Shown: piece by piece, positions 1-33,484 of the stretch
Numbering within the stretch: position 1 is the first letter of the stretch
Layout of the letters: each line of letters opens with the position of its first letter
Assembly (NCBI GenBank): GCA_041287245.1
Contig: JBEULP010000113.1
Span: 1 to 33,484, forward strand
Reading direction: 5' to 3'
DNA from: Infirmifilum sp.
GTDB taxonomy: Archaea > Thermoproteota > Thermoprotei > Thermofilales > Thermofilaceae
DNA length: 33,484 nt
Translations under genes and position numbers: made by a program
Notes under the pieces: generated by a model
What the model was told of the DNA's origin: nothing
Databases searched by the model: none
Seen by the model: the letters and a program-made list of their open reading frames with translations, nothing else

Positions 1-186
1 AACGCCTACGATCCTAACACGGGTAAAACTATCTCGGAGAGCGACTATGCGAGTAACGTGTACGACATAGCGGGCCAGACGCCGACTTCAAGCGAGGTTT
101 ACGGGGGATGGGGCAGCGGCAGTCAAACCGTATCTACAAGCTTCACGGCGACTCTCTCCAATGGTGTTATAGTTCAGGCGGTGTAG
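1..186 (+). CDS. 3' end of a gene entering from the left; probably a secreted carbohydrate-active or surface protein
   Basis: Frame +1 is open from base 1 to TAG at 184-186: NAYDPNTGKTISESDYASNVYDIAGQTPTSSEVYGGWGSGSQTVSTSFTATLSNGVIVQAV*. It is S/T/G/Y/N-rich like the nearby GH57 protein and is followed by a T7 tract. The function is a guess. Confidence 0.65.
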   Translation, partial: NAYDPNTGKTISESDYASNVYDIAGQTPTSSEVYGGWGSGSQTVSTSFTATLSNGVIVQAV

Positions 187-204
187 AAGAGGCCTTTAAA
201 ACAG

Positions 205-211
205 TTTTTTT
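205..211 (+). terminator. Archaeal oligo-T terminator
   Basis: T7 run about 20 nt after the stop codon at 186. Confidence 0.55.
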
Positions 212-273
212 CTTACACTTTTTGTATAAGGTGTTGTTTCTCACTGGTCAGTTAGAGGAGAAAAGTCCCATGT

Positions 274-600
274 TTAACAGCTCGTCGGAGGAACAGCTCT
301 CCAAGTTTGAGAGAAGGCCATCCAACCCTCGTGTGTGAGACCATGCTCTCCGTACACCTTGTAACTGCCGGGAAAGGTTGTGGCTAGTACTGGCACGTCA
401 TCTAAAGCTACCGTCGCGTTTACTACTTCCACGATCGCCCCCCTTCCCACCTGTACCGTGTTTTCGGAGCCTTAGAGGAGGGCATTGCCGTCAAAGGATA
501 CTTTCACTAGAACTTTACTAACAATCTTGAGTGGATAAAGGCGCGTCGCACGCGCTCCGGGCTTTTCTACGTGGATATGCCTCCAGGAAAGGTATACGGG
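274..600 (-). pseudogene. Possible decayed gene remnant
   Basis: The minus frame reads PVYLSWRHIHVEKPGARATRLYPLKIVSKVLVKVSFDGNALL*GSENTVQVGRGAIVEVVNATVALDDVPVLATTFPGSYKVYGEHG... It looks like a beta-rich protein with one in-frame TAA (472-474), inside an unusually long 700-bp gap. Confidence 0.3.
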
Positions 601-855
601 GCTGTAGTGTCTTTGTCTTCAGAGGGACGGCGCGGGAAAAGGCGACCCCTGGTTACACGGCACACCCCCGCAGAGACGCCAGGATTGACCTCGCCTAGCT
701 AGAGGCTCTCCGTATCGCCGCTTCGCCTGTTGCACATATAATCCCGAGGCTTTCCCGTCCTGAATTACCTTAAAGTTGGAACTTAGAACATAATACTTCT
801 AGTCGTTCCATACGAGGAGTAGAGGTCTATGCAGTGCGTGGGGTCGTAGAGACAG

Positions 856-865
856 TATATATTAA
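856..865 (+). promoter_or_regulatory. TATA box for the 886 gene (probably leaderless)
   Basis: TATATATTAA about 20-30 nt upstream of the TTG start. Confidence 0.45.
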
Positions 866-885
866 CCGGCGCTTCTACCACTACG

Positions 886-2880
886 TTGGTAGTAACCTTG
901 GTAACACTTGGAAGCTATTATGGCTGTGTCTCTGAAAGGCTCGGGAGGAGCGGGTTTAAGCTAACAGATATCTTCACTTGTGCAAGGAAATTCCCCGCTG
1001 ACGTCGAGCCCATACTCGTTCAGGCTTACGGTGACGGAGAAGCAGAGAAGGTCAAAGACCTGCTTTTAAAAGAAGCTCATGAGGGCCAGTTAAACGCCGA
1101 CGAGCTTAGCATTGCCTCAACGCTTCTCGAAATTTTCCTAGGAGGCTCAGGCGTCAGCCTATTCACGGGAGAAAGCATCGCGAACATCGAGAAAGTCTAC
1201 CGCGAGCTTTCAGAGCTAGGGATCCTCCAGGGTAACAGGTCGGAGAGCTGGGCTTGGATCATCCGCGAGGTCAAAGCCCGGGTTCAGCTTGGCGTTTCCT
1301 CAGCCGAAGGCTCTGCAACGCCGCTCCTAGCGCTAGATCACAGCGACCTGCCCTGGGCTACGGGCTACCTTTGGCCTGCATTCGTAGAGCAGGTGAGGGG
1401 CGAGGGCGTTGAGACGCTAGTCTCAAGGGTGGTTGAAAGCCTGGAGACGGGGAGGCGGGTCGAGCTTGCAGGCGGATCAGGATCTGGAAGGCTGGCCTTA
1501 CTGTACCAAAGCCTAGAGGAGCTCATGAAGAGGGGTTTCACAGTCTATTTTGGGCCTGTAGACCAGGCTGTCAGGCTTTCAGGCAAGAAGGTGGTTTTCA
1601 CAGGGTATAGGATAGCCCCCGCTGGGGGCGGAGGCGAATACGCGCGAATCGAGGTAGGGGGGAGGCTGTCCCGAGGAGAGCTTGAGGGAATTCTGGATAG
1701 GATCGCGGTGTGGGATGGGCTGTCCTTATCCAGCTCGGAGAAACACGAGATAATCGAGAGTTCACGTGGAAACCCGGGCTTCATTGAAACAGTTCTAGCT
1801 TATCTATCTCTATCAAGGATGCTGAACAAGTCATTTACTATTCCTACTACGGTTGACGAAGCGATAGCGAGGTTACGCGAGGCCGTCCCGAACGAGCTAC
1901 GAGTGATGCTTGAAATACCAGCGGCCATCAACGCCCGTTGCTTCCCCACTACTCTGATAGAAGTGCCCGACGAGCACGAAGCCCTGATCGAGAAGATCCT
2001 CCTCAGGCACGAGCAGCTGGGGCTCTACTCGTGGCGCAGCCTCATATCACGAGAAGCCTTCCGAAAGCCCATCATAAGCCCCCCAGCCCTGTACAAACAC
2101 GTGTTCAGCTCAGAATCACCCTTCCACGCGGCGTGGTTCACAGTCTTAAGCCAGCCCAGCACCGCCAGGTACATCGCCGCCGAAGCCTTAAACAGGCTAG
2201 GCGAGGAGGAGAGCTACGGTATTCTGGAGGCGGTGGCCATACTGGCGCCAGGAGTCGTATCCCGTCTCCTAGGCGACGCGACTACCTATAGGCTAGCAGT
2301 TCTCGAAGGCGCTGCGGAGAACGCCGGCAGCCTCGCCCTCGCTGAGGAGCTGGCTTCCAAGGCTGTCGCTGTCCTAGAGGCTCTAAACGAGGAAGCTTTG
2401 CGTGAAAAATACCTGGAGTTCAAGGTTAAGCTTGCGGAGCTGCGCCTAGCCCGCCTCCTCCCCGAGCTGGCGTTGGAGACGCTCAAGGACGTAGGGGCAA
2501 AAGAAGAATCGATAGTCTACAGGGTAACGAAGCTAAAGGGGGCCGCGCTCCTAGGCCTCAAGGCTTACAGCGACGCGGCGAAATACCTGCGGGAAGCCAT
2601 TAGACTCGCCGAGACGCAAGGATACAAGGAAGATGCATACTCTCTGAGAACAGCCCTAGTGGACGCCCTCGCCCTAGGCGGGAGTGTCCAGGAGGCAGCA
2701 GAGGAGGCGGATAGGCTTGTAAAGGAGCTGGTCCGTGAAGATTGCTCCTATGCCGGCCTACTCTACTCTGCAGCAGCAAGACACCGCGAGTTGAGGGGGA
2801 AGTCCAGTCCAGCCGTGTGCGCATCACTCATAAGGTGCGGCTACCCGGACCTTGCAGCGGCGTATGGATGCTTCAGCTAG
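886..2880 (+). CDS. STAND-like P-loop protein with C-terminal TPR-like helical repeats; ATPase site degenerate
   Basis: 664 aa. Walker A-like VELAGGSGSGRL has R in place of K. A GxP motif (SRGNPGFI) is present. Ala/Leu/Glu-rich TPR-like helices follow (KGAALLGLKAYSDAAKYLREAIRLA). Confidence 0.6.
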   Translation: MVVTLVTLGSYYGCVSERLGRSGFKLTDIFTCARKFPADVEPILVQAYGDGEAEKVKDLLLKEAHEGQLNADELSIASTLLEIFLGGSGVSLFTGESIANIEKVYRELSELGILQGNRSESWAWIIREVKARVQLGVSSAEGSATPLLALDHSDLPWATGYLWPAFVEQVRGEGVETLVSRVVESLETGRRVELAGGSGSGRLALLYQSLEELMKRGFTVYFGPVDQAVRLSGKKVVFTGYRIAPAGGGGEYARIEVGGRLSRGELEGILDRIAVWDGLSLSSSEKHEIIESSRGNPGFIETVLAYLSLSRMLNKSFTIPTTVDEAIARLREAVPNELRVMLEIPAAINARCFPTTLIEVPDEHEALIEKILLRHEQLGLYSWRSLISREAFRKPIISPPALYKHVFSSESPFHAAWFTVLSQPSTARYIAAEALNRLGEEESYGILEAVAILAPGVVSRLLGDATTYRLAVLEGAAENAGSLALAEELASKAVAVLEALNEEALREKYLEFKVKLAELRLARLLPELALETLKDVGAKEESIVYRVTKLKGAALLGLKAYSDAAKYLREAIRLAETQGYKEDAYSLRTALVDALALGGSVQEAAEEADRLVKELVREDCSYAGLLYSAAARHRELRGKSSPAVCASLIRCGYPDLAAAYGCFS

Positions 2881-2957
2881 CCTTGGAACTTCTACTTTCT
2901 CCCACAAGTCTGAAATGCGCTAGGAGGTTTGCAAGAGAATCAAGCTATTTTAATACT

Positions 2958-2970
2958 AAACCCTTATAAA
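2958..2970 (+). promoter_or_regulatory. BRE plus TATA box of the GH57 gene
   Basis: AAACCCTTATAAA about 20-30 nt upstream of 2991. Confidence 0.55.
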
Positions 2971-2990
2971 TTACAAGCATAAAGTATTTA

Positions 2991-5774
2991 TTGAAGAAAG
3001 GGGCTGAAAGGATGGAAAGTGGGCGTAGCTTTGAAAGGAAACGTGTAATTGTTGCTCTTCTAACAGTAATTATCCTCACGTCTCCATACTTGTTCTCCCC
3101 TCACGTTGGCTTACCTAGGGCGTCCGCGCAGCCAACCATAGACGGAGTTGGATACGATTGGCCTTACTCCTCGTGCCACGCTTTAGACTTTGCGGGTGAC
3201 CTTCTATCGAAGAATGGCTTCTACGATGACTCACGCGATCTAATTGCCTGGTACTATTACTCGGATGCAAACTACGCTTACATGCGTATTGATCTTCTCG
3301 ACTTAGCATATGGCGCTGAAGTAGCATCCAGTGGAAGCATCTCGGACGCGCTAAACATCTACATTCTAATAGGATGGTCTGGAGCACCAGGGTATCAAGG
3401 ATGGGCTCCGGACTACATCCAGATCAACGGCTACGGGATTTATCTGCCAGACTATCAGTGGGTCTTAGCAGTCGCAATCTACGACACCTCGCACTACCGG
3501 GTCTACGACTACAATTGGAATATTGTGGCGCAAAACACGGGTCTCCAGGTAGCATTCAACAGTCAATGGGACATCGTCGAGCTAGCGGTTCCCGCATCGA
3601 TACTCACGAAATACGGCTGGTCCTCAACGACTAGAGTCTGGGCAAAGGTAGTAACAACATACGTTGAAGGCGGCGTCTCCAAAGCTGCTGACGTCATGCC
3701 AAACACGCTTACATTCAGCAACGGGGCTTATCAGTGGTCGGGCGCTTTATTCAGCGACCAGTATGTAGGCACAGCTAAGCTTGCTATAGTGCAACACGGC
3801 AACCAGCACTTGACCGATAACCGGGCTCTCAACAACCCTTCGTCTAAAAACAGTTACGGGTACATCCTCTACCTCCACGACGATGTCTCGAACAGGACTG
3901 GCAGAAACATACCTGTCAACATTCACCTCAGCGGCACACTCCTATCCAGTTACCTCTGGTGGGATCCAAACTTCATCAGCTACATCAAGAGCCTCCTGGC
4001 TAGGGGGCGCGTCGACATCCTGGGCGGCGTGTGGGCTGAGCACATAACCGCTTACTTCTACGATAACTTCAATGCTCCGTCGGCTAGCTACACGAAACAA
4101 CAGATCCAGACAGTGTTCGGCTATACTCCACTTGTAGCGTGGGTTCCAGAGAGAACATGGGATCACGATAGAACTGGGATTGCCTGGACGCTCAGCAAGT
4201 ACTACAAAGCCGTCATTTTAGACGCTAACACGCACCACGACGACTGGATGCCGAGTAGCAATCCCCTTAAACCCCACAAGTATGATACGACTAAGACAAA
4301 CGGCAACACTCTCTATGTCTTCTTCATCGACTGGAATACCCAGCAGGAGTTTCTAGCCAATACTGACGGAGGGTTAAACAGAGATCTTCGAATAAAGTAC
4401 ATAGGACTTGCAACCTCGAGCGACCAGCAGCAAGTGGCTGTATATGCCGACGATTGGGAGAAAGCAGCTGGCATCGCCGGATGGGATTCAAATGGCCCCA
4501 CATACTACGAGAACTCTCTCAGGTGGATCGCAATGCACCCATGGATTCAAGTCGTAAAGCTGAGCAGCGTTGTCTCCTGGTTAGACAGCGGCTCTTGGAC
4601 TCCCGTGACCGGATTCCACGCGGGCTACGACACCTATCTCCTCTTAAAACAGTGGGTTCAGGCGTACCCATATGACTATCGAAGGGCCTACGACGGCTGG
4701 TACTGGGGCACAAGCGTCGAGGAAAGCTTCGCCATGCTTGGAAGCGGCCAGGAGAAGTACCCGCTTCCCGAAACCATAATGCCGCTCGGCGACGTCTTCG
4801 GCTACACCTCATGGCAAGGCTCTCCAAATAACACAGTGATCTACAGGCTCCTAGCCCCCGGCAACCTTTTCGACAAGGCGCCGAAGAACGAGCTTTGGCA
4901 GGCAGCCCTGGTTACAGCTAGCTCAATGCTATACGAGACCGCATGGCACGACGGGGACCTTAACGCCGGCTGGGGCAGGCAGGTTTGGAATCACCTCCGC
5001 CTAGCCAACATCTTGTTGAATGCAGCCTACTGGCTTAACGACGCGCGGGCAGGTAAGATCACGGGAGTATCATACAAGGTCGGGGACTTCGACTGGGATG
5101 GTAAGAACGAGGTGATAGTCTACACTCCCTCTATCTTCGCCTATATAGATGGTGTCGGCGGGGCTCTGGCGTTTTTAGCGTTCTACAACAAGACCTCTAA
5201 CAAGGTGTTCATAGCGGTTGGAGCACCCATGGTATACTGGACCACCGAGAACACGATGTGGTACGGTGCCAGCCACCTGGGCATGTTCGTAGACGACTAC
5301 TACACAGCCACGGGCAAGAACTACTATAACCGGGAGTACCAGATATACTCTATAAGCCTCTCCTCCACATCGTTAACCGTCACGCTCTCTGCCCCCGACC
5401 TGGACGCTGACGGCAAGCCCGACTTCTCCAAGTCCTTTATCTTTGGAACAAGCTCGAACTATGTCTCGGTGAAATATACAGGCTCGAAGACAGGCACACT
5501 CTACGTCGTTACAGGGTTCTCAGTTGATCCTATGGCGTCCCTGCAGACTGGAAACCCCTTACGGCAGGTGGGCACGCCCTCCTCCACAAGCTACTTTGGA
5601 TACTATAATAGCTACTCAAAGGCCAAGGCATACGTCACGCCGGGGACTGGGGCAAGCTGGACAGGGTCTCAAGATGTTGTAAAATATACTCTGCAGTACC
5701 GCGCGAAGCTCTCATTCTCTTTGTCCACAACATCTACGAGCTCCGCTACACTATATCTTTACATCAAAAGTTAA
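2991..5774 (+). CDS. Secreted glycoside hydrolase family 57 protein (alpha-amylase/4-alpha-glucanotransferase-like) with an N-terminal DOMON-like beta domain; start may be ATG 3012
   Basis: Signal peptide RKRVIVALLTVIILT...ASA-Q. GH57 regions: QHGNQH (variant of HxHQP), NIHLSGTLL, DILGG, WVPERTW (nucleophile Glu), ADDWEK (acid/base Asp). The C-terminal domain begins DFDWDGKNEVIV, as in GH57 glucanotransferases. Confidence 0.8.
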   Translation: MKKGAERMESGRSFERKRVIVALLTVIILTSPYLFSPHVGLPRASAQPTIDGVGYDWPYSSCHALDFAGDLLSKNGFYDDSRDLIAWYYYSDANYAYMRIDLLDLAYGAEVASSGSISDALNIYILIGWSGAPGYQGWAPDYIQINGYGIYLPDYQWVLAVAIYDTSHYRVYDYNWNIVAQNTGLQVAFNSQWDIVELAVPASILTKYGWSSTTRVWAKVVTTYVEGGVSKAADVMPNTLTFSNGAYQWSGALFSDQYVGTAKLAIVQHGNQHLTDNRALNNPSSKNSYGYILYLHDDVSNRTGRNIPVNIHLSGTLLSSYLWWDPNFISYIKSLLARGRVDILGGVWAEHITAYFYDNFNAPSASYTKQQIQTVFGYTPLVAWVPERTWDHDRTGIAWTLSKYYKAVILDANTHHDDWMPSSNPLKPHKYDTTKTNGNTLYVFFIDWNTQQEFLANTDGGLNRDLRIKYIGLATSSDQQQVAVYADDWEKAAGIAGWDSNGPTYYENSLRWIAMHPWIQVVKLSSVVSWLDSGSWTPVTGFHAGYDTYLLLKQWVQAYPYDYRRAYDGWYWGTSVEESFAMLGSGQEKYPLPETIMPLGDVFGYTSWQGSPNNTVIYRLLAPGNLFDKAPKNELWQAALVTASSMLYETAWHDGDLNAGWGRQVWNHLRLANILLNAAYWLNDARAGKITGVSYKVGDFDWDGKNEVIVYTPSIFAYIDGVGGALAFLAFYNKTSNKVFIAVGAPMVYWTTENTMWYGASHLGMFVDDYYTATGKNYYNREYQIYSISLSSTSLTVTLSAPDLDADGKPDFSKSFIFGTSSNYVSVKYTGSKTGTLYVVTGFSVDPMASLQTGNPLRQVGTPSSTSYFGYYNSYSKAKAYVTPGTGASWTGSQDVVKYTLQYRAKLSFSLSTTSTSSATLYLYIKS

Positions 5775-5779
5775 AACGA

Positions 5780-5786
5780 TTTTTTT
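5780..5786 (+). terminator. Oligo-T terminator
   Basis: T7 run just after the GH57 stop codon. Confidence 0.55.
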
Positions 5787-5907
5787 CTCGTGAAATCTTC
5801 CTTCTTCAAATCTCCCTTAAAAATAAAGCAACGGTTGTAACTGCCAGAAACACTTTCACCCTTTTTAAGCGAATATTTTTTGTCTCTCTCGCCTCCAAGT
5901 CAAGGGT

Positions 5908-7290
5908 ATGCCTGACATCCTGGTGCTAAACGAGAAATCCAACATAGGCATCGCTACCCTGTGGACTAAGAAAGAAGTTGTTCTCGCGGCGCTCCAGCGC
6001 ATGGGTGTAGACTCAAAGGTGAACATCATAGGTACTTTATACACGAAGTATGGGATTAACCATTTATTATATACTCTCTCGAGGCACCCCGAGATAAACA
6101 CCCTAATAATCTTCGGAGCCGATCTCTCTGGAAGCGGCTACGCACTCGTAGAGTTGTTTAAGGGGAGAGTCGTAGAGGGGCTGAGGCTCATGTGGACCCT
6201 TGAGGAACTAAAGCCCATACTTGAGACTGTGAAAGTATTGGATCTCCGCGAAGAATTCAAAAAAGGCAACTATCAATCCCTTGCAGAAACTATCGAGCAG
6301 GTATTCTCCCCTGGAACATACAGATCCATACTTAACCTCGAGTTAAGAGAAGTTGAGGCTTCAACATGGCCAGAACAGGTTGCCGGGCTTGTGGTGGTAG
6401 AAGAGGACATCCTCAGGGCGTGGGCAAAGCTACTCGACGCTGTGACACACTGGGGCTATGTGAAAGCCAGCGAGTACGGTGAAAGGCAGAAGCAGCTTCT
6501 CGGCGTAGAGGTGGTGTTGTATGCTGAGGAAGCCCTGGCGAAAGCCCACCGGCTCGAAGCCTACTTCTCCCGTGACGAGCTTCAAGCCCACGTGAAATCT
6601 CTACTTGAAGGCCTTGAGGGCGCAAGCTACTCTTATGGCGAGAGGCTCCGCAGACACAGGCTAGCTGGTGACCAAATAGAGTCCCTCGTGTCCAGACTTG
6701 CAACTTCCCCAGCAACCAGGAGGGCTATTGCCTTGACATGGGACTTCACCGTCGACCCCTCGAGCCAGGATCCCCCCTGTCTAATCCTGGTTCAAGGGGA
6801 CGTTTCAGGCAATAAGTACAACCAGCTCGCATACTTCAGGAGCCACGACGTCTACGCCGGTTGGCCGGTAAACGTTTATGGGCTTTTAAGGCTCATGGAA
6901 AACGTCTCGTCTATGCTTACCGAGAGGATGGGGCGTCAGATAAGACCCGGGTTTCTCACCGTCTTTAGCGCCTCGCTCCATCTCTACGAGCATGATTGGG
7001 CGAGGGCCCGAGAGGTCATCATGCGGGAGAAGCACAGTTTCAGATCCTTTATACCAGACCCAAAGGGAAACTTCATAATAAGGCTAAGCGAGGGTAAAAT
7101 CATCCTAGAGCATAGAGACAGTGAGGGAGTGCTCGCAGCCTCTTACTCCGGGGGAACAGCAAAGGAAATACTAGACCAGGTTAACCTCGACGCCCTTATG
7201 CCTAGGCACGCCTCCTACCTTACGCGCGAGCTTCTCAGGGCTGAGGCTGCATTAAGGGAAGGTAAAGAGTATGTACAAGACGCAGTTTAA
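5908..7290 (+). CDS. thyA: Thymidylate synthase (archaeal ThyA-type) fused to an N-terminal MtrA-like domain and a C-terminal DUF4346 domain
   Basis: TS motifs: YSYGERL, TRRA, DPPCL (catalytic Cys), FRSHD, GWPVN, SLHLYE. The N-terminus IGIATLW...IGTLYTKYGINHLLYTLSRHPEINTLIIFG resembles MtrA. The C-terminus PDPKGNFII...HASYLTRELLRAE..L..GKEYVQD is typical of DUF4346. Confidence 0.8.
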   Translation: MPDILVLNEKSNIGIATLWTKKEVVLAALQRMGVDSKVNIIGTLYTKYGINHLLYTLSRHPEINTLIIFGADLSGSGYALVELFKGRVVEGLRLMWTLEELKPILETVKVLDLREEFKKGNYQSLAETIEQVFSPGTYRSILNLELREVEASTWPEQVAGLVVVEEDILRAWAKLLDAVTHWGYVKASEYGERQKQLLGVEVVLYAEEALAKAHRLEAYFSRDELQAHVKSLLEGLEGASYSYGERLRRHRLAGDQIESLVSRLATSPATRRAIALTWDFTVDPSSQDPPCLILVQGDVSGNKYNQLAYFRSHDVYAGWPVNVYGLLRLMENVSSMLTERMGRQIRPGFLTVFSASLHLYEHDWARAREVIMREKHSFRSFIPDPKGNFIIRLSEGKIILEHRDSEGVLAASYSGGTAKEILDQVNLDALMPRHASYLTRELLRAEAALREGKEYVQDAV

Positions 7291-8567
7291 CCTTTAACAA
7301 TCATTATCTTTCTTAGAGCCTCCCTAAAAGCGTCTAATTCTTCGAAAGTATTGTAAAGGTAGAAGCTAGCCCTTACCGTTCCCATGGGGGCTCCCAGCCT
7401 CTTAACCAATGGCAGCGCGCAGTGATGCCCGCTTCTAACAGCTATACCCTCGCTGTCCAATAGCTGGGCCACCTCGTGAGGGGTTAGCCCATCAATCGTG
7501 AAGCTCACGACGCCAACCCTATCCGTCAAGTCGATAGGGCCGTATATCCTTGCGCCAGCATCGTTCAAGATTTCGAGGCACCTCTGGGTAAGCTCTCTCT
7601 CATGCTTCTCAATGTACTCCAAGCCCACCCTTTCAAGGTACTCGACTGCCACCGAGAGCCCTATCGCGCCTGCGACGTTGGGCGTGCCAGCCTCGAACTT
7701 TTGCGGGTGGGACAGCCACTCCGCGCTGCAAGAGTCCCCCTCACAGCTGACAAGCGAGATTGCCCCGCCTCCCGGGAAGGGTGGTTCCAGCCTCTCGCCT
7801 AGTTCTCTCTTGATGAAGAGGCCTCCTATTCCCATTGGGCCAAGCATCTTGTGCCCTGAAAACGCGAGGAAGTCTGCGCCGATCGCCGTCACGTCGACCT
7901 TGATGTGGGGGACGCTTTGAGCGCCGTCCACAAGGCAGAGCGCGCCGTGCTTATGAGCTTCCTCACAGATCTCGCGCACCGGGTTAACCACACCGGTTAC
8001 ATTACTTACATGCGTTACGGCTACGACGCGGGTTTTGTCGCTGAGCTTCCTTTTGAAGTCTTCAAGATCGAGTCGCCCCTCCTCAGTCACGTCTACTACT
8101 CTTACACTAGCATGTGCCAGCCTTGCTACCCGGATCCACGGCAGAAGGTTGCTGTGGTGCTCCATTCTAGTCACTAGAATTTCATCGCTCCTTTGAAGCA
8201 TTCCGGAGGCTAGGAGGGAGTAGGCGGCCAGGTTGATGCTCTCGGTAGCGTTCTTGGTGAAGACAAGCTCGTCCGGCCTAGCCCCTATAAAGCTAGCTAC
8301 TATCTTCCTAGAAGCCTCGTATGCCTCTGTAGCTGTTACCGCGAGTTCATGCACGCTTCGCCCTATGTTTGCGTTTTGGCTCCTGTAGAAGCCGTCCACA
8401 GCCTCTACGACCTGGGTTGGCCTCTGGCTTGTAGCAGCGTTGTCGAAGTATATCAGCTGTTTCCCGTGCACTTTACGGTTGAATATTGGGAAGTCCTTCC
8501 TTATCTCATAGGGGTTTAACAAGCGACCCGCCTCGACAAGTATATGTTGTGAAACAATATAAATCAT
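7287..8567 (-). CDS. sufS: Cysteine desulfurase, SufS (group II); true start probably TTG at 8522
   Basis: IRKDFP, YFDNAATSQRP, MEHHSN, DGAQ, FSGHKMLGP (PLP Lys), FEAGTP, RSGHHCA (catalytic Cys). Confidence 0.93.
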   Translation of the reverse strand: MIYIVSQHILVEAGRLLNPYEIRKDFPIFNRKVHGKQLIYFDNAATSQRPTQVVEAVDGFYRSQNANIGRSVHELAVTATEAYEASRKIVASFIGARPDELVFTKNATESINLAAYSLLASGMLQRSDEILVTRMEHHSNLLPWIRVARLAHASVRVVDVTEEGRLDLEDFKRKLSDKTRVVAVTHVSNVTGVVNPVREICEEAHKHGALCLVDGAQSVPHIKVDVTAIGADFLAFSGHKMLGPMGIGGLFIKRELGERLEPPFPGGGAISLVSCEGDSCSAEWLSHPQKFEAGTPNVAGAIGLSVAVEYLERVGLEYIEKHERELTQRCLEILNDAGARIYGPIDLTDRVGVVSFTIDGLTPHEVAQLLDSEGIAVRSGHHCALPLVKRLGAPMGTVRASFYLYNTFEELDAFREALRKIMIVKG

Positions 8568-8614
8568 TGTTATAATAAAAGTGGGAGATTAGACGGAGTG
8601 TATGTTTAATAAGG

Positions 8615-10174
8615 GTGCTGATCATGGGTTGGAGTGGTGTAAATGAACCGCCAATTTCGAACAAGTTGTATGTAACCAGCCGCCAAATGCGCCTGCTCGA
8701 GAACGTCATTGAAGAGGTAACGGAGGTAGATGAACTCGCGGCGAGGCTTGGCTTAAAGCGAGAGGACATAATGCGGGACATAGAGGAACTTAAGGGCAAG
8801 GGGCTTATAGAGGTGGAGAGAGAGGAGAGGGAAGTCTACGTACTCACGAGAGAGGGCGAGTTATGCTTGAAGGAGGGGCTTCCTGAGGAGAAGCTTCTGA
8901 CGATACTACGACCGGGCGAAGCCATACCTCGCGAAGAACTGGTCAAAAGGGGGGTGGAGAGGGGTCTAAAACACGAGGAGATCCAGATAGGCCTCACCCA
9001 GCTCGCTGCTGCGAAGGCGTTGTCCTTCAGCGAGGGCGTTGTAAGCCTCTCAGACCCCGAGAGGGCACGCGAGCTCGTAGATAAGAATAGGAGATTGTTG
9101 GAGGCGGTCTCGAGAGCTGAGAAGACGGAAGACAAAACCTTAAGCGTGCTGAAGAGGAGAGGGCTTGTTGACCTCAGGAAGAGGGTGAGGCTCAGGCTTA
9201 AACCCACCCCACTTTTAACCGACATGTGGGGTAAGGGGCTAGTCGCCGAGGCCCAAGTCATAACAGAGTTGACCCCGGAGATCATAGCAAGCGGGTCGTG
9301 GCAAACAGCGGTCTTCAAGCCTTTCGACCTTAATGTAGAGCCCCCTACAATCCCGCTGGGGCGTAAGCACCCCTACCTCGAGTTTCTAGACTGGCTCCGG
9401 GAAATACTTGTCGAGATGGGGTTTGAGGAGATGAAAGGGCCCCACGTCGAGCTAGAGCTATGGAACTTCGACGCGCTCTTCCAGGCGCAGGACCACCCTG
9501 CCCGGGAGATACATGACACCTATTTCGTGAAGGGGCAGCTTCTAGGAGAAGTACGGGATACAGAGCTTCTTGAAAGGATTGCAAGGGTGCATGAGAACGG
9601 GGGTGGCACGGGCTCCAAAGGGTGGGGCTATAAATGGGACCCTAAAAGGGCGCTTAGACTGATACTCCGCACGCAGACCACAGCGGTGTCGGCGAGGACA
9701 TTGTACCAAAGAGGGTCTGGGGAGTACATGTGCTTCTCGCTGGATCGGGTCTTCAGGCCGGAGAATCTAGACGCGAAGCATAGCATGGAGTTTTACCAGC
9801 TGGAAGGCATAATCGTCGGGAGAAACGTTACGTTCCGAAACCTTCTAGGATTTTTCAACGAGATGGCAGGGAGGCTAGGCCTAGGCAAGGTTAAGGTTAA
9901 GCCTGCCTACTTCCCGTTCACGGAGCCGAGCGTCGAGGGCTTCATAAAACATGAGAAACTCGGGTGGATAGAGGTTTTCCCCGGCGGAATGTTCAGGCCT
10001 GAAATGCTTGCCTCCCTTGGCGTCCAGGGGGTTAACGTGGCTGCCTGGGGGATAGGAGTGGACAGGATAGCTATGACAGTCTTAGGCATCGACGATATTC
10101 GGCTACTCTTCACACAGGACCTCGAATACATACGTAGGACGCCCAGGCCGATCCCGGTTAGCCTCTTGAGGTGA
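8615..10174 (+). CDS. pheS: Phenylalanine--tRNA ligase alpha subunit (archaeal type); start uncertain
   Basis: N-terminal winged-helix domains; WNFDALFQAQDHPAREIHDTYF, LRTQTT, RVFRPE, HSMEFYQLEG, PAYFPFTEPS, GMFRPE. Confidence 0.96.
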   Translation: MLIMGWSGVNEPPISNKLYVTSRQMRLLENVIEEVTEVDELAARLGLKREDIMRDIEELKGKGLIEVEREEREVYVLTREGELCLKEGLPEEKLLTILRPGEAIPREELVKRGVERGLKHEEIQIGLTQLAAAKALSFSEGVVSLSDPERARELVDKNRRLLEAVSRAEKTEDKTLSVLKRRGLVDLRKRVRLRLKPTPLLTDMWGKGLVAEAQVITELTPEIIASGSWQTAVFKPFDLNVEPPTIPLGRKHPYLEFLDWLREILVEMGFEEMKGPHVELELWNFDALFQAQDHPAREIHDTYFVKGQLLGEVRDTELLERIARVHENGGGTGSKGWGYKWDPKRALRLILRTQTTAVSARTLYQRGSGEYMCFSLDRVFRPENLDAKHSMEFYQLEGIIVGRNVTFRNLLGFFNEMAGRLGLGKVKVKPAYFPFTEPSVEGFIKHEKLGWIEVFPGGMFRPEMLASLGVQGVNVAAWGIGVDRIAMTVLGIDDIRLLFTQDLEYIRRTPRPIPVSLLR

Positions 10175-10179
10175 GAGAA

Positions 10180-11859
10180 ATGCCTGTGATCGAGGTTAAG
10201 CTGTGGGATCTCGAGCGCCTCACCGGCCGGAGCCTGGATAGGTCGGAGATAGAGGATGTTTTACCACGCCTCAAATGCGAGGTGGAGGAGGTAAACTGGG
10301 ACAGCGTTATCTATGAGGCGACACATGACAGGCCAGACCTCTACTCAGCGGAGCTCCTCTCGGTTTACATTAAAGGTCTTCTAGGCTTAGAGAAGGGGTC
10401 CCCCAGGTTCAAGGTGGGGGGCGAGCCCCTCGACGCTTATATAGAGGGGCCCAGCTATCGCCCCTACGCCTTCTTCGCTGTCGTGAAAGGCTTACGCCTC
10501 GACGACGAGGCTATCCGCCAACTGATGCAGCTACAGGAGAAAATACACCTCACATTCGGCAGGGATAGGAAAAAGGTTTCAATAGGGCTATACGAGCTAC
10601 GAGGGATCAAGTTTCCAATCCGTTACACCGCCGTAAAGCCCGAAGCTGTACGCATGAGGCCTCTAGGCTTTACGATTGAGATGACCCTCCGGGAAGTACT
10701 GAAGAACCACCCTAAGGGCATTGCTTACAGACATTTGCTTGAGGGGCTGGGAGAGTACCCCCTGATAGTTGACTCGGAGAACAAGGTTGTAAGTTTCCCC
10801 CCGATAACGAATAGCGAAGACTTCAGGCTTACCGAGGAGACAACCGAAGTTCTCATAGACGTCACAAGCACTGAGCCGGAGGCTGGTAGAAGAATAATAA
10901 CACTGATGGCTGCTGCTGCAGCTACCCGCGGGGGTACGGTTTACCTCGTCAACAACCACTACAGAAACGCTGTAGAGAGGACACCTATAGTTGAAACAGA
11001 AAGCATAGTTTATGATCTGGTGTTGAACAAAAAGCTCCTCGGACTAGAGTTGGGTAAAGAGGAGACAAGCGAACTCCTCTCTAGGATGCGCATGGACATC
11101 ACCGAGTTAAACTCCACCTTGCTCCGCGTCTCCTACCCGTACTTCCGCGTGGACATTCTCCATCCTGTCGACATAGCTGAAGAGATAGCGATGGCATACG
11201 GGTACGACCGTATAGAGCCGGGCTATTTCCCTCCCCTGCATCCGGGGCGTGAAGACGGCTTAGAGGTTTTTACTAGGGCGATACGGGAGGCCATGATTGG
11301 GATGGGCTTCCTAGAAGTCAACAACTACATTATGACGAACAAGGATTTAATGTTCGGGAGGATGAACCTCCCCTCAGGAAGCCTGATAGAGGTCGAGAAT
11401 CCGAAGCACGAGATGTACCACGCCCTTAGAACGTGGATTATACCACAGCTTCTAGCCACACTAGAGGCCAGCAAGCACGCCGGGTACCCACAGCGGATTT
11501 TCGAGGCAGGCGATGTTGTAATACCCGATTTGACGCATGAAAACAGGGCTAGGGATGAGAGACACCTCGCCTATGCGATAGCCGGTAAAGGAGTCACGCT
11601 CACCGACGGGCTGGCCGTCCTTAAAGCCCTGACATCCTTATTCGGCTTGGAAGCCATGGTTCAATCTCTGGAGCACCCCAGCTTTATCCCTGGGAGGGCT
11701 GCAAAGCTCCTCACAAAGTGTGGAGAGCTCGGAATTCTCGGCGAAGTGCACCCAAGGATCCTGGTAAACTTTAACCTCACAGTACCGGTCGTAGCTGGCG
11801 AGATCAACGTCGAAAACCTGAAGAGGTGTTACGAGGATTGCCGAAGGGGCTCCTTGTAG
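10180..11859 (+). CDS. pheT: Phenylalanine--tRNA ligase beta subunit (archaeal type)
   Basis: MPVIEV start after a GAGGTGA SD; DRPDL, LQEKIH, SFPPITNS, RVDILHPVDIAEE, LRTW, HPSFIPGR, GEVHP. Confidence 0.96.
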   Translation: MPVIEVKLWDLERLTGRSLDRSEIEDVLPRLKCEVEEVNWDSVIYEATHDRPDLYSAELLSVYIKGLLGLEKGSPRFKVGGEPLDAYIEGPSYRPYAFFAVVKGLRLDDEAIRQLMQLQEKIHLTFGRDRKKVSIGLYELRGIKFPIRYTAVKPEAVRMRPLGFTIEMTLREVLKNHPKGIAYRHLLEGLGEYPLIVDSENKVVSFPPITNSEDFRLTEETTEVLIDVTSTEPEAGRRIITLMAAAAATRGGTVYLVNNHYRNAVERTPIVETESIVYDLVLNKKLLGLELGKEETSELLSRMRMDITELNSTLLRVSYPYFRVDILHPVDIAEEIAMAYGYDRIEPGYFPPLHPGREDGLEVFTRAIREAMIGMGFLEVNNYIMTNKDLMFGRMNLPSGSLIEVENPKHEMYHALRTWIIPQLLATLEASKHAGYPQRIFEAGDVVIPDLTHENRARDERHLAYAIAGKGVTLTDGLAVLKALTSLFGLEAMVQSLEHPSFIPGRAAKLLTKCGELGILGEVHPRILVNFNLTVPVVAGEINVENLKRCYEDCRRGSL

Positions 11860-12572
11860 ACCTCTGGGGCACTCTTTTCTGGCCATCCCTACCGCTAGAG
11901 GATTATTATAGGCTGAGATCCCAAAAGATATTGGCTGTTCTAAAAAACTCCGGTTTCGCCTTCAACCTGGAAACCGTATACCATGCTTATATCGAGGCAC
12001 GCCGTCTCGCAGACAAGGTTAGGAACACCAGCCACCATGAGATAGACGTTATAGGAGAAATGGTTATTCTCCTGGATAAGCTTGGAGTAGAACCTAGGGA
12101 AGACCTCCTCAGCACCCTCGTTGAAGCAACCATGTACCCGTATACAAACAACCTTTCTCTTACACCGGGGGCCCGAGAAGTTTTAGAATTAGCTGGTAGA
12201 CTCGGATACAAGGTTATACTGGCCTCTAACACGATGAGCGGCGAATACACTGTCCAACTTCTCAGAAAAGCCGGCATCCTCCACCTTTTCGACTTCCTAG
12301 CCTTTTCGGACGAAATAGGTTTTAGGAAGCCTCACCCGCGTTTCTTCTCACGCATAATTTCCCACACAGGAATTACCCCAATCGACAGCGTGTTCGTAGG
12401 CGACGAGGAGGGTGACATCGAGGGTGCTAAGAAGTTCGGGATGAAAACTATAGCCTTTACAGGCTTCCAGGAATATAAGGGCAGAACCCCTCCGGACTAC
12501 CTCGCCGGGAGCATGGAGGAAGTTAGAAACATACTGGAGTCTCTTACCCTAAGATCTAGAGGAAAAGATTGA
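11838..12572 (+). CDS. HAD-superfamily hydrolase
   Basis: Motif I DLWGTL, motif II ASN, motif III RKPHP, motif IV FVGDEEGDIEGA. TTG start overlaps the end of pheT; the ORF is open from 11826. Confidence 0.88.
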   Translation: MPKGLLVDLWGTLFWPSLPLEDYYRLRSQKILAVLKNSGFAFNLETVYHAYIEARRLADKVRNTSHHEIDVIGEMVILLDKLGVEPREDLLSTLVEATMYPYTNNLSLTPGAREVLELAGRLGYKVILASNTMSGEYTVQLLRKAGILHLFDFLAFSDEIGFRKPHPRFFSRIISHTGITPIDSVFVGDEEGDIEGAKKFGMKTIAFTGFQEYKGRTPPDYLAGSMEEVRNILESLTLRSRGKD

Positions 12573-12662
12573 ACTAAATTGCTTATAAAGAAGGCGACTT
12601 CCACTTTTAGCAGTGAACGCGACATGAAGAAAAATGAAACCTTTAGGTTTAATTATAAAGCC

Positions 12663-12977
12663 ATGAAGGTAGGGAAGATAAGGGGTGTAAGAGAAGTCAT
12701 CATCTTCGACGACGAGGGCATGCCTCTCTCTCCTCGACAGGATTTAAAGTTACCAGCTCTCGGAGCAGTTATAATAAGCTCGGCTGGCAAGCTCGCAGAG
12801 CTCCTGGGAAAAGGCTTAACGCACGTGGAGATACACACCGACAACGATACGGCCATAGTCCTTGCCCCGCTATCCGGCAAGGTCTACGCAGCTGTAGTCA
12901 CCGATAAGAAGAGCCTGGCAAAAGTAGTAGAGTCTCTAGTGGAAGGCGGAAAACCTGAGGCCGTGGCTAATCTCTAA
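12663..12977 (+). CDS. Roadblock/LC7 domain protein (ORF open from 12579)
   Basis: IRGVREVIIFDDEGMPLS, then helix LPALGAVIISSAGKLAELLG, then strands HVEIHT/IVLAPL/YAAVV: a Roadblock fold pattern. Confidence 0.7.
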   Translation: MKVGKIRGVREVIIFDDEGMPLSPRQDLKLPALGAVIISSAGKLAELLGKGLTHVEIHTDNDTAIVLAPLSGKVYAAVVTDKKSLAKVVESLVEGGKPEAVANL

Positions 12978-13064
12978 ATATTTTTCTAACCCTTTAGCGT
13001 TATACATAATTGTTAAATAGCTACCTTTTTATCGCTCTTCCTCTTACGAGACAGGCTGAGCTAT

Positions 13065-14603
13065 ATGCCTGGGGAAGTCATAGTTAGTGTAACACCTGAG
13101 ATCGCCTTAGACGAGGGCAACACATACACCGGCGGTCTAGGCGTGCTGGAGGGCGACAAGTTCTATACAGCTTCTAGGCTGGGCCTTAACTATCATGTGC
13201 TCTCACTGCTCTACAAGGGGGGCTACGTCGACTACGAGCTTGACGCCCAGGGCGCTCCAAGGCCAGTTCCCCAGAACCAGTCAAAGAGCTTTTTTGATAA
13301 ACTTAAACGGTGTTGCGAGCTCGAAATAACACTCAAAGGTGAAAAGGTAAACGTTCAGGGGTGGAGCTACGAGAAGGGTAACGCCCGGGTCGTTTTCTTC
13401 GAACCTATTTCACCGGAGTGGGCTAAGAGCCTTGTCGATAGAGTTTACATTGAGAAAGACCCATGGGAAAAGTTTCTCAAATACGTTCTCCTAGCCCGGG
13501 CTTCAGCCGTTTATATTAAAGATATCCTGGGAATAGAAACCGTAAAGTACATCGACCTCCAGGAGGCGTACACAGCGTTCCTACCCCTCGTTCTAGACGC
13601 GCCTGGGCGGTACAGACTGATCATTCACACCCCTGGTTCATGGGGCCACCCCTCGTTCCCGAGAGAGTACTTCGAGGCTGAGTTCGGCTACAAGATGATC
13701 GAAAGCAAGGTTGTCTTAACCACCCTCGGCGCTATAATGTCCCGCGAGCTAATAATGGTCTCAGCCAAGCACTTCAACGTCATGCGGCGCGTCATACCTC
13801 ACCTGATAAACAAAGGAAGATTTGTAACGAACGGCATAGACCTTGACAGATGGATGCACCCCAAGATCCGGGAACAACTCCAAAACGGCGCGTTAGACAT
13901 TAAAGGTCTGGCTAGCGCGAAGCAGGTGGCCCGTCAGGAGCTGCTAAACCTGGTGGGCTCGCGCAAGAAAGTAGATATCTCTAACGGCAAGCCCATCGTC
14001 GTATGGACAAGGCGGATTACAATGTATAAGAGGCCGTACTTCGCAGAGAAGCTTGTCGAAGAAGCGGACAGAGACGTTCTCTTCATACTAGGTGGTAAGG
14101 CCCACCCCGAGGACAAGGAGGGTCTTGAGTACATGCGGAGATTTAAGGAGCTTGAAAAGAAAAAGCCAAACGTAGTCTACTTCCACGACTACAATGTTTC
14201 GATAGCTAGGACAATAATCAGCGGCGGAGACATACTCCTCTTCACACCCTTCTCAGGCTACGAGGCAAGCGGCACAAGCTTCATGAAAGCCGGGGTGAAT
14301 GCTACCATACCGCTAGCCTCACGTGACGGAGCGGCGGTAGAGCTGATAAACGACGGTGTAAACGGCTGGCTCTTCGGGGAGGACATCAGGGACCTCGTAG
14401 ACTTCGGCCGGGACCCGCGGGTAAAAGAGATAGACTCTCGAGAATACGAAGAGCTTAAATCAAAGTTCTACAAAGCCCTTGATCTCTACAACTCAAGCCC
14501 AGAAGAGTTCATGAAAATAGGCTTAAACGCCATCCTCACCTTCACGCCCCAGGTGGACATGAAGCGAGTGCTTATGGAGTACTACCCCGACCTCGTAAGG
14601 TAA
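13065..14603 (+). CDS. glgP: Glycogen/maltodextrin phosphorylase (GT35), compact crenarchaeal type
   Basis: YTGGLGVLEGD, IHTP, VTNGI, RRITMYKR, GGKAHPED, EASGTSFMKA (PLP Lys), SRDG. Confidence 0.92.
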   Translation: MPGEVIVSVTPEIALDEGNTYTGGLGVLEGDKFYTASRLGLNYHVLSLLYKGGYVDYELDAQGAPRPVPQNQSKSFFDKLKRCCELEITLKGEKVNVQGWSYEKGNARVVFFEPISPEWAKSLVDRVYIEKDPWEKFLKYVLLARASAVYIKDILGIETVKYIDLQEAYTAFLPLVLDAPGRYRLIIHTPGSWGHPSFPREYFEAEFGYKMIESKVVLTTLGAIMSRELIMVSAKHFNVMRRVIPHLINKGRFVTNGIDLDRWMHPKIREQLQNGALDIKGLASAKQVARQELLNLVGSRKKVDISNGKPIVVWTRRITMYKRPYFAEKLVEEADRDVLFILGGKAHPEDKEGLEYMRRFKELEKKKPNVVYFHDYNVSIARTIISGGDILLFTPFSGYEASGTSFMKAGVNATIPLASRDGAAVELINDGVNGWLFGEDIRDLVDFGRDPRVKEIDSREYEELKSKFYKALDLYNSSPEEFMKIGLNAILTFTPQVDMKRVLMEYYPDLVR

Positions 14604-14634
14604 GCCACAACCGTTCCTGTTAGGCAAAAGCTTT

Positions 14635-15801
14635 TTGAGCCATGAATCCGTGTTACCCATGATGTCTAAGAGTGAGCTTTCATTCTCCCTGTGGCTGCCT
14701 ACAAAGATAATATTCCGGCGCGGCTCCCTGGATAGCGTAGGCGAAGTAGCGTCTAAGCACGGGGCAAGCGCCCTGGTATTAACCGGGAGGACATTTGCCA
14801 GGAAATACGGCTACACCGAGAGGATAAGATTAGCTCTTGAGAAGGCTGGTTTAAAGGTGAGCTTCTTCCAAGACATCGAGCCAAACCCGACCCTCTCTAC
14901 GGTTTCAAGAGCCCTTGAAGCCGCCAGGAAGGCCGACTGCGACATATTCATAGCCTTCGGCGGGGGTAGCGTGATAGACACGGCTAAAGCTGTTAACGTT
15001 GTCTACACGCTCGGGGGGACTGTTTCCGACTACCTCTACCCCAAAACAGTTGACCAGAGGCTTAAACCCCTCGTGGCGATACCAACTACGCACGGCACTG
15101 GCAGCGAGGTAACTAAGTACTCCGTCCTTGTAGACGAGGAACACAGGTTAAAGACTACGGTTTCCGGCGAGGGCGTATACCCCGACTATGCTATTCTCGA
15201 CCCGGAGGTTCTAAGGTACCTCCCGCGTGATCAGTCTGCTAGCACGGGGCTTGACGCGTTAAGCCACGCGATCGAAGCGTACTTTAGCAGGAGGAGCAAC
15301 CCTTACGCTGAAATGCTCGCATTAGAGGCTTCCAGCCTAATATTCAAGTATCTTCCATGCGCGGTCTCAGGCATCCTCGACTGTCGAGAGAAGGTCTTTT
15401 ACGCCAGCTTACTCGCTGGGATAGCCATAAACTACGGCGGGACGAACATTGGACATGGCCTAGGCTATGCCCTGACAGTCGAGCTCGGAGTCCCCCACGG
15501 GCTGGCTAACCTCATGATCCTCCCGGGAGCCTCAAGGTTCTATGAGGGGCTTCTCCCGGAGAAAGCTGAGGCGTTCTTCGAAAAGACAGGTATTCCGAGG
15601 GCTCCCGGTGGACTGGGAGAGAACCTACAATCCCTGAAGGCAAGCGTTGGGGCTCCGCTCCGACTTAGGGAGATAGGGGTTTCCAGGGAGATGCTGCCCC
15701 ACTTCATAGCGGAGGGGCTGAGATACCAGCGAAACCTTTCAAACGCGCCCTTCGACGTCGACGAGGAGATGGTTAAGGAGATACTGGAGCTGGTGTTCTA
15801 G
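14635..15801 (+). CDS. Iron-containing alcohol dehydrogenase; start probably at one of the ATG codons near 14660
   Basis: IEPNPT, GGGSVIDTAK, IPTTHGTGSEVT, LDP, GLDALSHAIE, GHGLGY, PHGLAN. Confidence 0.92.
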   Translation: MSHESVLPMMSKSELSFSLWLPTKIIFRRGSLDSVGEVASKHGASALVLTGRTFARKYGYTERIRLALEKAGLKVSFFQDIEPNPTLSTVSRALEAARKADCDIFIAFGGGSVIDTAKAVNVVYTLGGTVSDYLYPKTVDQRLKPLVAIPTTHGTGSEVTKYSVLVDEEHRLKTTVSGEGVYPDYAILDPEVLRYLPRDQSASTGLDALSHAIEAYFSRRSNPYAEMLALEASSLIFKYLPCAVSGILDCREKVFYASLLAGIAINYGGTNIGHGLGYALTVELGVPHGLANLMILPGASRFYEGLLPEKAEAFFEKTGIPRAPGGLGENLQSLKASVGAPLRLREIGVSREMLPHFIAEGLRYQRNLSNAPFDVDEEMVKEILELVF

Positions 15802-16343
15802 CCGCTTATAAGCGACGCTACTTTTCTAGCCAGCTCAACGGGTATTCTCTCGCGGTTAGCCAGGGTGAGCTCTAAGATCTCCACGTCCTTCCTCGAAATG
15901 ATCTTTCTGCCGAAGTCCATAGAGCCTATCCTCGCATGGACTGAGGCAACGACAGGCTTCTGCGAGTCCAACGCCCTAAGGACCACGCCTTGGAAGCTTG
16001 TGCTGAAGAGCTCCATCGGGCCTATCTCGTCGATGATAACTACCTTTGCATTTTTTAGAGCGGAGTCTATAGCATTAACGCCCACCGCCTCTAGGTCTCT
16101 AAGGTTTACCCTGTACTTCCCAACCGAAGGCCCCGTCTCCAGGGCCAGGTCGGCTAGAATGCCTTTCCTGCCGCTCATCAAGTCTAAAATCTGAAACCCC
16201 CGTCTAGACCCTCCCTCTCTAACCTCGAGGGTCAACATTCCACCGACTAGGACGTTTCTACTGGTTAGTATCTCGGCCATCCTTCTGAGACACGTCGTCT
16301 TACCGATCCCAGGTCTCCCCGTGACTAGAAAGTTCTTTATCAG
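15798..16343 (-). CDS. Nucleoside triphosphatase (NTPase_1/THEP1 family); probable CTG start
   Basis: Extending the listed ORF upstream gives LIKNFLVTGRPGIGKTT (Walker A). Also present: EVREGGSRRGF, VGKYRV, IIDEIGPME (Walker B). Confidence 0.9.
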   Translation of the reverse strand: MIKNFLVTGRPGIGKTTCLRRMAEILTSRNVLVGGMLTLEVREGGSRRGFQILDLMSGRKGILADLALETGPSVGKYRVNLRDLEAVGVNAIDSALKNAKVVIIDEIGPMELFSTSFQGVVLRALDSQKPVVASVHARIGSMDFGRKIISRKDVEILELTLANRERIPVELARKVASLISG

Positions 16344-17137
16344 GAACGCTCACCTGATAGCCTCTCACTAATATAGCGTACAAGCTCGGACAGTTTTTCA
16401 GACTTGTACTCGAAGAGCGCGCCGAGGGATATTGGAGTGATAGCTATTTTCCCATCGTCTAGAACCGCCTGCACGTCTGTACCCTCCTCGACGTCAACAG
16501 GCTGCCCGTAAAGCCAATAGTAGGGTCTCCCCTGGGGGTCTTTTCTCTTAACAACAGCCGTGGAGAACCTTCTACGGGCAGGTCGAACGACAGCCACCTC
16601 ATCTGTTATAACAGGGGGGAAGTTCACGTTAAACGCGTCCACCTCCGAGGGGAAGCCATTCTTCAAAATGCCCTCAACAATAATTCTAGAGGCCCTAAGA
16701 ATAAACCCCCTGTACTCAGGTTCCTCCAGCTCCTCGGGAGAATCCACGGAGGCGCTAAATGCAACCCCCGGTATCCCCTCAATCGACGCCTGCAACACTG
16801 CCCCGAGAGTCCCGCTTGAAAGAATAACCTGTATACTCAGATTGTCTCCTATGTTCACGCCTGACACGACAAGGTCGGGTCTACCTGTGACAACGTTCAT
16901 CGCAATGTAGATGACGTCGCTGGGCGTCCCGCTGACGAGATAGATAGGCTCGTCGTTCACCTTTAGCTTGTTAACCCTGACAGGCTTATGCAGCGTCAAG
17001 CCTAACCCCGTCGCCGACTTCGGGGTTTCAGGTACAACTGTATAGATGTTTCCGAGGCCGTTGACGGCCTCTCGAAGGATCGACAGTCCAGGGGAGAACG
17101 GGCCATCATCGTTAGTCACAAGGATTTTTGGGCTCAT
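16340..17137 (-). CDS. surE: 5'/3'-nucleotidase SurE
   Basis: ILVTNDDG, SGTPSD, DLVVSGVNIGDN, SSGTLGA, NVNFP, DPQGRPYYW. Confidence 0.95.
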   Translation of the reverse strand: MSPKILVTNDDGPFSPGLSILREAVNGLGNIYTVVPETPKSATGLGLTLHKPVRVNKLKVNDEPIYLVSGTPSDVIYIAMNVVTGRPDLVVSGVNIGDNLSIQVILSSGTLGAVLQASIEGIPGVAFSASVDSPEELEEPEYRGFILRASRIIVEGILKNGFPSEVDAFNVNFPPVITDEVAVVRPARRRFSTAVVKRKDPQGRPYYWLYGQPVDVEEGTDVQAVLDDGKIAITPISLGALFEYKSEKLSELVRYISERLSGERS

Positions 17138-17205
17138 ATCCTATACAACATTCACTGAGCGATGACCTATTTTTCCTTTATGTTTACAACTGAAAGCCTC
17201 GCCCT

Positions 17206-17973
17206 TTAGGGAGGGGAGGAGGTCAGAGAAGGATTTCTCCCCTTATTATTTTTCCTAAGTTCTCGGAGCAGCGGAATCTCCTCGATTTGTTTCTCTGGTA
17301 GAAGCTCCCAGATAATACCCCGGGGCCGCGGGTACTTTCTCACAGTAACGATAGCCTTGCTCGGCGTGTAGATCCGGTCTAAGGGCACGTCATGCCTCTC
17401 CATGGGAATAGACTCCACGATCTGCACGTCGTGAACAGTGGTGACGACAGGCGTGTCTTCTCCTATCACTCTCATTTCTCTCAGGATAGCGTATTCAAGG
17501 TCGCTGAACCCGCCTCCCTTGCCAACCCGCCCCCCATCCAGGCTTACAGCTACGCTACCCGAGACCTTAAGGTCTATTTGTGGGACATTGGAGTGTAAGA
17601 CTCTGCCATAGGTGAACGCCCCCTTAATAGTAGAAGCATAGCTCAAAGCATTGCCCGGTATTCTACTCGAATCGAGCAATAGGAAGCCGCTGCGTAGCCG
17701 GGGAGAAGCCATTATTAAAACCTTACCGGCCCGCAGGGCCGCCTCGCGCACGTGGCGTTGCGGCGAGTCAGGATTGCAGAAAATAACTTTGGCCTCCTGG
17801 AATATATCGTCCTCGGCAAGCCGCCTAGCCGCAAGCTCCGCGCCCCTAAAGTTAGGTATGCGCCCCTCAACGGGGAAGGGGGGTAGCGCCACCCCCTCGG
17901 AAACCATTCGAGACCAAACTTTCCTTCTCAGCTCCTCTTTAACCTTCTTTGCCTCGGTTGGAAACACATTCAC
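17206..17973 (-). CDS. 5-formyltetrahydrofolate cyclo-ligase family protein (archaeal/MTHFSD-like subfamily)
   Basis: KEELRRKVW, GRIPNFRGA, NPDSPQ, PRLR, GSVAV, RVGKGGGFSDLEY, HDVQ, HDVPLD. Confidence 0.88.
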   Translation of the reverse strand: MNVFPTEAKKVKEELRRKVWSRMVSEGVALPPFPVEGRIPNFRGAELAARRLAEDDIFQEAKVIFCNPDSPQRHVREAALRAGKVLIMASPRLRSGFLLLDSSRIPGNALSYASTIKGAFTYGRVLHSNVPQIDLKVSGSVAVSLDGGRVGKGGGFSDLEYAILREMRVIGEDTPVVTTVHDVQIVESIPMERHDVPLDRIYTPSKAIVTVRKYPRPRGIIWELLPEKQIEEIPLLRELRKNNKGRNPSLTSSPP

Positions 17974-17986
17974 CGGAGGCTCCCCT

Positions 17987-18799
17987 CTAAAGAGGCAAGC
18001 TAACCTCTTTGACGTTGCCCTTTAGGTCTACACCCGAAACTCTCAGCTCGGATCCAGGGGGGCCGGGTCTAACCTTGACGTCCGAGACCCAGCGGAACTC
18101 CTTCTCAACAACCTCTAAAGCAGCTTCTAGGTATTGAGAGTTTATGCCTAGAACGGTAAGAGAGGTTTTTAGAGCCCCCACGATAAGGGGGAACAGCTCT
18201 CCCTTTTTAACACCTTTAAACCTGGCATCCCTGAGCTGAAGGTACACCTCCTTTGCACCAGCCATCCCCTTTGCTCCAAGGAAGTCTACTATTTCCCTAT
18301 CGGAGAGGAGAACTTGTGACTCACCAGCTGCTATGAACCGGCAGGCGCTTCTGAGAGACTTGAACGCGTAGTTGAGCGCCTGGCTGTACCTGCCTGAGAA
18401 GTAGTTTTCGAGGCTTAACCCTAGGCAGGCGAGAGAGTGGCTTCTAAGGTAATCCCGTGTGCGTTGGTTTAGAGGCGGTAGCTTGCTCATAACCTCACTT
18501 ACCCGCTCATCCGCATACAGGATTTTCCCGCCTCTAACAACCTCGTGCGCTATGAACTCCCCGCTCTCTATAAGTTGTCTCAAATCCTCTACCGTTAGAA
18601 ATAACGGGGAAACGTCTGGGCCGAGCTTCTCCATCAAAAAGGCTTTAGTCTCGACGGGGATTTTTTCCCGTACGATAACGGCAATGTTTAAGTCGCTCAA
18701 AGGAGAGTGATCCCCGGGGGAGGTGGAGGAGCCGTAAACTATAACTCCTAGGAGGTTGTCTCCCAACGCCTTGCTAATTACTGAGACCAGTGGTTCCAC
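17987..18799 (-). CDS. Minimal nucleotidyltransferase (MNT) domain fused to a HEPN-like domain
   Basis: LLGVIVYGSS...SDLNIAVIV (polymerase-beta-type G-S...DxD, with the second D replaced by N); GKILY; HEPN-like helices GRYSQALNYAFKSLRSA. Confidence 0.65.
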   Translation of the reverse strand: MEPLVSVISKALGDNLLGVIVYGSSTSPGDHSPLSDLNIAVIVREKIPVETKAFLMEKLGPDVSPLFLTVEDLRQLIESGEFIAHEVVRGGKILYADERVSEVMSKLPPLNQRTRDYLRSHSLACLGLSLENYFSGRYSQALNYAFKSLRSACRFIAAGESQVLLSDREIVDFLGAKGMAGAKEVYLQLRDARFKGVKKGELFPLIVGALKTSLTVLGINSQYLEAALEVVEKEFRWVSDVKVRPGPPGSELRVSGVDLKGNVKEVSLPL

Positions 18800-18888
18800 G
18801 ATCCCTCAACTCTAATTATGATTAAGTGTCTAAAAAGGTTAGCACATTTTTATTCCAGTGAGGAGTTATTTCGACGGTTGAAGGCAGA

Positions 18889-19287
18889 ATGGAGCCATGT
18901 GTCTTCTGCTCGATAGCCCGGGGGCGTACAGAGGCGTTCATAGTCTACAGGGACTCAGACTTTATATCCTTCTTGGACAAATACCCCCTTACCCTCGGAC
19001 ACACGCTGATAGCTCCCGTGGAGCACTACACTAACATTTTCGACATGCCCGAGGACAAGGTTTGCAGGGCCTTTACACTGGCGAGGAGGATAGCCGCTGC
19101 ACAGGTAAGGGGGTTAGGCGCTAGGGGCGTCAGAGTAGTTATGAACAACGGCCGCGAAGCGGGTCAGGAGATAATGCATGCCCACATACATTTAATCCCC
19201 TACGGGGTTCCACGTACAAACAGGGTTGAGATAAGCCGGGAGGAAGGTGAAGAGGTTGCGAGGAGGATACGCGAGGCCCTCGTCTAG
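18889..19287 (+). CDS. HIT family nucleotide hydrolase
   Basis: CVFC, GHTL, NNGREAGQEIMHAHIHLIP (histidine triad). Confidence 0.93.
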   Translation: MEPCVFCSIARGRTEAFIVYRDSDFISFLDKYPLTLGHTLIAPVEHYTNIFDMPEDKVCRAFTLARRIAAAQVRGLGARGVRVVMNNGREAGQEIMHAHIHLIPYGVPRTNRVEISREEGEEVARRIREALV

Positions 19288-19966
19288 CAGCTTATGCGCA
19301 CTCTTCTCAGGCGGTAAGGACAGCACATACGCTTTACACTGGGCAGTACTCAAGGGATTCACCGTTTCATGCACTGTGACAGTAAAGCCCAGTTCAAGCG
19401 AGTCGTACATGTTTCACGTCCCCTACGTCGACCTCACCAGGATCCAGTCCCAAGCGATGGGGATTCCGCATGTCTTCTACGAGCAGGGCGAAGAGGACGA
19501 CGTTGAGGCGCTACGGTCGGCCATTGGAAGAGCAGTGAAGCTCTACGGGTGTACCGGGCTGGTTACAGGCGCTCTAAGGTCTGATTACCAGAGGACGCGC
19601 GTGGCGCTCGTCGCAGACGAATACGGGTTAAGGGTCTACAACCCGCTCTGGTGGCGCGACCAGGAAAGCTACCTGAGGGAGCTTGTCAGAATAGGTTTCC
19701 GTTTTATCATCACGTCTATAAGCGTAAAGGGGCTGAGCCCACGCTTCCTCGGAAAAGAGATTGAAGCCACGGATGTAGAAGAAATCATTCAATCCTCAAG
19801 GATACACGGGTTCAACCCTGCATTTGAAGGCGGGGAGGCGGAAACACTCGTGATCGATGCCCCGCTCTACGTGAAACGCCTTCAAGTGGAGGGCGAGCCT
19901 CTAAGGCTGGAAGAGTTTAACTGGCGCTTCCTCATCAGGAAGTATGCCCTCGTAGATAAGAACTAA
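19247..19966 (+). CDS. dph6: Diphthine--ammonia ligase (PP-loop)
   Basis: LFSGGKDS, SYMFH, TGALRSDYQ, PLW, FEGGEAETLVIDAP. Confidence 0.88.
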   Translation: MKRLRGGYARPSSSSLCALFSGGKDSTYALHWAVLKGFTVSCTVTVKPSSSESYMFHVPYVDLTRIQSQAMGIPHVFYEQGEEDDVEALRSAIGRAVKLYGCTGLVTGALRSDYQRTRVALVADEYGLRVYNPLWWRDQESYLRELVRIGFRFIITSISVKGLSPRFLGKEIEATDVEEIIQSSRIHGFNPAFEGGEAETLVIDAPLYVKRLQVEGEPLRLEEFNWRFLIRKYALVDKN

Positions 19967-19993
19967 ATACTGTGTTCGTAACGGAGAATACAA

Positions 19994-21811
19994 ATGGTCG
20001 AACTGGTAGTTGAACCATACAATATCCGCGTAGAGGCAGATAGGGGAGAACGCGTATACGACGTGTTGAAACGGGCAGGTATCCCCTTCCGAACAGAATG
20101 CGGTGGCAGGGGCCTTTGTGGAAAGTGCAGGGTCATAGTTAAGGGCGGCGCCGTCTCTGCCGTAACGCCAACGGAGCTTAGACTGCTCTCGCAGGATGAG
20201 TTGGAGGCAGGGTACCGCCTCGCCTGCCAGACCTTTCTTGAGGGCTCGACGGCACTGCTTGTACCCCCGGAGTCTAGGAGCGGTGGTCTAGAGGTAGCTG
20301 CAAGTGGAGTTGCAAGATCGATGCCCTTTAAGCCTCTAGCTAAGAAGGTTTTCCTGAGGCTCCGACCCCCAAGCCTTGAAGCCCCCAGATCTGACGTTGA
20401 GGTGCTCCTGGAGGGGCTGGGCTACGGAAAGTTGAAAATAGAGTATAGCGCGCTGAAAAGTCTGGCTGCGAAGGCACGGGAGAGCAACTGGGAGGTAACG
20501 GCTACGATATGGCGTGGAGAGAGGATAGTGAACGTGGAAGCGGGGGACACCGCGAGGCATAACTATGGTGCTGCCGTGGACGTTGGTACAACAAAGATAG
20601 TGTTACACCTCGTTGACCTGGATAGGAATACCACTCTCACCAAGCTTTCAATAGAAAACCCCCAGACTATTTACGGCGACGACATAGTCTCCCGAATACA
20701 CGCTGCCTTACAGGATCCCAGGAGTCTAAGCGACATGCAGAAAATGACGGTCACGGCTATAAACAACCTGCTTAGAGCGGCTAGGGCAACAGCTGGTTTG
20801 GAGTGGGAGCACCTTACATCGGCCGTAGTAGTGGGGAACACTGTTATGCATCACGTTTTCCTAGGGCTAGACGTGAAAGGGCTAGGTTTCTCCCCTTACA
20901 TCCCGTCGGTTAGGGACTCCATGGAACTACCGGGGGGCCTACTAGGCTTGGAGGGGGTTGATTACGTTTATCTACCACCCAACATAGCCGGCTACGTCGG
21001 CGGAGACGCGGTAGCAGACATAATTGCTACGGGAATCCACTTGCTAGATAAACCTTCGCTTCTCGTAGACATTGGAACAAACACGGAGATCATTCTAAAC
21101 ACTGGGGAAAGGCTCCTCACCTGCTCAGCCCCCTCAGGACCGGCGTTCGAGGGCGGGCACATAAAACATGGAATGAAGGCGATGGTCGGAGCCATTAGAA
21201 AAGTCGTCGTTTCAGGAGTTGATAGGGTAGAATACGAGGTTATAGGAGGGGGGAAGCCCCTAGGCATAGCTGGCTCAGCCCTAATAGACGTAATCGCAGG
21301 CCTATTGGAAACAGGCGTTTTAACGCCGCGCGGCTTCTTTGACAAGAACATAGCCTCGTGGAGGATTTCCCGGTCTTCCTCGGGGGACGGTAGGGAATTT
21401 ATCCTCGTCAGGGCCGAGGAGAGTTTAACAGGTAAGGAGATAACAGTATCTGAGAAAGACGTAGGTGAGATAAGACTTGCAAAGGCGGCGATATACAGCG
21501 GGATAGCCGTACTGCTTGAACGCTCAGGTCTGAAGCCCGAGGATCTCGAGGAGGTTTTCATCGCGGGCTCCTTTGGCTACAACGTCGATGTTGTAAACGC
21601 AATGAGGATAGGGATGATTCCTAGGCTTGACCCGTCCAGGGTGAGGGCTGTCGGCAACACAGCTGTTGAGGGTGCAAGGCTCATGCTTACCTCGGAAAGC
21701 GCTGTGGAGGAGGCGGAAAGGGTAGCTAGGGAGGCTGAATACGTGGAGCTGACATTGGCCCCAGAGTTCAAGAGGATTTTTCCCCGCTCTCTAATGTTCC
21801 CCGAGGGGTGA
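19994..21811 (+). CDS. Reductive activator of corrinoid proteins (RACo; [2Fe-2S] plus ASKHA ATPase)
   Basis: CGGRGLCGKC...RLACQ ferredoxin; AVDVGTT, NPQ..YGDDIVSRI, GNTVMHH, GYVGGD, VDIGTNTE, GPAFEG, AGSFG, GNTA. Confidence 0.92.
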   Translation: MVELVVEPYNIRVEADRGERVYDVLKRAGIPFRTECGGRGLCGKCRVIVKGGAVSAVTPTELRLLSQDELEAGYRLACQTFLEGSTALLVPPESRSGGLEVAASGVARSMPFKPLAKKVFLRLRPPSLEAPRSDVEVLLEGLGYGKLKIEYSALKSLAAKARESNWEVTATIWRGERIVNVEAGDTARHNYGAAVDVGTTKIVLHLVDLDRNTTLTKLSIENPQTIYGDDIVSRIHAALQDPRSLSDMQKMTVTAINNLLRAARATAGLEWEHLTSAVVVGNTVMHHVFLGLDVKGLGFSPYIPSVRDSMELPGGLLGLEGVDYVYLPPNIAGYVGGDAVADIIATGIHLLDKPSLLVDIGTNTEIILNTGERLLTCSAPSGPAFEGGHIKHGMKAMVGAIRKVVVSGVDRVEYEVIGGGKPLGIAGSALIDVIAGLLETGVLTPRGFFDKNIASWRISRSSSGDGREFILVRAEESLTGKEITVSEKDVGEIRLAKAAIYSGIAVLLERSGLKPEDLEEVFIAGSFGYNVDVVNAMRIGMIPRLDPSRVRAVGNTAVEGARLMLTSESAVEEAERVAREAEYVELTLAPEFKRIFPRSLMFPEG

Positions 21812-21880
21812 TTGTAGCAATTACTCTTATGCATAAGCTAGTAAGGTTAAAATAATAATCGAAGCTACGGACTCGCCTAG

Positions 21881-22537
21881 GTGCTAGGATTGTCTGAAGG
21901 AGACGAGCTTGTACAAGCGATTGTAGATCTCGACGAGAACAAGGCGTTGAGGCTTGCCGATAAAATCATAGCTTCAAGCCCCGATCCCCTGAGCATCATG
22001 GAGTACCTCAGAGCCGCCGCCGACATCATAGGAAAGAAATACGAGGAGGGCGAGTTCTTTGTCGCCGACCTTGTCATGGCGGGGGAGATCCTTAAGGGGA
22101 TAAGCGAGAAGGTGAGAGCAGCCCTAAAACCCGGCGTTAAAGGTAATTTTGTAGGGCGCCTCGTCATAGGGACGGTTTACGGCGACATCCACGACATCGG
22201 TAAGAACATCGTGGTTAGCATGGCTGAGGCGGCTGGCTTCGAGGTGATCGACCTTGGAGTCGACGTCCCACCCCAGAGGTTTGTCGAGGCGATTAAAGAG
22301 CATAACCCCGACATCGTCGGGCTATCAGGTCTCTTGACTTTATCAATAGAGTCGATGAAGAGGACTGTCGACGCGATAAAAGAGGCAGGTCTCAGAGATA
22401 AGGTGAAGATAATCATAGGTGGGGGAAGGGTCGACGAGACAGCCTGCCGCTACGTGGGCGCGGACGCCTGGACCACCGATGCTGGGCGAGGGATTAAGAT
22501 AATGTTAGAGTGGGTAAAGCAAAAACAAGGGGGGTGA
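21881..22537 (+). CDS. Methyltransferase cognate corrinoid (B12-binding) protein
   Basis: N-terminal four-helix cap (GKKYEEGEFF..DL); GDIHDIGKNIV (DxHxxG), DLGVDV, GLSGLLT, IIGGG. Confidence 0.94.
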   Translation: MLGLSEGDELVQAIVDLDENKALRLADKIIASSPDPLSIMEYLRAAADIIGKKYEEGEFFVADLVMAGEILKGISEKVRAALKPGVKGNFVGRLVIGTVYGDIHDIGKNIVVSMAEAAGFEVIDLGVDVPPQRFVEAIKEHNPDIVGLSGLLTLSIESMKRTVDAIKEAGLRDKVKIIIGGGRVDETACRYVGADAWTTDAGRGIKIMLEWVKQKQGG

Positions 22538-22543
22538 GAAGCC

Positions 22544-23815
22544 TTGAGGGAGCCGCAGGAACTGCTTAAGGAGCGTAGGGAAAGAGTGGAAAAAGCTCTA
22601 ACCGGGGGAACACCGGATAGAGTCCCCTATACCGTTCTACCCGCGATAGATCTCCAGGCTGGTTATGCAGGGATGACTGTGGCGGAGCTGTGTTTCAACT
22701 GGGACAGTTGGGTAGCTAACGCGGCGAAGTGGGGGAGAGACTTTAACGTGGAGGGTATGGATCTACTCCCCTTCTTCCCCCCAGCCCTCGAGGGAATGAT
22801 TTTCGCCGTAGCCTGGGCAGATTACCCCGAGTGGATGGTTCCAACACGTTTTATAACGGGCCCCTTCCATGAAACACTAAAAGACAAGTGGACACGCTGG
22901 CCTGGAAGAGAGCTACCACAAGACTTCCACCCGCAGTTCATAGGCGGGATCTTCATGGAGCCTGAGGAGTACAGGAAGCTCGCCGAAGACCCGGTTGAGT
23001 TTATCACTGGAACCGTCTTTCCAAGAGCCATAGAGTCGCTACGAAAACCTCATTCCCCGGAGGCTGCCGCCGCCCTGATGCGGCTAGGCGTCGAGACAAA
23101 AAACTTCAATACTACGATGGCTCGTATCGGGGCTGAAGCCGCGAAGCTAGGCTTTCCATCCTTCTACATGGGGTACGGCTACGCCCCCCTGGACATTATA
23201 GGTGATTTCCTCAGGATGCCTACAGGGGTCATGCTCGACCTGCGGAGGCGTCCCGACGAGGTTCTCCAGGCGCTTGAAGCTCTGACGCCTCTGGTGAACA
23301 AGGCAATTAAGAACTCGACGATTCCACTCGAGCTATCCGAGAAGCTTTTCGGAACCAGGGTTGTCCAGGTTTTCTGGCCTCTACACCTGAATGAAATGCT
23401 CCCGCCCAAGCTCTTCGAGGAGTTCTACTGGCCCAGCCTGAAGGAAACTATTCTCTACGCTATCGAGCTTGGCTATGTCCCATGGATATTCTTCGAGGGC
23501 GACTTTACAAGATTTCTCAGCTATCTCCTCGAGCTCCCAAAGGGTAAGGTGTTCGCGTACTTCGAGAAAGCAGACCTTAGAAGAGCTCGGGAGGTCCTCG
23601 GGGATCACGTTGGCATAGGAGGGGGGATACCGGTCTCCTTGCTCATGCACGGCGAGCGTGAAAAAGTCTACGAGGAGTCATGTAGGCTTCTCAATGACCT
23701 GAAGGAGCCCGGGGGCTTCATCTTCTATGGCTCAGGGGTCTCCCCGGGAGCCGCCACGAAGATAGAGAACATATGGGCACAGATAGACGCAGTTAACAAG
23801 TGCGGCCGTTACTAG
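22544..23815 (+). CDS. Uroporphyrinogen-decarboxylase-fold corrinoid methyltransferase (O-demethylase MT1-like)
   Basis: ERVEKALTGGTPDRVP, FMEPEEY, APLDIIGDFLR, DLRRRP, PLH..MLPPKLFEEFYWPSLK, FFEGD, FEKADL, GGIP, GGFIF. It lies 6 nt downstream of the corrinoid protein gene with a GGGGTGA SD. Confidence 0.8.
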   Translation: MREPQELLKERRERVEKALTGGTPDRVPYTVLPAIDLQAGYAGMTVAELCFNWDSWVANAAKWGRDFNVEGMDLLPFFPPALEGMIFAVAWADYPEWMVPTRFITGPFHETLKDKWTRWPGRELPQDFHPQFIGGIFMEPEEYRKLAEDPVEFITGTVFPRAIESLRKPHSPEAAAALMRLGVETKNFNTTMARIGAEAAKLGFPSFYMGYGYAPLDIIGDFLRMPTGVMLDLRRRPDEVLQALEALTPLVNKAIKNSTIPLELSEKLFGTRVVQVFWPLHLNEMLPPKLFEEFYWPSLKETILYAIELGYVPWIFFEGDFTRFLSYLLELPKGKVFAYFEKADLRRAREVLGDHVGIGGGIPVSLLMHGEREKVYEESCRLLNDLKEPGGFIFYGSGVSPGAATKIENIWAQIDAVNKCGRY

Positions 23816-23901
23816 CTTTTAAACATGTTTTTCTCATAGAGCCGCAGAGAATTCAAGCGATACCTTTAAGGCTGGTGTTAGAGAACCCGACATAAGGGAA
23901 T

Positions 23902-25077
23902 TTGTCTATGGCGTACGTGTTCAAGGGGTGTTCATATGTTCTGTCCCCAAACGGGCTTCTCAGGGACGTCGACCTGAGCGTCGGCGAAGACGGTACGGTG
24001 CACCTAGGCGGAGAGCTCAAGGGGGAGGAGAAGATCGATTGCAGGGGATTGCTTGTAGCCCACGGCCTTGCAAACGCGCATACACATCTCTCTCACTACT
24101 CCGCGCCAGCCTCGGCGGCTTCAGGCTTGTCGTGGCGGAGCCATCACGTCGAGCTCCTCCCAGAGGAGTATGCAAGGAACATCGTCTTGTTGGCGCTGAT
24201 TAAAGCCCTTGAAACAGGCACGACTTTAATCGCCGATACCACACCTTACCCAGAGACTTTATCCCGGCTGGCACGTGAGGTCGGCATCAGGTACCTACCG
24301 GTTGTGAGGCTGGGCAGCAGCCACGTTGAAGTAGCCGCTTCCTACCTCATAGAGGATCTCGAGGCGCTAGAGGATGTGGCCGAGCATCCCGAACCTTTGA
24401 AAGAGGAGGGGCGCAGTCGTCTCTTCATTCATGTCGCTAACGACAGGGAGAGCGTTTTTCAGTTTCGAAGGAAAACAGGGAAATTCCCAATAGAATTTCT
24501 TTACAGCAAGGGTATACTAGGCCCCTGGGCTATTCTAGTGGCGCCCGGCTGGGTCACAAGCTGGGAGGCAGAGCTCATATCGCAGACAGGGGCGAAAGTC
24601 CTGTTGGCCCCGATAGCCAGCTTGAACCAAGCCCAAGGAGGCGTTCTACCCCACCTTATGCTTCAGGCGCGCGGGGTTCAGCCTGGTCTGTGCAGCGAAT
24701 CTCCAATGCTAGGCTTGAGCATAAACATGCTGGAACAGGCTCGGGCCTACTACCTCTACCAGAGGGGCTTCTTCGAATACAGCGACTTTACCATCGAGCA
24801 TGCCTACACAGCTGCTACGAGAGGCGGGTACTCTGCCCTAGAAGTTGAGGGTGGGGAGATCAGGGATGGGGCTAAGGCGGACCTGGTGTTCTTCGACTTG
24901 GATAGCGTGCCCCCAAAGGCTAGCCTGGGGGGGCTTGAACAGGTCTTCTTTAATTTAGATGAGGGTTCTGTGAAATACGTGGTTATAAATGGTAGGATGG
25001 TCTTCTCGCCTGAGAGGAGGGAGGAGCTACTCGATATTAAAACTAGTTTGAGGGAAAAGTTAATGGATATGCACTAA
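23902..25077 (+). CDS. Amidohydrolase-superfamily protein (MTA/SAH-deaminase/SsnA-like), catalytic residues diverged
   Basis: IDCRG...GLANAHTH, TGTTLIAD, FIHVA, ATRGG..AL, GEIRDGAKADLV, VKYVVINGR. Confidence 0.8.
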   Translation: MSMAYVFKGCSYVLSPNGLLRDVDLSVGEDGTVHLGGELKGEEKIDCRGLLVAHGLANAHTHLSHYSAPASAASGLSWRSHHVELLPEEYARNIVLLALIKALETGTTLIADTTPYPETLSRLAREVGIRYLPVVRLGSSHVEVAASYLIEDLEALEDVAEHPEPLKEEGRSRLFIHVANDRESVFQFRRKTGKFPIEFLYSKGILGPWAILVAPGWVTSWEAELISQTGAKVLLAPIASLNQAQGGVLPHLMLQARGVQPGLCSESPMLGLSINMLEQARAYYLYQRGFFEYSDFTIEHAYTAATRGGYSALEVEGGEIRDGAKADLVFFDLDSVPPKASLGGLEQVFFNLDEGSVKYVVINGRMVFSPERREELLDIKTSLREKLMDMH

Positions 25078-25084
25078 ACTAAAG

Positions 25085-25095
25085 TTTTTATAAAA
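25085..25095 (+). promoter_or_regulatory. TATA box of the ATP-cone gene (probably leaderless)
   Basis: TTTTTATAAAA about 20-30 nt upstream of ATG 25115. Confidence 0.55.
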
Positions 25096-25114
25096 GATTT
25101 GAAATGCTTATATC

Positions 25115-25678
25115 ATGGCTTCTAAAAAAGTCGTTAAGCGTAGCGGCAAGGTCGAGGATTTCAGTCAGGAAAAAATATATAACTCCTGTATAGCCGCAGG
25201 CGCCCCTCCTGAAGTAGCCCATGAGATAGCCAAGGAGGCCATGGAGAAGATTAGGGATGGGGCGTCTACACACGAGATCAGACGTTTTGTCCTGCTGCGC
25301 CTTAAAGAAATGGCACCCCAGGCCCACGAAGCATGGACTTTTTATGATAGGATAGTAAAGGGAAGAATAACCTTCGAAGACGGAAAAGCCGTGGAGGTGG
25401 ACAAGGGCCGTCTATACCTTGGTCGTGAGGTGAAGGACATAGGACCCCCTGGGCTCTCATCGGCAGAGGAGGTTAAGGGGATACTTAAGGAGCTCGAGGA
25501 AGACCTGGAGTTTGGGGTTTCAAAGGCAACCATAAACGCAAGGCTCTACGCGCTGTTCATGGGTGTGCTAAAGTCGTCAAAGATGCCAAAAGAGGAGAAG
25601 GAGAAATCAGTCCAGCTTATAAACGATTTCCGGGCCAAGCTAGGCTGGAAACCCTATGAGTTGAAAAAGCCTCTATAA
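25115..25678 (+). CDS. ATP-cone domain protein with an unrecognised C-terminal domain
   Basis: VVKRSGKVEDFSQEKIYNS...STHEIRRFVLLRL is an ATP-cone signature, followed by about 110 extra residues. Confidence 0.82.
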   Translation: MASKKVVKRSGKVEDFSQEKIYNSCIAAGAPPEVAHEIAKEAMEKIRDGASTHEIRRFVLLRLKEMAPQAHEAWTFYDRIVKGRITFEDGKAVEVDKGRLYLGREVKDIGPPGLSSAEEVKGILKELEEDLEFGVSKATINARLYALFMGVLKSSKMPKEEKEKSVQLINDFRAKLGWKPYELKKPL

Positions 25679-25773
25679 CCCTTTGGATCGAAAGCGGCAA
25701 AATTTTTCTCTTACAATTAAATAATCTTTACTGGAACCCTCCAAGTCGTGGGATTAAGGCTCCTGGCCTTGCC

Positions 25774-26679
25774 CTAGGAGGTGGAGGAGCCGGATTTACG
25801 TCGACCCCCCTTTAAAAGGAGGTGCGTCCCGTCACAGTGGACGCCCGGGGTGTGCAGGAATTGGAAGCCTTCGCGGCATGTGGCGAAGCTTAATCCTAGC
25901 TTCTCAGCTTCCCTCTTCACGAGACTCAGAACCTCAAGCCTATACTTTTTGTCCGCGTAAATATAGCCGTGTATCCTATCTCCCCCCTCTTCGTATAACT
26001 GCCTAATCCTCGGAGTCAGGTCAGGGAAGGCTTCTGCTAGGCGCCTGAGGTTGTCGGGTTTAACCTTGTAGGTCGAGCTAACCACGTGTCTGGCCCCGGC
26101 TGAAGACGCAGCCTCGAGGACTTCTCGGATGCTATCGGGGGTGTCGTTTAACGCAGGTATTAACGGGTCTAGTCTTACGACGAGGGGTATGCCGTGCTCA
26201 GCCAGCTTACCCATGGCTAGGATCCTCCGAGCCGGGCTGGGGGCATTTGGCTCTAAACGTCTGGCTAGGGACTCGTCCAGTGTGGTTATCGTCACTGAGA
26301 CCAGTGCTCTAAGCCTTGAGAGCAAATCTACATCGCGAACAACAAGGTCTGACTTTGTGACGATTTCAACGTAATGCTTATCTCCGATGAGCCTGAGCAG
26401 CCCGCGCGTATAGCCTAGCTCCGCCTCTAAGGGCTGGTATGGGTCGCTGCTGCTAGACACGTTGATTATAGAGTTTCTCGGGATTTTCTCGAGGTCTCTC
26501 CTAGCCCGCTCTAAGAAGTCCCTCTTGGGTCTGGGTGTAAAAAAGTCCTTGATGTATGAGGAGGCGTAACAGTAGAGGCACCCGTGAGAGCAGCCGGTGT
26601 AGGGGTTAACAGTATACTTGAATGGACATGTACACAGGCTGCCCTTACGCCAAGGGTCGAATGGCTTTATATAGCTCAT
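25774..26679 (-). CDS. Radical SAM protein, SplB/COG1533-like
   Basis: VNPYTGCSHGCLYCYA (CxxxCxxC), SDPYQPLE, TKSDLVVRD, LEPNAPSP..R, PLIPALND. Confidence 0.88.
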   Translation of the reverse strand: MSYIKPFDPWRKGSLCTCPFKYTVNPYTGCSHGCLYCYASSYIKDFFTPRPKRDFLERARRDLEKIPRNSIINVSSSSDPYQPLEAELGYTRGLLRLIGDKHYVEIVTKSDLVVRDVDLLSRLRALVSVTITTLDESLARRLEPNAPSPARRILAMGKLAEHGIPLVVRLDPLIPALNDTPDSIREVLEAASSAGARHVVSSTYKVKPDNLRRLAEAFPDLTPRIRQLYEEGGDRIHGYIYADKKYRLEVLSLVKREAEKLGLSFATCREGFQFLHTPGVHCDGTHLLLKGGRRKSGSSTS

Positions 26680-26689
26680 CCCTGAGGCT

Positions 26690-27625
26690 TCACCTGAACT
26701 CTGTGTACTCGCTTGCAGACGCTACTAGCGTTGCTGACCTAGTGAAGGCTGGCAGCGCAGCGGCTGCCCCCACAGCTAACCCGCCTATCACCGCTAGAAA
26801 GCCCCCATTTACGAGCCATGCATATGCTAGCCCACCAGCCAATCCAAGGAGAAGAGTTAGAGAGGAATAGGCCGCAAGCGAGATTCTCCCTTTTGCGGTC
26901 TGGGGGTACTCTGTCCTTATCACGACGCCGCTGGCGCCGTCGACCATTGCTCTAAAGGGACGCCCCTTATACGTGTACTCGAGAATCCATATCGGGTAGT
27001 GGACAAGCCCCCTGTACTCGAGCTTCTTCTGTACAACAACCAGGGATTGTAGGCTGCTAAAGCTCTCTGCGGCTTCAAGCCTGATCTTATACATGAACAT
27101 AGAGTCGGCTTTCCTCTCAGCGTCGCTCCTAGAGATGGTAGGGTTGAAGAAACGCCCCTTGGAGGTTATCTCAGGGGTAAAAGGCAGCTTTCCACGGATT
27201 GAGAAAGGATATCTTTCAAGGACAGAGTCGAGTTCTGTTCCAGAAGCAGGTATTGAAACCAGACCAGTCTCGGTTATCTCAGACGTCTGCTCGCCATACA
27301 CGCGACTGTACCCGCTGGCCTTTGCTTTGTAGTCTCCGAAGAAGAAGTAGACGGGAACCCAGTGGAGGTCTCTCCTAGAAACCGCGAAGTTCGACCGGAG
27401 GTCAAGAGGCACACCATACTGCCTTGAAACGAACTTCAAGAGCCTCTCAAAGGGGTCTAGGGACTCGTCCAGTGGAAAGTAGTAGTGCTCCTCCTCAGGC
27501 TGGACCCCTTGGATAGTAAACACGGAGAAACAGTAGGGGCAGGTGACGCGTGAAGCAGTGGCAGGAACGGTAAACCTGGCCCCGCAGTGTGGGCATGTAA
27601 CCTCTACTTCCCCTCCAGCGCTCAC
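26690..27625 (-). CDS. Zinc-ribbon membrane protein (YdjG-like)
   Basis: CPHCGA...CPYC; HYPIWILEYTYKG..F..MVDGASG; two C-terminal TM helices. Confidence 0.75.
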   Translation of the reverse strand: MSAGGEVEVTCPHCGARFTVPATASRVTCPYCFSVFTIQGVQPEEEHYYFPLDESLDPFERLLKFVSRQYGVPLDLRSNFAVSRRDLHWVPVYFFFGDYKAKASGYSRVYGEQTSEITETGLVSIPASGTELDSVLERYPFSIRGKLPFTPEITSKGRFFNPTISRSDAERKADSMFMYKIRLEAAESFSSLQSLVVVQKKLEYRGLVHYPIWILEYTYKGRPFRAMVDGASGVVIRTEYPQTAKGRISLAAYSSLTLLLGLAGGLAYAWLVNGGFLAVIGGLAVGAAAALPAFTRSATLVASASEYTEFR

Positions 27626-28584
27626 AGCTTCTCCACCCTCGCCGAGGCGATAGCACTATTAGTTACAGAGTAGGCAGCCAGGGATAGCAGCCCAAGGAAG
27701 ACAACGGAGGCTTCAAGGCTCGTCAAGGAGGCTGTCGCTGCGAAAAGGGGTCCTGAGATGGCTGACAGTAGGAGGCCAGTCGAAAACCTTAGAAGTCTCT
27801 CAGCAGCCGTGATAGGCTCGGAGCGGTAAACGCAGGTCCCATCGTAGCCGTCGAGTACCATGGTGTAAGTAGAGTCCTCCACAGCGTAGGTTATCGTCCA
27901 GACAGGGACGTAGAGTAGGGTCAGCCCCCCAATAGAGTCGACCCGGGCTGAGAAGTAGTCTATGCCCTGGCCCCTAGACCTATACTCCTCCCGGAGAGAG
28001 TCTATAAACTTATCCACTAGGACACTAGAAGCCTCCTGTCTGCCAATCTCCACGCCGAGGAAGTCGAGCTTTATCTTCTCCCACTCGAAATCCTCCTGCA
28101 AGGGGGATATCTTGTCACTTTTTTTAACCGTGTAGCTTGCAAGCGCATCCTTAAACGGCTCGGAGGGTACGCGGCGTCGAGCAGGTAGAAAAACGTTTCG
28201 GGAGACTTCCCGAGTCTCATGTAGGTAGACCTCCCGGGCCACCATACGGTTGCCACGTTGCTCCCACCTCGTCGTGTGCCACGCTGCCGTAACTGTTGCC
28301 TTTAGAGTCGTATACCACGCTGGAAAATAAACGCCTGAAATCTCTAAGACCTCAACAGAGGAGATCTTAGAGAGCTGCGGGTCGCTCCTAACTATCTCCA
28401 TGAACTTGTTCTCGATAGCGTTTCTAGGCTGTGTCGGCACAACATAGACGTGTTCACTTTGAAAATCCCCTCCAATTATATTGGGGTAGCCACAGTAGTC
28501 GCAAACCTTGATTAGTGACTCCGGGTCTACTGTTAAAGGAGCGCCGCACCTTTTACACTTTAACGACTCGACAATAGCACCCAC
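27622..28584 (-). CDS. Zinc-ribbon membrane protein (YdjG-like), paralogue of the downstream gene
   Basis: CKRCGA...CDYCG; VYFPAW; YVPVWTITY...Y..VLDGYDG; two C-terminal TM helices; ATGA overlap with the next gene. Confidence 0.75.
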   Translation of the reverse strand: MGAIVESLKCKRCGAPLTVDPESLIKVCDYCGYPNIIGGDFQSEHVYVVPTQPRNAIENKFMEIVRSDPQLSKISSVEVLEISGVYFPAWYTTLKATVTAAWHTTRWEQRGNRMVAREVYLHETREVSRNVFLPARRRVPSEPFKDALASYTVKKSDKISPLQEDFEWEKIKLDFLGVEIGRQEASSVLVDKFIDSLREEYRSRGQGIDYFSARVDSIGGLTLLYVPVWTITYAVEDSTYTMVLDGYDGTCVYRSEPITAAERLLRFSTGLLLSAISGPLFAATASLTSLEASVVFLGLLSLAAYSVTNSAIASARVEKL

Positions 28585-28665
28585 GCTTTCATTTCTCAGG
28601 TTACAGCCTTAAGGCTTTCGCCACCCAGAAAGCACGTGGGGCACGTTAGGTTAAGCGAGCGCACG

Positions 28666-29709
28666 CTAAGGCGGAGCTTCCTCGCTTATATCATACACAG
28701 CCCAGTTGCCGCTGCGCGAGGGCGTGTGTATCGACTCGTATAAAGGCTGGAGGTTATAGGGGTTTTCCTGGAAGGCTGGGCCAAAAGGAGGCGTGTACTC
28801 CATGATCTTCAACGTCAACGCCCCTTTTACCTTGAAATCTGCTATCAGGTCACTCTCCCTTAAAACGTTAAAGAGCTCCCAAAGCTCTCTTCCCTGTAAA
28901 TACGTCAACACATAGACTTTATCCTCAGGTAATGAAAACGTCTCTCGTATCATAGGGTGAGTCGACAAGGCCCACGAAACCTGCTCAGCCATCCCAGGCG
29001 AAGTTGAAACCTCCAGGAAGAGGCCGGCCACCCTGTAGCTGTAAAACCTGGGTGTCAACGCGTTGAAGATGTGGAAGGGTTGGACGTGCTGTGTATAGTG
29101 ATAGCTAGCCGTCTGCTGTCTTATCCCCATCTTCCTAGCCTCCCTTGAGAGGCTTACAAAGGGATCCCGGGTGATTTCAGCCATGATCCAAAGGTCTATA
29201 GGGTCAGGCCTCTGCTCTATTGTGGGCTCCAGCCTCGGGATAAACCCGCTCTCCATAGCCTTCACAACAGAGTCTAACCCCAGTACGAGAGTGCCTTTTT
29301 GCAGGGTAAGTTCGCTCGAATAATCAGGCCTCCAGACAAACTTTCTCACCGGAAGAACCTCGTCGACCCTAAGGATGTCTGCCGTCTCCTCCCTCATCCC
29401 CCTTGGGGAGAGAACGAGGAGATAGGTAACCGCTTTATTCTTGCCTGTGGAAACAGGTATTTTTTCAAGGATGAAGGGAAGGGGCCTCGAGAATAACGCT
29501 GGGTCAAACTCCTTTTCTACCAAGAGTAGCTCGTACCCGAACCCCTCCAGATAAAAGTTCCCCCTGATGAGAAACTTTTCACTGAGCCTTTGGAGGACTC
29601 TACGCACGCTTGACAAGCTTATCCTAGCAGCGCGCGATACATCTGTAAAGTCTTTCGCTGATGGAAGGCTTTTCAAAACTTCAAACTCGATCCCTTTTAG
29701 CCGGAACAC
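28666..29709 (-). CDS. Putative transcriptional regulator with two HTH modules (tandem Lrp/AsnC-like)
   Basis: HTH1 DFTDVSRAARISLSSVRRVLQRL; HTH2 DPIDLWIMAEITRDPFVSLSREARKMGIRQQTASYHY; each is followed by an alpha/beta domain. Confidence 0.65.
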   Translation of the reverse strand: MFRLKGIEFEVLKSLPSAKDFTDVSRAARISLSSVRRVLQRLSEKFLIRGNFYLEGFGYELLLVEKEFDPALFSRPLPFILEKIPVSTGKNKAVTYLLVLSPRGMREETADILRVDEVLPVRKFVWRPDYSSELTLQKGTLVLGLDSVVKAMESGFIPRLEPTIEQRPDPIDLWIMAEITRDPFVSLSREARKMGIRQQTASYHYTQHVQPFHIFNALTPRFYSYRVAGLFLEVSTSPGMAEQVSWALSTHPMIRETFSLPEDKVYVLTYLQGRELWELFNVLRESDLIADFKVKGALTLKIMEYTPPFGPAFQENPYNLQPLYESIHTPSRSGNWAVYDISEEAPP

Positions 29710-29812
29710 CCTACTCAGATGATGTTAGAACGTCCTCGATAAAACATTTACCCTAGTATTTCCCTCCCATACCTACACGGAGAGCCGTTCTCAGGGGCGA
29801 TATAGAGATATT

Positions 29813-29828
29813 TTCACGCGCGCGTGAA
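29813..29828. repeat. Perfect 16-bp palindrome, candidate operator
   Basis: TTCACGCGCGCGTGAA in the intergenic region about 100 bp upstream of the regulator gene. Confidence 0.5.
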
Positions 29829-29848
29829 CATTCCAGTGGCAGCGGAGA

Positions 29849-30379
29849 TTAACTAACAGTAGCTTGTATCTCCTCTATTAACGAGAGAGGCGTATATTTT
29901 CCACTCTCAAAATAAAGCCTGGGGAGAAGCACGGCAATCGCCTTGAAGACATCCCTATTCTTCTGTTGAAGCTCACGTAGGAGGCGTAAAGTCTCCGACG
30001 CCTCTCGCAGGATCTCCTCAGCCGTCTTCGAGTTACTCCAGTCATATAAAGCATAGAGAATCGCGCCGACCAGCCTGCCGCTATCCAGCTCTGGGAAGAG
30101 CGAGTACGGCTTCAGAGTCTTAGCTATCTCTACGGTGTACTCGACGAGTCCCTCACCGTACTCTGTAAGCACTATTTCTCCTTCCTTCTCAACTATAAAT
30201 CCACGATTACGAAGGCCCTCCGCTATAATGTAGGGAGCGTCCAGGCTAAAGCCTATACCTTGTATAACACCTCCTCTAGAAGCACGCAAACCACGCCTCC
30301 TCGCCTCCTCAACCAACCTGTCAACCAGTTGTTCAAGGGCTTTTTCTCCAGCCTGTTTCAACCCGTATTCCACAGTCAT
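29849..30379 (-). CDS. Hypothetical protein with a winged-helix-like N-terminal half
   Basis: 176 aa with normal composition; GLRNRGFIVEKEGEIVLTEYG resembles a wing motif; divergent from radA. Confidence 0.65.
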   Translation of the reverse strand: MTVEYGLKQAGEKALEQLVDRLVEEARRRGLRASRGGVIQGIGFSLDAPYIIAEGLRNRGFIVEKEGEIVLTEYGEGLVEYTVEIAKTLKPYSLFPELDSGRLVGAILYALYDWSNSKTAEEILREASETLRLLRELQQKNRDVFKAIAVLLPRLYFESGKYTPLSLIEEIQATVS

Positions 30380-30480
30380 ACTATATGAAAATCGCGAGTC
30401 TACTTAAGCCTGTCGAAACCATAACCAATACTCTCTTCCCTCTACGCTTGCGTTTTTCACTTTCACCATACTTGTCAGGC

Positions 30481-30491
30481 AACCTTTAAAT
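30481..30491 (+). promoter_or_regulatory. radA TATA box
   Basis: AACCTTTAAAT about 30 nt upstream of ATG 30520. Confidence 0.5.
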
Positions 30492-30519
30492 AGCGTTTTT
30501 ACGCATTTCTCCTCGGGGT

Positions 30520-31602
30520 ATGCTGGCGATGCCGAAGAAGTCTAAGGAGAAGGAAGAAGAGATGGAGAAATCAGAGGCTAACGGCATTGGCGACGAGATC
30601 GCAGAGGAGATGATTAGCCAAGAGGAGTACACAAACGAGGGCTCCGAAGAGCTTGAAGAGGGAGAAGTTAGGTTCGAAGACCTCGAAGGTGTTGGGCGCA
30701 TCACCGCCCAGAAGCTCCGCGCCGCCGGCTACTACTCGATTAAGGATCTAGCTTTCGCCTCAGCCCACGAGCTAGCCGTGATCCTGGGCTCTGAGGAGCG
30801 TGCGATGGCTATCATAAGGGCGGCGCAGAAGCTGATAAGCCGCGGCGAGGAGTTTATAACTGCCAAGGAACTCTTCGAGAAGAGGAAAAACGTAGAGTAT
30901 ATTAGTACAGGGGTGAAAAGCCTAGACGACCTCCTGGAGGGAGGAATTGAGGTTGGAAGCCTGACCGAGTTGATCGGCGAGTTCGGGGCTGGGAAGACGC
31001 AGCTTTGCCACCAGCTAAGCGTGATCGTCCAGCTCCCCAAGGAGATGGGAGGCCTGAGCGCAAAGGCGCTCTACATCGACACCGAGGGGACGTTTAGGCC
31101 TGAGAGGGTGATACAGATAGCGAGGGCTAAGGGCGTTGAACCTGAAAAGGTGTTGGAGAACATTATTTATGCTAGGGCGTATAACAGCGACCACCAGATG
31201 CTCCTCGTAGACGAGGCTAAAAAGTACATTGAAAAAGACAAGATCAAGCTAATAGTCGTCGACAGCCTAATCAACCACTTCAGGTCGGAGTACCCTGGGA
31301 GGGAGAACCTCGCCTCCCGGCAACAGAAGCTCAACAGACATATCAGCCAGCTCCACAAGCTCGCGAGCCTATACAACCTCGCGGTAGTCGTGACCAACCA
31401 GGTTATGGCCGCGCCCGACATTTTCTTCGGCAACCCCCTCAAGCCTGCAGGCGGCAACATAATGGCGCACGGCTTCACCTATAGAATATGGCTCCGTAAG
31501 GCCAAGGAAGGCAAGAGAATAGCTAGGATAATCGACAGCCCGATGCACGCGGAAAAAGAAGCCGCATTCGCGATCACAGAGGATGGAGTCATAGACATAT
31601 AG
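30520..31602 (+). CDS. radA: DNA repair and recombination protein RadA
   Basis: Hh[17 protein letters not shown] polymerisation motif; [44 protein letters not shown]. No intein. Confidence 0.97.
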
Positions 31603-31653
31603 ACGAGGAAGGTTTTTAAGGCTAAACAAGCATCTGGTTAACAGGCGGACAAC

Positions 31654-31983
31654 ATGGGAGGCGGAAAGAAAAGACCAACTGTCTCATCCCTTGAGAAGAG
31701 AACAAAAAAGACTTCCGAGGGTAAGAAAGAGGAAGCCGGGAAAAAACCCCAGATGAAGCTCTCGGGCACAACGGGAGAACTCACAGACGTTTCAATGGAA
31801 GCCGTGATAAAGGACATCAAAGGACTAAAATACCTGACCCCCTATATCCTCGCCTCAAGGCTTGGCTTGAAGCTCAGCCGCGCCAAACGCGTGTTAAGAG
31901 ATCTCGAAGCTCGCGGCATTCTCGTAGCTGTAGACAAGAACAGCCGAGTCCCCATCTACGCGCCAGCAGGCAAGAAATCATAA
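31654..31983 (+). CDS. rps25e: 30S ribosomal protein S25e (eS25)
   Basis: MGGGKKRPT Lys-rich N-terminus; YLTPYILASRLGLKLSRAKRVLRDLEARG...IY. TTTTTAA TATA box at 31613-31619. Confidence 0.92.
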   Translation: MGGGKKRPTVSSLEKRTKKTSEGKKEEAGKKPQMKLSGTTGELTDVSMEAVIKDIKGLKYLTPYILASRLGLKLSRAKRVLRDLEARGILVAVDKNSRVPIYAPAGKKS

Positions 31984-32004
31984 GCCGGTTACTCCCGCTC
32001 GCCC

Positions 32005-32748
32005 TTAGGCGAAAACATCGTATAGCGAAGTCTTTGAGTGTTTCTGCACATATAAATCGCGTATTACTTTACCCGCATTAATCACGTTATTCTCCGTTAA
32101 CTCGACAAGCCCCCTCCGGCGCAGCTCCAAAAGTATTTTCTCAGCCTTCTGCACACTCACCTCCTCACTCCTCATGTCCGAGAGAAACCTAAGCCGCCCC
32201 ACGCTCCAGTACCTCCCAAGGTATTTCACAGCCTTAGCAAAGTCCGGGTCGCCCAGCAAGTCCTCCAGGTCCGGGGCAAGGGAGGTTCCAGACTTCTGCT
32301 CCTCGGCTTGGGGAGGCGGCGTCTCAGGAGGCTTACTCGAGGGCTTTGACGGCTCCGAGGCCGGCTTCGCATTGTCTTCCTCCCCCTGGAGAAATCTTAA
32401 AAGGCTTTGAGAGGGAGGTGCTCGTTGCCTCTGCCTCGCCGGCTTTTTCGGGGGCGGCTGCTTTGCGTGCTTAGCCTCTTTCTTAGCGTATACGATGCGG
32501 GAGGGGATTTCAAGGTTAATGCTAGGCTCTATGGTGAACTGAGGCCCCTCACCCCTGAAATCCCCCGACTCGAGAAGCTCCTCCACAATCAGGTAAAGTG
32601 TTAGCTCTCCAATTCCCTCCCGCCGCGCCCAGTCTACCAGCTCCTGAGCTGACACCGCACCCCTATCCCTTATAAGGGAAGAGGCTTCTTCCTTGAGCCT
32701 GGTAAACTCGTCCACCAGCTTCACACTCACGCCAAGTACTATATACAC
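32005..32748 (-). CDS. Hypothetical protein: two winged-helix-like domains joined by a Pro/Lys/Gln-rich linker; start may be a downstream GTG
   Basis: N-terminal LIRDRGAVSAQELVDWA...IVEELLESG; linker KQPPPKKPARQ...PSKPSSKPPETPPPQ; C-terminal AEKILLELRRRGLVEL. Confidence 0.7.
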   Translation of the reverse strand: MYIVLGVSVKLVDEFTRLKEEASSLIRDRGAVSAQELVDWARREGIGELTLYLIVEELLESGDFRGEGPQFTIEPSINLEIPSRIVYAKKEAKHAKQPPPKKPARQRQRAPPSQSLLRFLQGEEDNAKPASEPSKPSSKPPETPPPQAEEQKSGTSLAPDLEDLLGDPDFAKAVKYLGRYWSVGRLRFLSDMRSEEVSVQKAEKILLELRRRGLVELTENNVINAGKVIRDLYVQKHSKTSLYDVFA

Positions 32749-33059
32749 GTAACTAGTTACAGCTGCATTTATCCGTACATCATACTGTTTCTTTTCTTTT
32801 TGCCTAAAATTTATTTATAATTTTCCCTAGAAACATATGTAATTATTTGAACTTATAACGTGACTCTACTTTAAGATTTATAACCACCTTATAGTGGGGC
32901 TTCTCCAAATGCCAAAAACCCGAGACGCCTATCCCCAAAACAACCTCGCAGAGACTCTTAAGGCTTCTTAATCCCCTTTCTAACTCTATAGATCTTTAAG
33001 CTGAGCCTCCTCAAAAATCCTAGTAAGCAGACAGCCGCTAGAACCTAACCTTTTAATTA

Positions 33060-33484
33060 CTATTTGTGGAAGATCCAGAAGCCTCTTTCTATTTCATGCA
33101 GTTTCAGAGCCTTCAGGAGCAACTCGACATCGTCGCTTGTAAGGACGCCAGTATGGAAGGCGACAGCTAGGTACGACGCCCCGTACACCAGGAAGCCCAA
33201 CGCAACCTTCAGAATAGTGTTGCCCACGACGCCTAGCGGGATTAAAGCTGGAACCACGGCGACCAGACCAGGAAGCAAGGGCCCTGTCGAGCGAGCCCAC
33301 ACCCCCGTCCTGAAAGCCATGTAGATTAGCGAGGCAGCCTGCGAAGCTACTATCGCGAGAGCCACTCCCTGCGACCTCAGAGCCAGCACTAGAGGATACA
33401 GAGCCGCCAGCTGTACGAGGCTCCCCAGAGCCGAGGCCTCAAGCACAGCCCTGTTAAGGCCCTTCGCTACCAGGTACTGCCCCA
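33060..33484 (-). CDS. C-terminal part of a polysaccharide/oligosaccharide flippase (Wzx/MOP family), truncated by the window edge
   Basis: The frame is open to the window end. QYLVAKG..RAVL..SALGSLVQL..LYPLV..L..QGVALA followed by several TM helices matches the polysaccharide-biosynthesis C-terminal pattern. Confidence 0.7.
   Translation of the reverse strand, partial: GQYLVAKGLNRAVLEASALGSLVQLAALYPLVLALRSQGVALAIVASQAASLIYMAFRTGVWARSTGPLLPGLVAVVPALIPLGVVGNTILKVALGFLVYGASYLAVAFHTGVLTSDDVELLLKALKLHEIERGFWIFHK

Follow-up and report, generated by a model that had tools for sequence, protein, structure and literature searches.

A putative MtoB-type demethylation cassette in Infirmifilum, with a core methionine synthase as its probable methyl acceptor

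A window of 33,484 nucleotides (the whole stretch of DNA analysed here) from Infirmifilum sp. encodes an activase (RACo), a corrinoid protein (CP) and a methyltransferase I (MT1) which, with a core methionine synthase (MetE) encoded on another contig, probably form a relay that carries scavenged methyl groups to methionine. The MtoB-family MT1 would take the methyl group of an O-methylated compound (a methoxylated aromatic is the best candidate) and place it on the cobalt of the neighbouring CP, and the core MetE on contig C29 would transfer it directly from the CP to homocysteine, forming methionine, while RACo would restore Co(I) from Co(II) at the expense of ATP and an electron. Homocysteine would be supplied by SAH hydrolase, which is encoded in all 41 genomes of the order that were searched (on contig C49 in this one), and the SAM cycle would therefore close without a folate or pterin carrier and without energy conservation. 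We assign this whole relay, a folate-free scavenging path with reactivation by RACo, a probability of roughly 0.7. Activation by RACo and transfer from MT1 to CP are established for the Mto and Cdm homologues and would apply here by analogy, and the use of methylcobalamin in vitro is established for core synthases; transfer from CP to synthase is quite likely, to judge from genes, co-occurrence, gene order and a structural model, and homocysteine is the acceptor that we infer. The features are as follows.

19994-21811, + strand: RACo-type ATP-dependent corrinoid activase (MtoD/AcsV-like), 605 aa, with [2Fe-2S] and ASKHA domains; single copy
21847..21854, + strand: TATA-like, AT-rich box between RACo and CP (69-nt gap), some 27 nt upstream of the CP start, called by consensus resemblance only
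21881-22537, + strand: stand-alone corrinoid protein with cap and Rossmann domains, 218 aa; sole CP of the genome
22544-23815, + strand: MtoB-family, zinc-free UroD-barrel MT1, 423 aa; no other URO-D-family gene found in the genome
23816..23835, + strand: T-rich tract after the MT1 stop, as read in the sequence
Contig C29, 260094-261044: stand-alone core MetE, 317 aa, on a different contig from the three genes

The genome, G000, is a near-complete Thermofilaceae MAG (119 contigs; 99.99% complete, 5.05% contamination). Its RACo, CP and MT1 reading frames are co-oriented and separated by gaps of 69 nt and then 6 nt, and ORF, Pfam and motif checks bear out the description, in an earlier note, of three adjacent co-oriented genes with intact motifs. 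The three-gene module proposed there does not stand as an indivisible unit, since RACo and CP-MT1 separate in relatives: two genomes (G035 and G037) have the order Dph6-RACo-amidohydrolase with neither CP nor MT1 in between, and in G039 the CP-MT1 pair sits apart from RACo. The single-contig genome G040 carries the identical three genes in the identical place. CP-MT1 is a mobile cassette that can be exchanged, as are CP-MtmB and CP-MttB in related genomes; RACo, present in 35 of the 41 genomes, is marked by synteny as a resident gene of the genus, and the synthase is likewise resident and shared. The putative TATA-like box, called against what we take to be the archaeal motif, suggests a separate promoter for the cassette, and the T-rich tract is a possible archaeal terminator. 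An assembly gap was rejected as the reason for the absent MtmB/MttB cassettes in G000, because cassette-flanking genes are neighbours inside its contigs: the genes on either side of CP-MtmB in G035 and G040 lie next to each other in mid-contig (C69:24697 and 24551), and at C29:286626 and 286789 two orthologues of genes that border the CP-MttB site adjoin.

The activase comprises Fer2 and the RACo linker, middle and C-terminal domains (Pfam PF00111/PF17650/PF17651/PF14574; E 9e-80 for the C-terminal domain), with [2Fe-2S] cysteines C36/C42/C45/C78 and ASKHA motifs DVGTT196 and DIGTNTE359, and scores 415 bits against the NCBIfam AcsV model, under the cut-off of 800. The CP combines B12-binding_2 and B12-binding domains (Pfam) with the motif DIHDIG at 102 (D102-x-H104-x-x-G107), and clusters with CPs beside MtoB-like genes of G040, G039 and an Ignisphaera locus (support 100/99). 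CobS was not found in G000, which encodes one FecCD/BtuCD-type importer.

MT1 matches URO-D (Pfam, E 6e-13) and shares 43% identity over 419 aa with A. fulgidus MtoB and 42% over 410 aa with M. shengliensis MtoB, full-length values that lie above the threshold of at least 35% given for MtoB homology in the available text of Welte 2021. Q131 and H281 are conserved in all 110 family members and E318 in 109 of them, and MtoB has the three residues too; these positions probably determine the substrate. In a FastTree-only phylogeny of 51 family members and 5 outgroups, hand-picked from about 330 matches, with an unreliable root and with CdmB and MtvB left out, MT1 falls in a clade apart from the characterised MtoBs. 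Because MT1 is close to MtoB, the substrate may be narrowed towards aryl methyl ethers, which the sequence mildly favours; another O-methyl compound is a lesser possibility, and a methyl halide or S-methyl compound is rather unlikely.

The outlet raised in the earlier note, a methylcorrinoid-dependent core methionine synthase, has a gene in G000 that is linked to the cassette by co-occurrence, gene order in other genomes and a complex model. The C29 protein is a single barrel with zinc ligands H196/C198/E221/C284 in 87/87 aligned homologues and homocysteine residues S9 (85/87), Q38 (84/87) and D155 (84/87), positions that match those given in the available text of Price 2021 (PMC7857596). Its profile matches the MetE C-terminal barrel (4e-17), and Foldseek ranks MetE top, with MtaA chains also among the matches; a PDB search with the sequence alone gave nothing meaningful, and the profile search succeeded. 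Its score lies far under every NCBIfam methionine synthase cut-off, including PRK00957, which we take to be the MesA model (60 bits, cut-off 258), and PRK06052, presumably the MesC model (31 bits, cut-off 387). The absence of McrA also speaks against MesA, a family marked by a methanogen host and about 40% identity to METE_METTM; the protein is set apart from MesB/MesC by the lack of a CoFeSP-type match in the host (tblastn with G010 ACS/CdhD proteins), and from MesC also by profile score. Its neighbours in G000 are, by labels that we partly presume, a MobB-like gene on one side and an SfsA-like gene on the other, and the range of the family outside these archaea is undersampled. The N-subunit of G017, used as a query for a folate-binding partner, was unmatched in G000 and in all 80 metagenome loci; according to the available text of Price 2021 (PMC7857596), the N-subunit of split MetE can escape detection.

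Among the 41 genomes, all 28 with an intact synthase also encode CP, RACo and one or more genes of the MtmB, MttB or URO-D kinds; MtrH is absent from 21 of these and present in 7. CP is absent from 10 of the 13 synthase-negative genomes, a comparison in which 8 of the 13 are less than 90% complete and related genomes are not independent. G023, with a broken synthase (9 stops), has no CP, RACo or MT1 match, and MetF occurs in only 2/41 genomes, which have split MetE and lack CP as well as RACo. G024 (93% complete) has CP, RACo, 11 URO-D genes and split MetE, with no match to the C29-type synthase, so that a CP can have another outlet. The synthase adjoins RACo in only 3/28 genomes (G006, G016 and G028). 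Among metagenome loci, four co-oriented genes run synthase-RACo-CP-MtoB-like in L285 and synthase-RACo-CP-MttB in L274, and L266 has synthase-CP-MttB; a corrinoid-system gene lies within 6 kb of the synthase in 25/80 loci (rough chance expectation 4%), in 19/56 after clustering at 90% identity and in 7/19 at 50%, and 55/80 have no nearby corrinoid gene. The 2008 description of the Thermofilum pendens genome by Anderson reportedly includes a MetE-like gene alongside ones resembling methylamine methyltransferases.

The predicted complex of CP and core MetE scores 0.64, with 0.00 for the best of three controls, on a measure whose mark is reached by 116/157 solved pairs and 2/215 mismatched pairs; the score was obtained with author-built alignments as input and may reflect resemblance to solved corrinoid-protein complexes. 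Contacts agree between model runs to 93% or more (partner pLDDT no lower than 93), and the interface contains the CP His loop (101-106) and synthase residues beside C198 and C284.

That the UroD-fold protein should be a genuine HemE or MtaA-type MT2, and the module hence not a demethylase, is barely credible; we rejected both identities, given the MtoB identity of 43%, the absence of the HemE catalytic motif RQAGR from the translation, with the HemE profile reaching only E 3e-5, and the absence of an HxC zinc motif from the entire protein. The earlier note had read WIFFEGD in place of HxC, and HHalign agrees in aligning FFEGD with LHICGD; against eight MtaA-like HxC proteins, GSG of MT1 falls on the AGC cysteine, so that the HxC...C ligands of the MtaA/MtbA/Mlp zinc thiol methyltransferases are missing. 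The grouping with HemE or CoM methyltransferases that the note had held to count against its reading did not occur. Very unlikely, too, is a CdmB-like methyl halide methyltransferase that scavenges or detoxifies volcanic chloromethane through either outlet. CdmB is likewise zinc-free and is the only PDB sequence match of MT1 (full length, E 2e-58; family profile E 5e-117), and was not among the matches listed in the fold comparison; however, MT1 is nearer to MtoB, its Q131, H281 and E318 are replaced by H, W and Q in CdmB, a pterin-binding MT2 that could stand for CdmA was not found in the genome, and reports place the CdmB clade in Bacillota and Asgardarchaeota.

The acceptor side admits two further explanations, of which an ordinary split Mto system, with its pterin MT2 and methyl-oxidation branch unassembled or too diverged for detection, is decidedly improbable. 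The fragmentation of the MAG would allow for it, as would MtrH in 7/41 genomes of the order and pterin-linked ThyA-like and 5-formyl-THF cyclo-ligase-like genes in the window. MtoC and MtoD are indeed present, but searches of G000 with families that gave matches in control genomes found no MtrH (MtoA-like), Pterin_bind, MetH/BHMT homocysteine domain, MetE N-terminal domain (PF08267), second URO-D/MtaA, MetF, Mer family, Fhs or McrA, and tblastn with G010 queries gave no ACS/CdhD match; this check of the methyl branch and the Wood-Ljungdahl pathway (WLP) spanned Mer/MetF, Fhs and ACS. Weak profile matches at C19, C68 and C55 were dismissed as an FGGY kinase or unannotated frames, and a weak SHMT match as a DegT aminotransferase. 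A hidden canonical MT2 was likewise rejected: MtrH occurs in 0/23 genomes of the family and Pterin_bind in 1/23 (a 546-aa protein of G025), and single-contig G040, with the three genes in place, has no MtrH, Pterin_bind or MetF. The earlier view of an MtoD-MtoC-MtoB set without MtoA thus extends from the window, whose 30 ORFs include no WLP or methanogenesis genes (Pfam, NCBIfam), to the whole genome, where the canonical MT2 and methyl-oxidation branch that would have made it an ordinary system were not found. Alternatively, in the same relay, the MetE-fold protein might methylate another thiol (sulfide, CoM or cysteine), so that O-methylated sugars or aromatics are unblocked for catabolism and the methyl group is dumped. 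Such an outlet is improbable: MetE-fold and MtaA zinc enzymes have a common fold, the C29 protein scores well short of all NCBIfam methionine synthase cut-offs, and many genomes of the order hold 6-28 URO-D genes per CP, a ratio suggestive of catabolism, yet the S, Q and D positions that bind the homocysteine amino and carboxyl groups are kept in 84-85/87 homologues, the distribution is complementary to that of split MetE with MetF, and no further methionine synthase was found in G000.

The homocysteine relay that we favour resembles several known systems, as described in the available text of each source. Mto (MtoABCD; Methermicoccus shengliensis and Archaeoglobus fulgidus; PMC8630106, PMC8359953) has a like MT1 (42-43%), stand-alone CP and RACo, whereas our locus lacks MtoA/MtrH, the H4MPT oxidation branch and an MFS importer beside the three genes, and its likely outlet is homocysteine (anabolic) rather than a pterin (catabolic). 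The Cdm chloromethane system (Acetobacterium dehalogenans, PMC13222342) shares the zinc-free extended UroD barrel, adjoining MT1 and CP genes and a shared activase; in contrast, CdmA hands the methyl group to H4F, and CdmB shows no methoxy-aromatic use. CdmB also shows that the MT1 family switches substrate. The core synthases MesA/MesB/MesC (Price 2021, PMC7857596; Deobald 2020, PMC7005905) are, like the C29 protein, single barrels with an H-C-E-C zinc site and no folate domain, for which a corrinoid-protein donor is predicted, and MesA/MesC share its S/Q/D residues; the C29 host, however, belongs neither to the methanogens nor to the Wood-Ljungdahl organisms, and the donor would be an MtmC/MtoC-type CP fed by substrate-specific MT1s rather than MtrA or CoFeSP. 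Price 2021 (PMC7857596), in its available text, merely speculates on an MT1-fed CP for Methanosarcina MesC paralogues, and reports that split MetE is the only methionine synthase in Thermoprotei. The MtgBCDE/split MetH hub that Ruegeria pomeroyi uses (PMC12478193) has a single CP serving both an MT1 and a homocysteine methyltransferase, together with a RamA-type activase, but it occurs in aerobic bacteria, has a MetH-type PF02574 module and requires the pterin module MtgD; here the acceptor is MetE-fold, a pterin module is absent and the inputs are MtoB/MtmB/MttB. Type 1 mlp clusters (Kountz and Balskus, PMC10418091), for which methionine salvage was proposed, likewise combine CP, activase and UroD-fold methyltransferases with no THF methylase nearby; their enzymes are MtaA-like S/Se methyltransferases that exceed 25% identity to CoM methyltransferases and number two or more in each cluster, versus one zinc-free MtoB-type enzyme at this locus.

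G000 bears on the open question of what supplies methyl groups to core methionine synthases physiologically, MesA and MesB having been assayed, in the available text, with free methylcobalamin only and their protein donors predicted (PMC7857596, PMC7005905). If the relay holds, its CP would be the first protein recognisable as the physiological donor of a core MetE, and G000, with exactly one activase, CP, MT1 and synthase, all soluble and thermophile-derived, offers a test case. The relay would also account for the pyrrolysine-free MttB-like gene of Thermofilum, given no function in the available text of PMC2933860. More broadly, and with slightly better than even odds, a fifth core-MetE family may serve as the MT2 of stand-alone CPs in Thermofilales and related hot-spring archaea, where one activase and one synthase would serve interchangeable CP-MtmB, CP-MttB and CP-MtoB cassettes in a pterin-free cycle on scavenged N- and O-methyl groups. 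G000 would have lost the amine cassettes and kept only the O-demethylase one, and would therefore retain a minimal four-protein path from lignin-type methoxy groups to SAM. The presence of mtoB, mtmB or mttB in archaeal MAGs need not then signify methylotrophic energy metabolism.

The three-gene demethylase locus is real, and we favour, at a probability of roughly 0.7, a relay that it feeds, in which the corrinoid protein carries methyl from an O-methyl donor to a synthase acting on homocysteine. The three genes are intact and bear the motifs that the earlier note described. GC content is even across the locus, which is flanked by housekeeping genes (SurE, HIT, Dph6, amidohydrolase, radical SAM and RadA) in a 1.81 Mb genome of 119 contigs (completeness 99.99%, contamination 5.05%). 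The window spans one of these contigs, C25, in full.

5908-7290: ThyA-like protein fused to PterinBD-DUF4346
17206-17973: 5-formyl-THF cyclo-ligase-like gene, with a paralogue on contig C29
19994-21811, + strand: RACo, corrinoid activase, single copy
Ahead of CP: TATA-like box, by sequence resemblance
21881-22537, + strand: CP, corrinoid protein
22544-23815, + strand: MT1, UroD-fold methyltransferase I
After MT1: T tract, candidate
Contig C29, 260094-261044: synthase, candidate core MetE, 317 aa

The absence of HxC from MT1, pointed out in the earlier note, holds for the whole protein; profile alignment places FFEGD on LHICGD, as that note expected, and, against eight MtaA-like proteins, GSG on the distal cysteine. 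That MT1 is a HemE or MtaA is extremely improbable: its family profile (110 sequences) matches CdmB at 5e-117, UroD at 3e-5 and MtaA at 4e-4, MT1 shares 43% identity with the MtoB of A. fulgidus (E 2e-113) and 42% with that of M. shengliensis, and the grouping with HemE or CoM methyltransferases against which the note set its reading was not seen. A search with a nine-sequence sub-alignment of the family recovered named MtoB proteins, and the nearest named relatives of MT1 carry the source labels Infirmifilum sp., at 82%, and Thermofilum sp., at 60%, which puts the host in the Thermofilaceae. In a FastTree phylogeny of 56 hand-picked rows, MT1 groups with proteins of Ignisphaera, Thermosphaera and Bathyarchaeia in a Thermoproteota clade, apart from the MtoB clade yet within the same family. 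A methyl halide as donor is very unlikely; in its favour, CdmB, described as the chloromethane MT1 of Acetobacterium dehalogenans (PMC13222342), is the sole PDB sequence match to MT1 (E 2e-58), whereas at Q131, H281 and E318 (conserved in 110/110, 110/110 and 109/110 family members) CdmB has H, W and Q, and MT1 and MtoB keep Q/H/E. Since H281 and E318 come after barrel strands in the MT1 model, we infer an active-site role for these residues. Likeness to the MtoB family makes an aryl methyl ether the best guess at the substrate, a guess limited by CdmB, which is reported to share 31% identity with MtoB while acting on another substrate (PMC13222342).

On the acceptor side, a hidden pterin methyltransferase is quite unlikely. 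MtrH does occur in 7/41 genomes of the order Thermofilales and Pterin_bind in 1/41, with no MtrH in this genome's family; genome-wide, much as the earlier note saw within the window, no MtrH or pterin MT2 (second methyltransferase), Mcr or ACS was found. Family searches that gave matches in control genomes returned no Pterin_bind, MtrH, MetE N-domain, MetH/BHMT homocysteine domain, MetF, Mer family, Fhs, McrA or second URO-D protein here; SHMT was not found, and the ACS and CdhD proteins of relative G010 had no tblastn match. G040, a single-contig relative with the same gene order, also lacks MtrH, Pterin_bind and MetF. Because no MetF, Mer, Fhs or SHMT was found, the relay is the sole route to a new methyl group that we identified in this genome. 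The ThyA-like and 5-formyl-THF cyclo-ligase-like genes are kept although SHMT, Fhs and Pterin_bind were not found genome-wide. The note's idea of a core methionine synthase as outlet gains a candidate in the C29 protein, a stand-alone ORF with a weak PF01717 match. The protein is 23% identical to a split-MetE catalytic subunit. Some other thiol as acceptor is unlikely; in its favour, the protein scores far under the NCBIfam synthase cut-offs (best family member E 1e-36), whereas S9, Q38 and D155 are kept in 85/87, 84/87 and 84/87 homologues. Its zinc positions H196, C198, E221 and C284 are invariant in all 87. These residues match the MetE zinc and homocysteine positions, the glutamine being of the MesA/MesC type described in Price 2021 (PMC7857596). 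The synthase profile aligns with the MetE C-terminal barrel (4e-17), and the model (pLDDT 97.6) ranks MetE first in Foldseek.

The CP-fed relay to homocysteine also has a pattern of co-occurrence across the order. An intact synthase is present in 28/41 genomes, CP in 31/41 and RACo in 35/41; in all 28 synthase-positive genomes CP and RACo are accompanied by one or more genes of the MtmB, MttB (amine-type MT1 families) or URO-D kinds, URO-D matches denoting family membership and not every one a proven methyltransferase. Ten of the 13 genomes with no intact synthase lack CP, the exceptions being G024, G007 and G009, the last two with CP-like proteins without DxHxxG. Among high-quality relatives the synthase occurs in 22/27, and only G024 of the five negatives has CP. 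True split MetE occurs in G015, G017 and G024, all synthase-negative, and MetF only in G015 and G017, both without CP and RACo. G023 (90% complete) is a joint loss of the system: its synthase gene is broken by nine stops (C43:8328-9033), and CP, RACo, MtmB, MttB and URO-D gave no match. These counts are a pattern rather than a statistical test, as kin are dependent and 8/13 negative genomes are <90% complete.

RACo is the direct neighbour of the synthase in G006, G016 and G028, the last with CP and MtmB also within ~6 kb, and is not in this genome and the other 24 positives. Among the best 80 of 360 confirmed metagenome loci, some perhaps from the same organisms as our genomes, 25 have RACo, CP, MtoB-like, MtmB, MttB or MtrH within 6 kb (19/56 clusters at 90% identity, 7/19 at 50%; rough chance 4%), and the split-MetE N-subunit had no match in any. 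The orders synthase-RACo-CP-MtoB-like (L285; CP 65% and MtoB-like 42% identical to ours), synthase-RACo-CP-MttB (L274) and synthase-CP-MttB (L266) place the synthase where Mto and Cdm operons have their MT2 gene. Synthase-family genes also lie beside MtrH (L302:141-9076, L308:3363-6966, L298:720-2709), so in other lineages the synthase may be fed from methyl-pterin; CP is also present in L302 and L308, and L302 further has Mch and an F420-ligase-like gene.

A modelled CP-synthase complex supports binding, scoring 0.64 (runs 0.64, 0.63 and 0.65; best control 0.00) against a mark reached by 116/157 solved and 2/215 mismatched pairs, although likeness to solved corrinoid-protein complexes possibly drives the score and the alignments were custom-made. 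Runs share at least 93% of contacts, with partner pLDDT at least 93; the predicted interface joins CP 57-66 and His loop 101-106 to synthase 160-169, 200-203 and 288, neighbours of C198 and C284.

RACo is a resident gene, as G035 and G037 keep Dph6-RACo-amidohydrolase without intervening genes; CP-MT1 stands at that place in this genome and G040, and lies at a different site in G039. The box and T tract would fit CP-MT1 as a separate transcription unit. A close MT1 occurs in 3/8 genomes of the genus, relatives carry CP-MtmB (MtmB 7/7) and CP-MttB (MttB 6/7) cassettes, and CPs cluster by MT1 type in the tree. Both amine cassettes are missing from this genome, where the flanks of their sites are adjacent mid-contig, so activase, CP, MT1 and synthase are each present once. 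CobS was not found in the genome; a FecCD/BtuCD-type ABC importer beside an FmdE-like gene (L320:763-4385; C29:347262-350884) is a candidate cobamide or metal uptake system, making cobamide import plausible.

Further oddities concern these families elsewhere. RACo residues 424-428 read GIAGS in the window and GICG in G024, G002 and G001, where MtaA-like proteins (HxC plus distal cysteine) adjoin RACo (L184, L185, L187), possibly a second, thiol-directed outlet in non-methanogens. Many order genomes outside the genus (G013, G002, G019, G012, others) have 6-28 URO-D-family genes, possibly a large set of demethylases, mostly with one corrinoid protein. In the Ignisphaera MAG loci L030:1492-5491 and L032:5488-9532, three MtoB-like paralogues lie in tandem, accompanied by an MFS transporter; no corrinoid protein was found in the DNA examined. 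CP homologues without DxHxxG (L153:642-1271, L152:1374-2003, L143:5815-6486) each lie beside a URO-D gene, two also adjoining an MFS/sugar transporter. NrdD (anaerobic ribonucleotide reductase), often with its activase, is beside or near CP and RACo in genera g2, g3 and g9 (L135, L136, L137, L141, L142, L144-L146).

In the proposed cycle, RACo would spend ATP on the reduction of Co(II)-CP, MT1 would load methyl from the O-methyl donor, and the synthase would carry it to zinc-activated homocysteine, giving back Co(I); SAH hydrolase, present here and in 41/41 genomes of the order, would close the cycle. Every single part is already known. Price 2021 (PMC7857596) predicts MtrA or CoFeSP as core MetE donors, speculates that MesC of Methanosarcina may draw on other corrinoid proteins, and gives Thermoprotei split MetE only. 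Roseobacter MtgBCDE is described as coupling MT1 to methionine synthesis (PMC12478193); its link is MetH-type and pterin modules, whereas the acceptor here is MetE-fold and no pterin module takes part. In literature of mostly open-access coverage we found no account of core MetE as the MT2 of MtoB, MtmB or MttB systems. The new aspects would be the pterin-free, MT1-fed form of the link from CP to core MetE and the swappable-cassette logic by which it is supplied.
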